NCBI GenBank assembly: GCA_963737635.1
Contig: CAVTTL010000001.1
Coordinates: forward strand, 1,056,001 to 1,120,000
Direction: 5' to 3'
Length of the DNA: 64,000 nucleotides
DNA from: an uncultured Methanoregulaceae archaeon
GTDB taxonomy: Archaea > Halobacteriota > Methanomicrobia > Methanomicrobiales > Methanospirillaceae
Shown here: positions 1 through 64,000 of the stretch, piece by piece
How positions within the stretch are numbered: the stretch's first letter is position 1
Layout of the letters: each line of letters opens with the position of its first letter
Position numbers and translations under genes: made by a program
Notes under the pieces: model-generated
The model's database searches: none
The model's input: only the letters and a program-made list of their open reading frames with translations
What the model was told of the DNA's origin: nothing

Positions 1-47
1 GGTTGTAGAATCATCCTTTGCAACGATGTAATCTCCCGGTGAAACAC

Positions 48-1274
48 TTACGGAATCTCCGGTACTCCTCTGCACAGCGGTTTTGCGAGATGCCTTCGTG
101 CCGTCGGGGGCACCTCATACCATCCGGTACTCAGCGTCCGGGGAATCTCGGTCACTTCTGTCTTTTTCTCGTGCGTCCCGCACTTCCGGCACTTGTAACC
201 CTTATCTTTCCCGTCGCTCGTCATGCGCTTGCCGCAGACAATACACACCGGGGCCCTGGTGCGGAGATCCTGTGCAGCGGCAACCAGGCAGATCTTCTCC
301 AGGTTGATGCTCCCTTTCTTGTAACTCCCGACCGCCACGATCCTGTCGCCCGGCACGAGTGCCCGCACGATTTCCCGGAAATTCTTGGTCGGCTCGTATG
401 CCATGCACCGGACTTCTGAGGATCTATCCTCGATCGAGAACGAGACATGTCCTCCGGGGCCGGTCACCGGGCGGCCGGCGACCGTTCCCGGCACCCGGTA
501 CGAGAGCCCTTCGCGCAGGGACCCCCATGTCCCGGGAAGGAGGTGGGCGTCAGTCCCTTGGTTTGTCACCCAGATCTGTTCGAGCGCCGGTTTTTCCGAT
601 ACAATCAGGGACCGGGCCATCATTACCCAGGAGGGACTCTCGCCCCGGATCCCAAAGAGGACCGGATCCGGTGTATGTGGCACGCAGACCACAACGTGGT
701 TTGCAAGGTCAACGGTATCCCACGTGTGGGGGAACGTCGTCTCCTCTGCAACAAACAGGCTCTTTGGGTCTACGTCACGTGGGGTGCCCCACCGGGCCGG
801 GTCGCGGTATGTAAGGATTTCGTACGTAACGTCGGAAAAGACACTGGAGACTGCCGCCGTCGCGCCGATAAGCCCGCGCCGGTTCTTCCAGCCCCGGTAT
901 CGGGCGCCTGATTTTTCAAGAATATTCACGGCCTCATCGATCTCGCAGAAGTCCGTTACTGCCTTCCGGTAAAAGGCCGGGTCCGGACGTGTCTCCGCTA
1001 CCACGACCCCGGGATTCGTCTTCTCGCAGGAGAAATCGGCAAGCTCCTCCACGATCCCACACGCGAGAGAAAATGCCCGGTCCGGGTCTCCTTCCACATC
1101 CAAGGCGATCGCTGCGTTCCCCCGGGTCTTGAACGTCACATTCGGGTTGAGCCGGACGAGGCGTGCCTCCCGGATCCGCATATGGTTCTTGATCAGTCTC
1201 CGGGCGAGCACCGCGCCAAGATAGGTGGTGCACATCCCTGTCGGGGAGTCCGTATCATCGATGCCGATTAGCAT
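48..1274 (-). CDS. tiaS: tRNA(Ile2) 2-agmatinylcytidine synthetase
   Basis: MLIGIDDTDS..GMCTTY, RLNPNV..KTRGN, OB fold and C-terminal CxxC..CxxC Zn ribbon; start placed at ATG 1274. Confidence 0.95.
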   Translation of the reverse strand: MLIGIDDTDSPTGMCTTYLGAVLARRLIKNHMRIREARLVRLNPNVTFKTRGNAAIALDVEGDPDRAFSLACGIVEELADFSCEKTNPGVVVAETRPDPAFYRKAVTDFCEIDEAVNILEKSGARYRGWKNRRGLIGATAAVSSVFSDVTYEILTYRDPARWGTPRDVDPKSLFVAEETTFPHTWDTVDLANHVVVCVPHTPDPVLFGIRGESPSWVMMARSLIVSEKPALEQIWVTNQGTDAHLLPGTWGSLREGLSYRVPGTVAGRPVTGPGGHVSFSIEDRSSEVRCMAYEPTKNFREIVRALVPGDRIVAVGSYKKGSINLEKICLVAAAQDLRTRAPVCIVCGKRMTSDGKDKGYKCRKCGTHEKKTEVTEIPRTLSTGWYEVPPTARRHLAKPLCRGVPEIP

Positions 1275-1317
1275 GTCTATATTAATATATGGGCACGCTC
1301 CATCCATTTGTAACTGC

Positions 1318-2242
1318 ATGTCTCAGGATCGCCAGCTCCAGCTGGTCACCAGTGTGATGATATCGGCGGGATTCGAAGTATCCGAGAAGTTTACCCTTCG
1401 TCCGAGAAGTTTCGATCTCATCGCACGCAACAACGGGACACTGCTTGTGATCAAAGTCGTGACGCATATCGACTCGGTGAGCGAAGAAGCGGCGTTCGAT
1501 CTTGATGTGATCTCACATCATCTGGGTGGGGTGCCTCTTATTGTTGGTGAACGTGCCCGGGAGGCTGAGCTCGAACGGGGTGCGGTGTACGTTCGGTACG
1601 GCATCTATGCGATCAGCGTCTCGACTCTGTACGATTATTTTGTCGAGAAGATCCCCCCGCTCGTGTACGCGTCTCCCGGCGGTCTGTACGTGAATATCAA
1701 CGGTGACGCCCTGCGGGAGCTCCGTGAGGGGCAGCGTATGTCGCTTGGCGATCTGGGGCAGGTGCTTGGGGTGTCCCGGCGCACGATCAGCAAGTACGAG
1801 GGCGGGATGGGCACGACGCTTGAAGTTGCTATCCGGATCGAGGAGTATTTCAATACTGGTGTGGTCGAGTCCATCGATATTGTCCGCCGCGAACCTGCCG
1901 AATCCGGGCATGAGGAGCCAAAGAGACGACAGGGCCCGGGTATTCCTATCGAATTCTTTGAGCAGGCTCGGGATGCAGCTTCACACGCTCCGGGGCGCAC
2001 CGTTCCAGGCTCTCCTCACGTTCGACAAGCATACCATCCTTACGGGTTACGGCCCGGCGCAGAAAGTGGTCAAACGTGCCGCTCTTATCAGCAACCTCTC
2101 GAAGATCGCAAAGAAGCACGCGATGTGTATTATCACCGACTACCATCACGAAAAGAAGATCGGCCGGACGCTCGTGATCGGTGAGGAACGCCTCCACGAT
2201 ATCGCAGATGGTTTCGAACTCCTCGATATGTTGGGCGACTGA
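1318..2242 (+). CDS. Archaeal HTH transcriptional regulator (COG1395-like), split by a frameshift near 1963
   Basis: FDLIAR..LLVIKV N-terminal domain, Cro-type HTH (SLGDLGQVLGVSRRTISKYE); C-terminus continues in the frame of ORF 1703..2242. Confidence 0.85.
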
Positions 2243-2323
2243 TTTTTTTTAAGTCTAGTATACATTTTCAGATTTGCTGATCTCGCGTGTTCATCATCGC
2301 AGCAGTGCGATAAAAAAAGAAGA

Positions 2324-2929
2324 TTATGCTTTTTTCATGAATTTGGGGGAATTTGCAAGAAATGTTAACGCTTTCTCTTTGTGGACGTATGCGGGGTACC
2401 ATACGGTAAAGACGATAGCGATTACCATAAAGACCCATTTGAGATTGTCCAGAAATACAAGGCCGAGATCAGGTCGTAACACGAGAAAGCCGTCAATTGC
2501 AGCGCCGAGGGTAAAGGCAAGTGCCCATACCGCGGTTATGATATAATTTACCCGCATGAAGAGGGGGCTTTTCGCTCGTTCGGGATCAACCCCCTCTCGT
2601 GAATACTGGAGGGTGAAAGGGAAATGGAAAAGGATGGTAGCCCAGCAGACTACGGCGATTACCAGCATAGAAAGTGCCGCGAGGTATTTTGCGAGATAGT
2701 ACTGATGCAATCCAATGATCGGGATAAAGAACGCGACGAAAAACACGAGCGTTACCACGGCCAGGATATATCCTTTGAGCAGTTGCCGGTAACTGAGAAC
2801 AATAGTGAGCGCAATGGCGACAATAAAAGCAAGGGTCAGACTCATCAGGGGATTTCCAAGCGGAGCTTCAGCAATAAGTGCAAAGGCAATCCACGGAATG
2901 AACGCGGTAAAAAGCGATATCAGGTTCAT
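2324..2929 (-). CDS. Hypothetical integral membrane protein
   Basis: 201-aa ORF, about 6 hydrophobic segments, PFTLQYSRE motif. Confidence 0.75.
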   Translation of the reverse strand: MNLISLFTAFIPWIAFALIAEAPLGNPLMSLTLAFIVAIALTIVLSYRQLLKGYILAVVTLVFFVAFFIPIIGLHQYYLAKYLAALSMLVIAVVCWATILFHFPFTLQYSREGVDPERAKSPLFMRVNYIITAVWALAFTLGAAIDGFLVLRPDLGLVFLDNLKWVFMVIAIVFTVWYPAYVHKEKALTFLANSPKFMKKA

Positions 2930-3030
2930 GCCATACAGATAGAATTCGCGGATGGATAACTCTTTTGAAGTGTTTTTTCCCTTCTATTGGGAAATGAGCA
3001 GATTAAACGATTTTGGGAGAAAGTGTATAG

Positions 3031-3047
3031 CTAATCGTGACAGTGCC
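3031..3047 (-). repeat. Orphan IS6-type terminal inverted repeat remnant
   Basis: Reverse complement reads GGCACTGTCACGATTAG; IS6-family ends such as IS26 begin GGCACTGT; no partner end seen. Confidence 0.45.
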
Positions 3048-3125
3048 TGATTAATAGAGATGATAAAAATGGGATCGGTAGCATTCCTCAGTACGAGATC
3101 AGGATGAAGATCAAACCTTAATTAA

Positions 3126-3812
3126 GCCGGACGTTACTTCAACAACCCTGAAATAACGCCCATCCTTCATGAGTTAGTTACCCTATCCGCATTACCCGTC
3201 GCTGAAATGGAAACGGATTTCGCAATAGATTCCACAGGATTCAGGACAACAACTTTCAGCGAATACTGCGGGATGAAACACGGACAGAAGAAACAGCACA
3301 AATGGATCAAGGCGCATATGGCAACCGGTGTAAAGACCAACATCGTAACCGAAATTGTGATAACTGCCGATAATGTCCATGACACTAAACCATTCAGGAC
3401 ACTTCTGAACGGGACAGCAAAGAACTTCGATATCAAGGAGATATCAGCAGACAAAGCATACTCATCACGCGATAACCTCGCCGCAGTAAAAGAAATCGGC
3501 GCAAATGCTTACATCCCTTTCCTGAAAACTGCTACCGGTAAATCACACGGATCACCGCTTTGGAACAAGATGTACCACTACTTCAAAATGAACCAAGAAG
3601 AGTTCATGGAACACTACCATAAGAGGAGCAACATAGAAGCAACCAACGCGGCGATTAAAAGGAAGTTCGGAGAGACTTTGAAATCAAAGAACTCCGTTGC
3701 TCAGGTAAATGAATTGCTTGCGAAGATCATCGCTTACAATCTAACGGTAGTAATCCACGAGATGTACGAGAATGGAATCTCACCGGACTTCTTACAAATA
3801 AAAAGATCTTAG
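3126..3812 (+). pseudogene. 5'-truncated IS4/IS5-like DDE transposase
   Basis: Frame open from 3126 after in-frame TAA; catalytic motifs FAIDSTGF, SADKAYSS and YHKRSNIEATN; N-terminal region missing. Confidence 0.85.
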
Positions 3813-3818
3813 TAATTT

Positions 3819-4292
3819 TTACTTGTGGTTATATTTCGATAAATTTTCTTTTAATTCCGGATTTCCCCGAATTATAAGATTGTAAAGTGTTGTCCAATAT
3901 TCTAGTTTCACTTCACTTCGACCAAACATATTCATTTTAACAAATTGTGATCCTTTTAAGGAAACATTCGCCATAATTTCTTCGTAAGTTATCGGATCAA
4001 TGTGTATATTTTCTGTAATTCGTTCAATATCTGCAAAATAATCCGATTTTTGCTTTGTCCACTCTCCTGCACCCTCCAACTTCGCAGTGCTCGTAACTTT
4101 AAAAATAGATTTAATAGCCCCATGAGGTTTTGTGTAATAAAATAAAATTAAATCGTTTGGCTCTACGGTTTTACGGACACTCCATCCAGAATGTTTTTTA
4201 GCACTATCCAACTCCTTACGACGATCCTCATGTGCACCGCGTTTATCAATACCAACCGACATGATCCATATCTTTGACATATTTCGCTCCAT
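3819..4292 (-). CDS. EVE (PUA-like) domain protein
   Basis: KIWIMSV..WSVRKTVEPNDLILFYYTKPHGAIKSIFKVTS..DPITYEEI pattern typical of EVE domains; AT-rich. Confidence 0.7.
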   Translation of the reverse strand: MERNMSKIWIMSVGIDKRGAHEDRRKELDSAKKHSGWSVRKTVEPNDLILFYYTKPHGAIKSIFKVTSTAKLEGAGEWTKQKSDYFADIERITENIHIDPITYEEIMANVSLKGSQFVKMNMFGRSEVKLEYWTTLYNLIIRGNPELKENLSKYNHK

Positions 4293-4337
4293 GTGAAATA
4301 TATCGCAATCGTTTTAATAATTGTTCGGATTTTGATC

Positions 4338-4397
4338 TCTGCACCTAAAGTCCGGTGTCTGCACCTAAAGTAGGGTCAAAAAGTGACTTTGGGTGCA
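4338..4397. repeat. Subterminal repeats of element A
   Basis: TCTGCACCTAAAGT at 4338-4351 and 4358-4371 (20-bp period); inverted ACTTTGGGTGCA at 4386-4397 (11/12 match). Confidence 0.85.
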
Positions 4398-4404
4398 AAG
4401 CCCC

Positions 4405-4412
4405 CCTCTAGA
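4405..4412. repeat. 8-bp target site duplication, left copy (CCTCTAGA)
   Basis: Identical to 9643-9650 and directly flanks the inverted repeat. Confidence 0.85.
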
Positions 4413-4473
4413 GGTTCTGGTGCGTCTGCGGTTGATCCACCGCGCTCGCGGTTGGTGGTGCGTGGCGGTTGGT
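4413..4473 (+). repeat. Left terminal inverted repeat and internal TGGTGCGT-N2/3-CGGTTG repeats
   Basis: Motif at 4418-4434 and 4456-4471, with an extra GCGGTTG at 4448-4454. Confidence 0.8.
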
Positions 4474-4486
4474 AGGAACGCAGAGA

Positions 4487-5608
4487 TTAGAAACCATCAA
4501 AGAATTGACTTTTTCTAAATCCGATGACACATCCATCTGGATATGTTCCATAGCGGCTGGTTCGATTGGATACTATTATCCGATTGCTATCTTCTAAAAT
4601 CTTTAAACTTCTTGACCACATTTGAGGGAATGGGGTATGCTCAATACAAAATTCTTTTAATTGGGTTGTTGTTAGGGATCTTCCTATCAAAGATTTGTAA
4701 ATAAATTCTGCCTCATCCTCAAATTTTGAATCCTCACAATAAGATACCAAGAAACTTTGACCGGCATCTGTTATATCGGAAAAACTAAAAGTTCCTCTCG
4801 GATCAACTTTGAGCATTGCTCTTTTCATATACGACAATCCATCAATGTGATTTGAGGCAAAAAATAGATGATAGGAGACATTATTCATTTTGTCAACCAT
4901 TTCAAAGGATTTGACATATTTTGAAGCTGTTTTGAGTTGCATATGGTATAATTCAATTATTTTTGATAGGCGTTCATTGGGGTTTCTAAGTGGTCTAATG
5001 TTTCGCCATTCCGATGTTCCAAACAATCCATCAAATGTTTCCTCTCTTGGATCGTCCTTAGCTTGGATAAAACGATTAATTCCATTATAAGCGAAATTAA
5101 TGAATACCTCACAGCTTCGGAATGCGAGAATTCTTTCGATTATGTAAAATGGCAATCCACTATATCCAAAAGGATCAATAAACGCAAATGTAGGAGCTGA
5201 GCTTTTACTCTCTTTATCGAGAGCCGCCAACAAAGCTTTCATTGCAGTTTCAAAATCCGCATGATATACATCCACCTTAACATTTTTTGGCAAATCTGGG
5301 AATCGCTTTTTTATTGTCCTTTCTAATATTTCCGCCCTTGTTGCGTCTTGTTCAATAAAAATAAAAACAAATTCTGTAGATCCATTGCATAATTCATGCG
5401 AATGCCCTAAAAGACATCTCAGTGCAACTAATGGTGAGCCATCCTCCCCATTTTCATATTTACCGGGACCGGCAAAACCATCGATATAAACAAGTCTTTT
5501 GTTATGAGCTTTTGATAAAATAGGATACCACGCTTTCAGGTATTCTTCTAAAATTCTATGTTTTGCCTCAGTATGTGGTTCTTTTATCCAAACGGCGGAT
5601 TCCGGCAT
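4487..5608 (-). CDS. tcmP: Three-Cys-motif partner (TcmP-family) SAM-binding methyltransferase-like protein
   Basis: PHTEAKHRILEEYLKAW, YIDGFAGPGKY, FAFIDPFGY, YHLFFASNHIDGLSYMKRAM signatures; start placed at ATG 5608. Confidence 0.85.
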   Translation of the reverse strand: MPESAVWIKEPHTEAKHRILEEYLKAWYPILSKAHNKRLVYIDGFAGPGKYENGEDGSPLVALRCLLGHSHELCNGSTEFVFIFIEQDATRAEILERTIKKRFPDLPKNVKVDVYHADFETAMKALLAALDKESKSSAPTFAFIDPFGYSGLPFYIIERILAFRSCEVFINFAYNGINRFIQAKDDPREETFDGLFGTSEWRNIRPLRNPNERLSKIIELYHMQLKTASKYVKSFEMVDKMNNVSYHLFFASNHIDGLSYMKRAMLKVDPRGTFSFSDITDAGQSFLVSYCEDSKFEDEAEFIYKSLIGRSLTTTQLKEFCIEHTPFPQMWSRSLKILEDSNRIIVSNRTSRYGTYPDGCVIGFRKSQFFDGF

Positions 5609-5624
5609 TATTATTTTATAAATT

Positions 5625-6413
5625 TCAATAGGATAATAAGTCTTTCTTGATGTAATGCGACTTTCCATATTTTTTTAACTTTGCCGTAACTTTAATCCTA
5701 AAATCTCGCCAATCAATGGTTTTTGCTTGGGCGTTATAATTTAATTTTCCCACTTTGTAAAAATCTACAAAATCTTTTGTTAAGTCGATCAATTTGAGAG
5801 TTTGCTCAGGTATCCAAACGGGTTCCAGTGATACATATGTCGGGATACCCATATCATGCGCTTTTTTCAAAGCCTCAATCCTTTCATTTGTTGGTGCTGC
5901 TCCACCCTCAATTTCCTTTCTGTATTCTTCATCTGTAAAAACTAACGTAGCACCATATTCACTTAATTCGGGGCTTTTCGACAGTAAATCAAAATCCCTT
6001 TCTGATCGTTTTCCGCCTTTGGTCAATATTGAAACTTTTAATTTATGTTGGTGTAATATCTGGATCGCTTGCCTACTGAGTTGTTGCTTAACATCCAGTG
6101 GTTGATATGGGTCTGTGGTGAAAGATAACAAAATCGTACGTTTTTCGCCAATGCTCTCTAAATAAGCAGCATCATCATAGAATTTATTAATAACTCCCGT
6201 TCTGGGAGTTGGTTTGTAAAAATTCTCTTTTGTCATATACAGGGTTGCAGGGGCGTAACAATACGAGCAACGGTGACTGCACCCCCGGTAAAGGTTTGCT
6301 GCTAATTCACAATATTCACGCGCTTTCCCTCGCGGTTCGTATATTATTGATGTTTTTAGCCGGTTTTCTTCTTTCGAAACCAACTGGCAGCTTTGCATTT
6401 TTATTCTCACCAA
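5625..6413 (-). CDS. Radical SAM protein (spore photoproduct lyase-like)
   Basis: NLYRGCSHRCSYCYAP (CxxxCxxC), SFTTDPYQP, ILTKG, YVSLEP; exact start uncertain (6398-6413). Confidence 0.9.
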   Translation of the reverse strand: MVRIKMQSCQLVSKEENRLKTSIIYEPRGKAREYCELAANLYRGCSHRCSYCYAPATLYMTKENFYKPTPRTGVINKFYDDAAYLESIGEKRTILLSFTTDPYQPLDVKQQLSRQAIQILHQHKLKVSILTKGGKRSERDFDLLSKSPELSEYGATLVFTDEEYRKEIEGGAAPTNERIEALKKAHDMGIPTYVSLEPVWIPEQTLKLIDLTKDFVDFYKVGKLNYNAQAKTIDWRDFRIKVTAKLKKYGKSHYIKKDLLSY

Positions 6414-6479
6414 TTAAAAAATCTATATGGATATGATACTATATTGATCTTCCGGTGCATGGGGTGAAAGTGTAAAAAG

Positions 6480-6704
6480 TCACTCGGTTTTAAGAGTGTT
6501 GTTTTTCGTTTCTTTTTCCTTTCGTGTTGTCCAAGCTTTCTTTGCGATTTCACTTCTTCTTTGTTGTTTTGTTTCTATCCATAACTTGATTGCTTCATGC
6601 AATGCGATTGAAAGGTTTCCCCGTTTCATTCCCAACTCTTTAGCAACCTCCGTTCTGAATTCATTTTCAAGGTCATCTGGAAGAATAACGTCAATTCTGC
6701 CCAT
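6480..6704 (-). CDS. Ribbon-helix-helix (CopG-like) regulator
   Basis: MGRIDVILPDDLENEFR..KRGNLSIALHEAIKLWI; basic tail RRSEIAKKAWTTRK. Confidence 0.8.
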   Translation of the reverse strand: MGRIDVILPDDLENEFRTEVAKELGMKRGNLSIALHEAIKLWIETKQQRRSEIAKKAWTTRKEKETKNNTLKTE

Positions 6705-6736
6705 AGGTTTTCACAAATAGTATAATGTCTCTCTCC

Positions 6737-6806
6737 GTTTATACACTTTTCCCCTTAACCACAATGGATAAATACTTTAACCACATATGTGGTTATGTGT
6801 ATAAAC
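6737..6806. promoter_or_regulatory. Divergent promoter/operator between RHH and transposase genes
   Basis: Perfect 18-bp palindrome TAACCACATATGTGGTTA (6778-6795), half-site TTAACCACA (6755-6763), outer inverted pair GTTTATACAC / GTGTATAAAC. Confidence 0.7.
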
Positions 6807-6830
6807 CCGTCTGTGTGTTTAACCAATGAG

Positions 6831-8024
6831 ATGATGAAAATGATACGGCAACTTACCAACCCACGAGAATTAAAAGCACTGGCAATGCTCAGCGAACCCG
6901 ATACCGTACTCCAGACTGGCAAAGACGAGTGGGATGTTAGATCGCAGTCGAAAAACGCGTATTATCAGGTTGCCCGAAGTTACAAAGATCGGAATGCTCG
7001 TATGCGAGGACAGGCAACATGGACATGTTCATGTCCTGATTTCCAGACTCGCAACGTCATATGCAAACATCAGCACGCCGTGATGCTTTCCTTAAAGATT
7101 GCCGGTGATGTTCAAGAACAGAGTGCTCCAGCCGCCATTGCTGAGGCAGAACCAAAGATTACCTGCCCTTCATGCAAGAGCGAAAATATTAAGAAATGGG
7201 GAATCCGGAAGACCCGATATGGCACTACTCAGCGGTACGCGTGCCACGAATGCAATCATACTTTTGTCGTTGACAAGGGGTTTTGCCGGATGAAACATTC
7301 CCCTGAATCAATCACACTTACCCTGGATCTCTACTTCAAAGGATTGTCGGATCGGAAGATTGTGGATCACCTTAAACAATTCCACAATGTTACCGTCGTT
7401 CACACTACAGTTATTCGATGGATTCACAAATACCTGAAACTCCTGTCAACCTACGCTGAGAAGTATAAAGTCGATGCCGGGAATATCTGGCATTGCGATG
7501 AAACAACCGTTTTTATCAAGAAAGAAGGTGAAAAGAAGCACTATCAGTGGATATGGAATTTGATGGACGCAAAGACCCGCTATCTTCTGGCATGTCAGGT
7601 TACTGAGCACCGGTTCGTAAAGGATGCCCGAAAGCCCCTGAGCAAGGCAAAAGCGATGGCAAAGAATATACCGGATGCGATTGTGACGGATGGCCTACAA
7701 GCATACCGAGATGCAATTAAGGCTGAGTACTATGGGCTAGGGCGCATCCAGAACCCACACATCAGACTGAAGGACTTTGAAACCAAGCCGAACAACAACA
7801 TTCTCGAACGGTTAAACGGCACGTTCCGAGAGCGCACAAAGGTAATGCGGAGCCTTGATAGCGCAATCGGTGCCGGAGAGTTTGCCGCTGGTATGCAGAC
7901 GTATTACAACTATATCCGACCTCACATGGGGATCGACGGAATGACGCCGGCACAGATGGCAAATATCCCGATTAATCTGATGGGGAACCGATGGGAAACT
8001 ATGATTGGGCTGGCGGTAAAATAG
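6831..8024 (+). CDS. IS6/IS240-like DDE transposase with N-terminal SWIM finger and Zn ribbon
   Basis: SWIM WTCSCPDF..CKH; CPSC..QRYACHEC; HTH; DDE triad WHCDET / IVTDG / NNILERLNGTFRER; frame intact. Confidence 0.92.
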   Translation: MMKMIRQLTNPRELKALAMLSEPDTVLQTGKDEWDVRSQSKNAYYQVARSYKDRNARMRGQATWTCSCPDFQTRNVICKHQHAVMLSLKIAGDVQEQSAPAAIAEAEPKITCPSCKSENIKKWGIRKTRYGTTQRYACHECNHTFVVDKGFCRMKHSPESITLTLDLYFKGLSDRKIVDHLKQFHNVTVVHTTVIRWIHKYLKLLSTYAEKYKVDAGNIWHCDETTVFIKKEGEKKHYQWIWNLMDAKTRYLLACQVTEHRFVKDARKPLSKAKAMAKNIPDAIVTDGLQAYRDAIKAEYYGLGRIQNPHIRLKDFETKPNNNILERLNGTFRERTKVMRSLDSAIGAGEFAAGMQTYYNYIRPHMGIDGMTPAQMANIPINLMGNRWETMIGLAVK

Positions 8025-8031
8025 AATATTA

Positions 8032-8517
8032 TCAATCTGTTTTTTGTTGGGATTTGAGTTTGTCCTTCACATATGCAAGTTCAATTAAATCGAGCATATC
8101 TCCCCGATCAGAGCTCAAAATAGGGAACGTTGAATATACTAACTGAATGAAGCGGTTCCAATCATATTGCTTTGTACTGTTAATCACAAAATCCAACATA
8201 TTTTTTTCGTCTATCGGTATATTAATTGGATAGTTTTCGTTGGACAGTTTAATCAGTGTTTTTTTATGACCAAAAGAATTTTGAGTGTTTTCGATTTCGA
8301 AAATGGATGGGTTATCTTTTGCACAATTATAAATATCCCATACAAACGGCCCAAAATTATTAAATTCCCATTGGATACCAGTGATTTGTTTTTTATTTTT
8401 TAGGGCAAATTTCCAATCGGCAAGATACACAAGTTTTGTTAGACGCGCATTGGACAATTCAGATTTGTGGGGGTAATTTTTAAGAAGATAAACCAATACA
8501 TCAACCAATTTGCTCAT
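8032..8517 (-). CDS. Panacea/SocA (DUF4065) antitoxin-domain protein
   Basis: RLTKLVYLADWKF..ITGIQWEFNNFGPFVWDIY..FIQLVYST signature. Confidence 0.85.
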   Translation of the reverse strand: MSKLVDVLVYLLKNYPHKSELSNARLTKLVYLADWKFALKNKKQITGIQWEFNNFGPFVWDIYNCAKDNPSIFEIENTQNSFGHKKTLIKLSNENYPINIPIDEKNMLDFVINSTKQYDWNRFIQLVYSTFPILSSDRGDMLDLIELAYVKDKLKSQQKTD

Positions 8518-9536
8518 TATACATCCTGTTCTAAGTTCTCTTCTTCAGATTCCCAATTCTCACCTAAATATGGATTAGGGAGCTCTAACCTTAAAATTAT
8601 TTCCTTACATATATTAATCTGTTCGGAGTCCCTGAATAAGCCTTCTAATTCTCTTTTTGTGAAACGGGTGTTTTTCGTAGACTCTACAATAAATATTGCC
8701 TTTGGGTGGTGGTTTTCTCCTATCCTATAACCATAAATTAGTGGGGGTTTCATTGAAAATAACTCAGCCACTTCACGAGGAATATGCTCTAAAGTCTCTA
8801 ATGCAGTATAATATTCCTCTAAGGCTCGAATGGGATCTGGGTAAATTTTAAAGTATTCACCATCATTCCAAGCATGGCTTATTGCTCCCTGATCTGGGGG
8901 GTACTGATGTCTACGTACTGCATTATAGATAGGATTCGCTGAATATCGAGCGATAGGAAAGAATCCCGCTTCATCAAATACGTATAAGCTTATACGATCT
9001 GTTTTGTGAGTTGCGCCACCAAAATCGAGAATGCAATCTCCAATGTACCTATTTAGAAATTCAACAATTTCTTTGATGGTGTCCTGATGGAGTTCATCTT
9101 CTCCAGTAAGTCCATCAACCTGATCTTTTAAGTCTTGGTTTTCCTTTATTACATCCTTAAGTCTTTTTTTGTGCTTGTATGACAACCATACAATTGCAAG
9201 AGATAATACGATTAGAATAATGCCGCCAATTGCAATTTCAATATTAAAAACCGATGAAGTTGCCTTTGTAATGTCTGCCTTTGAGATATCTCTTATTAAG
9301 TCATAAAATATCGAGGAGAATACCGAGAAATAGATTCCGGTAATCGACGAAACTATTAGGACGGGTATTTCAGAATAATCCGTGAGCCATTCTTCGATTA
9401 TTTTGATGTATTTCCAAACCATTTTTGAGGTTGTCCATATTTTTAAATTATATCGCAAATCTGAGTAGCTGTTGGGAATATAAAAAGAAAATGTATTGAA
9501 ATCGGTTTCATATTGTATTAAAACACAATCGGTCAT
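8517..9536 (-). CDS. Two-TM membrane protein with coiled coil and C-terminal GAF-like domain
   Basis: Two hydrophobic helices, then DRISLYVFD..FPIARYS..YPPDQGAISHAW; stop overlaps start of the Panacea gene; true start may be 9422. Confidence 0.65.
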   Translation of the reverse strand: MTDCVLIQYETDFNTFSFYIPNSYSDLRYNLKIWTTSKMVWKYIKIIEEWLTDYSEIPVLIVSSITGIYFSVFSSIFYDLIRDISKADITKATSSVFNIEIAIGGIILIVLSLAIVWLSYKHKKRLKDVIKENQDLKDQVDGLTGEDELHQDTIKEIVEFLNRYIGDCILDFGGATHKTDRISLYVFDEAGFFPIARYSANPIYNAVRRHQYPPDQGAISHAWNDGEYFKIYPDPIRALEEYYTALETLEHIPREVAELFSMKPPLIYGYRIGENHHPKAIFIVESTKNTRFTKRELEGLFRDSEQINICKEIILRLELPNPYLGENWESEEENLEQDV

Positions 9537-9580
9537 TCATAGCACCATCAAAAAAGTGCATTGTTGCCTTGATCGCGCGA

Positions 9581-9642
9581 AACCAACCGCGATGCACCAG
9601 TACAGGTGAAATGCACCAAACAACCGACAACGCACCAGCACC
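9581..9642 (-). repeat. Right terminal inverted repeat and internal repeats of element B
   Basis: rc reads GGTGCTGGTGCGTTGTCGGTTG..TGGTGCAT..TGGTGCATCGCGGTTGG. Confidence 0.8.
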
Positions 9643-9650
9643 CCTCTAGA
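9643..9650. repeat. 8-bp target site duplication, right copy (CCTCTAGA)
   Basis: Identical to 4405-4412. Confidence 0.85.
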
Positions 9651-9664
9651 GAACCATTATATAG
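9650..9664 (+). promoter_or_regulatory. Putative BRE/TATA of the thermosome gene
   Basis: AGAACCA-TTATATAG ending 40 nt before ATG 9704; GGTGA SD-like motif before the start. Confidence 0.6.
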
Positions 9665-9703
9665 AACCACAAACCAATTTTAGTGCTAAAAGTGGTGAAT
9701 TTT

Positions 9704-11359
9704 ATGTCGCAACAACTTGGAGGACAACCAATTCTTATTCTTAAGGAAGGTACCAACCGTACCCGAGGCCGTGACGCCCAGGGTATGAACATCACCGCTG
9801 CAATGGCTGTTGCCAGTGCAGTAAGGACCACGCTCGGCCCCAAGGGTATGGACAAGATGCTTGTCGATACCATCGGCGATGTCGTGATTACGAATGATGG
9901 TGTCACCATCCTCAAGGAAATGGACATCGAGCACCCGGCCGCAAAGATGATGGTCGAGGTCGCAAAGACCCAGGATGACGAGGTCGGCGACGGAACTACC
10001 ACTGCAGTCGTTATCGGTGGGGAACTCTTAAAGAAGGCCGAGGCACTCCTTGAACAGGACGTACACCCGACGGTTATCGCCCACGGCTACCGTATGGCGG
10101 CTGAGAAGGCGCAGGCGCTGCTCAAAGACATCGCGTTCGATGTCAAGTCCACCGACAAGGCACTCTTAAAGAACATCGCCGGCACCGCAATGACCGGCAA
10201 GGGCGCTGAGGCAAGCAAGGACAAGCTCTGTGACCTCGTGGTCAGGGCCGTCACCATGGTGACTGATGCTGACGGGACTGTCGATATCGACAACATCAAG
10301 GTCGAGAAGAAGACCGGCGGCAGCATCGAGGACTCCGAGATTGTTGAAGGAGTTCTCATCGACAAGGAGCGCGTGCACCCGTCAATGCCAAAGAAGGTCA
10401 CCAACGCAAAGATCCTTCTTCTCAACGCAGCGGTCGAGTTCAAGAAGACCGAAGTCGACGCTGAGATCAATATAACCCACCCCGAGCAGTTACAGGCATT
10501 CCTCGACGAAGAGGAGCGCATGGTCAAGAATATTGTCGAAAAGATTGTCAAAAGCGGTGCAAACGTCCTCTTCTGCCAGAAGGGTATCGACGACATCGCA
10601 CAGCACTACCTTGCAAAGGCCGGTATCTTCGCCGTCCGCCGTGTCAAGAAGAGCGACATGGAGAAGCTTGCCCGGGCAACCGGTGGCAGCCTCGTTTCAA
10701 GCATTGATGCGATCGGCAAGGAAGAACTCGGTCATGCCGGTGTTATCGAAGAGCGCAAGGTCTCCGGAGAGGAGATGACCTTTGTCGAGCAGTGCAAGAA
10801 CCCGAAATCGGTCTCCATCATTGTCAAGGGCGGCACTGAGCATGTTGTCGACGAGCTCGAGCGCGCCATCCACGACGCACTCCGCGTTGTCGGCGTCGTT
10901 GTTGAGGACAAGAAGGTCGTCGCCGGCGGCGGTGCACCCGAGACCGAGCTCTCGCTCCGGCTCCGCGAGTACGCGGCAACGGTCGGTGGCAAGGAACAGC
11001 TCGCCATCGAGGCATTTGCAGTCGCGCTCGAGATCATCCCGCGAACCCTTGCAGAGAACGCAGGTCTCGATCCCATTGACATGCTGGTAGAGATCCGCTC
11101 AACCCATGAGAAGGGCAAGAAGAACTACGGTCTCAATGTCTTCGAAGGAAAAGCAGTCGATATGAAGGCAGCCGGTGTTGTTGAGCCCCTCCGTGTCAAG
11201 ACCCAGGCAATCTCCTCAGCTGCAGAAGCCGCGATCATGATCCTCCGCATTGACGACGTGATCGCCTCTTCCAAGTCCCCCTCTCCGGCACCCGGTGCCG
11301 GTGGCATGCCGCCTGGAATGGGTGGCATGGGCGGAATGGGTGGCATGGGCGACTACTAA
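9704..11359 (+). CDS. thsA: Thermosome (group II chaperonin) subunit
   Basis: [19 protein letters not shown]-terminal GGM repeats. Confidence 0.97.
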
Positions 11360-11600
11360 CCCCTTTTAAAATCTCCCCTTTTTTAGTGTGGCGTTCTTCA
11401 TTGTTTCCCATGCGGGAATCGTGCATTTCACGAGGCTGTCACGTAATAGTGCCTTGTTGTTCCTTTTGAAGCAATAACAGCAGAAAAGTAACATCCGGAG
11501 TTACAACAAAGCCCGGATAAAAACGATCTTCGGGGTTTTATGGCTCGCTAAAAGTACTGCCACAGCGGATAAAATCCAAAAAGAAGAGAATTTGAGGGAA

Positions 11601-12161
11601 TTAATATGAGGCTGAGTTGGGGTTTGCCTGGACGATGATGGTTCCCGTGATGTTTGATTTATCCAATTGGTAAACAATTGTACCTGTCTGTTGTACGGTG
11701 AATGTATAGGTGAACCCCCCGGTCGGGACAATTGCACCGGAATTGAACACGCCACTGTAATTCCCGATCGTCATGATCGAGTGAGAGACGTTGTCATTGT
11801 TCACAAAGGTGATGCCGGTGCCGGGAAGGACACTGTCTACCAGGGGAGTGAAACCGGTGCTGGTGATGTGGACGGTGGTTACTTCGGATGCCGAAGTGGG
11901 TGTAGCCGCGGTTGCCACAGTAGTTACTACGGCAGTGACATTTGCTGCCGGTGCCGTCGTTACATTAGCAACCATCGTCACGTTGGTGACCGGTACCGTG
12001 GTTGCCACCGTAGTTGGAACAGAAGTGGCGACCGTGGTAACTACGGTAGTTGGGGCAGGTGTTTGCGTTGTAGTCTGTACTGAAGACGATGCGGGCTGAG
12101 TGCACCCGGTGACAGCCACCAGTGCAACAAGAAGGATAATAAATCCCATGAGCAGTTTCAT
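11601..12161 (-). CDS. Secreted lipoprotein with Thr-rich linker and cupredoxin-like domain
   Basis: Lipobox VTGC, T/V-rich stalk, FTP..GTGITFVNND..HSI..FNSGAI..FTYTF. Confidence 0.75.
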   Translation of the reverse strand: MKLLMGFIILLVALVAVTGCTQPASSSVQTTTQTPAPTTVVTTVATSVPTTVATTVPVTNVTMVANVTTAPAANVTAVVTTVATAATPTSASEVTTVHITSTGFTPLVDSVLPGTGITFVNNDNVSHSIMTIGNYSGVFNSGAIVPTGGFTYTFTVQQTGTIVYQLDKSNITGTIIVQANPNSASY

Positions 12162-12350
12162 ATGGTGTACTCATGAACCCTTTATATTTTAATAAATTTG
12201 CTTTTTGAGGCAGAATCCTCTCGCAAAACCCAAACCGAACCTGAATTTTTATCCATACATTATACCGCCAGCGTAAACTCGCGATCTTCCAGCCCCTCCA
12301 CGATCCAGCTGCGACAGGTTAATGATGCCCCGGATGCACAACACTCCAGC

Positions 12351-12752
12351 ATGGACGACAAATTCATCAGCACGGATTACCGCACCGATTGTTACCACTG
12401 CCGGCAAATGGCAGACCAGCATATTCATGTTATGCCCAACCGGACTGATGTTACCTGTGGAAACTGCGGTGCCACCCGGGTCTTTATACCCCTCAATGAA
12501 GACGTGGACAAAGAGGGTGTTTTTGCAAAACCCGGGCACTGGCCGGTCTGGTCTCTTGCGCCGCAGGCCGTGTGCCGGAACTGCGGTGTCGACGGACTTC
12601 ACGATCTGACGGTCAGCTGCCGCACTATAACGGTACGGTGCCGGAACTGCCGGTTCACCCACCTGTATCGGTTTAATCTCGAATACATGGCCGGGGACGC
12701 ACCGGATGACAAACCGGCTGATGTCGTCTCCGGTCATGCTACCTGTCCGTAA
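12351..12752 (+). CDS. Hypothetical protein with four CxxC motifs (two Zn-ribbon-like repeats)
   Basis: CYHC..CGNC and CRNC..CRNC with similar spacing. Confidence 0.7.
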   Translation: MDDKFISTDYRTDCYHCRQMADQHIHVMPNRTDVTCGNCGATRVFIPLNEDVDKEGVFAKPGHWPVWSLAPQAVCRNCGVDGLHDLTVSCRTITVRCRNCRFTHLYRFNLEYMAGDAPDDKPADVVSGHATCP

Positions 12753-12776
12753 CGGAGCGGTAAGAAAAGAAGATTC

Positions 12777-13499
12777 TTACGCACAGTTCACGCACTCAAG
12801 GGCCGGGTACGTGTCTGCGTAACATTCAATGATATCGTTAAGCTTGGCTGAAAGTTTCTGGTTTTTGGTAAGGATGAAAAAGACCACTTCGGTGTCGGTG
12901 ATAACGGCAGGAGTCATGCTAGTCCATTTTTCCAGCTCACCGGATATATTCCTGATAAAGTCCTCACGTTTTCCCCGGGGGAAATGCTGGTAGATCATCA
13001 GGAGCGAACCGGGGTCCATCCGGTTGCAGACCATTTTTATCTCCGAATAGAGCAGGTGTTTGCTGTCCGGGCTGTCGGTTCTGAGGCCGGTATCCGGATC
13101 GATGAAGATCAGGGAATTCGCGGGGAATTTATGGAACACGGACCGGAAATAGGTGTCCCGGTCATGGTTCGTGAACCTCTGCTTACCGGGGATGTCAATC
13201 AGGATCGTTTCATTCTCGAAATAGGTCGAGACACCGTTGATATACTCAAGATCGTTATCGATCTCCTGGAGCCTTGCGAGGTGTTCCCGGAGTTCCCGGT
13301 TCTGGCTGCCGGCTTTTCCGGATCGATACGCATCTTCAAGATCTTTTTGTGCCGCACGTTTCCGGTGTGCTTTTGCCTCAGTTCCGGTCAGCATCGGGAC
13401 AAAGGTAAAACCTGCAACTTCGGGCAGGGATTTCATGATATGCCGAACCAGATCGAATTTGAAGAGATCCCGGGTATCTCCAAAGTTCCTGCCGTTCAA
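12777..13499 (-). CDS. Conserved hypothetical protein, possible Rossmann methyltransferase-like fold
   Basis: FGDTRDLFKF..LIFIDPDTGL..LLMIYQHF; TTG start. Confidence 0.65.
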   Translation of the reverse strand: MNGRNFGDTRDLFKFDLVRHIMKSLPEVAGFTFVPMLTGTEAKAHRKRAAQKDLEDAYRSGKAGSQNRELREHLARLQEIDNDLEYINGVSTYFENETILIDIPGKQRFTNHDRDTYFRSVFHKFPANSLIFIDPDTGLRTDSPDSKHLLYSEIKMVCNRMDPGSLLMIYQHFPRGKREDFIRNISGELEKWTSMTPAVITDTEVVFFILTKNQKLSAKLNDIIECYADTYPALECVNCA

Positions 13500-13678
13500 A
13501 GATATAATCCCCCTTGCAACCGTATATTAAGGCAATATATAAAAAAGGTTGCGAATTGTACCTGGCATCCGGAAGATCGTTTCTCTCACCGCCTGAATGC
13601 GGGCAACAGTTACGTCTTCCAGTAGAAGAAAAAAGAACGATAAGAAGAGGAAAGCGAAATCTAAAAATATACGGGGAG

Positions 13679-13939
13679 TTATTTTTCTTCCCGCACCATG
13701 GTGATGGCTTTTTTGGGGCACTCGTTGGCACAGATGCCACAGCCCTTGCAGAACCTGAGATCAACAGTAAGTTCCTCATCGATCGCGTTGTCGGGGCAGT
13801 ACATCGAACAGAGTCCGCACGCGTTGCATTTCTCCTTGTCAACGACGGGCCTGAACACCCGCCACGACCCGGTCTGCCCGGCGGCTCCCTCGGTTGGCCG
13901 GCTCACCGCCAGTCTCTCGCGTTTTGCGCTGCTGCTCAT
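13679..13939 (-). CDS. porD: Pyruvate/2-oxoacid:ferredoxin oxidoreductase delta subunit
   Basis: TGSWRVFRPVVD, two CxxCxxCxxxCP motifs. Confidence 0.9.
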   Translation of the reverse strand: MSSSAKRERLAVSRPTEGAAGQTGSWRVFRPVVDKEKCNACGLCSMYCPDNAIDEELTVDLRFCKGCGICANECPKKAITMVREEK

Positions 13940-14463
13940 GCGCTCATCTCCTTATACGCTGCATCCGCAGCCTTGACATTGCGTTCATCGGTAAACATCC
14001 CCCGTATTGCTGTCTTTGCCGATTCCGGCGAGATGATACCCATCTTTGCTAGTGCCCCAAGCACCGGTGTATTGAGGATGGGGCTTCCCGCGACCACGAG
14101 TTTTTCCCTAAGGGCGATTCCCGTCAGGTCGACGTTGAACGTGGTACATCCAGCAAACTCCGGGTTGTGGGCGCTGTTGATGAGTACCCGGCCGCCTTTT
14201 TTTAAGCCGTGCAGGACATCAACCGTCTCCATCACGCTTGCATCGAGCACCACCACAAGGTCCGGATCCCGGATCTGGCTGTAAACTTTGATGGGACGGT
14301 CATCGATCCGGACAAATGAGACGACCGGAGCCCCCCGGCGCTCTGCACCATAGAAGGGGCAGGCAGTTGCATACTTGCCGTCGTGGAGTGCAGCCGTTGC
14401 GAGGAGCCGGGCAGCAGTCACGCCACCTTGTCCGCCCCGGGAATGGATCCTGACCTCAAACAT
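13936..14463 (-). CDS. porC: Pyruvate/2-oxoacid:ferredoxin oxidoreductase gamma subunit
   Basis: EVRIHSRGGQGGVTAA, YGAERRGAPV. Confidence 0.9.
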   Translation of the reverse strand: MFEVRIHSRGGQGGVTAARLLATAALHDGKYATACPFYGAERRGAPVVSFVRIDDRPIKVYSQIRDPDLVVVLDASVMETVDVLHGLKKGGRVLINSAHNPEFAGCTTFNVDLTGIALREKLVVAGSPILNTPVLGALAKMGIISPESAKTAIRGMFTDERNVKAADAAYKEMSA

Positions 14464-15568
14464 GGTCGTTCACTCCGAACCAGAACTCTTCTCCCATACG
14501 GCGCTCCCGGACAAAATCTGCCATGTCGTCGTAGGTCACTTCCTGCCCGCCGAGACCGGCGATTACGCTGTAAACCTCGCACTGGTTCTTTGCCATGATC
14601 TCGTGGGCAACAACACCGCCATAGCCAAACGAGTAGTCCCGGTCGATGACTACGACTTCTTTCCCGGCAAGGTCGAGCTGTGGGAACGGGCGGAACCAGC
14701 GCAGGCGCATTGAGCCGGCCTTTACGCCCTCTTTTCGCAGGATGTCTATGGTAACCTCAGCCTCTTTCCCGAGCGTGCCCATGGCAATAAGGATAACGTC
14801 AGCGTCCTCGCACCGGTAATCTTCGGTCGGGCCGTAGCTGCGGCCGAACCGGCCTGCAAAGTCCTTTTCGGTTGCTGCGATCACCTTGACCGAATCGCGC
14901 ATCGAGCGTTCGATCTCCCACCTGAACCGGAAGTGCTGTTCTGGCCCGGTAAGCCCGCCATACCCGGCCGGGTTCTTCGTATCGATGGCATGGGGCAGGT
15001 GAAGCGGCGGGATGAAGTCCCCGGGCTCCACGGTGTCCAGCGGCTGCATGATATGGGAGAGAGAGAACCCGTCGAGGTTGACCATCACCGGCAGCAAAAC
15101 ATCGTTGTGCTCGGCGATCCGGAACGCCATCAAGGTAGTATCATACGCTTCCTGCACGGTCGAGACATATACCTGGAGCCAGCCGGTATCGCGTTCCTGC
15201 ATTGCGTCAGTATGTTCTGCCCAGATGTTCCATCCGGGGCCAAGCGAGCGGTTCACGTTTGCCATTACGATCGGGAGGCGCGCTCCTGCGGCCCAGTTGG
15301 TCATCTCGTGCATGTAGAGCAGGCCGTGGGCGCTTGTCGCGGTAAACGTCCGCACGCCCGTAATGCTGGCACCGATACAGGCAGCCATTGCGGAATGCTC
15401 GCTCTCGACCGGGATGTAGCGGCTCTTCATCTGGCCGCTCGTTACGTAGTCTGCGATGGTCTCCACGATCTCGGTCTGGGGCGTGATGGGATAGGCCGCC
15501 ACCACGACGGGTAGCGCCTGTTTGGCCGCCTCGGCAATAGCCTTATTTCCGGTCGCGATCTTTCTCAT
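14456..15568 (-). CDS. porA: Pyruvate/2-oxoacid:ferredoxin oxidoreductase alpha subunit
   Basis: AYPITPQTEI, VESEHSAM, TATSAHGLLYM. Confidence 0.92.
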   Translation of the reverse strand: MRKIATGNKAIAEAAKQALPVVVAAYPITPQTEIVETIADYVTSGQMKSRYIPVESEHSAMAACIGASITGVRTFTATSAHGLLYMHEMTNWAAGARLPIVMANVNRSLGPGWNIWAEHTDAMQERDTGWLQVYVSTVQEAYDTTLMAFRIAEHNDVLLPVMVNLDGFSLSHIMQPLDTVEPGDFIPPLHLPHAIDTKNPAGYGGLTGPEQHFRFRWEIERSMRDSVKVIAATEKDFAGRFGRSYGPTEDYRCEDADVILIAMGTLGKEAEVTIDILRKEGVKAGSMRLRWFRPFPQLDLAGKEVVVIDRDYSFGYGGVVAHEIMAKNQCEVYSVIAGLGGQEVTYDDMADFVRERRMGEEFWFGVNDHV

Positions 15569-16449
15569 GGCTCTGCCTCCTCTGCGGCCAGTTTTTTGAG
15601 GTTTGCTGCGAGCTGCTGCCGGAGGATCTCAATTGTTTTTTTGTCAATGCCAGAGAACCGGCCCTGCGGGGCGAGGTATTCCTCGAGGGGGATCGGTTTT
15701 TTCATCGCTGCTTTCGAGGGTGCAGTAATGGAAAGTTTCCCGTTCTCGCGCTCGTAGAGCACCCACATGCCGGATTTGACCGCGAGTTTTCCTATCTCGA
15801 TTGTCCTCTCGGTCGGATAGCGCCACCCGGGCGGACAGGGCGCAAGGATATGGAGGAAGGTCGGGCCCCGGAACGTCAGGGCTTTGGCCACTTTTTTGTA
15901 GATGTCCTGGGGGTACGCACTGCAGGAAGTGGCCATGTATTCGAGGTGATGGGCGGCGGCAATTGCGTCGATGTCTTTCTTCCCCACCGTCTTTCCCGTT
16001 GGCGTGGTGGTGGTCTTTGCACCAAGAGGGGTCGCTCCCGAGCGTTGCATACCGGTATTCCCGTACGCCTCGTTGTCGTAGCAGATATAGAGGAAATCGG
16101 TGCCCCGTTCAAAGGCACCCGACATAGACTGGATGCCGATGTCGAGGGTCCCGCCATCACCGGCGTACACGATCACGTGGGTCCTTTTGCCAAGAGCCTG
16201 GAATGCTTCGGACATGCCTGATGCACAGGCAGCAGCTGCGGCAAATGCGACGTTATGGACAGGCACGTTCATCGCGGTATTGGGGTAGATCCCCTGGATG
16301 ACGCTCGTGCAGCACGCGGGAACAACAAGAACGGTATCCTGACCGGCAGCTTTTAACACGTAGCGCAGGATCAGCGACGAACTACACCCGGCGCAGGCAG
16401 ATGTGCATTTTTTTAAGTATTCTTCTTTTGGGATTTCAGCGATGATCAC
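15565..16449 (-). CDS. porB: Pyruvate/2-oxoacid:ferredoxin oxidoreductase beta subunit
   Basis: CAGC, GDGGTLDIG..DNEAYGNTGMQRS TPP motif; GTG start after GAGGAG. Confidence 0.92.
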   Translation of the reverse strand: MIIAEIPKEEYLKKCTSACAGCSSSLILRYVLKAAGQDTVLVVPACCTSVIQGIYPNTAMNVPVHNVAFAAAAACASGMSEAFQALGKRTHVIVYAGDGGTLDIGIQSMSGAFERGTDFLYICYDNEAYGNTGMQRSGATPLGAKTTTTPTGKTVGKKDIDAIAAAHHLEYMATSCSAYPQDIYKKVAKALTFRGPTFLHILAPCPPGWRYPTERTIEIGKLAVKSGMWVLYERENGKLSITAPSKAAMKKPIPLEEYLAPQGRFSGIDKKTIEILRQQLAANLKKLAAEEAEP

Positions 16450-16827
16450 CAACTCCTCTTGCCTAGCGTGATAAACGCGAAAAAGCGAATCTATCATTAT
16501 TTATCATTCTGGGTGCAAAAAAAGGAAGTCTGTTTTACTCGATGCCGGTCTGTGGATTCGGGATGGCGATCACTTTCGCACCGCCCGGTCAGGCCTTTAA
16601 ACAGTGCATTATGCAACTATGGTACAGGGAGGATCAAACCCCTAAAAGCACGTTCCCGGTGACCCGACCGGTATGTGGCTCCTCCCGGCCTCTCAAAAGA
16701 AAAACCCTTGAATGAAATCCCGGTTAGGACGCATAAGCGGACCCCTCTCATCCTGCTTGTGCCCCGACTCTTTTGTTTTTGACCTCCTTTCTTCGAAAAA
16801 GCAATATATTTTAGGAACATTTCTCTA

Positions 16828-17322
16828 ATGTCTGCTATGGCTCTTCGATCCCTCAATCTTCCCGGAGTCGGTACAAAATACGAATTTGAGACTGACAAAG
16901 GCGATACGGTTGCGATTTTTTTCACCAAGACCGGATCCATCCAGATGTATACCCTCCAGAAAGGCTGCCACACGCCGAGTGCGGCCGAGATGACGCCGGT
17001 GGAAGCGCGGAGGCTGGGAAACATCCTGACCGGGGCAATTATTGAGGCAGATCAGGAAAGCGTGGAGATCGCGTTCTCGGCGCTTGCCGATCTCCGGGTC
17101 ACCATTCACTCGTATATCATCCCCCGGGTTATTGCTGGAAAAACGATTGAAGATCTTCAGATCCGGGCAAAGACCGGGACTACCATTATCGCTGTCTCCA
17201 GGAATGACAGGAATATCATCAATCCCCCGCCATCGTTTGTCTTCGAGACAGGCGACGCGGTACTGGTGATTGGTGAATCAGACCAGCTCAAACTCTTCGA
17301 ACACGAAATCATGGTGGATTGA
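16828..17322 (+). CDS. K+/H+ antiporter regulatory subunit (KhtT-like, TrkA-C/RCK_C)
   Basis: LPGVGTKYEF..GKTIEDLQIRAKTGTTIIAVSR..INPPP. Confidence 0.88.
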   Translation: MSAMALRSLNLPGVGTKYEFETDKGDTVAIFFTKTGSIQMYTLQKGCHTPSAAEMTPVEARRLGNILTGAIIEADQESVEIAFSALADLRVTIHSYIIPRVIAGKTIEDLQIRAKTGTTIIAVSRNDRNIINPPPSFVFETGDAVLVIGESDQLKLFEHEIMVD

Positions 17323-18468
17323 TGGAAGGCATCATCATCGCCCTTTTAGTCTGCCTCGTGCTCGCGCTGGTCAGCAAATACCTGACCATTCCGGCGATCC
17401 CGTTCTATATTATCGCCGGGGTCGTCCTCGGCCAGGCCGGGCTTGGGATCGTCGCGTCCGACCAGATCAGCAGTTTCTTCTCCAATATGGGGCTGATCTT
17501 CCTGCTCTTTTTTGTCGGCCTTGGTCTTAAGGTCGATAAAATTTCTGAGAACCAGAGGGAGGTGCTCACAAGTGGGATCATCGATCTCAACGTCAACATG
17601 CTCATCGGCTTTGTGGCTGCGTATCTCCTTGGCTTTTCCCTGGTTGAATCGCTCATTGTCGCTGCAGCGTTCTATCAGCTCCAGCACCGCAATGACAGTT
17701 ACTTCTTTAATCGAGAACCGGAAGCTGATGATGAGGGAGTCGGAGACCATCATCTGGCTGATGGTCTTTGAGGATCTTGTGCTCATCGTCGTCCTCGCAT
17801 TCCTTTCGGCCGGTAACGAGAACCTTCTTCTCTTTGCGGTGGAGATCCTCATCGGACTGGCCCTCGTTTATGCGCTTGCCCATTACGGGAAGGAATTTTT
17901 AGTTTCTATCCTCGATCGGGATGACGAGCTCCCGGTTCTTTTCACCTTCGTTGCGGTGGTTGCGACCGCGGGATTTGCCGTGACTGTCGGCGTTCCTGAC
18001 ACCCTGATGGTGATCGCGCTTGGGGCGGCATTTGCGACTACCGACCCGGATGAGTTCGAGCAGCACGCCCGCCCATTCAAGGACGTATTCCTGGTGATCT
18101 TCTTTGTCTTTTTCGGGATCACGATCAACCTTTCCGGGAGCGTCAGCTTTGGTGTGATCGCGATAATCTGTCTCCTTGCGATCGCAAGCAAGCTCATCTC
18201 CGGTGTGCTGACCGGGCTTGCACTGTATGGATCGGCACGATCCGGCCTTGAAATCTGGGCAAACACCATAGGCAGGGGTGAGTTCTCTATCGCGCTCGCC
18301 GCGCTGTACGGGTCTCCCCCGGTTGCTGTCACGATTGCTGTCCTGGTGATTGTAACCTCCCTGGTGGGTTCTTTTGCAGCGAAGTACTCGGGCTCCCTCA
18401 CGCGGGGGTTTGCATCCCGGGGCCGTCGTCACGGCCCCCCTCCACACCGGGTGCATACGGGTCACTAG
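17322..18468 (+). CDS. CPA2 cation:proton antiporter (KhtU-like), frameshift near 17676
   Basis: FLLFFVGL in ORF 17319..17771; SSTA..LMVFEDL..GRGEFSI in ORF 17512..18468. Confidence 0.85.
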
Positions 18469-18587
18469 GCGCCGGCCAGCGTCCCTGTGGGACATTAGCT
18501 CTCCCTGTCCTCTCATTGCGCAGGGTACCTTCGGATCGATAAAATTTTCCTGTGTGGTGCCCTTTCTTTTGACAACACGGGTAATCT

Positions 18588-19296
18588 ATGACAGAGTACC
18601 GGACAGGGTGCATGGTCTGTGGAAAGCCGCTCAGGTATCTTGAGTCTCCCGAGCGCCACGAATGTGCGTACTGCCACAGGGTTCAAGCAACCAATGCCCT
18701 GTGCGTCGATGGACACTTTGTCTGCGACCGCTGCCACAGTCTTGGCGCCGACGATGCAATTGAGCAGGTACTGCGTCCAGACAAAAGAGACCGACCCCGT
18801 CCGGATGGCAATCACCCTGATGCAGAATCCGGTGGTGAACATGCACGGCCCCGAGCATCACTTCCTTGTGCCTGCCGTGCTCCTTGCAGCGTACTGTAAC
18901 GTTACCGGGCAACCGGATCGCAAGGCCAGGCTGATCGCAACAGCGCGGGAACGTTCCGGGATGATCCGGGGCGGTGCCTGCGGTTTTATGGGAGACTGCG
19001 GGGCGGCGGTAGGCACCGGGATCTTCATCTCACTGGTGACCGGCGCGACGCCGCTTTCGCACCGGGAGTGGCAGCAGGCAAACCTTGTGGTGGCAAAAAG
19101 CCTTGAAACGATCGCCATGCATGGCGGGCCGCGCTGCTGCAAGAGAAACACGTTTCTTGCGATACAGGGGGCTGTCGCCTTCGTACGGGATCATCTGGGG
19201 GTGACAATCCCGATCTCCGGGGCCGTCACCTGCCACTTTTACGGCATGAATAAGGAATGCCTGACCCGGGACTGCCCTTTTTATCCTGCCGGCTGA
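18588..19296 (+). CDS. Cys-rich DUF5714-like protein, frameshift near 18764
   Basis: CMVCG..CAYC..GHFVCDRCH, then MHGPEHHFLVP..GGACGFMGDCGAA..GGPRCCKR. Confidence 0.8.
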
Positions 19297-19727
19297 TTTT
19301 TATTTCCCCGCGCTTCGATGATCCGCTCAACGATCAGGCGCGAGCTTGCAAGGTCCCCGTCTGCATATTTCCCAATCCTGACGACCTTGGCCTGAAGCCG
19401 CCGCTCTGCAAGCTCGCTTCGCAGTTTTTCCTCATCGAAATACTGGTTGAACCCGATGGTGATGATATCAGGGCGGATCTCCTCTATGGGGTGGAACATG
19501 TCGGTCCGGTCCCCAAGAATTGCGTGATCGACGGGCTTGAGCGCGGCGATCATCACGAGGCGCTGTTCTTCCGGGAGGACCGGGTGAGGCTTATGCTTCA
19601 CGTTTGCATCCCTGGCTACGATCACGAAGAGCTCATCGCCCAGTTTCTTAGATTCGGAAAGGTAGTAGAGGTGCCCCGGGTGGAGGATGTCAAACGTCCC
19701 GGTGGCAACGACGCGCCGAACAGTCAT
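19281..19727 (-). CDS. ribL: FAD synthase
   Basis: VATGTFDILHPGH cytidylyltransferase-like motif. Confidence 0.88.
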   Translation of the reverse strand: MTVRRVVATGTFDILHPGHLYYLSESKKLGDELFVIVARDANVKHKPHPVLPEEQRLVMIAALKPVDHAILGDRTDMFHPIEEIRPDIITIGFNQYFDEEKLRSELAERRLQAKVVRIGKYADGDLASSRLIVERIIEARGNKNQPAG

Positions 19728-20095
19728 GGGATTACCTCAAGATGGCAGGGCTCCCCCTCCGCATCAAAACATTGCCAATCGTCCTCACGGTACGGGGCAC
19801 CGATGATGAGGTTGTACCTTCCTGCCCTGGGAAAGAAGTTCATGTCCGCATTGGATGGCCTGAGGACGCCGTTTGGGTGGGAGTGGGCGCTCCCCGCAAG
19901 GTGGGTGCCAAGCGGCATCATGTCAAAGAAGATGGAGGCAGATGCACTTCCGGTAATGGTGCCTGGAAGAAGGTTGAGTTCGCTGATTACACCATCCTCC
20001 TCTTTCAGGAGTGCGGCGAACTCCTTGGGGTGGTTATTCCTGCCCAGTTCGAGCAGCAGTGAGAGAAGATCTTTTTTGATTCCGCGGATGGTCAT
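19724..20095 (-). CDS. JAMM/MPN (Mov34) metalloprotease
   Basis: HPKEF..GSAHSHPNGVLRPSNAD. Confidence 0.9.
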   Translation of the reverse strand: MTIRGIKKDLLSLLLELGRNNHPKEFAALLKEEDGVISELNLLPGTITGSASASIFFDMMPLGTHLAGSAHSHPNGVLRPSNADMNFFPRAGRYNLIIGAPYREDDWQCFDAEGEPCHLEVIP

Positions 20096-20274
20096 GGTCG
20101 CACACGAAAAAAGCGTTCCGGCGCTTGTACCGATCCATTCGTTCTGGTATGCAAAAAATGAATCGCAACATACTCGGAAGGGTTGGACCAGTCCTGATTC
20201 GCCCCTTTGGGCTTATTGACAACCCGGGAACGCTCTGGCTGCAGGGTTTGAACAGATCGTGGTCAAAAAAATAT

Positions 20275-20976
20275 TCAGGAAGACGATCCTGTCTGGCTCC
20301 TGAACCATTTCAAGAAGGCCGCGATAAGATCGCTGTCCTTCTGGTCCTGTGCCTGGTTCGCGCTGCTTTCCTGCTGTAGACCTGCCCTATCGTTGTTCCC
20401 GTTCTGGTTCTGGCTTTCGTTTGCGGTGCTGTTATCGAGATGGTGCCAGGAATGGGTCATATTTCCGTTTACCGGTTCGGGTGCGGTAAGGTTCCCCCCG
20501 GGGCCGGTAACGTTTCCTCCGCCGGGCCAGCCCATGGTGGCTGCACCTTGTGCTGTCCAGTTGTTCTCATCGGTGGTATTGCCGTCAAACGGCGGGTGGT
20601 CAAACGCCATCGCGTCTGCAGTTGAATTATCCGGCCCATACCAGGTCATGTTACCTATAGGCGTCATGTTCATCGCCATCTGGCCTGTCATGTTTCCGAA
20701 GGTGCCTCCGGGCGGGCCCTGATGCCCACTCTGGCCATTATCGTTCGTTCCTTGGTTCGCATTCTGCCCGTTGGCTGGCATCAGATTCCCTTGGCCGCTA
20801 CCTGCGTCCTGATTCGCGGGACCGCCCTGTGCCATTCTCTGCGTGAATCCTCCCTGACCAAGAGAGTTTCCTTGGCCGGGTCCCCCTCCGGGCCCTGCTG
20901 CTGCAGCCCCGGATACCATAAGCATGGCCGCACACAACAGGACCGAAAGAAGTCCAATCCTCTGTATTAGGTTCAT
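20275..20976 (-). CDS. Secreted low-complexity Gly/Gln/Asn-rich protein
   Basis: Signal peptide followed by many N-x-S/T sequons. Confidence 0.7.
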   Translation of the reverse strand: MNLIQRIGLLSVLLCAAMLMVSGAAAAGPGGGPGQGNSLGQGGFTQRMAQGGPANQDAGSGQGNLMPANGQNANQGTNDNGQSGHQGPPGGTFGNMTGQMAMNMTPIGNMTWYGPDNSTADAMAFDHPPFDGNTTDENNWTAQGAATMGWPGGGNVTGPGGNLTAPEPVNGNMTHSWHHLDNSTANESQNQNGNNDRAGLQQESSANQAQDQKDSDLIAAFLKWFRSQTGSSS

Positions 20977-21225
20977 CGTGTATGTCTCCCTAAGGCGAAC
21001 CGCTTTTTCCCTGCGGTCTCCCTGCACGCCTTATTTTGTGGGAAGGGTATAAATTGGAATTACGCCCGGGGTCAAATACTTGCAAAAAATATGACAATGA
21101 TTGTACTGGAAAGTTAACTATATCCGCCAAGCATTTCTCTCCCAAACAGGTAAGAACCCTGAAGTCCGGGAAAATCTCTCAAAAAATGTGGGCTTTCCTT
21201 TTCAGGGAAAGGATGGATCGGCAGC

Positions 21226-21507
21226 TTACTTCTTGCCGGTCACTTTGATAATGTGGTAACCGAACTGGGTCTTGACCGGTCCGATAACAGCGCCCTGTTC
21301 TGCGGGAAATGCTGCCTGCTCGAACTCCGGGACCATTTGTCCCTTGCCAAACCAGCCTAGGTCGCCCCCGTTCTTTTTTGAGGGGCAGGAAGAGAATCGC
21401 TTCGCAACTGCGGCAAAATCCTCACCTTCGTTGATCCGTTTTAAGAGCCTGTTTGCATCGTCCTCTTTCGTCACGAGGATATGGGATGCTCGTATCTGTG
21501 TAGTCAT
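21226..21507 (-). CDS. ppiC: Parvulin-type peptidyl-prolyl isomerase
   Basis: IRASHILV..GGDLGWF..MVPEFEQAAF..TQFGYHII. Confidence 0.92.
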   Translation of the reverse strand: MTTQIRASHILVTKEDDANRLLKRINEGEDFAAVAKRFSSCPSKKNGGDLGWFGKGQMVPEFEQAAFPAEQGAVIGPVKTQFGYHIIKVTGKK

Positions 21508-21559
21508 ATATATTAATAGGGTTTTTCGGATAAAAGAGTTAAGAAAGAGAACAGACCGG

Positions 21560-22971
21560 TTAAAACTCGCCGTCCTGTTCGAAACTCCTACCGTACCGGA
21601 TCGCAAGTTCTGCCTTGTAGAGTTCCCTGCCGAGATATCCGGCATGGTCGAGAAGCGAGATGTGATCTTCCGAAATCAGGGTAAAGAGAATATCCTGCCA
21701 CCGGGTTCCCTTCACGGCTTTCCCTTGGATCTCTGCAACAATCTGATCACCTTCAATGCCGATCCGGAAGTTGCCCTTCGGGTCGTAGGCGATCTCATCG
21801 GGCATTGTTTTTGCGGTGGTTGCGGTCTCGTATTCCAGTGGCGGCTCGTGCCTCCGGCGCTTCTCCTTGAGCACCAGCAGATCGATCCCGAGGTCCTTTG
21901 CGTATGGCCGGTCCCGGGCAAGTATCATCATCTCCGTTGCCCTTCGCATCTCCTTTATCGAGCCATGGGTCTTGTCCGAGTGTTCGCTGGTGAAAATGAT
22001 TGAGGCACCAACTTCCTGTGCCATACCGGCAAGGAGCGCATTTAAGCCGATAGAGTCTGCGTCAAGAAGCTCTGCCACGTTTCCCGCACCAAAGAACTGC
22101 GGGCAACCATAATCCCTGAACTGCGCGAGAGATGCAACAAGTCCTGAACCGACCGGCTGGAGAAGAGGATCTGCGATAATACAGATAATCCCGCGCGCCG
22201 GGCCCGGGCAATATTGGTTTTGAGGGTCTTCTGTCCGGGTACAACGACCGCTGCGGCCCCGGCCCGGCTTATCTCGTTACCGATATGGGGGATGTTTTTT
22301 TCCTGCAGTGAGAGTACAAGGTCGGCCCGGAAGAGCGCCGCTCGGATCAGCGCGGGGTCCTGCGTGTCCACAGCGAGCGGGCGGTCGAGATCTGCAAGTT
22401 CGTCGAAGATCCGTTTTACCTCTTCTGGTGTCGCGTCGAAACCAAAGCCAAGATCGACGATATCTGCTCCAGCCCGGAAATAGTGTTCTGCACGCGCCCG
22501 GATATCCTCTACCCGGTGAGCATCCATGATCTCGGCGAGCACTTTCATCCGTGAATTCCCGCCGATCTTCAAACCCCGGATCATAAACTCCGGCTCTGCC
22601 CTGTTTTCAGCTGCTGCCACCCGATCCATCGCGTCCTGTGCGTTTTTTGCGGCAAGGAAATCATCGGCAGGGATCGTGCGCGAGAGCTGGCCGGTTTTTA
22701 TGAGCGGGAGAACCCATTCGAGGTCTGCAGCATGCCTGGGGCCTCGGTATATGGGCACCCCGGTATCGTGCTCGATCTGCTCAAACGGGACCGTGCACAT
22801 CCCCGAGACTATTACGGCGTCATACGTGCCGTTTTGGATCAGGTTCCTGAGGGCGTGAGGCGTAAGAAACGAAGCTATCTTCCCGGTCACCACTACATCG
22901 GCGTCGAACCCGGCCGCTGCCCGGCGAACGGTCTCTGCAGTGGTGGCACCGGTAGGTAGGAGAATACGCAT
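21560..22971 (-). CDS. Dihydropteroate synthase-like protein, frameshift near 22190
   Basis: KVLAEIMDA..GADIVDLG in ORF 22042..23043; ELLDADSIGLN..LDHAGYLGRELYKAE in ORF 21560..22078. Confidence 0.85.
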
Positions 22972-23012
22972 ACGTTTTCTTAATACCAGTGAGATAAAAA
23001 TACTATGATCAG

Positions 23013-23690
23013 ATGCTGACCTGCGACCTGCATGTTCATACAAATTTTTCCAAGGATGGCGAGAGCAGTGTCGAAGAGATTCTCCGCCAGGCGGAGGCGG
23101 TCGGGCTCGACGTAATTGCCATCACGGACCACGATTGTATCGACGGGGCAAAAAAGGCACTCGCATACCCCACTTCGCTCCTTGTCATCCCCGGGATCGA
23201 GGTCTCGACTAAACAGGGACACCTGCTGGTGCTCGGGGTAACCGAAGTCATTCCTGCCGGTCTTGACGTTCAGGAGACCGTAAGGATCGCCCGGCGTATG
23301 GGGGCACTGGTGATCCTCCCCCACCCGTATCACGTATGGCGCCACGGTGTTGCCCGGAGGGTCCGGGCAGCGATGAACATCGTGGATGCAGTCGAAGCGT
23401 TCAACAGCCGTTATATCGTGGGGTCGGCAAACCGGAAGGCAGGCCGGATCGCGGCACGGTTAAACAAACCCTGTGTCGGGGGAAGTGATGCACACAATGC
23501 ACGGTTCGTGGGCTTCGGCAGGACGTTTGTCGAGGCAGAGCCGGATATGCATGCCATCTTTGCTGCTATCCGGAAGGGGCAGGTTTCCTGTGGCGGGAGA
23601 AAGACGCCCCTTCGTACGTATACCCGCCAATCGCTGAATAACACATGGAGAAAGATCAAGAGGCTAACCCGGCGGTTCCGCGTCCGGTAA
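23013..23690 (+). CDS. PHP-domain metal-dependent phosphoesterase
   Basis: DLHVHT, AITDHD, GGSDAH. Confidence 0.9.
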   Translation: MLTCDLHVHTNFSKDGESSVEEILRQAEAVGLDVIAITDHDCIDGAKKALAYPTSLLVIPGIEVSTKQGHLLVLGVTEVIPAGLDVQETVRIARRMGALVILPHPYHVWRHGVARRVRAAMNIVDAVEAFNSRYIVGSANRKAGRIAARLNKPCVGGSDAHNARFVGFGRTFVEAEPDMHAIFAAIRKGQVSCGGRKTPLRTYTRQSLNNTWRKIKRLTRRFRVR

Positions 23691-24487
23691 GGCTTGCATG
23701 CCGGGTCTCGTACCTGGGTACCCGGTTCTATGGCTCGCAGCAGCAGGAGTCCAGCTGTACGGTCGAAGGCGAATTCATCGCCGCGTGCCGGCGTCTCGAC
23801 CTTTTTTCTGACTGGAGGTCTGCGGGTTTTTGTTCTGCGGGAAGGACTGATCGTGGAGTGCATGCATGTGGTCAGGTTGTTGCTTTTACCACGACCTGTC
23901 CCGATCGCGCCAGGCAGGCACTCAACAACCAGCTGCCGCCCGATATCTGGTGCACGGCCTCAGCGGAAGTGCCCGATACCTTCCATCCCCGGTACGATGC
24001 CCGGTCACGCACGTACCGGTATTATTATTCCAGTGAGATACGCGACCTGCAGGCAATGGAAGCGGCAGCCAGGGTGTTCCTTGGCGAGCACAACTTCTCA
24101 AACCTGTCCCGTGTTGGCGGTAAAAACCCGTGGCGGAAGATCCTTGGGGTCCGGACCGGGAATGACGGGCGTTTTGTGTATCTTGAAGTCACGGCGGAAA
24201 GTTTTCTCTGGCACCAGGTACGGTGCATGGCAACTGCGCTTTATTCAGTTGGGATAGGTGAGCTGGATACAGAAGAGATCCAGTTACTGCTCAACGAAAC
24301 GACAAACCGGCCAATCCCGCCAGCTCCGGCGGAAGGGCTGGTGCTCTGGGACACGGATTGCGGGATCGCGTGGGAGCCGATCGAACAGAGCGATCGCAGC
24401 GCCACGTATTGTGCCGGACTCCAGCGGCACCACGCGCTTATGGAACAGATGTGCCAGGTGCTCAGGCCGGAAGACCTGAAGCGCTAG
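23645..24487 (+). CDS. truA: tRNA pseudouridine(38-40) synthase
   Basis: AGRTDRGVHA, FHPRYDARSRTYRY, SFLWHQVR. Confidence 0.93.
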   Translation: MEKDQEANPAVPRPVRLACRVSYLGTRFYGSQQQESSCTVEGEFIAACRRLDLFSDWRSAGFCSAGRTDRGVHACGQVVAFTTTCPDRARQALNNQLPPDIWCTASAEVPDTFHPRYDARSRTYRYYYSSEIRDLQAMEAAARVFLGEHNFSNLSRVGGKNPWRKILGVRTGNDGRFVYLEVTAESFLWHQVRCMATALYSVGIGELDTEEIQLLLNETTNRPIPPAPAEGLVLWDTDCGIAWEPIEQSDRSATYCAGLQRHHALMEQMCQVLRPEDLKR

Positions 24488-24495
24488 GCCGGGTT

Positions 24496-25714
24496 TTAAA
24501 ATTCCCGGGCACAACCACTTGCGATCGCCGCTTCCTTCACAGCTCCCGCCACGGCTTTAACTACGTCCCGGTTCAGTACCCGGGGCAGGATACGATCCCG
24601 TCGGGGACGTTTTACGTACCCGGCAAGGGCATGGGCTGCGGCGATTTTCATTTCATCTGAGATCCGGGTCGCGCACACGTCCAGGGCGCCCCGGAAGATG
24701 CCAGGGAAGGCTAAGGCATAGTTGATCTGGTTAGGGTAGTCGCTCCGGGCTGTACCAACCACACCCGCCCCTGCCTGGAGGGCATCTTTTGGCAGGATCT
24801 CGGGAAGAGGGCTTGCCAGCGCAAAGATGATCGGATCGTCCGCCATTGTCCGGATCATGGCAGGCGTTACGATCCCTGGTACCGAGACGCCGATACAGGC
24901 ATCTGCCCCCTCCATCGCGTCGGAAAGGGTGCCGGTACGGCCGACCCGGTTGGTCTCTTCGGCGATGATGAACTTGTACTTGTTTTTGTACAAACCCTCC
25001 CGCTCCCGGTGGATGATACCCTGTGTATCGCAGACGATGATGTCGTTCACACTGGGAAAAAGACCGGGGTCGTAGCCGATATGCCGGAGCATGCGGGTAA
25101 TGGCAAAGCCTGCCGCTCCGGCTCCGCAGATAACGACATTCAAGTCTTCGAACCGCTTGTTTGTTACCCGGCACGCATTGAGCAGCGCTGCGAGGACTAC
25201 TACCGCCGTCCCATGCTGGTCATCGTGCATCACCGGTATCCCGATCCCCTGCAGAGCCTCTTCGAGCTCGAAGCACTTGGGTGCTGCGATGTCCTCGAGC
25301 GCGATTCCGCCAAAGACCGGCGCGATGTTCCTGACATCATCTGCAAACTCGGTGTGGTAACTCTCAAAACAGACAGGGAATGCGTCGATACCGGCGAAGT
25401 TTCTTGAAGATAAGGGCTTTTCCCTCCATCACAGGAATGGCTGCATATCCCCCGATGTTCCCGAGTGAGAGCACACGGGAACCATCCGATACGATCGCGA
25501 TGGTGTTGGCCTTAAGCGTGTACTTCCAGGCGAGTTTTGGGTCTTTTGCGATCTCTTTTGAGACCGCGCCGACACCGGGGGTATAGGCAAGAGAGAGGTC
25601 CCGCCGGTTTTTCAGCCTGACTTTTGAGTGCACCTCAATTTTCCCGCGGTATTTCTCGTGGAACGCGAGGGACTCTGCGTAGATGTTCAGCCGCTTTTTT
25701 CTCTGTCCGGTCAT
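24496..25714 (-). CDS. NAD(P)-dependent malic enzyme, frameshift near 25399
   Basis: LAYTPGV, MEGKALIFK, LEDIAAPKCF, HDDQHGTA, GAGAAG. Confidence 0.88.
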
Positions 25715-25819
25715 CAAGGCTTCACATCACTCATTCAATGGTGGCAGCGATGCATGATGAAACTTTTTGTGAGGATTTCTAGGAATGCTTTCGTGATGAG
25801 GCAGAGCGTCGGCAGGTCT

Positions 25820-26251
25820 TTATCTCGGCAGTCCCTTTCCGAAGATTTCATCGATCCACGAGCAGATCGCATCCCGCACTCTCCGGTAACCGTCGAGGAT
25901 TTCCGTATCGGTTCCGGGGGTGAGGTGGGGATCGGGAAATCCGTGATGAATGGTTTTTTTCGCCGAGGGGACAACAGGGCAGACCGCCCGGGCATTATCA
26001 CAAAGCGTGACGGCGAGATCCAAGGGGACGCCGTTAAACGTTTCGAGCGGTTTTGGCCGGTGACCTGAAATATCGATTCCAATCTCCTGCATCACTTGGA
26101 TTGCACGGGAGCTTACCTGTCCTGAAGGACGAAACCCAGCCGAGAAGGCCTCGTAGCGGTCGCTATATTTGGCTTTAAGGTAACCTTCTGCCATCTGGGA
26201 ACGAGCTGCGTTTGCGGTGCAGATGAAAAGGATGCGGGGCTTGCCGGTCAT
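25820..26251 (-). CDS. arsC: Arsenate reductase / LMW phosphatase family
   Basis: ILFICTANAARSQMAEG, FPDP. Confidence 0.85.
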   Translation of the reverse strand: MTGKPRILFICTANAARSQMAEGYLKAKYSDRYEAFSAGFRPSGQVSSRAIQVMQEIGIDISGHRPKPLETFNGVPLDLAVTLCDNARAVCPVVPSAKKTIHHGFPDPHLTPGTDTEILDGYRRVRDAICSWIDEIFGKGLPR

Positions 26252-26472
26252 ATATGTCAGCTTACGAATAATCGTACGCTGATCCTATACTTCTTTTCCC
26301 GTTAAAAAACCCGGTATTCTGGGTACACAGGAGTCCTCATGGATTGCCGGTCTTCCGGTTCTTGCAGATCCGTCTTCGGTAAGCTACCGTATTTTTGCTT
26401 TAGCGGTATAGTATTCGCTCAAGACTGCAGCGGCGGAAGGGTAGTGTTTTTGTCCATGGTTATACCCCCTCC

Positions 26473-27837
26473 TTATTGTCGCGAAAATGCCGCCGCAGCA
26501 GCGACAAAACGCCGGCAGAACGCATCGGAAAAATATGCATGGGTATATGCGCCGATTGCCGAATGTTCTGTCAGCCCATCGTTACCGTCCATGATGCCGG
26601 CTCCCTGCCCGAGCCGGATCGCAAAGTGTCCTCCAGGGTCGCATTCGATCCGCGAGTAATGGAACTCGTGACCTCTGACAGCCATGGTTCCTGTCCAGAG
26701 GCCGGCTCTCTTTTGGAACCTCCCGTGAACGTATCCGAGAGCTTGAAGTTTTTTTGTCATAACGACCCGGGCCGGCAATATGTCCAGCATCGTATGTTTT
26801 TTATCCGTTTCGAGGGATTTACAGAGGTACATGAGGCCGCCGCATTCCCCGTATACCGGCATACCTCCCATTATCCGGTCGCGGAGATAACGCCTAGACC
26901 GTGAGCGTGCAAGCGTTGCTGCATGGAGCTCGGGATACCCACCGCCGATATAGACGGCATCACATGCCGGCTGCACATCTGCGAGAGGTGAGAAATACCG
27001 GATCTCTGCCCCGGCACGAATGAGACGGTCCAGATTATCCTGGTAATAGAAACAGAATGCATCGTCATAGGCGACCCCGATGACCGCACGGGGATGAGGT
27101 GAAGGAGACCCCTGTGCGATGCCCTGCGGAACCTTAAGCGGCGGGGCAGCCTCAGCTACGGTGAGTATCTGATCAAGATCGCACGATTCCTGTATCAGGT
27201 GCCCAAAAGCCTTCATCGCCGGGGACTCATGCGCCATCAGGAGGCCGAGGTGCCTGCTCTTTACTTCACACTCCTGGTGCCGGGGCACCCATCCCAGTGC
27301 GGGCAGGACTTCTTCCTGCGCAATCATCGCCCGGTGCCGGTCGCTCCCGATCCGGTTGTAGATGATGCCGGCAATCATAACCCGGGGATCGAAGTCCTTA
27401 AAACCCCGGATTACCGCGTGGATACTGCGCGAGACCGCATGTGCATCGACAACCAAGATGACCGGGGCTTTCAGGATCCGGGCCACGTGAGCTGCACTTG
27501 CAATATCTGTTCCACCGGTGCCATCAAACATCCCCATGGCCCCTTCGATCACAGCAATATCCGCGCCTGCCGTTGCATCGGTAAAGGTCCGCAGGATCCC
27601 GGTCTCTCCCATCATACAAAAGTCGAGGTTCCTTGACGCCCTGCTGCAGATGAGTGTATGGTGGGAGGGATCGATAAAGTCCGGCCCGGTTTTGAACGGC
27701 TGGACGTCAAGGCCACGGGCCACGAGGGCAGCCATCAGCCCGCTTGCGATCGTCGTCTTGCCGCAACCGCTGTGCGTGCCGGCGATTACGACCCTGGGGA
27801 TCTCTACTTGCATTATGATGGTGTTTGCCGGCCTCAC
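26473..27837 (-). CDS. cbiA: Cobyrinate a,c-diamide synthase family (CbiA/CfbB-like)
   Basis: GTHSGCGKTT, FKTGPDFIDP, GGYPEL, YGECGGLMYL, GHEFHYS; start may be ~27813. Confidence 0.88.
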   Translation of the reverse strand: MRPANTIIMQVEIPRVVIAGTHSGCGKTTIASGLMAALVARGLDVQPFKTGPDFIDPSHHTLICSRASRNLDFCMMGETGILRTFTDATAGADIAVIEGAMGMFDGTGGTDIASAAHVARILKAPVILVVDAHAVSRSIHAVIRGFKDFDPRVMIAGIIYNRIGSDRHRAMIAQEEVLPALGWVPRHQECEVKSRHLGLLMAHESPAMKAFGHLIQESCDLDQILTVAEAAPPLKVPQGIAQGSPSPHPRAVIGVAYDDAFCFYYQDNLDRLIRAGAEIRYFSPLADVQPACDAVYIGGGYPELHAATLARSRSRRYLRDRIMGGMPVYGECGGLMYLCKSLETDKKHTMLDILPARVVMTKKLQALGYVHGRFQKRAGLWTGTMAVRGHEFHYSRIECDPGGHFAIRLGQGAGIMDGNDGLTEHSAIGAYTHAYFSDAFCRRFVAAAAAFSRQ

Positions 27838-27935
27838 GGGTATATCTTATTATGCATCCGGCATGGGTTCGGTGGCATGCGGGTTACGTGGTTATCTTCC
27901 TGGTAATTTGCTAAAAAAAAGAAGTTGTTTTCCGG

Positions 27936-28265
27936 TCATGAAGTTACGTTTGCGGCCTGGCACCCTTCTCCTCGGAAGAGTGCCCATTCCTCGCAGGTGG
28001 TGCCATTCGAGAACGTACACATGCCGTACTGGCTGCCGTCCGGGTTCGTTATGATCTGTGTTGTTCCCCCGATATTGCCACAGTTGACCGAAGCCGGGTT
28101 AGCCATACCGCTTGATCCGGTCTGTACAGCCTGAGGTGTCGTCGGGGCTGCAGCCAGGGTGGTTGTTGTCGGTACAGTTGAGGACGGCTGGGTACATCCG
28201 GCGATGATGATGCCGGCTGCTACACAGAGTCCAAGCACAAGAACTACAGAAGATCTCGATGTCAT
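27936..28265 (-). CDS. DUF333 lipoprotein
   Basis: IAGC lipobox, GMANPASVNC..GMC..CEEWALFRGEGC. Confidence 0.88.
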   Translation of the reverse strand: MTSRSSVVLVLGLCVAAGIIIAGCTQPSSTVPTTTTLAAAPTTPQAVQTGSSGMANPASVNCGNIGGTTQIITNPDGSQYGMCTFSNGTTCEEWALFRGEGCQAANVTS

Positions 28266-28365
28266 GATCCAAATCGGTAACCGTTTTAGCTGCAGGTATT
28301 AAAAAAGATTGTATTGAATTCCTGAATCTGCCCCGTTTTCCGAATTTTATCATCATTCAGGGGCT

Positions 28366-29160
28366 TTAGTTTTCTGCCGCGTCTCTCATTCCGGAGACAT
28401 ATCTCTTAAGAGCAGTTTCCATGCCATCGCGATCACTGAGATGTTGTTCGACGATGTCTACGATTGCGCTCCCGACAATTACTCCGTCGGCCCCGGCCAG
28501 CTTACAAGTCGTGACCTGTTTCGGTGTCGAGATCCCAAAACCAAGCGCGAGTGGGATATCCGTATGTTTCTTTACCCGGTGAAGGAGTGCCAGAGCCTCG
28601 GGAGATATGGTCTTTCTTGCGCCTGTGACACCAAGCACCGATACGAGGTAAAGATAGCCTCGCGCCCGCTGCACTATACTGTCCAGGCGTTGATCGGAGG
28701 TCGTCTGCGTAACGAGAAAAATCGGAGCAATCCTGTGTTGTGCGGCGATCTGGATGACCTCGCTGGATTCTTCGACCGGCATATCGGCTACAAGGATGCC
28801 ATCGACACCTGCCTCGTGTGCCTCGCGGTAGAACCGGTCGATACCCCGGCGGTAGATCGTATTATAGTACGTAAGGAAGACGATAGGTACTTCGGAATAC
28901 GCCCGGATCTCCCGGACGATTGCAAAGATCGTGTCGGGTGTGGTGCCGGCGGCAAGTGCCCGGTCATCAGCGCGCTGGATGGTAGGGCCATCAGCAACCG
29001 GGTCAGAGAATGGCACCCCGAGTTCGAGAATGTCTGTCCCGCCATCGATCAGCGCCTTTGCGATCCGGATGGAGGTCTCTTTGTCCGGGTCCCCGGCCAC
29101 GGCAAAACCAATGAATTTGGTCGAACCTTTTTTCCGGAACACCTCATCGATACGCCCCAT
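28366..29160 (-). CDS. trpA: Tryptophan synthase alpha chain
   Basis: ELGVPFSDPVADGPTIQ. Confidence 0.97.
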   Translation of the reverse strand: MGRIDEVFRKKGSTKFIGFAVAGDPDKETSIRIAKALIDGGTDILELGVPFSDPVADGPTIQRADDRALAAGTTPDTIFAIVREIRAYSEVPIVFLTYYNTIYRRGIDRFYREAHEAGVDGILVADMPVEESSEVIQIAAQHRIAPIFLVTQTTSDQRLDSIVQRARGYLYLVSVLGVTGARKTISPEALALLHRVKKHTDIPLALGFGISTPKQVTTCKLAGADGVIVGSAIVDIVEQHLSDRDGMETALKRYVSGMRDAAEN

Positions 29161-30326
29161 TATGCCACCTCCGGCGCGAAACCTGCAACGTCCTTATCTC
29201 CTCTGCCCGATAGGTTGATGATTACAACATCTCCCCGATCGAACCGGTCGGCGTTTTTGAGAACATAAGCGACAGCGTGGGACGACTCAAGTGCCGGGAT
29301 AATTCCTTCTGTCCGGGATAGGTACCGGAAGGCATCCTGCACGTCCGGATCCCTGACTGCATGGTAGGAGACCCGGTGTGAGTCTTTCAGCATCGCGTGC
29401 TCAGGACCAACGCCCGGGTAATCGAGGCCAGCTGCGATACTGTGTGTGGGAAGTACCTGCCCGTCCCGGTTCTGCAACAGGTACGAGAGCGCACCGTGCA
29501 GAACGCCGGGGTCCCCGGCGCAGAGGGTTGCGGAATGCTCAGCCGTATCGAGTCCTTTGCCTGCCGCTTCGATCCCGATGAGCTCCACATCATCAGCGAG
29601 GAATGAATGGAAGATCCCGATTGCATTTGAGCCTCCGCCAACGCAGGCAACGATGGCATCCGGCATCTTTCGCTCTTTTCGCAGTACCTGCTCCCGCGCC
29701 TCACGTCCGATGATCGACTGGAAATCCCGCACGATGGTCGGGAAGGGGTGCGGGCCGACAACAGATCCGATCAGGTAATGCGTATCGTTCACATTTGCCA
29801 CCCAGTCGCGGAGCGCTTCGTTGGTGGCGTCCTTGAGCGTCTTTGTTCCTGAGCAGACCGGGTGGACCGTTGCGCCCATCAGTTCCATGCGAAAAACGTT
29901 CAGGGCCTGGCGCTTCATGTCGATCTCTCCCATGAACACGTCAACGTTAAACCCGAGCGCAGCCCCGGCAATTGCCGTTGCGACTCCGTGCTGGCCGGCG
30001 CCGGTCTCAGCGATCAGCCTTTTTTTGCCCATGCGTTTTGCAAGGAGCGCTTGGCCGAGCGTGTTATTGAGTTTGTGCGATCCGCCGTGAACAAGATCCT
30101 CGCGTTTCAGGTAGACTGCTAAACCGAGGTCCCGGGACATGTTCCTGCAGAAGGTGAGCGGCGTCGGGCGTCCTGCGTATTCCGACTGGAAACCGGTAAG
30201 TTCTTCTTCGAATACCGGGTCCCGCGCTGCATCTGCATAAGCGTCTTCAAGTTCGATAAGTGCGTTCATGAGGGTTTCCGGCACGTATTGCCCGCCGTAC
30301 TTCCCGAACCGTCCTTTTCCCTCCAT
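29160..30326 (-). CDS. trpB: Tryptophan synthase beta chain
   Basis: [35 protein letters not shown]. Confidence 0.97.
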
Positions 30327-30327
30327 G

Positions 30328-30903
30328 TTAGGCCTCCCTTGCGGCGGCTATGAATGTCGCGATTTTTTTATGCTCTTTTATTCCCGGTTTTTCTTCTACA
30401 CCACTTGCAACGTCGACCGCGTAGGGCCGGATCTCCCGGATCGCGTCCCGAACATTTTCCGGGGTAAGCCCACCGGCGAGGATGACCGGCACTGCAGATT
30501 CCTTTACAACGTCCTTTGCAAACGTCCGGTCAAAATGCCGGCCGGCACCCATACTCTCATCAATAACAACGGCATCGCAACTCTTGGGGATTGCATCTCC
30601 ACGGCCAATCACCCGGAGCACCCGGACTCCTGGCTTATCTGGGAAGGCAAACAGGTGCGAGATCTGGATCGCGTCCGGCGGAAGGGTGAGGATACGTTCC
30701 AGATCTGTTTCTGACTGCGTGTGCGTAACGATGATCCGGGTTACAAAGGGTCCGAGGCAACCGAATATTTCACGTGCCTTGGACTCATGTACCGAGCGCG
30801 GCGAAGACGGCGAGAACATAACGACTCCGATTGCATCGGCGCCGGCCTTTTCCGCGAATTGGGCATCTTCGATGCGGGTTATCCCGCAGATCTTTACGCG
30901 CAT
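30328..30903 (-). CDS. trpF: Phosphoribosylanthranilate isomerase
   Basis: [25 protein letters not shown]. Confidence 0.95.
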
Positions 30904-31649
30904 ACGAATTCCTCCAGTTTTTTTCTAGGGTGAGCATGGGCCATGATCGAGGATCCAATCAGGAACGCATCGCAGTACGGCCTTATTTCCCGGACGTCGT
31001 CTGCCGATCTCATGCCGCTCTCCGATACGACGAGCCGGTTTTTCTCCCGGATCTTTGATGAAAGGTTCCGTGTTGTCGACCGGTCGATAATCATGGTAGA
31101 AAGATCCCGGTTGTTAATCCCGATCAGCTGTGCTTCTGTTGCAAGGGCGCAGCCGATCTCCTCCGCGGTGTGGACTTCCACGAGCGGTTCGAGGCCTGCA
31201 TCGTACACGGCATCGACAAAATCCGGGAGCCTGTCGGAAAGTACGGCCGCAATGAGGAGTACCGCGTCAGCCCCCAGTGCTTTTGTCTCAGAGATCTGCC
31301 GCAGGTCGATGACAAAATCCTTCCGGAGCACCGGTACACAGACTGCCTTTTTGACCAGGGCGATATCGGCCCCCGAACCGCCAAAGAAGAACGGCTCGGT
31401 GAGGACGGAGATCCCGACACAGCCGCCGTCTGCAAGCACGCCAGCCATCATCGCCATGTCCACGTTCCGGCGAATCGTCCCACCTGATGGTGAGGTACAC
31501 TTTATTTCGGCGATCACCGGGTTCTTCTTTTCCGCGAAACGGATTGCTGCTTCAAGACTTACATGGCCGAACCTTTCCGGCTCCGGGAAAGAATCAGGTA
31601 GTTTCTCCACCCGCTTTTTGGTGCGGCAGATAATTTCGTCAAGGATCAT
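30894..31649 (-). CDS. trpC: Indole-3-glycerol phosphate synthase
   Basis: [25 protein letters not shown]. Confidence 0.95.
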
Positions 31650-32665
31650 GATGCGCTCCGCGTCGCATGGATAAGTTCATCCAGTTTTTTCTGTGCATGT
31701 CCCGCGTCAATTGAGGCCGCAGCTTGCCGGATACCCTCCGCAAGAGTTGCGGCCCGGCCACCAATATAGATTGCAGCCCCGGCGTTCATGAGCACGATAT
31801 CGCGTGCAGGACCTTTTTTCCCGGCAAGAATCGTGCGGATGATGCCTGCATTCTCTTCCGGGCCATCGCCGAGAAGATCAGCCGGCGCGCCCCGGGTAAA
31901 ACCAAACATTTCCGGGGAAATGATGTATTTTGTGATCCGGCCGTCACCGAGCTCTGTCACATCCGTCTCTCCTGTGATCGTGATTTCGTCAAGTCCACTG
32001 CCGTGCACGACCATCGCCCGGGAGACCCCCAGAATACGCAAAACCTCAGCGACCGTCCCGGTGAGGTCTTTTGTATAGACGCCCAGCACCTGCGCGTTTG
32101 CTCCTGCAGGGTTTGCAAGTGGACCAAGGAGGTTAAAAACAGTCCGGCAGCCAATATCCTGCCGGGCTTTCATCACGTGTTTCATGGCCGGGTGGTGGTT
32201 GGGGGCAAAGAGAAAACAGATCCCGATATCCTGTACTATGTCCGCCTGCCGGCCCGGATTTACTCCAATAGTGACGCCAAGAGCGGAGAGTACATCTGCC
32301 GATCCGCACCGGCTGCTTACGCCCCGGTTGCCGTGTTTGACGACCGGAACGCCGGCCCCTGCGGCAACAAAAGCGGCGGCAGTACTGATATTGAAGGTCT
32401 GTGCCCCGTCACCTCCTGTGCCACAGGTATCGACCAGCGTCCCGGGAACCCGCGGCTTTATGCTGATCGCATGGTTCCGCATGACGCGGGCAAATGCTGC
32501 GATTTCTTCCGGTGTCTCGCCTTTCACGCGGAGTGCTGTCAGGAACCCTCCGATCTGGGCCGGCGTTGCCTTCCCTTCCATGATCTCATTCATGACTTTG
32601 GCCGCTTCGCCGGGTACAAGGTCCCGCCCTTCCACGACCGCTGCGATGGCATCCTTCATGATCAT
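31646..32665 (-). CDS. trpD: Anthranilate phosphoribosyltransferase
   Basis: [19 protein letters not shown]. Confidence 0.96.
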
Positions 32666-33255
32666 GCAGTCTCCTTCCGTTGTCCGAAGAGGAAATTTCT
32701 CATAAGCGCATCGCCATTGTGTGACAGGATGCTCTCCGGGTGGAACTGCACGCCTTCGATGGGAAATTTCGTATGCCGCACTCCCATGACAAAACCGTCA
32801 TCAAGGCTTTCTGCGACGACTTCCAGTTCAGGAGGAAGCGTCTCCTTTTGCGCGACAAGGGAATGGTAGCGGGTGGCGGTAAACGGTGTCGGCAGGCCAG
32901 CATATACCCCCTTGCTGTCGTTTTTTATCTCAGAGGTCATCCCGTGCATCAGGTGCCCCGACCGGACGACCCGGCCGCCAAAAGCGGTGCAGATGGCTTG
33001 GTGCCCGAGGCAAACACCGAGAGTCGGGACGGTTTTACTCATCGTATTGAGGACTTCAAGGCAGACACCGGAGTCTTCCGGTGTGCCGGGCCCGGGCGAG
33101 AGAATGATCCGGTCGCAGCAGGTCTTTTCAAGCTTCGAAAGAGGTGTGTCGCAGGTAAACACTACGGGCCGGGCGCCGAGCTTTCCCACCTGCTGGTACA
33201 GGTTGAACGTGAAACTATCGTAACAGTCAACGATGAGTACGGTTGGGATATTCAT
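32662..33255 (-). CDS. trpG: Anthranilate synthase component II
   Basis: [29 protein letters not shown]; start ATG 33255. Confidence 0.95.
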
Positions 33256-34778
33256 GGTACTACCCCGGACTGTTCGATTGCCCTCATCATCGCGGCAGCC
33301 TTGTTCTCGGTCTCGGTCCACTCGTTCTCCGGCACCGAGTCAGCGACGATCCCGGCACCAGCCTGGATGTACGCCCGTGCGTTTTTGACACTCACAGTAC
33401 GGATCGCGATGGCAAACTCGAGGTTCCGGTCAAAGCCAATATAGCCAACGGCACCGGCGTAGATCCCCCGTGCGTCCGGTTCGGTCTCGCTGATGATCTG
33501 CAGGGCCCGGATCTTCGGTGCACCCGAGACCGTTCCTGCCGGGAAGCAGGATTTGAGCGCATCGTAGCAGTCGAGGTGATCCATGAGCATACCGTGCACG
33601 GTCGAGACCATGTGCTGGACATGAGAGAACTTTTCTATACCCATGAATTCGGTGACATCGACCGACCCGAACTTGCAGACCCTGCCGATATCATTTCGTG
33701 CGAGATCGACAAGCATCGTGTGCTCGGCCCGCTCTTTTTTGTCGACCAGCAGTTCCTGTGCAAGCCGTTTGTCTTCGCTGCTGTCGAGGCCTCGGGGCCG
33801 GGTGCCGGCAATAGGGACGGTCGTCACTCGTCGTTTCTCCACCCGCACGAGCATCTCCGGGCTCGCTCCAATTACCTGCTCGTCCCCGAAATCAAGGTAG
33901 TACATGTATGGGCTCGGGTTAATCTTCCGCAAGGCAGCATAAATCGGGAACGGGTCTGAAGCCACCGCACACTCCATTCTTCGCGAAAGCACAGCCTGGA
34001 AGATGTCACCGGCCACGATATGGTCTTTTATCCCATTGACCGCTTGCATGAACGCTTCGCGGCCGGTGTTGTCCGTAACCCCGGGAGGTTTTCTGGCATT
34101 TTTATTTGTTTTTTGCGACGGTGTTTCCGGCGCTGCCGATGCGCCAGCAATAGATGCAATCCGGCCGGCAAGTTCAGCGATATGAGCGGTACAGCGCTGG
34201 TATTCAGCCGTCGGATCGGTATCGTAGGTCAGAAACGGGCTGGAGAAGACAAAAAGCCTGCGATCCCGGTGATCGAAGACAATACAGTCTTTGGTTAGCA
34301 TGAAACGGGCATCGGGAGTCACCTGCGGGGAATGATTCCGGTGATCCGGTACCCGGTCGAAGAGCGCATGAACGATATCGTAGGAGAAGTACCCGACCAT
34401 TCCTCCGAAGAACCGCGGGGCCCTGAGATTGACATAATGGAACCGTGAAAGGATAGACCGGATCCGGTCGACCGGGTTTGATCCTTCAGGTTCGCGGGCA
34501 ATAGCGACAAACGCATCGCTTCCTGTGACAGATATGTCTTGGCCGAGGGTAATTACGCATGCAGGATCGAGCCCGACGTAAGAGTAACGGGCGATCTTTT
34601 CGCTTCCCTCCATGGATTCAAGAAGGAATCCGGTGCCTGTCCGGGTTTTCAAAAATACCTCAAGAGGCGAGCACTGCGGAAACGGGAGTTCGGCGCAGAG
34701 AGGGATCACCAGCGGCTTCGGCTGGTCGGTTACTGCAGTAAGGTATTCCTCTAGTCCGAGGTTAAGTTTAGTTTGCAT
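33252..34778 (-). CDS. trpE: Anthranilate synthase component I
   Basis: LLES, NPSPYMY, PIAGTRPRG, EHTMLVDLARND. Confidence 0.96.
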   Translation of the reverse strand: MQTKLNLGLEEYLTAVTDQPKPLVIPLCAELPFPQCSPLEVFLKTRTGTGFLLESMEGSEKIARYSYVGLDPACVITLGQDISVTGSDAFVAIAREPEGSNPVDRIRSILSRFHYVNLRAPRFFGGMVGYFSYDIVHALFDRVPDHRNHSPQVTPDARFMLTKDCIVFDHRDRRLFVFSSPFLTYDTDPTAEYQRCTAHIAELAGRIASIAGASAAPETPSQKTNKNARKPPGVTDNTGREAFMQAVNGIKDHIVAGDIFQAVLSRRMECAVASDPFPIYAALRKINPSPYMYYLDFGDEQVIGASPEMLVRVEKRRVTTVPIAGTRPRGLDSSEDKRLAQELLVDKKERAEHTMLVDLARNDIGRVCKFGSVDVTEFMGIEKFSHVQHMVSTVHGMLMDHLDCYDALKSCFPAGTVSGAPKIRALQIISETEPDARGIYAGAVGYIGFDRNLEFAIAIRTVSVKNARAYIQAGAGIVADSVPENEWTETENKAAAMMRAIEQSGVVP

Positions 34779-34802
34779 AGTATCAGTTTCTTCTCTGTTA
34801 CA

Positions 34803-34895
34803 TCACCAGCAGCCGGATTTCGCGAAGACGGCTAAGGGAGGAACGTGTAGTGTTTTCTTCCCTGTAACCGCTAAATCCGATTTCTGAAGATTCAT
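34803..34895 (-). CDS. Candidate trp leader ORF, 30 aa, ending Cys-Trp-stop
   Basis: Hand translation MNLQKSDLAVTGKKTLHVPPLAVFAKSGCW*; lies between the promoter and trpE, ending 24 nt before the trpE start. Confidence 0.45.
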   Translation of the reverse strand: MNLQKSDLAVTGKKTLHVPPLAVFAKSGCW

Positions 34896-34939
34896 AAGGA
34901 TTCTCAATTACAGATTTGATGCTTAGTTTTGGTTGTTAT

Positions 34940-34955
34940 TGTACATATTTATACA
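34940..34955. promoter_or_regulatory. Paired TRP-box-like operator overlapping the trp operon TATA box
   Basis: TGTACA-TATT-TATACA; minus strand reads TGTATAAATATGTACA. Confidence 0.6.
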
Positions 34956-35073
34956 TTGTTGTTATATTATGGCAAAAGTCACAAAAACAGCTACCCACTT
35001 TGCGTCTCGACGTATGAAAGAAGGATATTGCCGGAACCCTGACAATCGAGTAAAGAGAAGAAAAAAGGAAGAG

Positions 35074-35445
35074 TTACTCTATTTTTATGCCACGGTTACG
35101 GAGTGCTTCTGCCTTCTTCTTCGAGCATTCCTCACATCGGAACTCAGGGGCTGCATCGTTGCTTTTATCGTAATCCCCGGATCGAACCAGCCGGTACCCC
35201 CGTGCAACCCTACCACAGTCCACACAAGTAATATTCTCTTTTACCTCCCACTGCGTCGCAAACGACTGGGATGTGAAGATGAACTGGTCCACCCAGAAGA
35301 AGATCAGGCCGCCAATAATGTTTGCAATAATAGCAGCGACGAGGTACCCCATCCCTGCAAGGAGGATGCCGACACCGGCAAGGATCGGCGTACTTGCCTG
35401 CCACCGGAGCAGGTAAAGTGCATACCGCTTGAAATTGATCCGCAT
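35074..35445 (-). CDS. Small membrane protein with C-terminal Zn finger
   Basis: LYLLRWQASTP..ANIIGGLIFFWVD, then CVDC..CEEC. Confidence 0.75.
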   Translation of the reverse strand: MRINFKRYALYLLRWQASTPILAGVGILLAGMGYLVAAIIANIIGGLIFFWVDQFIFTSQSFATQWEVKENITCVDCGRVARGYRLVRSGDYDKSNDAAPEFRCEECSKKKAEALRNRGIKIE

Positions 35446-35558
35446 ACAGGAATCATTGGATCCGAGTATTAAAGGAATTGTGCAATTCCTTCGTGCAGTG
35501 GATGAGGACTATATACTCCGCCGACAAAATACTAATAATACACTTGATGTGAGTATCC

Positions 35559-36152
35559 ATGTGGCCGAATAAGCAGCACTCGCTCGGGTGGGTTTTTGTT
35601 TCGCGGATGATTGGAATCATCTGTTTCCTGATCATCGTCGTGCTGGCAAATATCCTGACATTTTATGTGACAAATCCACTTTACCATGCGGGGGTTGATT
35701 TTCTTAACCTGAATTTCTGGCTGCTGATGCTCATCGGTATCATTATTTTTGTCGGCGACATTTTCGGGGCGTTTCCCTTCCCGCTGAACCTGCCAGCCCC
35801 GATCATAAAGGCAATTGGTAGCGTCTTTATCATCGCGTTCGTGCTCCGGGTTTTCGAATGGGTAGACACGGCAACCGGGAACAACATCTACCATTTCTTC
35901 TGGCTGCTTTCCTTTGTGATCGTCCCGATTGTCTTCATAATAGTACTTCTGGCGGGGTACTATGAAATAATCTGCGAACTTTGGGCAAAAGCCAGAATCC
36001 GTGACGAATCTGAAACAGTGGTCCACGCTGCTGACTCCACTCCCTTTATCCAGTCTTCAGCACCGAAATCGTGGGATGACGTGAGTGCAGAATTACGGAT
36101 GATGCTGTACGAGATCATCCACCGGTTCAGGGAAGAGATCAGGAAACATTGA
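35559..36152 (+). CDS. Hypothetical membrane protein
   Basis: Four hydrophobic segments, FPFPLNLPAP. Confidence 0.75.
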   Translation: MWPNKQHSLGWVFVSRMIGIICFLIIVVLANILTFYVTNPLYHAGVDFLNLNFWLLMLIGIIIFVGDIFGAFPFPLNLPAPIIKAIGSVFIIAFVLRVFEWVDTATGNNIYHFFWLLSFVIVPIVFIIVLLAGYYEIICELWAKARIRDESETVVHAADSTPFIQSSAPKSWDDVSAELRMMLYEIIHRFREEIRKH

Positions 36153-36200
36153 ATCCGGTTGTAGAGTCTGGAGAATCTTGGGAATGGTATAATTATCTCT

Positions 36201-36434
36201 CTACCAATCCGGATTTTCCTCTCTGAATTTCTTTTCTTTTTCTGTGAGTTCTTCAGCGGAAAGGTGTGCAGGCATACAGATGCAGCGATGTTCGATAAAA
36301 ATGCCTTTCCTGAAGCTTCCCTGTGATTCTCCGGTGCGACAGGCGCCATATATGTCAATGTCACAGTCGTGGTAGACCTGCGGGAGATTTTTTTCACGGG
36401 CACATGCCAGCGCTTCATGCCACGATGCAGCCAT
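36201..36434 (-). CDS. Small Cys/His-rich hypothetical protein
   Basis: 77-aa ORF, YHDCD..GAC..HRCICMPAH. Confidence 0.65.
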   Translation of the reverse strand: MAASWHEALACAREKNLPQVYHDCDIDIYGACRTGESQGSFRKGIFIEHRCICMPAHLSAEELTEKEKKFREENPDW

Positions 36435-36524
36435 GATTGCACTATTGCAGGATCAGGTAATATAACCGAGTAATGAAGCACACGGTATAACCAGAATACT
36501 AAAAAAAGAACAAATTTAATGTAA

Positions 36525-36704
36525 TTAGAACCGGGGTTTCCGGTGCTTTGGCAGGCAGTCCCTGCAGTAAACCGGCCTTCCCTCTGTTGGCTTGAAAGGA
36601 ACTTCGCACTCTTTTCCACAGTCAGAACAGACTGTTTTTGTCATTTCTCTGGGACCGAAATTTCTCGGGCCACCAAATCCTTTTCTTTCCATTGTATTAC
36701 TCAT
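36525..36704 (-). CDS. CxxC-x17-CxxC domain small protein (absent from the ORF track)
   Basis: Hand translation ..PREMTKTVCSDCGKECEVPFKPTEGRPVYCRDCLPKHRKPRF*. Confidence 0.9.
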   Translation of the reverse strand: MSNTMERKGFGGPRNFGPREMTKTVCSDCGKECEVPFKPTEGRPVYCRDCLPKHRKPRF

Positions 36705-36791
36705 GCAGTTTATATCTGCACATATTCATCACACTATTCAGTATAAATACATCTGCATCGGATCACGATTTCCAGCCGATCCTACGTAATT

Positions 36792-37919
36792 TCAGGGAAT
36801 AATCTCGCAACCATTGAATTTCTCATGGGCAAAATCCGAAAGGTGGATACGATTTGATGCTATAAGGGCCCGTACGCGGGGGAGAGCATCGGTGAGCGCT
36901 TCGTGCAGGTTTTTCACGGTTCCGCATACCAGCCGACGACCAGTCTGGTTCCATGGCTGCATTATGGCAGAGTAGAGGCAGCGCCCGCCGCAGAATGTGC
37001 TGATGGAACAGGTTGTACATTCGCCACTTACCGTAATCCGGGGCAGGTGCTGCGGATCTGCATTCCTGATATGGCCGACATAATAGGTTCTCATCCCGAT
37101 CATTATCGGACACGGTGCGATGTTGCCATCAGTCATGATCGCATAATTTGCATGGCCTGCCCCACACCGAAGGAGGCTATCCCTCCCGTGCAGAAGATCT
37201 TCCATTGGATCGATGAAAGGGTACCAGCGCCTGACCCGGCTGCACTGCTCCATGTCATCGACCCAGGCATTGACAAGAGCACGGATGCCCGGATTATAAT
37301 TTTTGTCTGCCCACTCTGCAAACTGGCGGCGGGAAAGATCCCGGGAGAAGTTTGCATCCATCTGCCAGTGAATTGAAGTAAAGGAGTATTCCGGATTTTC
37401 TGCAAGGTACCGGACCGCGTCGAAAATATCGGTGTGCTCGGTTACCGTCATCCGCGCGATCAGTTCGCCGCGATAGTCGTTTGACCGGATTTTTTTTACG
37501 TTCTCCATCACCCGGGAAAAAACGCCAGCTCCCCGGTTCTCATCGGTGAGGGTTTCGCGCCCGTCAAGCGAGACAAGGATCGTCGAGAACCGGTTAACGG
37601 TCTCCGGGGCAAGCCGGTCGAGAAGGATGCCGTTTGTCTGGATCATAAACTGTTGCACCGGCGCTTCACGGACAATCCGTTCGACCAGTGCTGCCCGAAG
37701 GAGTGGTTCGCCACCATAAAAAGTGAGAGTAGGTGCGGGGTCCCGTGCAAGGAACCGGTAGAGCAGCTCGGGATCGTAACTGAGGTCAGGTGAGAGATCT
37801 GCGTCAATCTCTATCTTCCCTGTTTCGGGAGCTGCCGCGTCTTCCACCTCAAATGCCTTTGCCCGGCAGTACCGGCAGCAAAGGTTGCAGTCATCAGTAA
37901 GGATGAGATGGAAGTACAT
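36792..37919 (-). CDS. Archaeal radical SAM/SPASM protein
   Basis: CNLCCRYC, FYGGEPLL, C-terminal CGAG..PCP..CTTC..CGGRC. Confidence 0.9.
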   Translation of the reverse strand: MYFHLILTDDCNLCCRYCRAKAFEVEDAAAPETGKIEIDADLSPDLSYDPELLYRFLARDPAPTLTFYGGEPLLRAALVERIVREAPVQQFMIQTNGILLDRLAPETVNRFSTILVSLDGRETLTDENRGAGVFSRVMENVKKIRSNDYRGELIARMTVTEHTDIFDAVRYLAENPEYSFTSIHWQMDANFSRDLSRRQFAEWADKNYNPGIRALVNAWVDDMEQCSRVRRWYPFIDPMEDLLHGRDSLLRCGAGHANYAIMTDGNIAPCPIMIGMRTYYVGHIRNADPQHLPRITVSGECTTCSISTFCGGRCLYSAIMQPWNQTGRRLVCGTVKNLHEALTDALPRVRALIASNRIHLSDFAHEKFNGCEIIP

Positions 37920-38049
37920 GCAAAGATTCCTGTTATTGTGGGAAGCGAAAAACCATAAATTTGCATGCCTCCCGTGAAGAATTCGTTCTCATAAAGGGAA
38001 TCTGTATTAAACCGGTGCCTTAACCAATAGATCAGGGAGGGTGATACCA

Positions 38050-38892
38050 ATGCCAAAGCGTGAAACGGTTCCAGGATTCCGGTGGGATGCTGCTGATTAT
38101 GCACAGAGTTCCCCGGCGCAGAAACAGTGGGCGCGAGAGCTGATCCAAAAAATTAACCTGTCCGGCAGCGAGAGGGTCCTTGATATCGGTTGCGGCGATG
38201 GTACGGTGACTGCCGCGATCGCAGAATGTGTTCCCGACGGCTCTGTTCTTGGCATCGATCATTCACCTGATATGATCAGGTTTGCGTCTGGACAATTCCC
38301 CAGTGATGCGTATCCCAACCTGTCGTTTGTGGAAGGGGACGCCCAGACCCTCGGGTTTCTTGAGGAATTTGACATCATCTTTTCAAACGCCGCACTCCAC
38401 TGGGTATACGATCACGGCCCTGTCCTTTCCGGGATCGCCCGGGCGCTCAGGCACGGAGGACGCATGGTGGTTCAGATGGGGGGAAAAGGCAACGCAGCAC
38501 AGATTTTCGAGGCTCTTGATATGCTCCTTACCGATAGCACGTGGGGTCGGTATTTTGAGGGATTTTCATTCCGTTACGGTTTCTTTGCCCCTCCGGAGTA
38601 TCGGCTGTGGCTTGAAATGGCAGGTCTTGAGCCGATCTGTGTTGAGTTGATCCCGAAAGATATGATATACCCCGCCCGCGAAGGGTTTTGCCGGTGGCTC
38701 CGGACTACCTGGCTTCCGTACCTGGAGCAGGTACCTGAGGATCTTCGCCCGGAATTTGTCACGTCACTTGCTGATCAGGTTCTTGCATTGTACCCGCCGG
38801 ATCCGGATGGCGCTGTTCACGTGAAGATGATGCGGCTTGAAGTTGAGGCAAGAAAATCCTCTTCGTCGGCGGAATGCTTTCGTAACGTATAA
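38050..38892 (+). CDS. Class I SAM-dependent methyltransferase (Tam-like)
   Basis: VLDIGCGDG, FDIIFSNAALHWV. Confidence 0.9.
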   Translation: MPKRETVPGFRWDAADYAQSSPAQKQWARELIQKINLSGSERVLDIGCGDGTVTAAIAECVPDGSVLGIDHSPDMIRFASGQFPSDAYPNLSFVEGDAQTLGFLEEFDIIFSNAALHWVYDHGPVLSGIARALRHGGRMVVQMGGKGNAAQIFEALDMLLTDSTWGRYFEGFSFRYGFFAPPEYRLWLEMAGLEPICVELIPKDMIYPAREGFCRWLRTTWLPYLEQVPEDLRPEFVTSLADQVLALYPPDPDGAVHVKMMRLEVEARKSSSSAECFRNV

Positions 38893-38976
38893 ACGATCTC
38901 ACCGGCAACTCACTCTTTAATTGCCGATGAGAACTTTGGAAGCGGCGTATACCGGGGATTTAATTCAGTGGGGAAA

Positions 38977-39591
38977 ATGAGTAACTCAGAAAACGCATTG
39001 ACCGGGCTCGGTATTATCGTGCTCCTCCTTGTGATCATCGTAATCGGTTATATCGTGTTGTCTCTCTCCGCCCCGAGCACCGTCTTGGGAAGAGGAGTGC
39101 TTCATACCTATGTGAGTGAAACCGGCAATCTGCTGCGCAGCGTCGGACCGGTGACTGTTTTTTCCGCGGAGAATGGGACACTTTCGGGTGTTGATGTCCG
39201 GTACCCGAATCCTGACCCGCATCGTATGGGATCGGCTGAACTGAACGTTGCTCTCTTTATCGGGAGTGTGGGGGGCATGGATTTCAGTAAGGTTCGTGTC
39301 GTCTGGATAAGTAACGGAATTGTTGAAACGATCCCACGAAATGATATGCATCCTCTTCTCTGCCCGGGCTGGACGATCGTCCACAAATATAATGAAATCC
39401 AGTTGAAGAGTGCGAAGGGGAATGATATCCTTGATCCAGGCGAACAGTTCGAAATCTTTGCATGCCCGTCAAACACTACTGCACCGTACCAGCAGTTTTC
39501 GCTGTTGATCTCCCCGCCGGGCACTATTGTCCTACCTGTGGTAAGTACCTCCGCTCCGTTCATGGTGCAGCCGATTGTGAGACTCATGTGA
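38977..39591 (+). CDS. Archaellin-like / type IV pilin-like protein
   Basis: SENA-LTGLGIIVLL class III signal-like N-terminus; NDILDPGEQFEI..PYQQFSLLISPPG archaellin-type C-terminus. Confidence 0.65.
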   Translation: MSNSENALTGLGIIVLLLVIIVIGYIVLSLSAPSTVLGRGVLHTYVSETGNLLRSVGPVTVFSAENGTLSGVDVRYPNPDPHRMGSAELNVALFIGSVGGMDFSKVRVVWISNGIVETIPRNDMHPLLCPGWTIVHKYNEIQLKSAKGNDILDPGEQFEIFACPSNTTAPYQQFSLLISPPGTIVLPVVSTSAPFMVQPIVRLM

Positions 39592-39890
39592 CCTCCAAGA
39601 CCCGGCTTCCCCTGCTGACCAAGCTTACCTGTTTCTGTAATACGGTGGTCTGATACCTCAGGAACGTCTTTGATTTTCAGGTGCCGCAGGTGAGTGCAGG
39701 GTACCGCGCTCTGGGGTCTTTTTTGCGCGACAGCATAATCGATGTGATAATGCATATTACACTTTAATACGGGGTTATTTCGGCAAACCGAGCAGAATAA
39801 TGACTCTTTTAATCGGGGTTATTAGTGCGCCACAATGCCGAAAATACCAGTGATAATATGGCCGAATTTGATATTTCGACGTGCTTTCGA

Positions 39891-39908
39891 CGGAAACCTT
39901 TTATATTA
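39891..39908 (+). promoter_or_regulatory. BRE/TATA of the Cc1-like gene
   Basis: CGGAAACCTTTTATATTA; GAGGTG SD before ATG 39961. Confidence 0.6.
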
Positions 39909-39960
39909 TCAGGCGGCAACTCTCATTATCAAAACCCAAATGTGGTTTTGAGGTGTTTAA

Positions 39961-40176
39961 ATGGGACAGAAAATTGGAAAAGAAAAGATCCAGCGTGAAA
40001 AGGGATTCCTGTACTTCATTGGCAAGGACGGATACGTCTGGGCAGCCCCGATGAAGCACAACAAGACCGGCAAAAAGAAGAAAGTCGGTACTGAAAAGAT
40101 TGCCAAAGAAAAAGGCTTCATGTACTACATTGGCAAAGACGGATTCGTCGCAAAAGCCAAGATGAAAAACGCATAA
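39961..40176 (+). CDS. Small basic tandem-repeat protein, Cc1-like chromatin protein
   Basis: Two copies of K.G.EKI.[RK]EKGF.Y[FY]IGKDG[YF]V; very Lys-rich. Confidence 0.7.
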   Translation: MGQKIGKEKIQREKGFLYFIGKDGYVWAAPMKHNKTGKKKKVGTEKIAKEKGFMYYIGKDGFVAKAKMKNA

Positions 40177-40495
40177 TCAATCATCTTTTATTCATTTGCA
40201 GCCAGGCACAATGCCGGAAAATCCGGTACTGTCTGGCTCCACATGGTATTTCCCGGACGGTAACGTCTCTCTTGGTTATCGGAACTATCCCATCGTCAGA
40301 AAGAGATCCTCTTTTAGATCTGGAAGCCGGCCAATGATTATAGAATGTTGTATAAACTATTGAGAAATCATTGGTTGCTATTTATACCCCTTTGTTTCCA
40401 CTGGAAAACTCAAAAATTTAGTTCGAATTCTCAAAATTCTCTTTGTAAATGAAGATTACTAAAATCAAAAAAGAATGGATCTCCAACGGCAACAG

Positions 40496-40928
40496 CTACT
40501 TTTCCATTAGAAAATTCCTTCGATTATTTAACGAATACCTGTACTCTTCCGAGAAGCATGCCGTTTTATCCTGATTAATGAAGGCCCGGTTCAACCGATT
40601 CTGGACCGCATAATGGGCATAACTGGCCCGGGTACTCCCCCGAAGTACGCCGCCGGAGTGATTCAGGACGTGTTCGATGCCGGACTGGTCTAATCTCACG
40701 GCATTCACCCCCGTTCCTTGAGCTGTTCAGCAACGACCCTGAGAGCGAGGGGGTGTGTAGTTGAAGGATAGGGATCGGGTGAGTTCAAGGCGGGTTTGAG
40801 AAGAACAAGTTTTCCTTCCTGTAACCAAGAGCAGTTGTCCGTTGCGGTGAGAACGTGTTGCGGATGCAGGAGGAGAGAGGATCGTGAACGCCATCCGTTA
40901 TGATGCCATTTACAAAGACCGGTTTCAT
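40496..40928 (-). pseudogene. Degraded DUF362-family gene fragment
   Basis: Pieces in different frames: MKPVFVNG.., GKLVLLKPALNSPDPYPSTTHPLALRVVAEQLKERG, DQSGIEHVL..GGVLRGST; truncated. Confidence 0.6.
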
Positions 40929-41010
40929 GGACGGAATGTTTGGGACCGGTTATTAAAAAGAATACGCCAAGTCTGCCAACGATCTTCCAGGCAGGAATCG
41001 CAAAAACCTA

Positions 41011-41084
41011 TGGGCCCGTCGTGATTCGAACACGAGATCTTCGCCGTGTGAAGGCGACGTCATAGCCAACTAGACCACGAGCCC
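41011..41084 (-). tRNA. tRNA-Val(CAC)
   Basis: GGGCTCG..TCGCC-TTCACAC-GGCGA..GTTCGAAT..CGGGCCCA cloverleaf. Confidence 0.95.
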
Positions 41085-41087
41085 TCA

Positions 41088-41158
41088 TGCATCGACCGGG
41101 AATCGAACCCGGGCTATAGGCTTGGAAGGCCTAAGTCATACCTCTAGACCATCGATGC
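41088..41158 (-). tRNA. tRNA-Gly(TCC)
   Basis: GCATCGA..TAGGC-CTTCCAA-GCCTA..GGTTCGATTCC..TCGATGCA cloverleaf. Confidence 0.95.
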
Positions 41159-41295
41159 ACTGCGCTCTACAATTTTGGTGGGGGGGTGTATTAAGGCTTG
41201 CTTCTCCCGCTTAAAAATCCAATCTCCGTTCTGCACAAGTTGCAGAAGGGAACGAGGGGAAAACGAGTGACATCCGTTACGAAAAAAATCGGGGA

Positions 41296-42187
41296 TTAGT
41301 ATATACGAAGCTCGACTGCGATCCTCTCCAGAGCAGCAACACGTTTCTCTAAGGGCGGGTGGGTGGAGAAGAGTTCCATAAGAGTGTTGCCCGAAAGGGC
41401 CGGGATGATAAAAAACGCATTTGCACCTTCCACTTTTGCTTTTGACTGAGGTGGGATAACTTCCATCCTGCCGCTGATTTTGTTGAGGGCTGAAATAAGA
41501 GCCTGAGGGTTTCTTGTAATAAGTGCGCTTCCCCGATCTGCAGCAAATTCCCGGTACCGGGAGAGTGCAAGCATCAAAAGCGTGCTGATAGCATAGACAA
41601 TAATCGAGGCGATCCAGACAAGGATCCACCCGGCGCCATTATCACGGTTATTACCTCCGAAAAGTGCCGAGAAGAAGAAACTCTGCATAATCATCGAAGC
41701 GATCATCGCAACGAAGTCTTGCCATAGTCATTGTGAGAATGTCCCGGTTCTTCACATGTGAGAGTTCGTGGGCGAGCACAGCCTCCAGTTCATCTTTGGA
41801 GAGAAGGCGCATGATCGAATCGGTACAGCAGACTACTGCGTGTTTCGGGCTCCGCCCCGTTGCAAACGCGTTTGGTACGGGACTCTGCATGATAGCGATT
41901 TTTGGCATGGGCAGATCGGCCTCATGGCACAATTTCTCGACCGTATGGTGGAGTTCCGGATATTCGTCCTCGGCAATGATACGCGCATGTGTGCTCCACA
42001 GTACCAGTTTGTCCGAGAAAAAATACTGGATACTTGCCATTACAACCGCTAAACCGATAATAAACCAGATACTGACCCCGGGCAGGAATACCACAAGAAT
42101 CGTCATGAACACGAGGTAGAGGATGAACAGTAAAAATCCTGTCAGGAGCACTCTAGTCGTTAAACCCCAGTCCCTTTTCCATTCCAT
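41296..42187 (-). CDS. htpX: Zinc metalloprotease HtpX, frameshift near 41716
   Basis: PNAFATGR, AHELSHVKNRD; SRYREFAADRG and STHPP in the second frame. Confidence 0.92.
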
Positions 42188-42357
42188 AGATGAGTACATT
42201 TCCGCTGCCGCCACTCATAAATGAATCGAAAATGGCACCACTGGAAGATATTTGATCAGACCTCGCGGTTGGGTACTGGATCAAATGGGAATTATCCGGA
42301 CAATCCTGCGCGCACAAGCAGAAACTATTTTTCGGCATAACGCCCGATGGGTACAAC

Positions 42358-43008
42358 ATGGACGAAGTCGATTCCGCAGCTCTGGCTGATGTGGCATACG
42401 GTATCTTCGATCACCTTCTCACCCGGAGACTCCAGACACAGGGAAAGTACCTCTATGCGCTTGTAGAGAGTGGTATCGACTTTACAAGAGACCTTACCGA
42501 AACGGTTGTACAGTTCACCGACGAATATCCGCAGCTGGCTGAGGCGCTCCTTGCACGGTTTGGTCCGGTTGATACGATTTACCGGATGCTCTGCGAAGGA
42601 GAAGGCGTCCTTCCGTCAAAAACGACGCAGATGTACTGGATTGTGCAGGATGCACCTGGTAGCGCACCTGAGGCAATCGAAGACGAGCACGCCGGCAAAT
42701 GGCTGATCTTTCAGGATCCTGAGGCAGCGGATGTCTCATGGAAAAAAGTCCGTGATGCAACGGTAGCACATGAGCTGGGTATATCGGCGAAGGTAAGCAC
42801 AGCAAAACCCAACCCGGACTCCCGGGACAGCCGCAGGGTCATTTATGTGTACACCAAGGATTGGGCGGACGAGCAGGATGTGATGCGGGTGCGGGAGAAT
42901 CTTCGCAGGCTCGGCTTTGTCGACCGGATCGGGTACAAGCGCAATCTTGAGACGTTCGCCGGAGAGTATGCCCAGAAAGGCAAACGGGTCACGTATTACT
43001 CGGCATAA
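42358..43008 (+). CDS. DUF1917-like (eIF4E-like fold) protein
   Basis: GKWLIF..W..LGISAKVST..VIYVYTKDW.D..DV.RV. Confidence 0.75.
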   Translation: MDEVDSAALADVAYGIFDHLLTRRLQTQGKYLYALVESGIDFTRDLTETVVQFTDEYPQLAEALLARFGPVDTIYRMLCEGEGVLPSKTTQMYWIVQDAPGSAPEAIEDEHAGKWLIFQDPEAADVSWKKVRDATVAHELGISAKVSTAKPNPDSRDSRRVIYVYTKDWADEQDVMRVRENLRRLGFVDRIGYKRNLETFAGEYAQKGKRVTYYSA

Positions 43009-43060
43009 ATTTTAGCAAATAACATAAAAAAACGATAGTATTGCAAGAAAAAAATTCAGT

Positions 43061-43207
43061 TTACGCTTTTCTCTCCTTGTTTTTCGGGCGCAGGTTTTTG
43101 TACCCGCACTTACGGCATGTCGTTGCGCGAATTGCATTGCGTGCATTGCAATGCATGCATATTTTCACATTGAGTAAACGAGCTTCGGCTTCTGGGAATT
43201 TTGCCAT
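43061..43207 (-). CDS. rpl40e: 50S ribosomal protein L40e (absent from the ORF track)
   Basis: [48 protein letters not shown]. Confidence 0.95.
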
Positions 43208-43252
43208 GGATAGATACTCCTGTCTGCCCTTATAACAATGTTCTTTGATCTT

Positions 43253-43834
43253 TTAACGGTTTGTATCTAATCTGGTGTCGGGACTCTGCCGAGCCATGAA
43301 CCATTCACGGAATGCTAAAAGTGCGCGTGCACGGTGAGAGATGGCACTTTTCTCTTCAAGCGGGATTTCGGCAAGGGTCTTTCCGTCCACTTCGAAAATA
43401 GGGTCGTACCCGAACCCTTCGTTGCCCCGGGGTTTATCGATGATCCTGCCGCTTATCTCACCCGAAAAAACGACGATGCCTGTCTCATCTGCAAAAGCAA
43501 TGGCTGTCGTGAAACAGGCATCGCGATCCGGAAGACTTTCCATGAGCCTGAGAATCCCCTTGTTACCGACAGTCTTGAGTACATAGGCTGCATATGGCCC
43601 CGGAAACCCATTAAGCGCGTCGATGGAGAGAGCCGTATCGTCTACGATGAGCGGAAGATGGAGTTGGTCATATGCGTACCTGGCCTTCTCACGGGCGATC
43701 TCTGTTACATCATCAGAGCGGAGCTCCGGGATATCGAGAGCAACATGGCTTACTTCAACAGTACTGCCAAAAAATGCCTCAACCTCATGTGCCTTGTTGA
43801 CGTTGCTTGTAACCATAGTTAGGGTCCGGTTCAT
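43253..43834 (-). CDS. rdgB: Non-canonical purine NTP pyrophosphatase (HAM1 family)
   Basis: VTSNVNK, GFPGPY, GFGYDPIF, SHRARA. Confidence 0.93.
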   Translation of the reverse strand: MNRTLTMVTSNVNKAHEVEAFFGSTVEVSHVALDIPELRSDDVTEIAREKARYAYDQLHLPLIVDDTALSIDALNGFPGPYAAYVLKTVGNKGILRLMESLPDRDACFTTAIAFADETGIVVFSGEISGRIIDKPRGNEGFGYDPIFEVDGKTLAEIPLEEKSAISHRARALLAFREWFMARQSPDTRLDTNR

Positions 43835-45414
43835 AGGTACCTCCCCCTGAGTTCAATTTCCCGTTCCCGGTCAAGAACCTCAGCCGCACCGGCGAAGGTC
43901 TCATTGTATCCCCGGACAAATGCATCCCTGAAAACTCCTGCCTCTTTTGGATGCGTGCTTTTGAGCGTCTGGAACATGACGTGAATGTCAACCCCTCTCT
44001 GCTCAACCTCCGAGGTTACCTGGGCGAGGCCGAAATCGATAAGCACACATCTGTCATCTGTATCGCGCAGTATCATGTTGCTGGTGGTAAGATCCCCATG
44101 CATGATGCCGGCCGTGTGGAGCCTGCCTACCATCTGTCCAGCCTCTTCGCAATGAGCTTCCGTAAGAGCATTGGTGAGAATTGGACCGGGTACCTCTTCC
44201 ATTACGATGGAGTCGTGGGTAATATCGCTCATGACCGGAGTGGGAACGCCTCCCTTGCGGGCAGTATGGATAAGGCGGGCCTCAGCCCGGGTCCGTTCCG
44301 TGATCAGCTTCCTGTCAAGGGAAGAGATCCGGTACTGCTTGGGCAAGCGTTGCTTTATGGCGCACCCCTCCCTGAAAGTGACGACGGCCTCGGCGCCGCG
44401 TTTCTGCGCCGAAACACATTGTTGCCCACAATCCAGAACACACGTTATTTCATGTTTCCAAGTCACCTCAACTTCATCCGAGCGAAAAGATGGATTGACC
44501 TGCGAATCTTCGATGGCAAGCTGCTGGCCGCTTTCAAGCATCAGCTTACCTGTATAGGCAATCATGGCACCATTGTCCCCGAGATATTTCCGTTCCGGGA
44601 CATAAAATCGTGCACCCCGCTCCTTGCACATGATCCGGAGCATCTCTTGCAGGCGCGCGTTTGCTCCCACGCCGCCGACAAGGAGAACCTCGCTTTTCCC
44701 GGTGAGTGAGAGAGCCCGCTCAGTAACTTCAACACACATGGCAAACGCAGTCTCCTGAAGGCTGCAACATACATCAGGGAGCGGTTTTTGCGCATCCTTT
44801 GCAGCCGAGACCAGTCCGGAGAAGGCAAGATCCATACCCTTGACGGTGTAAGGAAGTTCGAAATAATTTCCCTCTTTGGCCTGTGCTTCAATCAGCGGTC
44901 CTCCCGGATGAGGGAGATCTTTTGCCCGGGCGAACTTATCGAGAGCGTTTCCTATGCCTATATCGAGAGTTTCACCAAAGATACGGTATCGCCCATTGAG
45001 ATACCCGATGACTTGGGTGTTAGCCCCACTCGCATACAGCACAATGGGGTCCCGGCAACCGGTTGCCCAGTTCCCGATCTCTACATGAGCAACGCAATGA
45101 TTGACGCCGATAAGCGGGACGTTGAGCGCAAGTGCAAGCGACCGTGCGGCTGTCGCAACCGTTCTCAGGCAGGGACCAAGCCCTGGACCTTGCGAAAACG
45201 CAACTCCCGTTACCTTACTTGGCTCTTTAAGGACAGAACCGATCACTTCCCGCATTGCCGATGCATGGTGCTGTGCGGCCTCCCGTGGGTGAATCCCTCC
45301 GTGCCCGGGTGAGTAAGGGTGGGAACACAGCGCAAGAAGATCGCGATCAAAAAGAGCAGCACTGAGGTTCCACGCTGTCCCCTCAATGCCGAGTATCTGC
45401 CCAAATTCAGGCAT
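43831..45414 (-). CDS. kae1: Bifunctional Kae1-Bud32 t6A biosynthesis protein
   Basis: LGIEGTA, GIHPREAAQHH, VNHCVAH, DNGAMIA; kinase HGDLTTSN..IDFGL. Confidence 0.95.
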   Translation of the reverse strand: MPEFGQILGIEGTAWNLSAALFDRDLLALCSHPYSPGHGGIHPREAAQHHASAMREVIGSVLKEPSKVTGVAFSQGPGLGPCLRTVATAARSLALALNVPLIGVNHCVAHVEIGNWATGCRDPIVLYASGANTQVIGYLNGRYRIFGETLDIGIGNALDKFARAKDLPHPGGPLIEAQAKEGNYFELPYTVKGMDLAFSGLVSAAKDAQKPLPDVCCSLQETAFAMCVEVTERALSLTGKSEVLLVGGVGANARLQEMLRIMCKERGARFYVPERKYLGDNGAMIAYTGKLMLESGQQLAIEDSQVNPSFRSDEVEVTWKHEITCVLDCGQQCVSAQKRGAEAVVTFREGCAIKQRLPKQYRISSLDRKLITERTRAEARLIHTARKGGVPTPVMSDITHDSIVMEEVPGPILTNALTEAHCEEAGQMVGRLHTAGIMHGDLTTSNMILRDTDDRCVLIDFGLAQVTSEVEQRGVDIHVMFQTLKSTHPKEAGVFRDAFVRGYNETFAGAAEVLDREREIELRGRYL

Positions 45415-45420
45415 CTGTGC

Positions 45421-45603
45421 TTATTTTTTGAATTCGGTATATCCGCACTTTCCGCAGGCAACCCGGTCCTTGTGGTCTGCCATCATGACTCCGGGACCAC
45501 AGCGGGGACAGTATTTTTTGGCGGTAGTGACCTTGTCACCTTCGATCTTGAAAAACGCACTGCGCGCCGGCCCCTTTGCCGCTGCCTTCTTCGCTGCAGC
45601 CAT
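45421..45603 (-). CDS. rps27ae: 30S ribosomal protein S27ae
   Basis: CPRCGPGVMMADHKDRVACGKCGYT. Confidence 0.95.
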   Translation of the reverse strand: MAAAKKAAAKGPARSAFFKIEGDKVTTAKKYCPRCGPGVMMADHKDRVACGKCGYTEFKK

Positions 45604-45605
45604 GG

Positions 45606-45907
45606 TTATGCCGCTCCTTCTTCCTTAGGTTTGGGCATACCACGTGCCGAGAGGTACGGGCGTTCGGTCTTCTTCTTTGCATCCTCAGGTATCGGTACAC
45701 ACGCGCCTTACCGGTGATCACCGTCTTGCCAAAATTGCTCTTCAGGCTGTCAAGAACGACAAGCGGTTCTTTTGCATTGAGCAGGGCGCACAGTTTGCCG
45801 ATAATCTGCATACGGGAGGGCGTAGCACCATCATATGTGAGAGTAAACTGGATCTCTCGCCGGGATAAAAGTTCATTCCTTTTATCGCTCTCGATTTTAA
45901 CGTCCAT
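45606..45907 (-). CDS. rps24e: 30S ribosomal protein S24e, frameshift near 45690
   Basis: NELLSRRE..GATPSR..FG....GKARVY; tail EDAKKKTERPYL in another frame. Confidence 0.9.
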
Positions 45908-46017
45908 CGATATCCTGTAATTATTGGAAACCGTGTTATTTAAAACCTGACCTTGCTATGGAAAACAGAAGAAAAACCCTTGAAATCAAAAAAGAATTTT
46001 TTCCTTGATTTTTTGGA

Positions 46018-46510
46018 TCAGGATCCGATCTTAGTGAACTGACCAAGGAGATCTTTTGCTGCGATTTTTGCGTCATCATCGATCATGCGAAGCACGACCC
46101 CCTCATGCGGCTGTCCATAAAGTACAACAGATGCTAACGGTGCGGCAATGACTAGTGGGATAACTGCGAGATCTTCTTCACCGTCCACCATGATCGTAAC
46201 CGGGGGATTATCAACTGCGTAGGTCAGTGCTTCGACCAGCTCGTCGGTGATAGTGCCCGGGGGATTTTTCACGTGGATACATTTTCCGGAAGATCTCCGG
46301 CATCGTGCTGCACGGTGAACGCATGGTATGGCCGTCCACTACCGCGATCGCTGGGGCAATCCCGTTTTTTTGCAGGGAATGGGTAACAACGTCACCCACC
46401 GAATAGACCGTACGCCCGGCAAGTTCCGGGAGTGCCGTACCAATATCCCGGTGAAGAATTCCGAAGGGATTCTTAAAGAGTTTGCGCGACTCTTTGGGAA
46501 GCACAAACAT
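46018..46510 (-). CDS. GTP-dependent dephospho-CoA kinase (DUF359), frameshift near 46283
   Basis: SVGDVVT..VVDGHTMR; NPPGTIT..VDGEEDL..YGQPHEG. Confidence 0.88.
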
Positions 46511-46717
46511 TCAGCGGACCTTCAGCGCATAGCGGCCCGGGAGCTTGATGTTCATCCGTTTTGCCACATCGGAATTTTCCGGGTCAATGATAACAAGATA
46601 TCCGGACCAGTCGTCGCTTAAATTTGTTGTCCCGCAGATCACGCAGTTCTCGCCTTCTACGACTCGGTGGCAGTCACGACAGACTTTCCCTTGTTTTTTC
46701 TTATTCATCGGCGGCAT
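46511..46717 (-). CDS. spt4: Transcription elongation factor Spt4 (RpoE'')
   Basis: CRDCH..CVICG..WSGYLVIIDPENS..PGRYALKVR. Confidence 0.95.
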   Translation of the reverse strand: MPPMNKKKQGKVCRDCHRVVEGENCVICGTTNLSDDWSGYLVIIDPENSDVAKRMNIKLPGRYALKVR

Positions 46718-47342
46718 GCTCTTTCCTCTTGCTCTTGGATTTTTCCGGTTTCTCTTTGGGGGTGCTCGTAGTACCAGCTGCCGCTTTCTCTTTCTCCTTT
46801 TCGATTTCTTCTTCGAGCCAGACTGCGGTGCCAAGGCCTGCCTGCCGCATGGTGAGACCTATTTTGCTGTCCCGGGGTTCGCGCTCATTCAATGAGAGGG
46901 TCACTACCCGCACCCTGACCGTGTCACCGACTCCGATAAAGCGCTTGGAATCCTGGCAAATGAGTCGGGCATTCTTTTCGTCGAAGTTAATATATTCGTC
47001 AGAGATCTGGCTCACGTGCAACATCGCATCGATTGGCCCGAGGCTCACAAATGCCCCGAAGCTGGTTGTTTCTACGACGAGACCTTCGATGACTTCCTGC
47101 AGGGCGAGCCTCAGCACGAGCCCCTCAAATTTTACATCGTAGTATACGCCGCCATCGCCGGGTACGATCTCACCATCACCGACGTGTTCAACCTTGGTCA
47201 CGGCAATAAAAACCCCAAGTTCCTTGTCGATGCTTCCTTCAAGCTGTTCCTGAAGGACCTCTAGTATGACCTTGTCCAGTTTTTCACCCAGCCGGTTGGG
47301 TGGCACCCGGACCTTGTCTTCCAGTGTCATCTTGTAATACAT
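46701..47342 (-). CDS. rpo7: RNA polymerase subunit Rpo7 (RpoE')
   Basis: DKVRVPP, GDGGVYY, S1 domain, KIGLTMRQAGLG. Confidence 0.95.
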   Translation of the reverse strand: MYYKMTLEDKVRVPPNRLGEKLDKVILEVLQEQLEGSIDKELGVFIAVTKVEHVGDGEIVPGDGGVYYDVKFEGLVLRLALQEVIEGLVVETTSFGAFVSLGPIDAMLHVSQISDEYINFDEKNARLICQDSKRFIGVGDTVRVRVVTLSLNEREPRDSKIGLTMRQAGLGTAVWLEEEIEKEKEKAAAGTTSTPKEKPEKSKSKRKEHAADE

Positions 47343-47349
47343 AACCCAC

Positions 47350-47730
47350 CTACCTTCGCAATATCTCGAGTTTTTTCTGTTTTCTCATGGATATAACTCC
47401 GATACCCTGTGCTAGCAGTGCATCCCTGACCCGTCGGTCATTGGTCGCTACCAGACCTCGGTTCTCCGTTGCCCACGCGATGACCTGTTCGTCAACAGGC
47501 ATGGGGATGCTGCTGCCATCTGCAACTGTACACTGCTCTGCAAGCGCAAGGCCAAGTCGTGCGGCTGCGCCTTCACTACCCTTTGCCTGCGACAACCCGG
47601 TCAATTCCTGTATCACTCCCGGCAGCACCATTGGTTCAAAACCCCCTAGTAATTCGCGGATTTCACTGAACAGATCGATCCTGAACTGCGCCGGCATCAT
47701 AAGTGCATTGGCGTCCAGCAGGACTTTTAC
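47350..47730 (-). CDS. PIN-domain nuclease (Fcf1-like)
   Basis: [22 protein letters not shown]; start codon uncertain. Confidence 0.85.
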
Positions 47731-48962
47731 TCGCTGAGGATACCCATCCCGATTAATCGCCAGCGTGCTCCCACCTGCCGGCTGATGGCGATCCGGGCTC
47801 CCTGCTCTGCACAGACCGGACGCTTCAGCTGTACTTCGACTGCTTCTTTTTTGGTACTCGTAACTACCCCAACGGTGACCGCTGTACCGACGGAAAGCAT
47901 AAGCGGTTCGTTGTATTTTAGGGGTTCTATGACCAGTTCGCTCGTTGCTCCTACGACCCGTTCCATCAGGGTTACATGGCACTTGATTTTGTCCCATACC
48001 GGTGGGAGTTTGCCGACATGACCGACGACCTGACCGGCAAGGGCATCACTTTTTGTGAGCGCCGGGTCAAGTTTGGTTCCGATGCCAAGCAGACCGCCGG
48101 GTGCCGCTTCTTTTACCGTTTTTGTACCAGCGTTTATCGACGTAACCTCTGTGATGATCGGGATCCACTTGATCCTGTTCTCGATCTGTGTCTGGCGACC
48201 CGGCCGGATCTCAATGGGATCGCCGTCGCGGAGGATGCCCCGGATAAGAGACCCCCCGACGACGCCTCCCTTAACCTCCTTCCAGTTGCAACCAGGTTTA
48301 TTGATGTCAAAGGATCGCGCAACCAGCATTACCGGTTCTGCCTTCGGATCGCGGACCGGTTCAGGAATTGTCATATCCAGTGCCTGTACCAGAGCGCCCA
48401 TATTGATCCCTTTCTGGGCTGAAACCGGGATGATAGGGGCGTTTTCGGCAACGGTTCCCTTTACGAATGCTTTTATTTGCTGGTAATTTTCGACGGCTTC
48501 TTTCTGGGAGACCACATCAATTTTGTTCTGGACAATGACGATTTTTTTGATGCCGACAAGCCCCAAAGCCATGAGGTGCTCTTTTGTCTGGGGCTGCGGG
48601 CATTTTTCCGTAGTAGAAATGACAAGCATAGCTCCGTCCATCAGCGCGGAGCCCGACAGCATAGTCGCCATCAGGGTTTCGTGCCCGGGTGCATCCACAA
48701 AGGAGATAGACCGGAACGGTGTCCCCGCTTCTCCGCAGACCGGGCAGACCAGCGTTGTCGAGTAGGCATCCGGGCCTTCGCAATGCCCGCACTTGTAGAA
48801 CGTTGCATCCGCATAACCCAACCGGATAGAAATACCCCGCCGTACTTCCTCGCTGTGCCGGTCTGTCCAGGTACCGGTAAGCGCATTAACGAGCGTGGTT
48901 TTCCCGTGGTCCACGTGGCCCACCACCCCGATGTTTACACTGGGGATTGTCACATCATGCAA
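47727..48962 (-). CDS. eif2g: Translation initiation factor 2 gamma subunit
   Basis: [30 protein letters not shown]. Confidence 0.97.
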
Positions 48963-49119
48963 ATGAAATCGAACCTCCTTATCCTATATCTAATAGGCAT
49001 ACTTATACATAACCCGAAAATCTGGATTTTCCGGATCCCTATCCTCTTTATTAGGCCGGTAAAGAAAAATAGTAGGTTGTAATATTCCGTTTTTCGGGAA
49101 GATTGGATGTCGCCGGGGA

Positions 49120-49431
49120 TTAACCCCCACCTTCGCAGCTCTGGTCAATGTTTTTCAGGGCTTCTTGGTACTCAAGTCCTGCAGCAAATTCCCGCTCACG
49201 CTGGATAATATCCTTTGCATCTTCCTTAATTGTAGGTGCAGATTGTTTTGCCTGTTCTGCGGGGATTAACTGGTCGGCACGATAGAGAAGATGCGTACTA
49301 TCCAGTTCGACAAACTGGTTTCCCGACACCTGCTCGATCCGGACCACCGCCCCTGTGGTCCCGGTACGGGGGTACCTTACCCTCATGCCAAGAGTGATCT
49401 CTTCTGCAAGCATACAAGTGAATGAGTCCAT
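49120..49431 (-). CDS. DUF2098-like methanogen protein
   Basis: VRYPRTGTTG..LDSTHLLYR..C-terminal CEGGG. Confidence 0.75.
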   Translation of the reverse strand: MDSFTCMLAEEITLGMRVRYPRTGTTGAVVRIEQVSGNQFVELDSTHLLYRADQLIPAEQAKQSAPTIKEDAKDIIQREREFAAGLEYQEALKNIDQSCEGGG

Positions 49432-49572
49432 TTCAATATAGAAAGATTACGTTCATCCCGAAGGAAAATGGTGTCCTGATTCCCTACACGTTATCCCGAA
49501 CTGACCCCCCCCAAAACTGCGGATCTGGCGCTGCTGTAGGTGTCCTTTCAGAGAAGTCAAACCGGAAAAAGA

Positions 49573-52161
49573 TTAATTGATAGTCAAACCCTGCATGACA
49601 GCCGATTCGGGCACGTCAAAAGTCGTGCTCGCTCCTTCGATCTGGTATTTCCCGGTCGCTTTTACATCATAGAGATTACCGGTTGTAGAGTAGGGGACGA
49701 TAAATTCACCGTTGACGCTCTGCTGGCGGTAGGTGAAGTTCCTTCCGGTGTTTGTAACCAGCGGAATGTTGATGATACCGGTGCCCTTTATATGGGCCCC
49801 TTTGACGTATTCGAAAATCTTCACGTACTTAATATCGCTCGTGTTAGTGGTTAGTTCACTGGTTGGCGACTCATGGACGAGACGGTAATGTTGCAGGGCA
49901 GGAATAGCTACGGTCGGGTGGTCGATGGATGAACTGAGTACGGTGGCATGATAACCGGCTTGAGGATTCAGGTTGTATTGTGCGGCCCGGGCTGTCGCGG
50001 CAGATACGTTCATTACGGCAGCATTGGTCATAACAGGATACGGGTATTGCGTGACGCTCTCATCTGCATACTCCACATAGTATGCATCAGTTGGCGTAGC
50101 CATGGATCCATCAAAGTTATGGAGTCGTGAGATCATTGTCTCGTAGTACGCGTCTTCGTTGAGAAGAACAGGTTGGTAACCGCTGGACGCAGTCTGTCCG
50201 GGTACGAGCATGGTCATTTGGTATGGTGCGGCCGCAGCCGTTGCATTGAACCAGGTTGCCATAGCCCAGAATTTCCCGGTATCCATTTCGATATCGGTAA
50301 TTACGAATCTGGTTCCGTCATGATCAAGGATAGTGTCGGCCGTGGGTTCGTCAGTTGCCATAAAATAAGCGGCAGCTCCATTAGATCCGCTGACTCCTGC
50401 CTGGAACGGGTTGGCGTTTGGAATGCGTTTTGCAATATACGTGATCATATGGCCGTAGTCCCACCAGGACATGACCCCGTAAGAGGTATTGGGATAGGTA
50501 AACGTGTTCCTGTTGTAGATGGTATAATAATCGACCCCAGGATCAGGTGTATTGTTTTCCATCCAGATCAGGGAATCCTTCCAGTCCTGGTTCATAAGGA
50601 GGGGGCTACCGGAGGCATTGAAGTAACTGTACGTTACAGAGGTATAGGCAAAAAGAATGCCAAGACCTGCTACGATGAAGACCAGTGCAATAATAGAGAA
50701 TCGGGGATGAGCCGATCCCAGGTCTTTTTTCTGCTGTATTTTTTGTTTTTTCTTCTTTGCCGGTGACTCGTCAGGATGATCGGGTTCGTTTCTAGTACTA
50801 TTGGTGCCGATCCCTAGAAGGCGGGTAATATCTCCCTTGCCCCATTCATAGACAAAACTCACGCAGATAGCCGAGAGCAATACGACATTAACGGCCAAGT
50901 AGTATTCGTACCTGATGTGTTGGCAGGTCGAGTAGAAAATGACAGCCGACCATACCAGCGTGAAGATTTCATGGGGGCGGTCCTCCTGAAAGACACTATA
51001 GAGGATAACCAGTATCCCGCCTACCATAAGAATAAGCCCATAGTTGAACGTTGCCCAGGCGGCTGCTATGGACCAGCCTCGGGCTTCCTCGACAGTATTG
51101 GTCACCGGTGCCTGTCCGAAAAACTCGACGGCAGCGCTGATAAGCTGATTGAAGAATTGTGGTGCTGCTACGTACAGAACTGCGGCACCGATAAGTGCGA
51201 GACCGATGAGCGATAAGGGATAATAATATTTTGGTTTTCCTTTGAGATACCGGGCCAACGAGTACAGCACTGCGGTTCCCGCTATAATCGCAAGATAAGC
51301 ATAGACATGCCCCACAGAATAGGTTGCAAGATCAAGACTGGAGTTTTTAAATCCGAAGAGAAGAAGTCCGATGATTGCTACAGCAAAAATGATGGTATTT
51401 GCTACGAGAAGGTATTCACTTGGCTTGTTACGATAAACACAGACGATAAACTGGATAACCGTAAATATGACAACCATGAGGGCAAATACGATCATCGTCG
51501 GCATCAAAAGAAGGCCCAGCATGTATGCAACACCGGCGAAAATTGACAAGAGTGCTAGTCCCTTCCATGTTGCAAAGCTTTTCAGATCAATCTTAGTGTC
51601 TTTCTGCGAGATGAGGATGTACAAATATAAAAGACAGAACAAGGTCGAAAAGAGCACTTCCCCGATATGGTGATCGAAGTATCCGTACAGGGACCGGTAG
51701 AAAAACTGTCCTGAAACAATCGAGGTAAATCCTGCAGCAAGGAGTCCGGTTTTCCAGTCACCGCAGATCTTCCCGACGAAGTACATAAGGACAACGACCA
51801 CTCCTGCCATGGCGACGGGTACAAGCAGGCAGACGCTGATAATTTCTGGGCGTGTTACGGCACCGGCAATCCAGCAGGCAAATCCGGAGATATAGATAAA
51901 GAGGGGGCCCCAGTAGACCGTGCTTCCGACAGGATACTGGGTCATCGGGTCAAACCAGGTATACGTAAAGTGGTTTGCGAGCAGTTGTTCAACCTGACGC
52001 AGGTTATAGAGTGGGTCGTCACTGCCCACCATTGAGAGAATATCTGTATGGCCCATGGATAGCATGGGCAGCAGGCGGATCCAGACTGCAAAGACTACAA
52101 AAAAAGCCACAAGCCCCGCAATTATCCAGTTCCGGCGGTTTTTCAAATCGAGCTGTACCAT
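49573..52161 (-). CDS. aglB: Oligosaccharyltransferase
   Basis: Multi-TM N-terminus, DHHIGE, TVEEA, MSWWDYGH, NPFQAG. Confidence 0.96.
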   Translation of the reverse strand: MVQLDLKNRRNWIIAGLVAFFVVFAVWIRLLPMLSMGHTDILSMVGSDDPLYNLRQVEQLLANHFTYTWFDPMTQYPVGSTVYWGPLFIYISGFACWIAGAVTRPEIISVCLLVPVAMAGVVVVLMYFVGKICGDWKTGLLAAGFTSIVSGQFFYRSLYGYFDHHIGEVLFSTLFCLLYLYILISQKDTKIDLKSFATWKGLALLSIFAGVAYMLGLLLMPTMIVFALMVVIFTVIQFIVCVYRNKPSEYLLVANTIIFAVAIIGLLLFGFKNSSLDLATYSVGHVYAYLAIIAGTAVLYSLARYLKGKPKYYYPLSLIGLALIGAAVLYVAAPQFFNQLISAAVEFFGQAPVTNTVEEARGWSIAAAWATFNYGLILMVGGILVILYSVFQEDRPHEIFTLVWSAVIFYSTCQHIRYEYYLAVNVVLLSAICVSFVYEWGKGDITRLLGIGTNSTRNEPDHPDESPAKKKKQKIQQKKDLGSAHPRFSIIALVFIVAGLGILFAYTSVTYSYFNASGSPLLMNQDWKDSLIWMENNTPDPGVDYYTIYNRNTFTYPNTSYGVMSWWDYGHMITYIAKRIPNANPFQAGVSGSNGAAAYFMATDEPTADTILDHDGTRFVITDIEMDTGKFWAMATWFNATAAAAPYQMTMLVPGQTASSGYQPVLLNEDAYYETMISRLHNFDGSMATPTDAYYVEYADESVTQYPYPVMTNAAVMNVSAATARAAQYNLNPQAGYHATVLSSSIDHPTVAIPALQHYRLVHESPTSELTTNTSDIKYVKIFEYVKGAHIKGTGIINIPLVTNTGRNFTYRQQSVNGEFIVPYSTTGNLYDVKATGKYQIEGASTTFDVPESAVMQGLTIN

Positions 52162-52225
52162 TAATATCTCCTTTCAGGGTACAAGGTCGTTTTTTGGGGC
52201 ATTAATAATTTGGATGCCCCTTCAA

Positions 52226-53356
52226 TCAAAGGCTTGAGAATACGGATTCAAACTGGCGGGCCTTCTCTTTCCAGCTGTAATTTCCAAGGTCAATATGAAC
52301 GGTTACCGGTTTTTCCATCAGCGTTTTGACCTGGCTCACAAATTCATCCTGTGTCCTGTAAACGAAAAGGTTCGGGCCCCCGATGCGGGCAACATCCGGG
52401 ATCGGACGCATTACGATTGGTTTCCCGCAGGCTGAGTATTCAAAGAACTTGTTGGGGAGGGCAATATCCACCCACTGCGGAGGTGAAAGGGGGATCGTAC
52501 AGACATCCATGCAGGCAATGTACCTTGGTAATTCCGCGTAAGGTTTTGTACCGGTGAAGATAACCTGCCGGGAAACGCCGAGTGATTCGGCAAGCTGCCG
52601 GAGTTCTTTTTCGTAATCCGTAAAAAGCGATCCTCCGACAACAAGGAGGCGTGTTTTTTCCCGGTGTCGGATCAATGCGGGAAGGGCCCGGATCATTTCG
52701 TCTATCGCATACCAGCGTTCGATGCTTCCCGAAAAACCGATAACAAAATCATCATCCCCGATGCCCAGTTCCCGCCGTGTCTGTGTGCCGTCCTGCGGTA
52801 CGAAAAGTTCTGTATCGACACCGTTTGTGATGAGCCCTGCAGAAAATCCAAGCCCTTTGAGTTTATCCACAAGCGAAGGGGATACGGTGGTGATCCTGTC
52901 GCTCCGGGCAAGATTTCTCCGGGTTATCTCCCAGACACTTCTCCTGACGCATCGGGCGATAACCTGGTTTTTGAGGTAGGCTGCGGCGGAATCCGGGAAC
53001 CAATCCTTGAGATCAAAAACAACCGGTACTCCCTGACTCTTTGCCGCAGAAATGACCGCAGACCCGGCAAGGACTTGGGCCGCGACAACGACATCGATTT
53101 GTTTCTCCTTCAGGATCCTGTTGAAAATATAGTAATGGTACGGGGCGTTAAGCGTATAATGCAGGAGAGGATTTTTAATCGCAAACTGAGTCGCTTCCTC
53201 TACAATGAGCCGGGTGGGCCGGGTCTCGCCCCTGCTGACATGAAAATGTGCCACATGCACTTCATGACGCTTGGCAAGTTCCTCGAAGATATAGTGGTGC
53301 CGTGAAGGGACAGGATGGTGGATATAGTCCTGAGTAGAAACAAGGAGAATCTTCAT
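52226..53356 (-). CDS. Glycosyltransferase family 4
   Basis: ITNGVD, PNKFFEYSACGKP; start ATG 53356. Confidence 0.9.
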   Translation of the reverse strand: MKILLVSTQDYIHHPVPSRHHYIFEELAKRHEVHVAHFHVSRGETRPTRLIVEEATQFAIKNPLLHYTLNAPYHYYIFNRILKEKQIDVVVAAQVLAGSAVISAAKSQGVPVVFDLKDWFPDSAAAYLKNQVIARCVRRSVWEITRRNLARSDRITTVSPSLVDKLKGLGFSAGLITNGVDTELFVPQDGTQTRRELGIGDDDFVIGFSGSIERWYAIDEMIRALPALIRHREKTRLLVVGGSLFTDYEKELRQLAESLGVSRQVIFTGTKPYAELPRYIACMDVCTIPLSPPQWVDIALPNKFFEYSACGKPIVMRPIPDVARIGGPNLFVYRTQDEFVSQVKTLMEKPVTVHIDLGNYSWKEKARQFESVFSSL

Positions 53357-53408
53357 GAGTACCTCTCGTATTCCGGACTTCCCGGTAGATGATAATTTTC
53401 TCCGCCGT

Positions 53409-54017
53409 TTATTTTCCTGCATCTTTTTTTGCAAGAGCCTGAGGTAGGTCGCGTATCTTTGCCGGTGCACCTACTGCAAGTTTGTGTGCCGGCACATCCC
53501 GGGTCACGATCGCTCCTGCCGCTATAAGGGCCCCTTCTCCGATATGGATGCCGGGGAGAATGGTCGCATTTGCCCCTATTGCTGCATGACTTTCTATTAC
53601 CGGCCCTACAAGCCCGCCAATTCCTGAGGGAGGGTACCGGTCGTTGGTCAGGACAGCATTGGGCCCGATGAATATATGGTCTCCTATTGTAGTATTGGTA
53701 GGGATATAGACCATGCTCTGAAGATTCACGTTATTTCCAAGACAGGAGTTCCCTTCAATAATAACCCCGGTCCCAGCGGAAACATGGCTCCCCATCCGTG
53801 TTTTTTCCCGGATTATGACATTGTGCCCGGTCTGGAACCGATCCCCGATAATAACGTCGCAATAGATAATAGTACCCGACCTGAGCATAGCATCTTTTCC
53901 GAGGGTTACCCCGGCAAATCCGGTTTTTCCAATATACTCCCGCGAGGGAAATCCAAGAGTAACCGGTTCAAATACCTGCAGGCCGGCTCCTGTTTTATTG
54001 ATCCCATATTCGATCAT
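53409..54017 (-). CDS. Hexapeptide-repeat sugar N-acyltransferase
   Basis: [36 protein letters not shown]. Confidence 0.88.
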
Positions 54018-55756
54018 TCAACGGTCACACTCTTTGCAAGGTTTCTTGGTTTATCAATATCGCGACCCAGGACCACCGCGGTCCGGTACGCAAGGATCTG
54101 GAGGACTACGAGGCTGGTGAGTACCCAGGTGAAGGGGTGGGTCTTTGGCAGGGGGATAAACAAATCGACAATATCGCGCAGTTCCGGGTCACCTTCACTG
54201 CCGACTGCGATAACTGGTGCCCCACGGGCTTTGATCTCCTTGATATTGGAGACCATTACGCCGTACGTCTCTCCGGGCATACAAATGGCGATAACCGGTG
54301 TTTCCGGTGAAAGGAGGGCAAAAGGTCCGTGTTTTAACTCCCCTGCTGCGTACCCTTCGGCGTGTATATAGGAGATTTCCTTCATTTTGAGGGCGCCCTC
54401 CAGCGCAACAGGATAGAATGGGCCTCTTCCGATATAGAAAATACTCCTGGCATTCCTGCACAGCTCCACCGCACCCGACAGATCCATCAGGAGTACTTCT
54501 TCGATTGCCTGGTGGGCACGCTGGAGTACAGCTTCGTACCTGCCTTCACAGCGTGCATCAACAATCTGCATGAGAACGGCCATCTGGGCTATGAACGATT
54601 TTGTGGCTGCGACACTGATCTCGGGCCCGGCACGCATAAAGAGTGTAGCATCAGCGATCCTGCTCGCCGAACTTCCCAATACATTTGTTATTGCAAGGAT
54701 CTTGCAATTGTGGACCCGTGCCAGCTTAAGTGCAGTCAGCGTGTCCGCAGTCTCTCCCGACTGAGTGATCCCAATCACAAGACCGTTGAGGGGCGGGTGG
54801 AAATACCTGAATTCCGAGGCGACATCCACACGTGCAGGTACCCCACATGACTCTTCAAGCAGATATTTGAAAATAAGACCGGCGTGGTATGATGAGCCGC
54901 AGGCAACAAGGGTCACTGAGGGGAAACGGTAGACGATTGACGGGAGGGTGCTTTTGTCTACTGCCCTCAGCGTGTTGAAGAATGCCTGAGGTTGCTCGTA
55001 GATCTCCTTGACCATGTAATGGGCAAACCCCCCTTTCCGGACTTCTTCGGGTGACCAGTCGATCAGTTCCACCGGCCTGTTCACAATCTGGTTATCATTA
55101 TAAATTTCGACGCTGACTCTTGTCAGGAAAGCGATATCACCATCTTCGAGAAAAACGGCACGCTCCGTGTGGTCCAGCACCGGGGTCATATCTGATGCGG
55201 CGAAATATTCATTGTCACCGACACCCAAAACCAGCGGACTGCCGTTCCGGGCAGCGATCAGACAGTCAGCCCCTGTCGCAATGATGAGCAGTGCGTACGA
55301 ACCCTTGATAAGCGGGAGTATATCCCGGACTGCGGCCAGCAGGTTTGCTGTTTTTGCATACTGCTCCTCGATAAGGTGGGCGACGACTTCTGTATCGGTC
55401 TCCGACCGGAAGACATGACCTCGTGCGGTGAGGGCTTTTTTTAACTCGGCGAAATTTTCGATGATCCCATTGTGAACAACAGCAAGGTGGTTAGTGCAGT
55501 CCGTGTGGGGATGAGCATTGACGTCATTTGGTACACCATGCGTTGCCCAGCGTGTGTGACCAATACCGAGGGTTCCCTGTAACCGGAGAGCACCGGAATA
55601 TTCAGAAATCCGGCCCTTGTGCTTTTCGATCTCAAGATTGCATCCAACGGTGGCAATCCCAAACGAGTCATAACCGCGGTATTCGAGTTTTTTCAGGCCT
55701 TCGAGAATCAGGGGGGCTGCGTGCCTTCTCCCGATGTACCCGACAATCCCGCACAC
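54014..55756 (-). CDS. glmS: Glutamine-fructose-6-phosphate transaminase
   Basis: [32 protein letters not shown]. Confidence 0.97.
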
Positions 55757-55757
55757 G

Positions 55758-56912
55758 TTATATCACCAGGGTCCCGTCGGGGATGATACGGGAATTCACG
55801 TCACGGTTCCCTTCGAGGGTGACATTATTGCCGATAATACCGTTCCGGAACCGGCCAAACGGACCGCAGGTGACATTATCGCCGAGAATAGCACCAAACT
55901 GTGACCGGATGGGAGTTCCCTCGATCTCGAGAAAGCCAGCTGCCGTTTCCGTCGATGTATGGTCGGCAAGTATGCAGCGTTCGCCAATAACAGAATCTAC
56001 GATCCGGGAATGTGAGGCTATTGACGTATCATCCATCACGATTGTGTTCCCGATCAGGCTCAGCGGTTCTATTGTAACCCGGGATCCGATACTTGTGTTA
56101 GGAAGAATACAGCAGTTCGGCCCGATTGTGCAATCATTCCCAATGATAACCGGGCCTGAGATAACCGTATTCGGCCCAATAGTTGTTCCTTTCCCGATAT
56201 GGACCGGCCCATGGATTGTGGCGTGTCGGCTGGATATCCCTTCCCGTGTAGCAGGGAGATGCCTGAGAAGGCGCTGGTTGAGCCGTATCAGGTCCCATGG
56301 ATAAATTGCGTCCTGCCAGTCGTCCGCAGTGACGGCATAAAGGCCGGGGCCGCTATCTATCATGCACGCGACGGCTTCGGTTACATCATTTCCCCGGATG
56401 CAGCGGAAAAAGTCCGCAGATAATGAATATATGCCGGTACTTACGAGAAAACTCGGGGCATGATCTGGCTTCTCTACAATACAATTTACCTGACCGTCCC
56501 GTAGGGTGACCACGCCGAAATTGGAGGGGCTCGGATGTTCCTTTACCAGAACTGCGTTTTTGATATCCTTGATCTTTGCCACCGATTGTGTGTCGATATA
56601 ATTGTCCCCAGGAAGGAGAAGGAAATCCCCTTTGATCCGGGACTCTGCCTGCTGGAGTGCGTGGGCCGTTCCGAGCTGTTTTTCCTGAACGACTACTTCA
56701 ATGGGCAGATCGAGCTGGTTGAGGAACCGGGTCACCTGATCCTTACGGTATCCTACGACGACAATGATGTCACGAATACCATTTGTTATAAGTGCATCGA
56801 TAGTATACGCGATAATCGGACGATTCGCCACCGGAATCATCGCTTTTGGCCGGCTCCACGTGAGAGGGCGGACCCGCCTTCCTTCTCCAGCCGCAAGAAT
56901 AACTGCCTGCAT
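55758..56912 (-). CDS. GlmU-like sugar-phosphate nucleotidyl/acetyltransferase (paralog 2)
   Basis: VILAAGEGRRVRPLT..PKAM, hexapeptide C-terminus. Confidence 0.88.
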   Translation of the reverse strand: MQAVILAAGEGRRVRPLTWSRPKAMIPVANRPIIAYTIDALITNGIRDIIVVVGYRKDQVTRFLNQLDLPIEVVVQEKQLGTAHALQQAESRIKGDFLLLPGDNYIDTQSVAKIKDIKNAVLVKEHPSPSNFGVVTLRDGQVNCIVEKPDHAPSFLVSTGIYSLSADFFRCIRGNDVTEAVACMIDSGPGLYAVTADDWQDAIYPWDLIRLNQRLLRHLPATREGISSRHATIHGPVHIGKGTTIGPNTVISGPVIIGNDCTIGPNCCILPNTSIGSRVTIEPLSLIGNTIVMDDTSIASHSRIVDSVIGERCILADHTSTETAAGFLEIEGTPIRSQFGAILGDNVTCGPFGRFRNGIIGNNVTLEGNRDVNSRIIPDGTLVI

Positions 56913-56920
56913 ACAATAAC

Positions 56921-58121
56921 CTACCGAATAGTTGAGTTCTCGCCAAAATTTCCTTCAATATAAGAGTTGGGTGCAAATTGTGCGTTGCTGCCGATCACCG
57001 ATCCGACGTTGATCGAGCAGTTGATCCCAAAGTTCTGCGTTGTCCCCGATTACGGCACCAAACTTGGTGTGCCGGGTATCCTTTCCTCCGGCCCTGACCG
57101 GGGCATGATCGTGCCTGAGGTTTGCAATCTTCGTTCCCGCGCCGAAGTTACACTCGCTCCCGATGACAGAATCACCGATGTAATTGAAGTGCGGGATCTT
57201 TGTCTTTGGCATCACGATGGAATTTTTAATTTCCGTACAGTGTCCAATGTGACATTCATCTCCTATACTTGTCGCGCCCCGGATATACGTGTGGGGGCCG
57301 ATACGGCAATTATCGCCGATAATGCAGGGACCTTCGATGTATGTTCCAGATTTCACTAGGGTATCCTTTCCAATGATTACCGGACCTGACAGATGTACAC
57401 CCTCCTCAACGGTTCCTGAGTTCATCGAAGAGATCTCTGCAAGAAAAGCTACATTCGCATCGAGCAGATCCCAAGGATACCCCATATCCATCCATGTCGA
57501 AAGGGAAACGGCCATGAGACGTTGATCGTTGATCAGGACGCTGAGGGCATCGGTGAGTTCGAGTTCGCCGCGTGAAGAGGGCCTGACCTGTGAAAGGAGG
57601 TCAAAAATATCCGGGGTAAAAAGGTATGCACCGGCGTTTATAATATTGGATTTGGGATGTTTTGATTTTTCTTCAAGAGCGGTGACCCGTTCGCATTCCA
57701 CGAGGACGGCGCCGAAATCCCCGGGATGATCGGTTGTACTCGTGCCCATACAGGGAGCCGGCATCCGTATCATCCGGACGATATCGGCGCTTGTGAGGAT
57801 CATGTCCCCGTTCATTGCAAGGAACGGGCCGGTGATGAGATCCCGTGCGGAGCGAAGAGCGTCTGCAGTTCCTGCCTGCTGCCGCTGCGGGGCATAAGTG
57901 ATATGAATGCCAAGACGTGCCCCATCCCCAAAATGATTGCGGACTTCACGCTCACCGTATCCGACAACAAATATAAACTCGGTAATGCCGGCATCCCGAG
58001 CCGCGAGTACAAGATGTTCCATCATCGGGCGGTTAGCCACCGGGAGCATCACTTTCGGGCGCCGGGCGGTAAGGGGACGCATGCGTTTTCCTTCACCTGC
58101 TGCCAGCACAACGCACTGCAT
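56921..58121 (-). CDS. glmU: Bifunctional GlmU, frameshift near 57035
   Basis: VLAAGEGKRMRPLT, RGELELTD, HFNYIGDSVIG..NFGAGT; tail FGINCSINVG..STIR* in another frame. Confidence 0.88.
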
Positions 58122-58143
58122 GAGTACACCTCATCCTGAATAT

Positions 58144-59394
58144 TTAAGCAGTTTTCCCCTGCCGGACACGAGCTCTCGCCTGTTCCAGCAGTGCCTTTGC
58201 GGCCGGGAGAGTAGTCCCTTCGGTAGTGATCCTGATCTTAGGCTCAGTGCCACTGGCCCTTATGAGATACCACCCGTCTTCTCTTGCTACCCGGATCCCG
58301 TCCGTTGGATTAGATGCCCCAAGGCTGGTAACGATTTCTCGTGCCTTCTCGTGCGGGATTGATTCCCTGAGAACGGGATAAGCAGGCATGGCATCCAAAC
58401 GCTCCGCGATGTTGCAGCCCGATGCAATCTCGCAGAAGAGGGCAGCAGCAAATGGACCATCCGGGCAGAGCGAATGGTGAGGGAAGATCCAGGCGCCGCT
58501 TGGCTCGCCCCCGAAATCTCCCCATGAGAGCAACTCCTCGGAGACGAAGGCATCCCCGACCGGCGTGCGATGTACTTCTGCAACCTCTTCGATGATCATA
58601 GAGGCGTCGCTGGTGGTGACCACTTTTTTCGCTCCAAGATGTTCGGCAAAGAGCAGGAGCAGATGATCACCATCGATATACCTGCCCTTGTTGTCAAATG
58701 CCATCATCCGGTCTGCATCGCCATCGTGGACAACTGCGCACGCTGCCCCGGTTTTCTTCACCATTTCGCCCACGTATCCAAGGTTTTCCCTGAGGGGTTC
58801 CGAGGGTCGTGCGAAGTGCCCGGCGGGGTTACAGTTCAGGCAAACGGTTTTTACGCCGATCTCGCCCAAGAGGTCCGGGGTAAGGACAGAGCCGGCACCG
58901 TTCCCGCAATCAATGACAACCGAAAGGCCAGGATCTATGGATACTGCATCGAGGATCGCTTTTTTATGGGGTACAAGAACATCAAAACGAGAGTCTGTAC
59001 CCTGGTGCTGCCAGTCCGCCCAGTGAATCCCTTTGAGACATTCCTCTATCTCTTTCTGCTGGGACCGGGTGAATGAAGAGCCATCCGGGTTAAACAGTTT
59101 GATTCCATTGTACTCCTCGGGATTGTGGGAAGCGGTGATCACACACCCGGCCTTTGCGGTGCGGGCACTATATGCGACTGAGGGTGTGGGGGCAATCCCA
59201 GCGAAACGGGCGTGTCCACTTGCACCTTTTATACCGGCAATTATGGTCATCGCAAGAAGGGGGCTTGTGATCCGGGTATCGGTTCCTATTACGCAGTCGG
59301 GAAATCGTTCTCCCATGATGGCCCCGATGGCGAGTGCGGTTTCCACTAGCGACAGGTCAAACCGCTGACGGATCCCTGAAGATCCAAAAAGCAT
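58144..59394 (-). CDS. glmM: Phosphoglucosamine mutase
   Basis: FGSSGIR, TASHNP, HDGDADR, RASGTEP. Confidence 0.92.
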   Translation of the reverse strand: MLFGSSGIRQRFDLSLVETALAIGAIMGERFPDCVIGTDTRITSPLLAMTIIAGIKGASGHARFAGIAPTPSVAYSARTAKAGCVITASHNPEEYNGIKLFNPDGSSFTRSQQKEIEECLKGIHWADWQHQGTDSRFDVLVPHKKAILDAVSIDPGLSVVIDCGNGAGSVLTPDLLGEIGVKTVCLNCNPAGHFARPSEPLRENLGYVGEMVKKTGAACAVVHDGDADRMMAFDNKGRYIDGDHLLLLFAEHLGAKKVVTTSDASMIIEEVAEVHRTPVGDAFVSEELLSWGDFGGEPSGAWIFPHHSLCPDGPFAAALFCEIASGCNIAERLDAMPAYPVLRESIPHEKAREIVTSLGASNPTDGIRVAREDGWYLIRASGTEPKIRITTEGTTLPAAKALLEQARARVRQGKTA

Positions 59395-59434
59395 GCATGA
59401 GGATGGGCCTTTTGTATAAAAAGAGTTTTAGCCT

Positions 59435-60073
59435 CTATCGTGAGGGATCCGGGACAAAATCTGGTATCGGAAGGCCGTACGGGCACCAGTGCTCGCTCTG
59501 CTGGAGCCGGCAGACACCCGCTGTCGACGGCCCGAGAAATAAGAACCGTTTACGTTCTTTCCACGTATTCATGAGATCGCCCATCTCCGGGGAAATGATG
59601 CCCTCGTTATTGACAAGGATGGTATCCGCATCGCCAATGTTCGTGGTTAGGGAAATTTCATGCGACCATTCCAGTGCCGGCATGTTCCCGATACAAAATA
59701 CCCGCTTCCCGGTGAGATTTTCCGTCAATTCCTGCAGACAGGCTTTGTGCGATGGCACCGGGCAGGCCCGCCGCACCCGTGAGATAGAGAAAAAAGCGGT
59801 GGCAACATTGATGATAGCGCACGCCGCACCGCGAACATTTGGTTTGTTGAGGGGTGTTCCGAACATGAACGAGATCTTTGTCATTGCACGGATCGGATCA
59901 TCGGTCACAAATTCCGCAGTTCTTCCTCCGAATGATGCAATCATGCAGGCGCCCCGTTCAAACTGGCAGGTCTTCGCGTCGGGATCGACATCGAGACGGA
60001 CGCCGGTTTCTTCACAACCGCTTCTCTCGAGAATCTCCTCGAGCCGGTTGACTGAGTCCGTAATAATATCCAT
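59435..60073 (-). CDS. Conserved hypothetical protein
   Basis: 212-aa ORF in operon context, FLGPSTAG. Confidence 0.7.
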   Translation of the reverse strand: MDIITDSVNRLEEILERSGCEETGVRLDVDPDAKTCQFERGACMIASFGGRTAEFVTDDPIRAMTKISFMFGTPLNKPNVRGAACAIINVATAFFSISRVRRACPVPSHKACLQELTENLTGKRVFCIGNMPALEWSHEISLTTNIGDADTILVNNEGIISPEMGDLMNTWKERKRFLFLGPSTAGVCRLQQSEHWCPYGLPIPDFVPDPSR

Positions 60074-60687
60074 TATCCCTCGTCTTCTTTTTGTATAAGT
60101 ACGACACGAGCCGGCGCTCCGTCGAGGCCGGCGAGCCGCAATGGTAGGGCGGCCATATCACAGTCCCCTTCGCCAACTTCGGAAAGGTCAAGGAGTTCAA
60201 TGATGATGCAGCCGCACCCGAGGAGTTCCCGGTGAACTGACCCATCGCAGACAAAGGCCTCGATGGAAAAGGAGTCTATACCAAGGCAGAGGGTGCCATG
60301 CGCTCTGAGCAGTTTCGCTGCATTCAGCGTGAGGTGAGGAAAATCCTCCCTGAAATGGGTTTCTTTCGAAAACATCGTTTTTAAGAGGATCCTTTTCGCT
60401 GTTCCAAGCCTGCCCTGTAGGTCTGCTGCCGTAATGGTACTGCCTGTGCCGGTCATGTCCAGCACCCGGCACCGGCCAATGAGATGATCGAGCGGGATGG
60501 TATCGATAGTATCACCGGTTTTTAGGTAATGGACCGGAGCGTCGATATGGGTGCCTGAATGACTGTTCATGCGCAAATCGCTGATCAGGTAGATCCCTGC
60601 ATCCCTCTGGGAAAACTGCGGGGCCGGGTCCCCGGGAAAAGAGACCGTAGAGTCTGAAAGCGGACGCGTAATATCGAGAATTTTCAT
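60073..60687 (-). CDS. Cyclase / kynurenine formamidase family
   Basis: HSGTHIDAPVH, GIDSFS, LDGAPARV. Confidence 0.92.
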   Translation of the reverse strand: MKILDITRPLSDSTVSFPGDPAPQFSQRDAGIYLISDLRMNSHSGTHIDAPVHYLKTGDTIDTIPLDHLIGRCRVLDMTGTGSTITAADLQGRLGTAKRILLKTMFSKETHFREDFPHLTLNAAKLLRAHGTLCLGIDSFSIEAFVCDGSVHRELLGCGCIIIELLDLSEVGEGDCDMAALPLRLAGLDGAPARVVLIQKEDEG

Positions 60688-60690
60688 CGA

Positions 60691-61347
60691 CTATTCCTCC
60701 TCCCACCCGTACTCTCCTATGAGCGGCACAAAACGGACACCGCCGTACTGAGCTTCCCTGAATTGGTCGCCGTGACGTTCGATCACTATGAGATCCTGAA
60801 CAGATCGGCCTCCCACCGGCGCAACCAGCCTTCCCCCATCTGCGAGCTGGGTTTTGAGCGGGCCCGGTATTGCCGGGGTCGCAGCCGTAACGAGGATCCC
60901 GTTGTACGGGGCTGACGGAGGATAGCCAAGTGTTCCGTCGCCCAAAACGATCTCAACATTTTTTGCACTGACTGCCGCGAGGTTAGCACGTGCGTGTTCT
61001 GCTACTGTCTCGATGCGTTCAATTGTAATTACCTTTCGAACGATCATTGAGAGGATCGCCGCCTGATACCCGCTCCCCGCCCCAATCTCAAGTACAATAT
61101 CTCCGGATGTCGGCCGGAGTAGTTCGGTCATAAGTGCTACGATATATGGCTGCGAAATAGTCTGCCCGCTTCCGATTGGCAGGGGTGCATCCGCATACGC
61201 TTCCCGGTCCCAGGGTGGCGGAATAAAAAGGTGGCGAGGAACCTCCCGCATCGCGGTGAGAACTCCCGGGTCGTGGATGCCCCGTGCCTCGATCTGCTGA
61301 TCCACCATCTTGCGGCGTTCTTCCGATCGAGGGTATTGGAGCGTCAT
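60691..61347 (-). CDS. pcm: Protein-L-isoaspartate O-methyltransferase
   Basis: GQTISQPYIVA, LEIGAGSGYQAA, VRFVPL. Confidence 0.95.
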   Translation of the reverse strand: MTLQYPRSEERRKMVDQQIEARGIHDPGVLTAMREVPRHLFIPPPWDREAYADAPLPIGSGQTISQPYIVALMTELLRPTSGDIVLEIGAGSGYQAAILSMIVRKVITIERIETVAEHARANLAAVSAKNVEIVLGDGTLGYPPSAPYNGILVTAATPAIPGPLKTQLADGGRLVAPVGGRSVQDLIVIERHGDQFREAQYGGVRFVPLIGEYGWEEE

Positions 61348-61363
61348 AGACGTGTGGAAAAAC

Positions 61364-62480
61364 CTAGAACCCTGCCTTCTCTGCCACATCGATAGTGGCA
61401 TCGATCTGTTTCTGGAGTGCGTCGGGAAGGCCGGCGATCTTAACATCGAGGAATCCCCGGATAATCGTTGCGGTCAGCTTCGTTTTCAGAGAGTCCCCGG
61501 GACATCAGGTACTCAATCTCTTCCTGTGCCAGCTTGCCGACTGCAGCTTCGTGGGAAAGCTCGGTTCCGACAACTCTCCCGTCAATTTCCGGAATGGCAT
61601 AAATAGTACCGTCTTTGAGAATCAGGCCTTTGCATTCGAGATGTCCCCGGGTACCTGCGGTCATCCCCAGAATATGGCCACGTGATATTATGGTGCCGCC
61701 TTTTGTTATTGCACGGGTAACCAGTTCCGCGCTTGCACCTTTTCCCTGGAGGATCGCTCGCGAACCAATATCGAGATATGAGGTAGGGGATGCAATGGAA
61801 ATTGTTGAGAACCTGGCAACTGAGTTCTCTCCCTTTAACGTTGCCGTCGGGTACATCTGGACTTTCTTGACCGGTTGCATACAGACGTAGTTTGACAGGA
61901 AAATCCCATTGTCTTCCACAATGGATGCACTTCGCGGGAAGACCTCGATATTTTCAGTCCAGGTGTGGATCATGGTGAAGCTGACTTTTGCGTTCTTTTT
62001 GACATAGAACTCCGATACGCCGTAGTGTGCTGCTCCCGGGCCAACATGCCCGCCACTTGTGCATCCTGAAATAATATGGAGCTCTGCTCCCTCTTCGGCT
62101 ATTATGATATTGTGGACATGCTGGATCGTCTCGCGGCCGAGATAAAGGCAGGCCTGAATCGGGAGGATATTGCTGGTCCCCTTATGGGCAATGATCACGT
62201 AACCTTTCGGATCGTTCTGCGCTGCCACATACTTCGTTATCTCATCTTTATCCTTTGAGACTGCCTTCCAGACATACTCCTGCAGCCAGTCGTACTTTTC
62301 CATCGCTCTTTTAAAGGAGAGGACTTCAATTCCTTCCTCACGGCATTCAGCATGAACGACATCCTGGTTCATCTGGAGATAGCTGCCACAACGGTTTTCC
62401 ATGGACAGCTCGATCCCTGACTCGACGAGCCGCTGCTTATCCTCGTTTGATAAACCTGGTGCATTCAGCTGTGACGACAT
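61364..62480 (-). CDS. sufB: Fe-S assembly SufB/SufD-family protein, frameshift near 61474
   Basis: GHLECKGL, ELSHEAAVGK..YLMSRGL; tail TIIRGFLD..KAGF* in another frame. Confidence 0.9.
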
Positions 62481-63196
62481 TCCAGACACTCCTTATAGCC
62501 GCGTTGCTTGATGTCCTTGAGGATCTCCCGGGGGTTTCCGTGGCACTTGATCATACCGTCGCACATCACGTGCCCCTTGTCAGCATCAAGATAATCGAGA
62601 ATGAATCCTGTGTGGGTGATCACAAGGCCGCTTTTTGCCCGTGTTCCCATCCTCTTCTCTTTTTCGAGCAGCGACCCGATAGCAGTTCCAATGAGTGAGA
62701 TGTTTTCGAGATCGACGCCGCTTTCCGGTTCATCGAGCATTACAAAGGCCGGATTCTGGATCATCAACTGTAGCACCTCGCTTCTCTTGATCTCTCCTCC
62801 TGAGAACCCTTTGTTGATGTCCCGGTCAAGAAAGGCGCTCATGTGTACCGATTTGGCAAGGTCTTGGATATCGGTAGTACTGTTGTGGGAGATTGCCGTC
62901 AGGAGCTTACCCAGCTTAAGTCCGGAGATGGTGGGCGGCCGCTGGAAGAGCATCCCCATGCCACGTTTGGCACGTTCGTCGGAATGCATCGCAGTCACAT
63001 CTTCTCCATTGAAGGTGATCTTCCCTTTGGTGATGGTATAGTTTGAAAAACCCATGAGCGTCATAAGAAGAGTGGTCTTCCCGGAGCCGTTTGGGCCCAT
63101 GAGCACGTGAGTCTCCCCGGCCTCGATATGGAGGTCGATGCCGTGCAGTACCTCTTTATCACCGATGTCCACATGCAGATCGTCGATGTCCAGCAT
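62465..63196 (-). CDS. sufC: Fe-S assembly ABC ATPase
   Basis: GPNGSGKTT, GFSGGEIKRSE, LDEPESGVD, ITHTG, C-terminal CLEC. Confidence 0.92.
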   Translation of the reverse strand: MLDIDDLHVDIGDKEVLHGIDLHIEAGETHVLMGPNGSGKTTLLMTLMGFSNYTITKGKITFNGEDVTAMHSDERAKRGMGMLFQRPPTISGLKLGKLLTAISHNSTTDIQDLAKSVHMSAFLDRDINKGFSGGEIKRSEVLQLMIQNPAFVMLDEPESGVDLENISLIGTAIGSLLEKEKRMGTRAKSGLVITHTGFILDYLDADKGHVMCDGMIKCHGNPREILKDIKQRGYKECLECRHS

Positions 63197-63376
63197 ACGA
63201 TTAACCGCATGAGTGTATGTCGATGTCTGCATTAAACGCTTTTCACAGTACCATGATGTCGTCATGGGTCAGCAGTAATAGGTGGTGTAAATATTACGAC
63301 CTGAGTGCTAATGGAAAACCGGATATATGAATTCTTTAACTTCTCCGGTACACTGTACCCTAAGGCTGTGTGATCC

Positions 63377-64000
63377 GTGCGTCAGGAAAAAGTAAAGGAT
63401 AAAGCCGGAAAGGCGAGGGTACGGAAGGGGTCGAAAGATGCAAAAGAAACCTTGCATTCCTGCGAAATCCCGGAGATAAAACCGTTTATCAATCGGATCA
63501 TCTGTGGCGATGCTCTCACTGTTCTCTCCGGGCTGCCTTCAGAGAGCGTCGACCTTGTCATCACATCCCCTCCCTATAACTTCGGTCATACCTATGCACA
63601 GGATCCCCACGATGACACGCGTGAATGGAACGAATACTTTGGCACCCTCAACGCCATCTGGAAAGAGTGTGTCCGGGTGCTCGTACCCGGCGGGAGAATG
63701 GCCGTTAATGTCCAGCCGCTATTCTCGGATTATGTTCCAACCCACCATATCATATCGAACCAACTGTCCGGTCTCGGGCTGCTTTGGAAGGCGGAGTTTC
63801 TCTGGGAAAAAAACAACTACAACGCCAAGTATACCGCATGGGGGAGCTGGAAGTCGCCGTCAATGCCCTACATCAAATATACATGGGAGTTTGTCGAGAT
63901 CTTTGACAAGGGAACCCACAAAAAAACGGGCCGCCGTGAAGATATCGATATCACCGCTGAGGAATTTAAGGAAGGGGTAATCGGCCGCTGGAAGATCACC
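63377..64000 (+). CDS. Site-specific N4/N6 DNA methyltransferase (beta-class order), runs off the window
   Basis: Hand translation INRIICGDAL..SVDLVITSPPYNFG..RVLVPGG; not listed in the ORF track. Confidence 0.88.
   Translation, partial: MRQEKVKDKAGKARVRKGSKDAKETLHSCEIPEIKPFINRIICGDALTVLSGLPSESVDLVITSPPYNFGHTYAQDPHDDTREWNEYFGTLNAIWKECVRVLVPGGRMAVNVQPLFSDYVPTHHIISNQLSGLGLLWKAEFLWEKNNYNAKYTAWGSWKSPSMPYIKYTWEFVEIFDKGTHKKTGRREDIDITAEEFKEGVIGRWKIT

Follow-up and report, generated by a model that had tools for sequence, protein, structure and literature searches.

The closest described relatives of the element reported here are insertion sequences of the IS6 family, which parts of a family review give as 0.7–0.9 kb long (with clades h and i reaching 1.76 kb), with ends that start with GG and carry a cTGTt motif and with an 8-bp target duplication (PMC7986276). 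In the same parts of that review, gene movement by IS6 is described as proceeding via pairs of IS copies, and the single passenger-carrying member that is named, ISDsp3, carries one gene (PMC7986276). A 2019 survey of archaeal integrated elements gives passenger-carrying DNA transposons as undetected in archaea (PMC6563490). The family that we describe shows that archaea do have cargo-carrying DDE transposons. Within the 64,000-nucleotide stretch of DNA from a methanogenic archaeon that we analysed (the window), positions 4413–9642 form a 5,230-bp element bounded by an 8-bp duplication, 22-bp inverted ends and inner end-repeats (Table 1). Very probably it is structurally complete, present as a single copy, and one of a family of unit transposons derived from IS6 (passenger-carrying IS, or tIS) whose hosts are Methanoregulaceae and some other archaea.

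The resemblance to IS6 (IS26/IS240) is seen in both the transposase and the ends. The transposase exceeds the Pfam cut-off for DDE_Tnp_IS240 (PF13610; 52.7 bits, cut-off 27), as do all four PF13610 genes that the host genome contains, this one included and each of the SWIM type, and it matches SWIM (PF04434) at 26 bits against a cut-off of 19.6. Its score with the NCBIfam IS6 equivalog model NF033587 (114.7 bits) lies below the cut-off of 125 and is still the best among 12 transposase models. The catalytic D, D and E residues (DE, TDG and ER motifs, assigned by eye) are invariant across the four host paralogues; in an alignment of 26 transposases both aspartates are invariant and the glutamate nearly so (E323, at least 90%), and all 26 carry the SWIM residues C63, C65, C75 and H77 as well as the Zn-ribbon cysteines. 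The window element and 46 others have IS6-like ends, GGTTCTG(G/T/A)T... on both sides, mostly with a CTGTT motif, together with a perfect 8-bp duplication. Unlike IS6, the family elements are 2.4–11 kb long with 2–11 extra genes; their transposase has SWIM at its N-terminus, each end has two sites, and the target position is precise. The window element, with five ORFs besides the transposase, does not have the compact transposase-only IS6 format; its passengers and transposase lie within one inverted-repeat pair without flanking IS copies, as in a unit transposon, and because four relatives show empty sites the whole unit is the inserted segment. A SWIM finger (CxC..CxH) in a DDE transposase also recalls Mutator-like elements (MULE/IS256), and the best PDB structural and sequence matches, which were weak, are to the IS256-family ISCth4 transposase. 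SWIM is C-terminal in MULEs, whereas here it is N-terminal and the catalytic domain is of the IS6 type; the Pfam Transposase_mut match is marginal. Compared by their description in the review, IS6 clade i transposases (450 aa, with a Zn finger and an extra N-terminal domain) may be relatives (PMC7986276).

The 8-bp direct repeats, 22-bp imperfect inverted ends and additional end copies that the initial annotation had listed were all recovered in place. The left and right terminal repeats are identical at 18 of 22 positions, and since the direct repeat could be extended to 10–11 bp (CCCCTCTAGAG), the boundary is uncertain by 1–2 nt. The inverted repeat alone is unexceptional, ranking second of 177 pairs in the region, where a longer chance pair is present; its combination with a perfect 8-bp duplication is exceptional. 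Among 512 + 512 loose IS6-like end matches genome-wide, only 2 pairs no more than 20 kb apart have such a duplication, and both enclose a SWIM-IS6 transposase gene (the window element and C1:425105-429100). The full TGGTGC(G/A)T..CGGTTG motif is absent from the 2.46-Mb genome beyond the two element ends, and the window contains the pattern TGGTGCRTNNNCGGTTG twice, where 0.01 matches would be expected. No TIR adjoins the transposase gene itself. The G+C content of the element interior is 39%, against 51.6% for the genome.

Table 1. Features of the element and its flanks (window positions).
Feature	Positions	Strand	Basis or remark
Older inserted DNA, same site	2242-4404	.	relatives have ~20 nt here
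Membrane-protein gene in older insert	2324-2929	-	
Truncated SWIM-DDE_Tnp_1 element in older insert	3207-4402		holds EVE-domain gene 3819-4292
Target-site duplication, left copy, CCTCTAGA	4405-4412	.	sequence inspection
Left terminal inverted repeat, putative terminal transposase site, GGTTCTGGTGCGTCTGCGGTTG	4413-4434	+	inverted-repeat search
Left subterminal repeat TGGTGCGTGGCGGTTG	4456-4471	+	~38 nt inward of terminal site
TcmP (three-Cys-motif partner), 393 aa, cargo	4487-5668	-	TIGR04474 223 bits (cut-off 53); PADLOC candidate PDC-M30A 1.2e-62
Radical SAM protein, CxxxCxxC motif, cargo	5625-6413	-	PF04055 3e-17; likely start ATG at 6398
Small 74-aa protein, divergent from transposase gene	6480-6704	-	weak RHH_6, E 0.0078, below cut-off
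Transposase: SWIM (CxC..CxH), Zn ribbon, HTH, IS6-type DDE	6840-8024	+	Pfam profiles
SocA/Panacea-domain antitoxin-like protein, 161 aa, cargo	8032-8517	-	PF13274 2.8e-16
339-aa protein, putative toxin/effector partner, cargo	8517-9536	-	stop codon overlaps Panacea gene start
Right subterminal repeat TGGTGCATCGCGGTTG (read on - strand)	9584-9599	-	
Right terminal inverted repeat; reverse complement GGTGCTGGTGCGTTGTCGGTTG	9621-9642	-	inverted-repeat search
Target-site duplication, right copy, CCTCTAGA	9643-9650	.	sequence inspection
Thermosome promoter: 6-nt BRE-position spacer (gaacca) and TATA box TTATATA (9657-9663)	9651-9663	+	
Thermosome (group II chaperonin) gene behind targeted promoter	9704-11359	+	Cpn60_TCP1 1e-195

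The description of the locus as a unit transposon with a SWIM-bearing IS6-like transposase, defence-type cargo and subterminal repeats holds, and it extends to a family. All four host-genome copies could be delimited (5230, 3996, 2769 and 3219 bp). The species-genome set comprised 44 loci, 30 of them with a near-full-length transposase homologue, and in 21 of these 30 a single GGTTCTG TIR pair, no more, was accompanied by a perfect 8-bp duplication (element sizes 2.6–11 kb); the identical search delimited 25 of 79 metagenome loci. Homologous transposases thus lie inside distant TIR pairs, as the unit-transposon proposal implied. The delimited elements span 2,374–10,983 bp, and none of them is a transposase-only element. 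Family ends begin GGTTCTG and carry two transposase-site-like repeats each, one terminal and one about 38 nt inward. A second copy of the terminal site is present at the fixed offset in 32 of 46 ends (at least 9 of 12 matches) versus 136 of 920 shuffles, and terminal and inner repeats co-vary between subfamilies.

The fixed position relative to the thermosome TATA box is the main feature of this locus and is absent from the initial annotation. The element ends 14 nt upstream of that TATA box, and the promoter stays intact because the duplicated 8 bp, at −14 to −7 from the first T of the box, lie just upstream of the BRE position. With motif and offset defined after the first 23 sites had been viewed, TTATATA (at least 6 of 7) occurs exactly 6 nt past the duplication in 15 of 23 elements versus 0.19% of random sites, and under a looser 5/7 criterion in 19 of 23 versus 2.0%. 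The sole true replication is the held-out metagenome set, which has some populations in common with the genome set (L109 = L024, L114 = L113) and gave 20 of 25 elements at 6/7 or better and 23 of 25 at 5/7. We are largely confident that insertion is site-selective, at a fixed position relative to the archaeal TATA box. The promoters hit belong mostly to chaperone or heat-shock genes (two thermosome paralogues, Hsp20, ClpB-like) and a wHTH regulator, the downstream genes being Cpn60_TCP1, HSP20 (three), wHTH (two), Clp_N+AAA_2 and a tRNA. Aligned target sites show an nAAnnT-TTATATA consensus in fixed register, and [AC]CTAAC lies 22–23 nt past the duplication at about 17 sites. Both transposase orientations were found (10 and 9), and target class shows no correspondence with the type of end motif (CGGTTG or CGGGACTT). 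One element, C1:425105-429100, lies inside a gene without a TATA box. In the host genome 88 sites reach a site-PWM score of 14 or more, and only one of the top 45 is occupied; BRE/TATA sequence alone is insufficient to explain promoter choice.

Related genomes provide both empty and occupied versions of these sites. The thermosome site lacks an element in 14 same-genus genomes and has one in 3 others and in the host. At four occupied loci the flanks map onto an empty relative with an overlap of about 8 nt (7–8, depending on the relative), so that the rejoining at a single 8-mer anticipated in the initial annotation was seen for four family members. In three other strain populations the −14 position is taken by different family ends, and seven loci each contain three copies of the 8-mer. 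Repeated use of one 8-bp target gives rise to head-to-tail arrays, in which every junction shows that 8-mer and the most recent arrival adjoins the TATA box. The window site itself also holds older inserted DNA (Table 1). Several thermosome-site elements of related species may owe their position to common descent and not to separate insertions. No sign was found that the window element is recent and mobile, as had been suggested: the host genome contains no second copy, no empty allele of the exact site was found (no read or contig joins across 4413–9650), and no near-identical family elements occur at different sites, the closest being at most 91% identical. No transposition event itself was observed.

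Promoter-directed integration is known from eukaryotes: Ty3 is brought to Pol III start sites by TFIIIB, and P elements insert at Drosophila hsp70 promoters. With these the family shares placement that is set by the transcription-initiation region and not by the duplicated bases, and here too heat-shock or poised promoters are favoured; TFB is moreover the archaeal counterpart of TFIIB/Brf1. Unlike them, it is an archaeal DNA transposon of an unrelated transposase lineage, and the resemblance is one of function only. Tn7-like elements, which duplicate 5 bp of target, likewise occur in few copies, have more than one transposase site at each end and insert at a fixed distance from a landmark beside a conserved gene. 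They differ from the present family, which has a single IS6-type transposase, an 8-bp duplication, both orientations and archaeal hosts, and which targets promoters rather than the 3' end of glmS. No match to TnsA/TnsB/TnsC, TnsD/E or RNA-guided selector families was found among the six ORFs of the window element, and no TnsA/B/C/D-type genes among the 25 commonest Pfam families of 129 cargo ORFs. Defence-rich cargo is a further likeness, as far as it is described in parts of a study of Tn7-like cargo (PMC8649781).

Our preferred reading, to which we assign a probability of roughly 40%, is a model in which the transcription-initiation apparatus serves as the address: the transposase N-terminus would dock on TBP/TFB or a repressor, integration would occur at the upstream BRE edge, and arrivals would stack as a time-ordered defence array. 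Docking of the SWIM/Zn-ribbon N-terminus on the protein–DNA complex at poised stress promoters (TBP/TFB, possibly a heat-shock repressor) is itself a tentative proposal. Since end-motif type does not sort with target class, the promoter landmark and the element ends would be recognised by different modules. Movement would follow the IS6 route expected from family membership, namely replicative copy-in via a cointegrate that host recombination then resolves, and the cargo may protect the host from viruses or stabilise the element. Nearly as likely as protein docking is direct read-out, in which the transposase would recognise promoter DNA without a host protein, through BRE/TATA and often a downstream ACTAAC-N5-GGTTA operator-like motif, as TnsD reads attTn7. 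The fixed-register consensus of the aligned targets and the [AC]CTAAC at about 17 of them fit this alternative, as does the sole in-gene insertion (L010), which lacks a TATA box and has ACTAAC at the usual register. Distant members (41–56% identity) in other hosts also obey the +6 TATA rule, and a host-protein tether would need to be conserved across those hosts. However, many equally good BRE/TATA sites are unused, thermosome promoters lack ACTAAC and the two promoter types have little in common outside BRE/TATA, and the use of both orientations and an end-binding specificity that does not track target class also speak against direct read-out.

It is improbable that elements land without targeting and survive only in harmless spots just upstream of strong, negatively regulated promoters. 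The sampled insertions are all fixed and old, insertion upstream of BRE leaves the gene intact, and heat-shock promoters may lack upstream regulatory sites, all of which would suit such filtering. Selection cannot, however, position insertions to the nucleotide (the 6-nt distance is exact in 35 of 48 elements, versus 0.19% of random sites), it leaves the re-use of identical 8 bp in arrays unexplained, and intergenic DNA offers many other neutral positions. More improbable by far, and rejected here, is the reading that an ordinary short IS6-like gene lies among unrelated island genes within a chance TIR/duplication pair. Although the inverted repeat is no stronger than regional chance pairs and the left flank is mobile DNA itself, coincidence would have to account for a transposase gene without a TIR beside it, an end motif unique to the two ends, only 2 TIR-plus-duplication pairs in the genome, and an architecture that recurs at 46 other loci, with clean empty sites.

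As far as the literature was searched, this would be the first promoter-addressed archaeal transposition described, with nucleotide precision relative to the TATA box. Serial insertion at one address would supply a concrete mechanism for the formation and growth of defence islands. If the docking model is correct, TBP/TFB or repressor docking would parallel, in a prokaryote, the targeting of Ty3/TFIIIB or P-element/hsp70, and docking together with stacking would be a built-in mechanism that grows such islands. The family offers an experimental handle on how a transposase reads the archaeal initiation complex or promoter, and a transposase that places several kilobases at a predictable, harmless site beside a strong promoter might be developed into a tool for methanogen genetics.

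The window element contains six intact ORFs, the transposase and five cargo genes. As initially annotated, putative defence-type cargo flanks the transposase on both sides. Our matches identify it as a TcmP/radical-SAM pair on one side and a putative Panacea pair on the other; for the cargo generally, a defence function is predicted from family matches. TcmP and the adjoining radical-SAM gene have the arrangement of the PADLOC candidate PDC-M30 pair, which suggests a candidate defence role. The transposase ORF is open from GTG 6789, and ATG 6840 agrees with the paralogues; the small divergent ORF has a counterpart at the same position in 15 of 23 family elements. Across the family, each element carries 1–9 kb of variable cargo that appears to consist mostly of restriction-modification, toxin-antitoxin and other defence genes. 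The 129 non-transposase ORFs include 10 N6_N4 methylases, MvaI/BcnI, Bpu10I, BsaWI and HNH nucleases, 4 Panacea, 5 MazE/AbrB and 2 DUF2080 proteins, and Fic, NYN, HEPN, GmrSD_N and HD families; 84 of 153 ORFs, transposases counted in, are singletons. The 339-aa protein had no family match, with a weak sub-threshold Pfam ECF_trnsprt match at residues 52–125. By eye it has a hydrophobic N-terminal stretch, and its look-alikes according to a language model, which serve as a lead only, carry GAF domains.

The 5,230-bp unit transposon upstream of the thermosome gene belongs to a family of IS6-derived elements that share an anatomy, duplicate 8 bp of target, lie at a fixed distance from a TATA box, occur in both orientations and re-use their targets. 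Its host is archaeal, as indicated by the thermosome gene after the element and by the labels of its relatives (Methanoregula or Methanoregulaceae). The insertion position relative to the TATA box is absent from the initial annotation, whose description of the duplication, the inverted repeats and the inner end copies agrees with the sequence. The inverted repeat by itself is ordinary (a repeat search found 177 inverted pairs in the region, including one longer chance pair), but its combination with the duplication and inner copies is exceptional. The 2.46-Mb genome contains four copies of the end motif, all of them within the two ends of this element, and a 17-nt end pattern has two matches against 0.01 expected. 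Among 512 + 512 loose IS6-like end matches in the genome, only two pairs at most 20 kb apart carry a perfect 8-bp duplication, and both flank a SWIM-IS6-type transposase. The interior of the element has 39% G+C against 51.6% for the genome, and an Rfam scan of window 2200-9800 found no RNA families.

Features of the studied element (window coordinates) and the delimited family members of the host genome (C1 coordinates)
Feature	Position	Strand	Remarks
8-bp target-site duplication	window 4405-4412 and 9643-9650		CCTCTAGA; sequence inspection
22-nt terminal inverted repeat	window 4413-4434 and 9621-9642		18/22 matching
Inner full TGGTGC(G/A)T..CGGTTG copy	window 4456-4471 and 9584-9599		one per end
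TcmP protein	window 4487-5668	-	TIGR04474, 223 bits; also PADLOC candidate system PDC-M30A
Radical SAM protein	window 5625-6413	-	
Small protein, divergent from transposase gene	window 6480-6704	-	weak ribbon-helix-helix match
Transposase	window 6840-8024	+	
SocA/Panacea antitoxin-like protein	window 8032-8517	-	
339-aa protein overlapping Panacea gene	window 8517-9536	-	look-alikes: GAF-domain proteins only
Studied element (host family member 1)	window 4413-9642		5,230 bp
Family element	C1:425105-429100		3,996 bp; ~50-nt perfect inverted repeats; duplication GACTAACG
Family element	C1:276830-279598		2,769 bp; duplication CGTGAATA
Family element	C1:2385539-2388757		3,219 bp; duplication with one indel

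The transposase joins a SWIM finger (PF04434, over cut-off) and an IS1/IS1595-type zinc ribbon to an IS6-type DDE domain (PF13610, over cut-off). The helix-turn-helix reported between them in the initial annotation is retained as a putative domain on the strength of helices in the predicted structure; this AlphaFold2 model is poor (mean pLDDT 62), and Foldseek returned only weak DDE-fold matches to it (top ISCth4, E 2.7e-4, TM 0.15). A PDB sequence search gave marginal matches only. By catalytic domain, ends and duplication, we classify the element as an IS6 relative, although it departs from IS6 in its lack of compactness, in having more than a single gene and in its top NCBIfam match, the IS6 model, which at 114.7 bits falls under the curated cut-off of 125. 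The sections of an IS6 review that concern these traits list one passenger-carrying member and describe a clade i with a zinc finger and an extra N-terminal domain (PMC7986276); in the corresponding part of a 2019 survey, passenger-carrying DNA transposons were undetected in archaea (PMC6563490). The IS6 clade lists may bear on whether ISfinder already holds relatives. The 356 homologue clusters found in a protein homology search at E <= 1e-10 are named only "transposase-like" or "DDE-type integrase/transposase/recombinase", and literature searches, mostly at the level of listings, found neither this family nor promoter-addressed archaeal insertion described.

All four PF13610 genes of the host genome are of the SWIM type and lie within delimited elements; a first terminal-repeat scan missed the elements of two paralogues, and relaxed searches recovered both. 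A related-locus search in species-representative genomes gave 44 loci; 30 of them had a near-full-length match and were scanned, and a locus counted as solved if it had exactly one GGTTCTG... repeat pair (>=15/20) and a perfect 8-bp duplication. Distant inverted repeats with a duplication, which the initial annotation proposed to look for around homologous transposases, are present at 21 of the 30 genome loci and at 25 of the 79 metagenome loci, all of which were scanned. At least three of the nine unsolved genome loci are at or close to a contig end; our guess is that contig ends also account for the 54 unsolved metagenome loci, mostly short whole contigs. Family elements span 2,374-10,983 bp, and none of those delimited consists of a transposase alone. 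No relatives were found among IMG/VR viral contigs, and thus no vehicle for cell-to-cell transfer was identified.

The transposase is the only gene common to all 23 elements of the genome set, and 84 of their 153 ORFs, transposases included, have no relative in another element. A small ORF (52-97 aa) diverges from the transposase gene in 15 of the 23. Functions of the cargo are family-based predictions. Apart from the transposases there are 129 ORFs of 50 aa or more, which include, by Pfam, 10 N6_N4 DNA methylases, 5 MazE/AbrB, 4 Panacea, 2 DUF2080 and 2 HD proteins, with single matches to restriction enzymes (MvaI/BcnI, Bpu10I, BsaWI), HNH, a type I S subunit, ParB_N, GmrSD_N, Fic, NYN, HEPN, nucleoside deoxyribosyltransferase and radical SAM; up to 10 members match models for type II methylases in PADLOC. 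In the element at C1:425105-429100, a DUF262/NsnA nuclease is accompanied by one HEPN and one DUF2080 protein, and the GAF-domain likeness of the 339-aa protein in the studied element is a lead, short of a finding.

The insertion sites follow a simple rule. In the genome set, 15 of 23 elements have on one side, exactly 6 nt past the duplication, a match to at least six of the seven bases of TTATATA, and 19 of 23 a match to at least five; the background is 0.19% (2.0% at 5/7), both at 200,000 random genome sites and over all 374,115 positions of the locus flanks. The motif was defined post hoc from these sites and the metagenome loci were fetched later, so that the latter are the real test, and there the rule appears at >=6/7 in 20 of 25 elements and at >=5/7 in 23 of 25 (the 25 include two duplicates of other loci). 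One of the two misses lies inside an array and the other at a contig end. Distant members (41-56% identity) obey the same rule, and the transposase gene points either way relative to the promoter (10 vs 9). The duplicated 8 bp have no consensus; the six-base spacer has the consensus nAAnnT, which has the look of a BRE. The rule is not evident when the family-end matches of the host genome are pooled: the pattern is permissive, each element turns a single end to the promoter, and chance accounts for many of the matches.

The promoters concerned are few in kind. In the genome set, the downstream gene is a thermosome gene in this window and at L013, L014, L015, L019, L023 and L036, a second thermosome paralogue at L020 and L022, Hsp20 at L024, L025 and L029, a two-wHTH ArsR-type regulator at L026 and L027, and a small CDC48_N-like ORF followed by a ClpB-like gene at L034, L040, L041 and the host's fourth element. 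Others are a DUF1451 zinc-ribbon gene and an intron-bearing tRNA, the latter beside L032 (7244-7400, - strand; Rfam 54 bits over a 157-nt span; ARAGORN made no call), which presumably contains a long intron. In the metagenome set, blastx identified thermosome genes at L086, L089, L102, L104, L106, L110 and L136; L092 is assigned to this class by promoter sequence identity only, L096, with its short flank, probably belongs there, and the second paralogue, Hsp20 and the regulator account for two, one and four elements. Scoring with a position weight matrix of the used sites gave 88 host-genome sites at >=14, with 1 of the top 45 occupied. With four elements per genome this test is weak; better evidence that a BRE/TATA match by itself does not account for which promoters are used is the recurrence of five promoter classes in different genomes.

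The Hsp20, ClpB-type and wHTH-regulator promoters have in common ACTAAC-N5-GGTTA(A) ~8-9 nt past the TATA box (L024-L029, L034, L040, L041, L113, L121, L125, L126 and C1:2388788), a candidate heat-shock operator on sequence grounds. This motif presumably resembles the Phr operator. The wHTH regulator gene is apparently auto-regulated. A host-genome scan for operator-like motifs found one promoter-type site only, so the host regulon could not be defined. In Pyrococcus, the heat-shock genes described in the relevant part of one account include those for thermosome, Hsp20 and AAA+ chaperones, several of them repressed by the palindrome-binding Phr (PMC10746257).

How might such precision arise? 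Selection alone is a very improbable explanation for the insertion positions, since it can account neither for placement to the exact base nor for repeated use of one 8-bp target. The reading we favor, at a probability of about 0.4, is that the transposase is tethered at poised stress promoters by a complex of DNA with TBP/TFB and/or a repressor. The host encodes three TBP paralogues (C1:54538-55056, 1737374-1737892 and 2106445-2106966) and a single TFB (C1:722033-722581). The one delimited element located within a gene, C1:425105-429100 (L010), has no TATA box, but ACTAAC in equal register; it splits a gene for a Thr-rich surface protein (gene parts at 184-1137 and 5217-5474; C1:424184-429474).

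That the transposase reads promoter DNA directly is an alternative nearly as probable as the tether. End-motif type is independent of target class, and the landmark is probably read by a module other than the one that binds the ends. Family ends hold a terminal site and a second copy inward at a near-constant offset of 37-38 nt (>=9/12 matches in 32 of 46 ends vs 136 of 920 shuffles). From one subfamily to another the two copies vary in concert (GTTGCGT..CGGGACTT, GATAAGT..CGGTTGAT, GTCAAGT..CGGGGGG), as would be expected of two binding sites for a co-evolving transposase. Movement itself may be replicative with cointegrate formation, as the pertinent section of the review describes for IS6 (PMC7986276).

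For four other family members, comparison of occupied and empty sites bears out the expectation of the initial annotation that empty alleles would rejoin at one copy of the duplication. On an empty relative, the two flanks with their duplication copies overlap by exactly 8 nt for L015, L086 and L136 and by 7 nt for L014; L015 against the empty locus L072 has flank identities of 97% and 99% and an overlap at 12026-12033. Across 14 same-genus genomes, the thermosome TATA box lies ~16-22 nt after the stop of a conserved upstream gene, whereas three further genomes, like the host, have a family end exactly 14 nt upstream of this box. Contigs of three other strain populations (X2, X4, X11) have different family ends 14 nt before the same TATA box (9657). 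Seven loci have a right end 8 nt from a left end, with the same 8-mer between them that also precedes the BRE; the resulting three copies are what insertion of a later element into those 8 bp would produce. Another family end directly adjoins 11 of the 23 genome-set elements and no fewer than 9 of the 25 from metagenomes. In the window, 7.4 kb (2242-9642) separate the upstream gene stop (2241) from the TATA box, with older DNA (2242-4404) followed by the studied element nearest the TATA box.

The initial annotation called the element probably recent and mobile. Mobility holds for the family, which has moved: related elements occupy different promoters (for example, L022 and L089, 83% over 3 kb). 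No near-identical elements were found at different sites, the maximum being 91% over the transposase gene. The studied element itself has no second copy in the host genome; four runs belonging to four studies have contigs that contain this insertion with 0-1 differences, and no contig in four runs skips it by joining 4412 to 9651. Identity to relatives at the thermosome gene does not exceed 89%, and to the left of the element lies older inserted DNA specific to the strain.

The oldest part of 2242-4404 encodes, among other things, a membrane protein of 201 aa (2324-2929, - strand). A truncated copy of a second transposase family (window 3207-4402) adjoins the studied element. This family has a very similar N-terminal SWIM module joined to an IS4/IS5-type DDE_Tnp_1 domain (411 aa). 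Its two full copies in the host genome, C1:978781-982455 and C1:169806-173932 (loci L007, L008, L061 and L062), have ends with repeated TGCACGTAAAGT and 9-bp duplications; at 3.7 and 4.1 kb, they indicate that this family too holds extra DNA. Neither has a clear TATA rule, and thus the common SWIM module alone is no evidence for a targeting role. Within the truncated copy, a 547-bp stretch (3792-4338) with an EVE-domain gene (3819-4292) is missing from one X4 contig (joint 3791->4339) and is therefore an indel within the IS4/5-like element. Elsewhere in the host genome, pairs of family-type ends ~90 nt apart (C1:1748113-1748204, 2153781-2153867 and 2230198-2230290) look like MITE-like, miniature non-autonomous derivatives, and TTATATG lies 6 nt past the flank 8-mer of C1:1748113-1748204.

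Follow-up and report, generated by a model that had tools for sequence, protein, structure and literature searches.

It is textbook knowledge that eukaryotic retroelements can be led to their targets by the transcription machinery. The Tf1 element enters RNA polymerase II promoters, with a preference for those of stress-response genes, and is guided there by the DNA-binding host protein Sap1. Tn7 enters attTn7 downstream of glmS, where its selector TnsD reads the glmS coding sequence. The archaeal initiation factors TBP and TFB are homologous to TBP and to the TFIIB-like Brf1. According to the portions of the Ty3 reports used here, Ty3 of yeast is tethered at RNA polymerase III start sites by TFIIIB (TBP/Brf1/Bdp1) (10.1101/2021.07.27.453949; PMC6673722), and the portion used of another paper locates Tf1 and Tf2 of Schizosaccharomyces pombe in promoter regions (PMC4600332). 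The sections of the IS6 review drawn on here describe the IS6/IS26 family as elements of 789-880 bp with one ORF, whose transposases measure 213-254 aa or, in clade h, 340-350 aa, a single member being known with a passenger gene (PMC7986276). In the published literature that we searched, supplementary tables lying outside the search, no archaeal or bacterial DNA transposon was found that measures its insertion from a TATA box, and the words 'promoter', 'intergenic', 'insertion site' and 'SWIM' are all absent from the text of a survey of archaeal IS.

The window, a 64-kb stretch of DNA from an uncultured Methanoregulaceae archaeon, carries two transposons, A and B, upstream of a thermosome gene (Table 1). 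We consider it likely that B represents a family, characterized by an N-terminal SWIM domain and a Zn ribbon that precede an IS6-type DDE domain, that inserts site-specifically at chaperone and heat-shock promoters in Methanoregulaceae. As part of the same explanation, positions 9621-9704 are probably where the recently inserted element B meets, with its right tip, the intact thermosome core promoter. An earlier note on this DNA had claimed that two transposons are stacked at the edge of the thermosome BRE/TATA, with the end of A abutting the 8-mer next to B. Reading of the sequence confirmed the stack; the end of A is indeed near the 8-mer, but two C's lie between them.

Table 1. Features of the window around the thermosome promoter
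Feature	Position	Strand	Description or basis
Upstream host gene U, 3' part (HTH_3 protein)	1703-2242	+	Stop TGA, then T8 (2242-2250)
Relocated host segment	2250-3136	.	Holds ORF 2324-2929 (-), 201 aa, no family match
Element A, 5'-truncated IS5-like IS	3137-4402	+	DDE_Tnp_1 remnant and right-end repeats
DDE_Tnp_1 remnant in element A	3207-3812		Pfam E 3e-27
EVE-domain ORF inserted in element A	3819-4292	-	
Repeat-rich right-end repeats of element A	4337-4402		Ending GTGCAAAGCC
Left copy of 8-bp target duplication	4405-4412	.	CCTCTAGA; sequence read
Element B	4413-9642	+	5230-bp IS6-like cargo transposon; inverted ends and duplication read
Cargo gene, TcmP-like protein	4487-5668	-	TIGR04474 E 5e-66; PADLOC candidate PDC-M30A E 1e-62
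Cargo gene, radical SAM protein	5625-6413	-	Paired with TcmP-like gene (pair 4487-6413)
Small ORF	6480-6707	-	Ribbon-helix-helix match weak (E 0.0075) and under the cut-off
Element B transposase, 394 aa	6840-8024	+	SWIM zinc finger, IS1/IS1595-type Zn ribbon, IS6/IS240-type DDE
Cargo gene, SocA/Panacea-domain protein	8032-8517	-	Paired with 339-aa gene (pair 8032-9536)
Cargo gene, 339-aa protein	8517-9536	-	No family match
Right copy of 8-bp target duplication	9643-9650	.	CCTCTAGA; sequence read
5-nt spacer GAACC (BRE expected there) and TATA 9-mer ATTATATAG	9651-9664	+	Sequence, conservation
Likely ribosome-binding site GGTGA of thermosome gene	9694-9698	+	Sequence
Thermosome subunit gene, intact	9704-11359	+	Cpn60_TCP1 E 1e-195; ATG at 9704

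The left junction of B reads ...GGGTGCAAAGCC-CC-CCTCTAGA-GGTTCTGGTGCGT, with CC between the end of A and the 8-mer, and the right junction reads ACGCACCAGCACC-CCTCTAGA-GAACC-ATTATATAG. The left tip, GGTTCTGGTGCGT, and the right tip, as reverse complement GGTGCTGGTGCGT, constitute short terminal inverted repeats of the GGTTCTG type (arms 4410-4434 and 9621-9645, 80% complementary), and a sub-terminal repeat is present too. The 8-mer, which reads on the + strand at both edges of B, has four matches over both strands of the window, with 1.13 expected. A perfect 8-bp duplication flanks B and likewise 10 further relatives. The size of relatives ranges from 2.6 to 11 kb; in B, one pair of inverted ends and one target duplication enclose five passenger ORFs. 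The transposase, whose length is counted from the start codon common to its homologues, matched Pfam DDE_Tnp_IS240 above the cut-off (E 6.2e-14), whereas its best NCBIfam match, the IS6 equivalog, gave 114.8 bits and thus remained below the 125-bit cut-off, with the IS1 model second. A search for related solved structures returned none at E up to 0.01. The pair of SocA/Panacea and 339-aa genes is possibly a toxin-antitoxin module. In one metagenome contig the right end of B is joined to its left end across the 8-mer, as might result from either a tandem copy or a circle.

The TATA 9-mer lies at 9656-9664, with the right tip of B 13 nt upstream; the right 8-mer ends 5 nt before it, which is 6 nt before the TTATATAG box, as had been claimed. 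This TATA is conserved in all 37 other genomes read, and the assignment of the box as the thermosome promoter rests on conservation and geometry. In relatives, the stop codon of the equivalent of gene U lies about 15 nt upstream of the thermosome TATA, and the empty sites consist of the upstream stop codon, a short T-run, about 13 nt and then the TATA. The 7.4-kb block 2250-9646 is an insertion into this short spacer. The core promoter was left intact by the B-family insertion, as the earlier note had stated; 13 native nucleotides and the TATA are retained. Six metatranscriptome runs were found to contain only 8-10% of the sampled words.

A separate survey, chosen by the thermosome gene alone, covered the upstream regions in 37 further Methanoregulaceae genomes in which the promoter was readable, an inspection that had been suggested earlier. 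A GGTTCTG-type end was found exactly 13 nt before the thermosome TATA 9-mer in eight genomes, that is, in 8/8 occupied sites; 28 sites were empty and one carried an unrelated longer spacer. At least 11 different 8-mers were read at the thermosome site, each matching the native spacer of its own species (the 8-mer of L030, TTTTTCAA, is the empty site of G009), and the two copies of the duplication are identical to each other in 11 elements. Both element orientations occur at target sites. In the transposase tree, L036, located at a thermosome gene, is sister to L037 (hsp20) and L039 (regulator) with support of 99/96. Relatives of B have thus landed independently at the same promoter distance in other Methanoregula genomes.

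The occupied sites could instead descend from a single ancient insertion at the thermosome site, inherited vertically or spread by flanking recombination, with no repeated targeting. The closest relatives of the B transposase (77-81% identity) are mostly found at this site, and the highly conserved flanking thermosome gene could support homologous exchange. We regard such a history as highly improbable, since the 8-mers vary among genomes although the two copies within a genome are identical, and they correspond to the native spacer found in relatives whose site is empty. Moreover, the elements occur in both orientations, measure 0.8 to 11 kb and differ in cargo, 28/37 genomes are empty, thermosome-site transposases occupy two separate positions in the tree, and loose ends in metagenome contigs reveal additional occupants, next to which the native 8-mers TTTCCAAG and TTTTTAGA stand.

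Independent landing at a fixed promoter distance was also observed in a census comprising the window and 23 loci found solely by similarity to the B transposase. Nineteen of these 24 loci adjoin a chaperone-type gene, identified by Pfam, and five gene types are represented: thermosome 1 (8 loci: the window, L028, L029, L030, L031, L032, L036 and L041), its paralog thermosome 2 (3 loci: L033, L035 and L042), Hsp20 (2 loci: L037 and L038), the Phr-like regulator, whose best solved relative is 2p4w_A with E 1e-13 (4 loci: L039, L047, L048 and L049), and a CDC48-like gene (2 loci: L043, by Pfam, and L040, by eye). The layout was the same at 17/17 loci with a readable promoter side: element tip, 8 nt, 5 nt and a TATA-like 9-mer. 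The distance from duplication to TATA, which the earlier note had proposed to map across homologues, is 5 nt in these loci. An 8-mer with at most one mismatch from TTTATATA stands at the exact offset in 12/24 loci (binomial 1e-32, with a one-mismatch background of 3.2e-4 per position and strand) and one with at most two mismatches in 17/24 (binomial 1e-31), figures that overstate the significance because loci that share a site are partly dependent on one another. L038 and L048 have a poor TATA at the offset (3-4 mismatches), and a TATA-like box is present in L034 and L044 with no identified gene behind it; the fragmentary loci L045, L046 and L050 were left out of the readable set. Two relatives reside elsewhere in the genome of the window. 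The one at C1:276830-279598 has the TATA-like TTTATATT at the right offset, and behind this box there is no Rfam match at E up to 0.01 and no ORF of at least 60 aa starting within 220 nt. The other, at C1:425105-429100 (transposase 68% identical, perfect duplication GACTAACG), splits a reading frame of 452 codons, and no TATA adjoins it. In the other GGTTCTG-ended subfamilies of this genome no TATA was found at the offset. The targets are chaperone and heat-shock promoters, not promoters generally, and promoter targeting by the family of B is strongly supported by the sequences compared.

Two other explanations of the constant position were considered. The native spacer is tiny in 28/37 genomes, and tolerated insertions between the two genes would consequently fall within a few bases; insertion could thus be random, by chance, with survivors only in the gap of about 15 nt between the upstream stop and the BRE/TATA, and one relative of B did enter a coding frame. 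However, survivorship fails to give a base-exact offset at five promoters with differing surroundings, as seen in 17 readable junctions and 8/8 occupied survey sites, and leaves unexplained why 19/24 loci are at chaperone genes among roughly two thousand genes per genome; we consider it very unlikely. The choice of target might alternatively depend on a DNA word within the duplicated 8-mer (CTAG or an AT-rich word) and not on the promoter, as the CTAG in the 8-mer of the window and the T-rich 8-mers at many thermosome sites could suggest. This possibility is barely credible. The T-richness comes from the T-run of the upstream gene, and the 8-mers at the other four promoters have no common word (ACTAAGGG, GTTTGTAG, CCCATTCC, ACTGCGAG and others). 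CTAG, which the earlier note had named as an alternative cause, is excluded, because only the 8-mer of the window has it among at least 25 different 8-mers. A TATA-like box at a distance of 5 nt is all that the sites have in common.

With the insertion distance counted from the TATA, each newcomer lands on the promoter side of the older occupant, and tandem stacks result. In G060 the order is element Y, CCAATAGA, TATA, whereas in G120 (L041) it is Y, CCAATAGA, B-like element, CCAATAGA, TATA. In run X3, a contig of 7.6 kb matches window positions 2244-9651 with one difference, and in the same contig another GGTTCTGATAGG... end starts directly after the right 8-mer of B. The suggested tandem accessory islands are thus real, with occupants piling up at the promoter. 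Non-autonomous occupants show this geometry too; one of about 0.8 kb, in G093, has a perfect duplication, TTTTTAGA.

To the left of B lies an older block (2250-4404). The window copy of A is a relic. It aligns to the two full 1.53-kb copies in the genome only from 3137 onward; about 180 codons at its start, the SWIM domain among them, are therefore missing, and it retains the right end alone. Its end is most likely at 4402, since five other A-family right ends finish ...GTGCAAAGCC. A full copy of A scores 136.3 bits with the NCBIfam IS5_2 equivalog (cut-off 140). The complete A-family copy in L085 has the ends GGCTTTGCACGTAA... and a 9-bp duplication, ACCGCGAGC, from which the 9-bp expectation for the block was taken; a target duplication around the block was searched for, and just TCTAG is common to both junctions, i.e., 5/9 nt expected (left, T8-AAGTCTAG/TATAC; right, GCC/CCCCTCTAG; the slash marks the junction). 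The counterpart of the ORF in the relocated segment is found in G015 and G009 about 7.5 kb downstream of the thermosome gene, between the equivalents of window positions 16753 and 16800, where G000 has only ~45 bp. No B-type ends were found on reading 2250-3137 at the left edge, so that the block is not visibly an older B-type remnant. Within the explanation as a whole, which we hold to be probable, A and the relocated host gene are an older occupant of the hot spot.

The N-terminal SWIM domains of the A-type and B-type transposases are homologous (28% identity over 100 residues, E 2e-10), and their catalytic parts belong to different families. Both elements might be guided to promoters, a common SWIM domain steering two unrelated DDE transposases. 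The end of A lies 15 nt before the TATA 9-mer when B is left out of the count, and a contig of run X2 contains a second A-like right end with a GGTTCTG-type tip 7 nt later. Nevertheless, joint guidance is improbable. In the A family, neither five other right ends nor the single left end that could be identified have a TATA-like box at or near that distance, so promoter targeting is not demonstrated for this family, which was found in only 3/61 genomes of the genus. The copy in the window is incomplete and joined to relocated host DNA, and that A arrived through transposition of its own is therefore not demonstrable; moreover, the TCTAG common to the junctions is not a convincing duplication. 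The earlier claim that two transposases had hit the same promoter consequently stands for the B family, with its fixed offset, but not for A as a guided hit.

In the mechanism that we propose for the B family, the promoter-side edge of the 8-bp duplication is set 5 bp upstream of the TATA, leaving the element tip 13 bp away, at the promoters of two thermosome paralogs, hsp20, the cdc48-like gene and the Phr-like regulator. Each insertion spares the gene, its TATA and 13 native bases, and a newcomer re-duplicates the same 8-mer on the promoter side of the previous occupant. A further determinant may confine the targets to chaperone promoters. Tentatively, the ruler could be the bent promoter bound by TBP/TFB, read by the N-terminal SWIM/Zn module; that the transposase reads the TATA/BRE DNA directly is almost as likely. 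The SWIM/Zn-ribbon N-terminus might dock on a pre-initiation platform of TBP/TFB on bent promoter DNA, which would put the active site a single turn of DNA upstream of the TATA. It might also be a portable promoter-homing domain, acquired as well by the unrelated IS5-type transposase. We regard this proposal as doubtful. The platform would perhaps include one of three TBP paralogs, or a Phr-type repressor that parks it at heat-shock promoters. One TFB gene and three TBP genes are present in G000. A complex prediction for TBP (C1:2106421-2106978), the TFB core (105-334) and transposase residues 1-165, run without controls, gave no verdict in either direction (score 0.00, mark 0.32). The Phr-type operator, TAAC-N5-GT(T/A/G)A, is present in the hsp20, regulator and cdc48-like promoters. 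By eye, it was not found in either of the two thermosome promoters, and a Phr-type repressor was therefore rejected as the common ruler. The TAAC of the operator was also rejected as the measuring point, because its distance from the duplication is 22-24 nt, whereas a clear TATA is always at 5 nt.

Among described elements, those of the IS6/IS26 family resemble B in the 8-bp target duplication, the short inverted ends beginning with GG and, by the Pfam match though below the NCBIfam cut-off, the IS6/IS240-type DDE domain, and clade h, from Clostridia, also has a long transposase with an N-terminal zinc finger, as far as the sections of the review drawn on here go (PMC7986276). In contrast to these compact IS of about 0.8 kb, in which the transposase is the only gene, B measures 5.2 kb and has five passenger ORFs and a 394-aa transposase with SWIM and Zn ribbon; it also inserts at a fixed distance from the TATA, whereas the same sections of the review name no promoter targeting (PMC7986276). 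With its passengers inside one pair of ends and one target duplication, B corresponds to a transporter IS or unit transposon. In annotation it should be kept in mind that big 'islands' between conserved genes can consist of single insertions stacked at one and the same base.

Like B, Tn7 uses the conserved neighbourhood of an essential gene as a harmless landing site in many species, where cargo elements accumulate. Unlike Tn7, B-type elements have no conserved extra selector gene and use five different promoters. If the mechanism is confirmed, it would explain the tandem islands of defence and toxin-antitoxin cargo before the thermosome gene in many methanogens, and the elements could serve as a natural tool by which DNA is inserted beside a conserved, strong and heat-inducible promoter, at a point that is predictable and does no harm. 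Tf1 shares with B the preference for promoters, those of stress-induced genes, but is a retrotransposon with broader insertion windows.

A parallel in targeting is Ty3, in which, according to the portions of the reports used here, the initiation machinery sets the insertion point within a base or two, so that the compact genome is entered where this is safe. As a eukaryotic LTR retroelement, Ty3 has a retroviral-type integrase, and its contact with TFIIIB has been shown structurally in the same portions, whereas B is an archaeal DNA transposon with an IS6-type DDE domain, whose insertion point lies upstream of the TATA instead of at the start site and for which contact with TBP/TFB is presumed. 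A fixed distance from the initiation-factor site, as expected of a Ty3-like element, was found for the B family at 17 junctions and 8/8 survey sites. Should the mechanism be confirmed, homing to initiation complexes would have arisen in the archaeal lineage on an IS6-type enzyme, and, if the interpretation is true, the B family would be the prokaryotic DNA-transposon counterpart of Ty3-TFIIIB tethering.

The arrangement described in the earlier note, two different transposons stacked at the upstream edge of an intact thermosome core promoter, was borne out when the window was read from 2900 to 10200. Element B, an IS6-like cargo transposon, is the 5230-bp segment between two copies of the 8-bp duplication CCTCTAGA. 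Its tips are inverted repeats (left GGTTCTGGTGCGT; right, reverse-complemented, GGTGCTGGTGCGT), and a second inverted repeat is sub-terminal. The transposase has a SWIM finger and a zinc ribbon of the IS1/IS1595 type as well as a DDE domain of the IS6/IS240 type; its top match is the NCBIfam IS6 model, with a score under the curated cut-off. One metagenome contig of sequencing run X5 (depth 2.5, 41 nt on the shorter side) joins window position 9640 to 4403 across the 8-mer, and this right-end/left-end join could represent tandem copies or a circular form of B.

Features of the thermosome promoter region and element B (window positions), and insertion sites of the B-transposase relatives (loci)
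Feature	Position or loci	Remarks
Element A	3137-4402	left of B
Element B	4413-9642
8-bp duplication CCTCTAGA	4405-4412 and 9643-9650	both flanks of B
Spacer GAACC		directly after right-hand CCTCTAGA
TATA 9-mer ATTATATAG	9656-9664	after GAACC
Ribosome-binding motif GGTGA	9694-9698
Thermosome gene, intact	ATG 9704	Cpn60_TCP1, E 1e-195
B transposase	start 6840 (placed from homologues)	394 aa
B cargo: TcmP-like protein		adjoins radical SAM protein; TIGR04474, E 5e-66; PADLOC candidate PDC-M30A
B cargo: small ORF		weak ribbon-helix-helix match
B cargo: SocA/Panacea-domain protein		adjoins 339-aa protein without family match
Site: spacer between gene U and thermosome gene	window, L028, L029, L030, L031, L032, L036, L041	8/24
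Site: second thermosome paralog promoter	L033, L035, L042	3/24
Site: hsp20 promoter	L037, L038	2/24
Site: ArsR-type regulator	L039, L047, L048, L049	4/24
Site: CDC48-like gene	L043 (Pfam), L040 (by eye only, 47-aa ORF)	2/24
Site: TATA-like box at same offset	L034, L044	2/24

In congeners, the host gene U (equivalent of window 1703-2242) directly precedes the thermosome promoter, and therefore the entire segment 2250-9646 has been inserted where the native spacer measures about 15 nt. The empty site in genome G015 reads CTGA-TTTTTTT-AGAGAACT-TTTATATAG. At its left edge (2250-3136) the insertion holds a host gene (2324-2929, 201 aa, no family match). In G015 and G009 this gene is found on the downstream side of the thermosome gene, about 7.5 kb away; at this old place (window 16753-16800) the source genome, G000, has a clean gap with only about 45 bp. 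Genome G004 carries a different 3.4-kb insert at the matching intergenic spot, which is thus a second variable one. Gene U itself falls into two overlapping frames, 1225-2184 and 1703-2242. Since contigs of runs X3, X4 and X5 have one base fewer at window position 1965, the split is probably an indel or an assembly error in G000 and not a broken gene.

Whether the position could be due to chance was examined with two data sets, both assembled without regard to flanking sequence. The first comprised all loci encoding relatives of the B transposase in a species-representative genome collection (23 loci, all but two from Methanoregulaceae MAGs; 24 with the window); the fragments L045, L046 and L050 were not assignable to a site and are still counted in the 24. 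At all 17 junctions with the promoter side in view, the element tip was followed by an 8-mer, 5 nt and a TATA-like 9-mer. A word with at most one mismatch from TTTATATA stood at the exact offset in 12 of the 24 loci, against a background of 3.2e-4 per position and strand; the corresponding binomial probability, 1e-32, makes the result look more significant than it is, since loci that share a site are not fully independent. Ten elements of 2.6-11 kb, two of them in G000, had GGTTCTG-type ends and perfect 8-bp duplications, and an eleventh element with such ends and such a duplication was found in G000.

The second set comprised orthologous thermosome promoters, retrieved with the 5' region of the gene as query, from 37 other genomes with a readable promoter. 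Eight of these (G008, G035, G060, G093, G120, G121, G173 and G175) had a GGTTCTG-type end exactly 13 nt before the TATA 9-mer, the final base of the end deviating in G173. The site was empty in 28 genomes, and one (G128) had a longer, unrelated spacer. Non-autonomous occupants were found in G093 (about 0.8 kb, perfect duplication TTTTTAGA) and in G008 and G035 (2.4-3.1 kb inserts lacking a B-type transposase).

With regard to the independence of the insertion events, at least 11 kinds of 8-mer occur at the thermosome site across genomes, the two copies being identical within each genome. Related empty sites show these 8-mers as their native spacer sequence; for example, TTTTTCAA of L030 is that of G009. 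In one metagenome contig a different element ends ...CTTATCAGAACC-TTTT before window position 9647, so that its 8-mer is the native TTTTTAGA, and another contig reads ...GCATCAGAACC-TTTCCAAG-GAATC before the TATA box, where TTTCCAAG is the native 8-mer of G134, a reference genome with an empty site. Both orientations are used: at the second thermosome paralog the left end faces the promoter in L033 and L035 and the right end in L042, and L032 and L036 have the opposite orientation to the window element. The transposase tree places L036, from the thermosome site, as sister to a pair made up of L037 (hsp20) and L039 (regulator), with 99/96 support, indicating that close transposase relatives use different promoters of the set.

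Occupied sites can be occupied again. Genome G060 carries an element Y followed by CCAATAGA and the TATA box, whereas in G120 (L041) the order is Y, CCAATAGA, a B-like element, CCAATAGA and the TATA box. Tandem junctions of the form tip, 8-mer, tip are present in L028, L036, L038, L040, L041 and L042. A 7637-nt contig of run X3 spans window 2244-9651 with one difference and continues, directly after the right 8-mer of B, into another GGTTCTGATAGG... end; this amounts to a third layer, in a strain that is nearly identical. All stacking cases fit a rule by which the insertion point would be measured from the TATA box. Since the distance would be set from there, a newcomer would always arrive between the prior occupant and the promoter, re-duplicating the same 8-mer. 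The order in the window (A end, CC, CCTCTAGA, B, CCTCTAGA, GAACC, TATA) is the arrangement expected from this rule.

Element A, a 5'-truncated IS5-like relic, matches two full 1.53-kb copies on contig C1 of G000 (C1:980922-982457 and C1:172402-173934; 76-78% identity), the match beginning only at the equivalent of about codon 180. The window copy contains, between the transposase stop and the right end, an EVE-domain ORF (3819-4292, E 1.7e-6; an insert of about 530 bp) that is absent from both full copies. Upstream of the transposase, both full copies have a divergent 49-aa CxxC...CxxC zinc-ribbon ORF (L081 1410-1559 = C1:980909-981058, and the matching place at 172402); no left inverted end was found at this ORF, and the similarity between the copies ends at its stop codon. 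The repeat-rich right end of A measures 64 bp. Because five other A-family right ends terminate ...GTGCAAAGCC, A most likely ends at 4402, 2 bases short of the 8-mer. One complete copy, in L085, shows both inverted ends and a duplication of 9 bp. The family is rare: of the 61 genomes of the genus, 3 contain it (E 1e-60 or better). No TATA box was found near any of the five other right ends or near the sole identifiable left end.

The earlier note had proposed that both elements are guided to promoter-proximal sites, perhaps through contact of the SWIM/Zn-ribbon with TBP-TFB, and so build tandem islands. This interpretation is partly supported. For B, the fixed TATA offset at all 17 junctions in view strongly supports such targeting, and stacking at the promoter is likewise strongly supported by the G060/G120 comparison, the six loci with tandem junctions and the X3 contig, whereas guidance of A was not borne out. 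The full A-family transposase (411 aa, IS5-like) shares with B a homologous N-terminus of about 100 residues that includes the SWIM motif (28% identity, E 2e-10), outside which the two proteins are unrelated. In a contig of run X2, A-like right-end repeats are followed by 7 nt and a GGTTCTG-type tip, GGTTCTGATAAG..., forming a second pair of an A end and a B-type end; A-like repeats (window 4340-4402) were also seen in other contexts in runs X2 and X5. We regard the shared SWIM domain and the X2 pair as leads for a two-family phenomenon, not as evidence.

B's own family includes counter-examples to promoter targeting. One element, C1:425105-429100, interrupts a 452-codon frame. Another, the third B-family element in G000 (C1:276830-279598, 2769 bp, transposase 76.5% identical), has a perfect duplication, CGTGAATA, with TTTATATT exactly 5 nt from it; no ORF of at least 60 aa and no Rfam RNA was found behind TTTATATT, which may mark the promoter of an unannotated small gene or RNA. 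For the other GGTTCTG-ended subfamilies in G000, no TATA box was found at the offset. Inverted pairs of GGTTCTG-type ends spaced by about 90 bp (C1:71136/71228, 1748113/1748204, 2140097/2140186, 2230198/2230290 and 2371688/2371780) resemble miniature non-autonomous elements from related subfamilies, and the region 2.34-2.42 Mb of G000 is dense in GGTTCTG-type ends.

All sites share just one feature, a TATA-like box at a distance of 5 nt from the duplication. Neither the 8-mers nor the 5-nt spacers nor the downstream sequences agree, and at the regulator and hsp20 promoters the box itself is degenerate. TBP tolerates comparable degeneracy of its box. We therefore tentatively favour, by a narrow margin, recognition of the TBP/TFB-bent promoter, which the N-terminal SWIM/Zn module of the transposase would read, over a direct reading of the DNA by the transposase; each of the two is considered less likely than not.

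As for the choice of chaperone promoters, those of hsp20, the regulator and the cdc48-like genes (L037, L038, L039, L040, L043, L047, L048 and L049) share AC-TAAC-N5-GT(T/A/G)A, 8-10 nt past the TATA box; by eye, TAAC-N5-GT(T/A/G)A was not found in either thermosome promoter. The closest solved structure to the ArsR-type regulator is 2p4w_A (E 1e-13), the Pyrococcus heat-shock regulator Phr, and TAAC-N5-GT(T/A/G)A resembles the palindromic Phr operator. In Methanoregulaceae, the shared motif looks like the operator belonging to a heat-shock regulon of the Phr type. One study describes the binding site of Phr as palindromic and places such sites ahead of HSP20 and VAT1 (PMC10746257). G000 has three TBP genes (C1:54526-55113, 1737320-1737910 and 2106397-2106981) and a single TFB gene (721598-722608). 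Since haloarchaeal heat-shock promoters are read by dedicated TFBs via BRE/TATA (PMC2396416, in excerpt), a paralog-specific platform is conceivable. Alternatively, targeting could be general, with insertion tolerated only at promoters without upstream regulatory sites. Two more thermosome paralogs in G000 (C1:229973-231545 and 1988950-1990517) each give two partial matches in different frames, which may reflect frameshifts or assembly errors.

No description of a promoter-targeted archaeal transposon was found in the literature searched, and the words 'promoter', 'intergenic', 'insertion site' and 'SWIM' are absent from a 2026 archaeal IS survey. By its enzyme, B is nearest to the IS6 family, but it does not have the compactness that defines that family, the review of which, in the sections available, does not mention targeting of promoters and notes a passenger gene in a single member. 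Like Ty3 and Tf1, B takes its position from the initiation machinery or the promoter, and it resembles Tn7 in its use of a conserved safe site.
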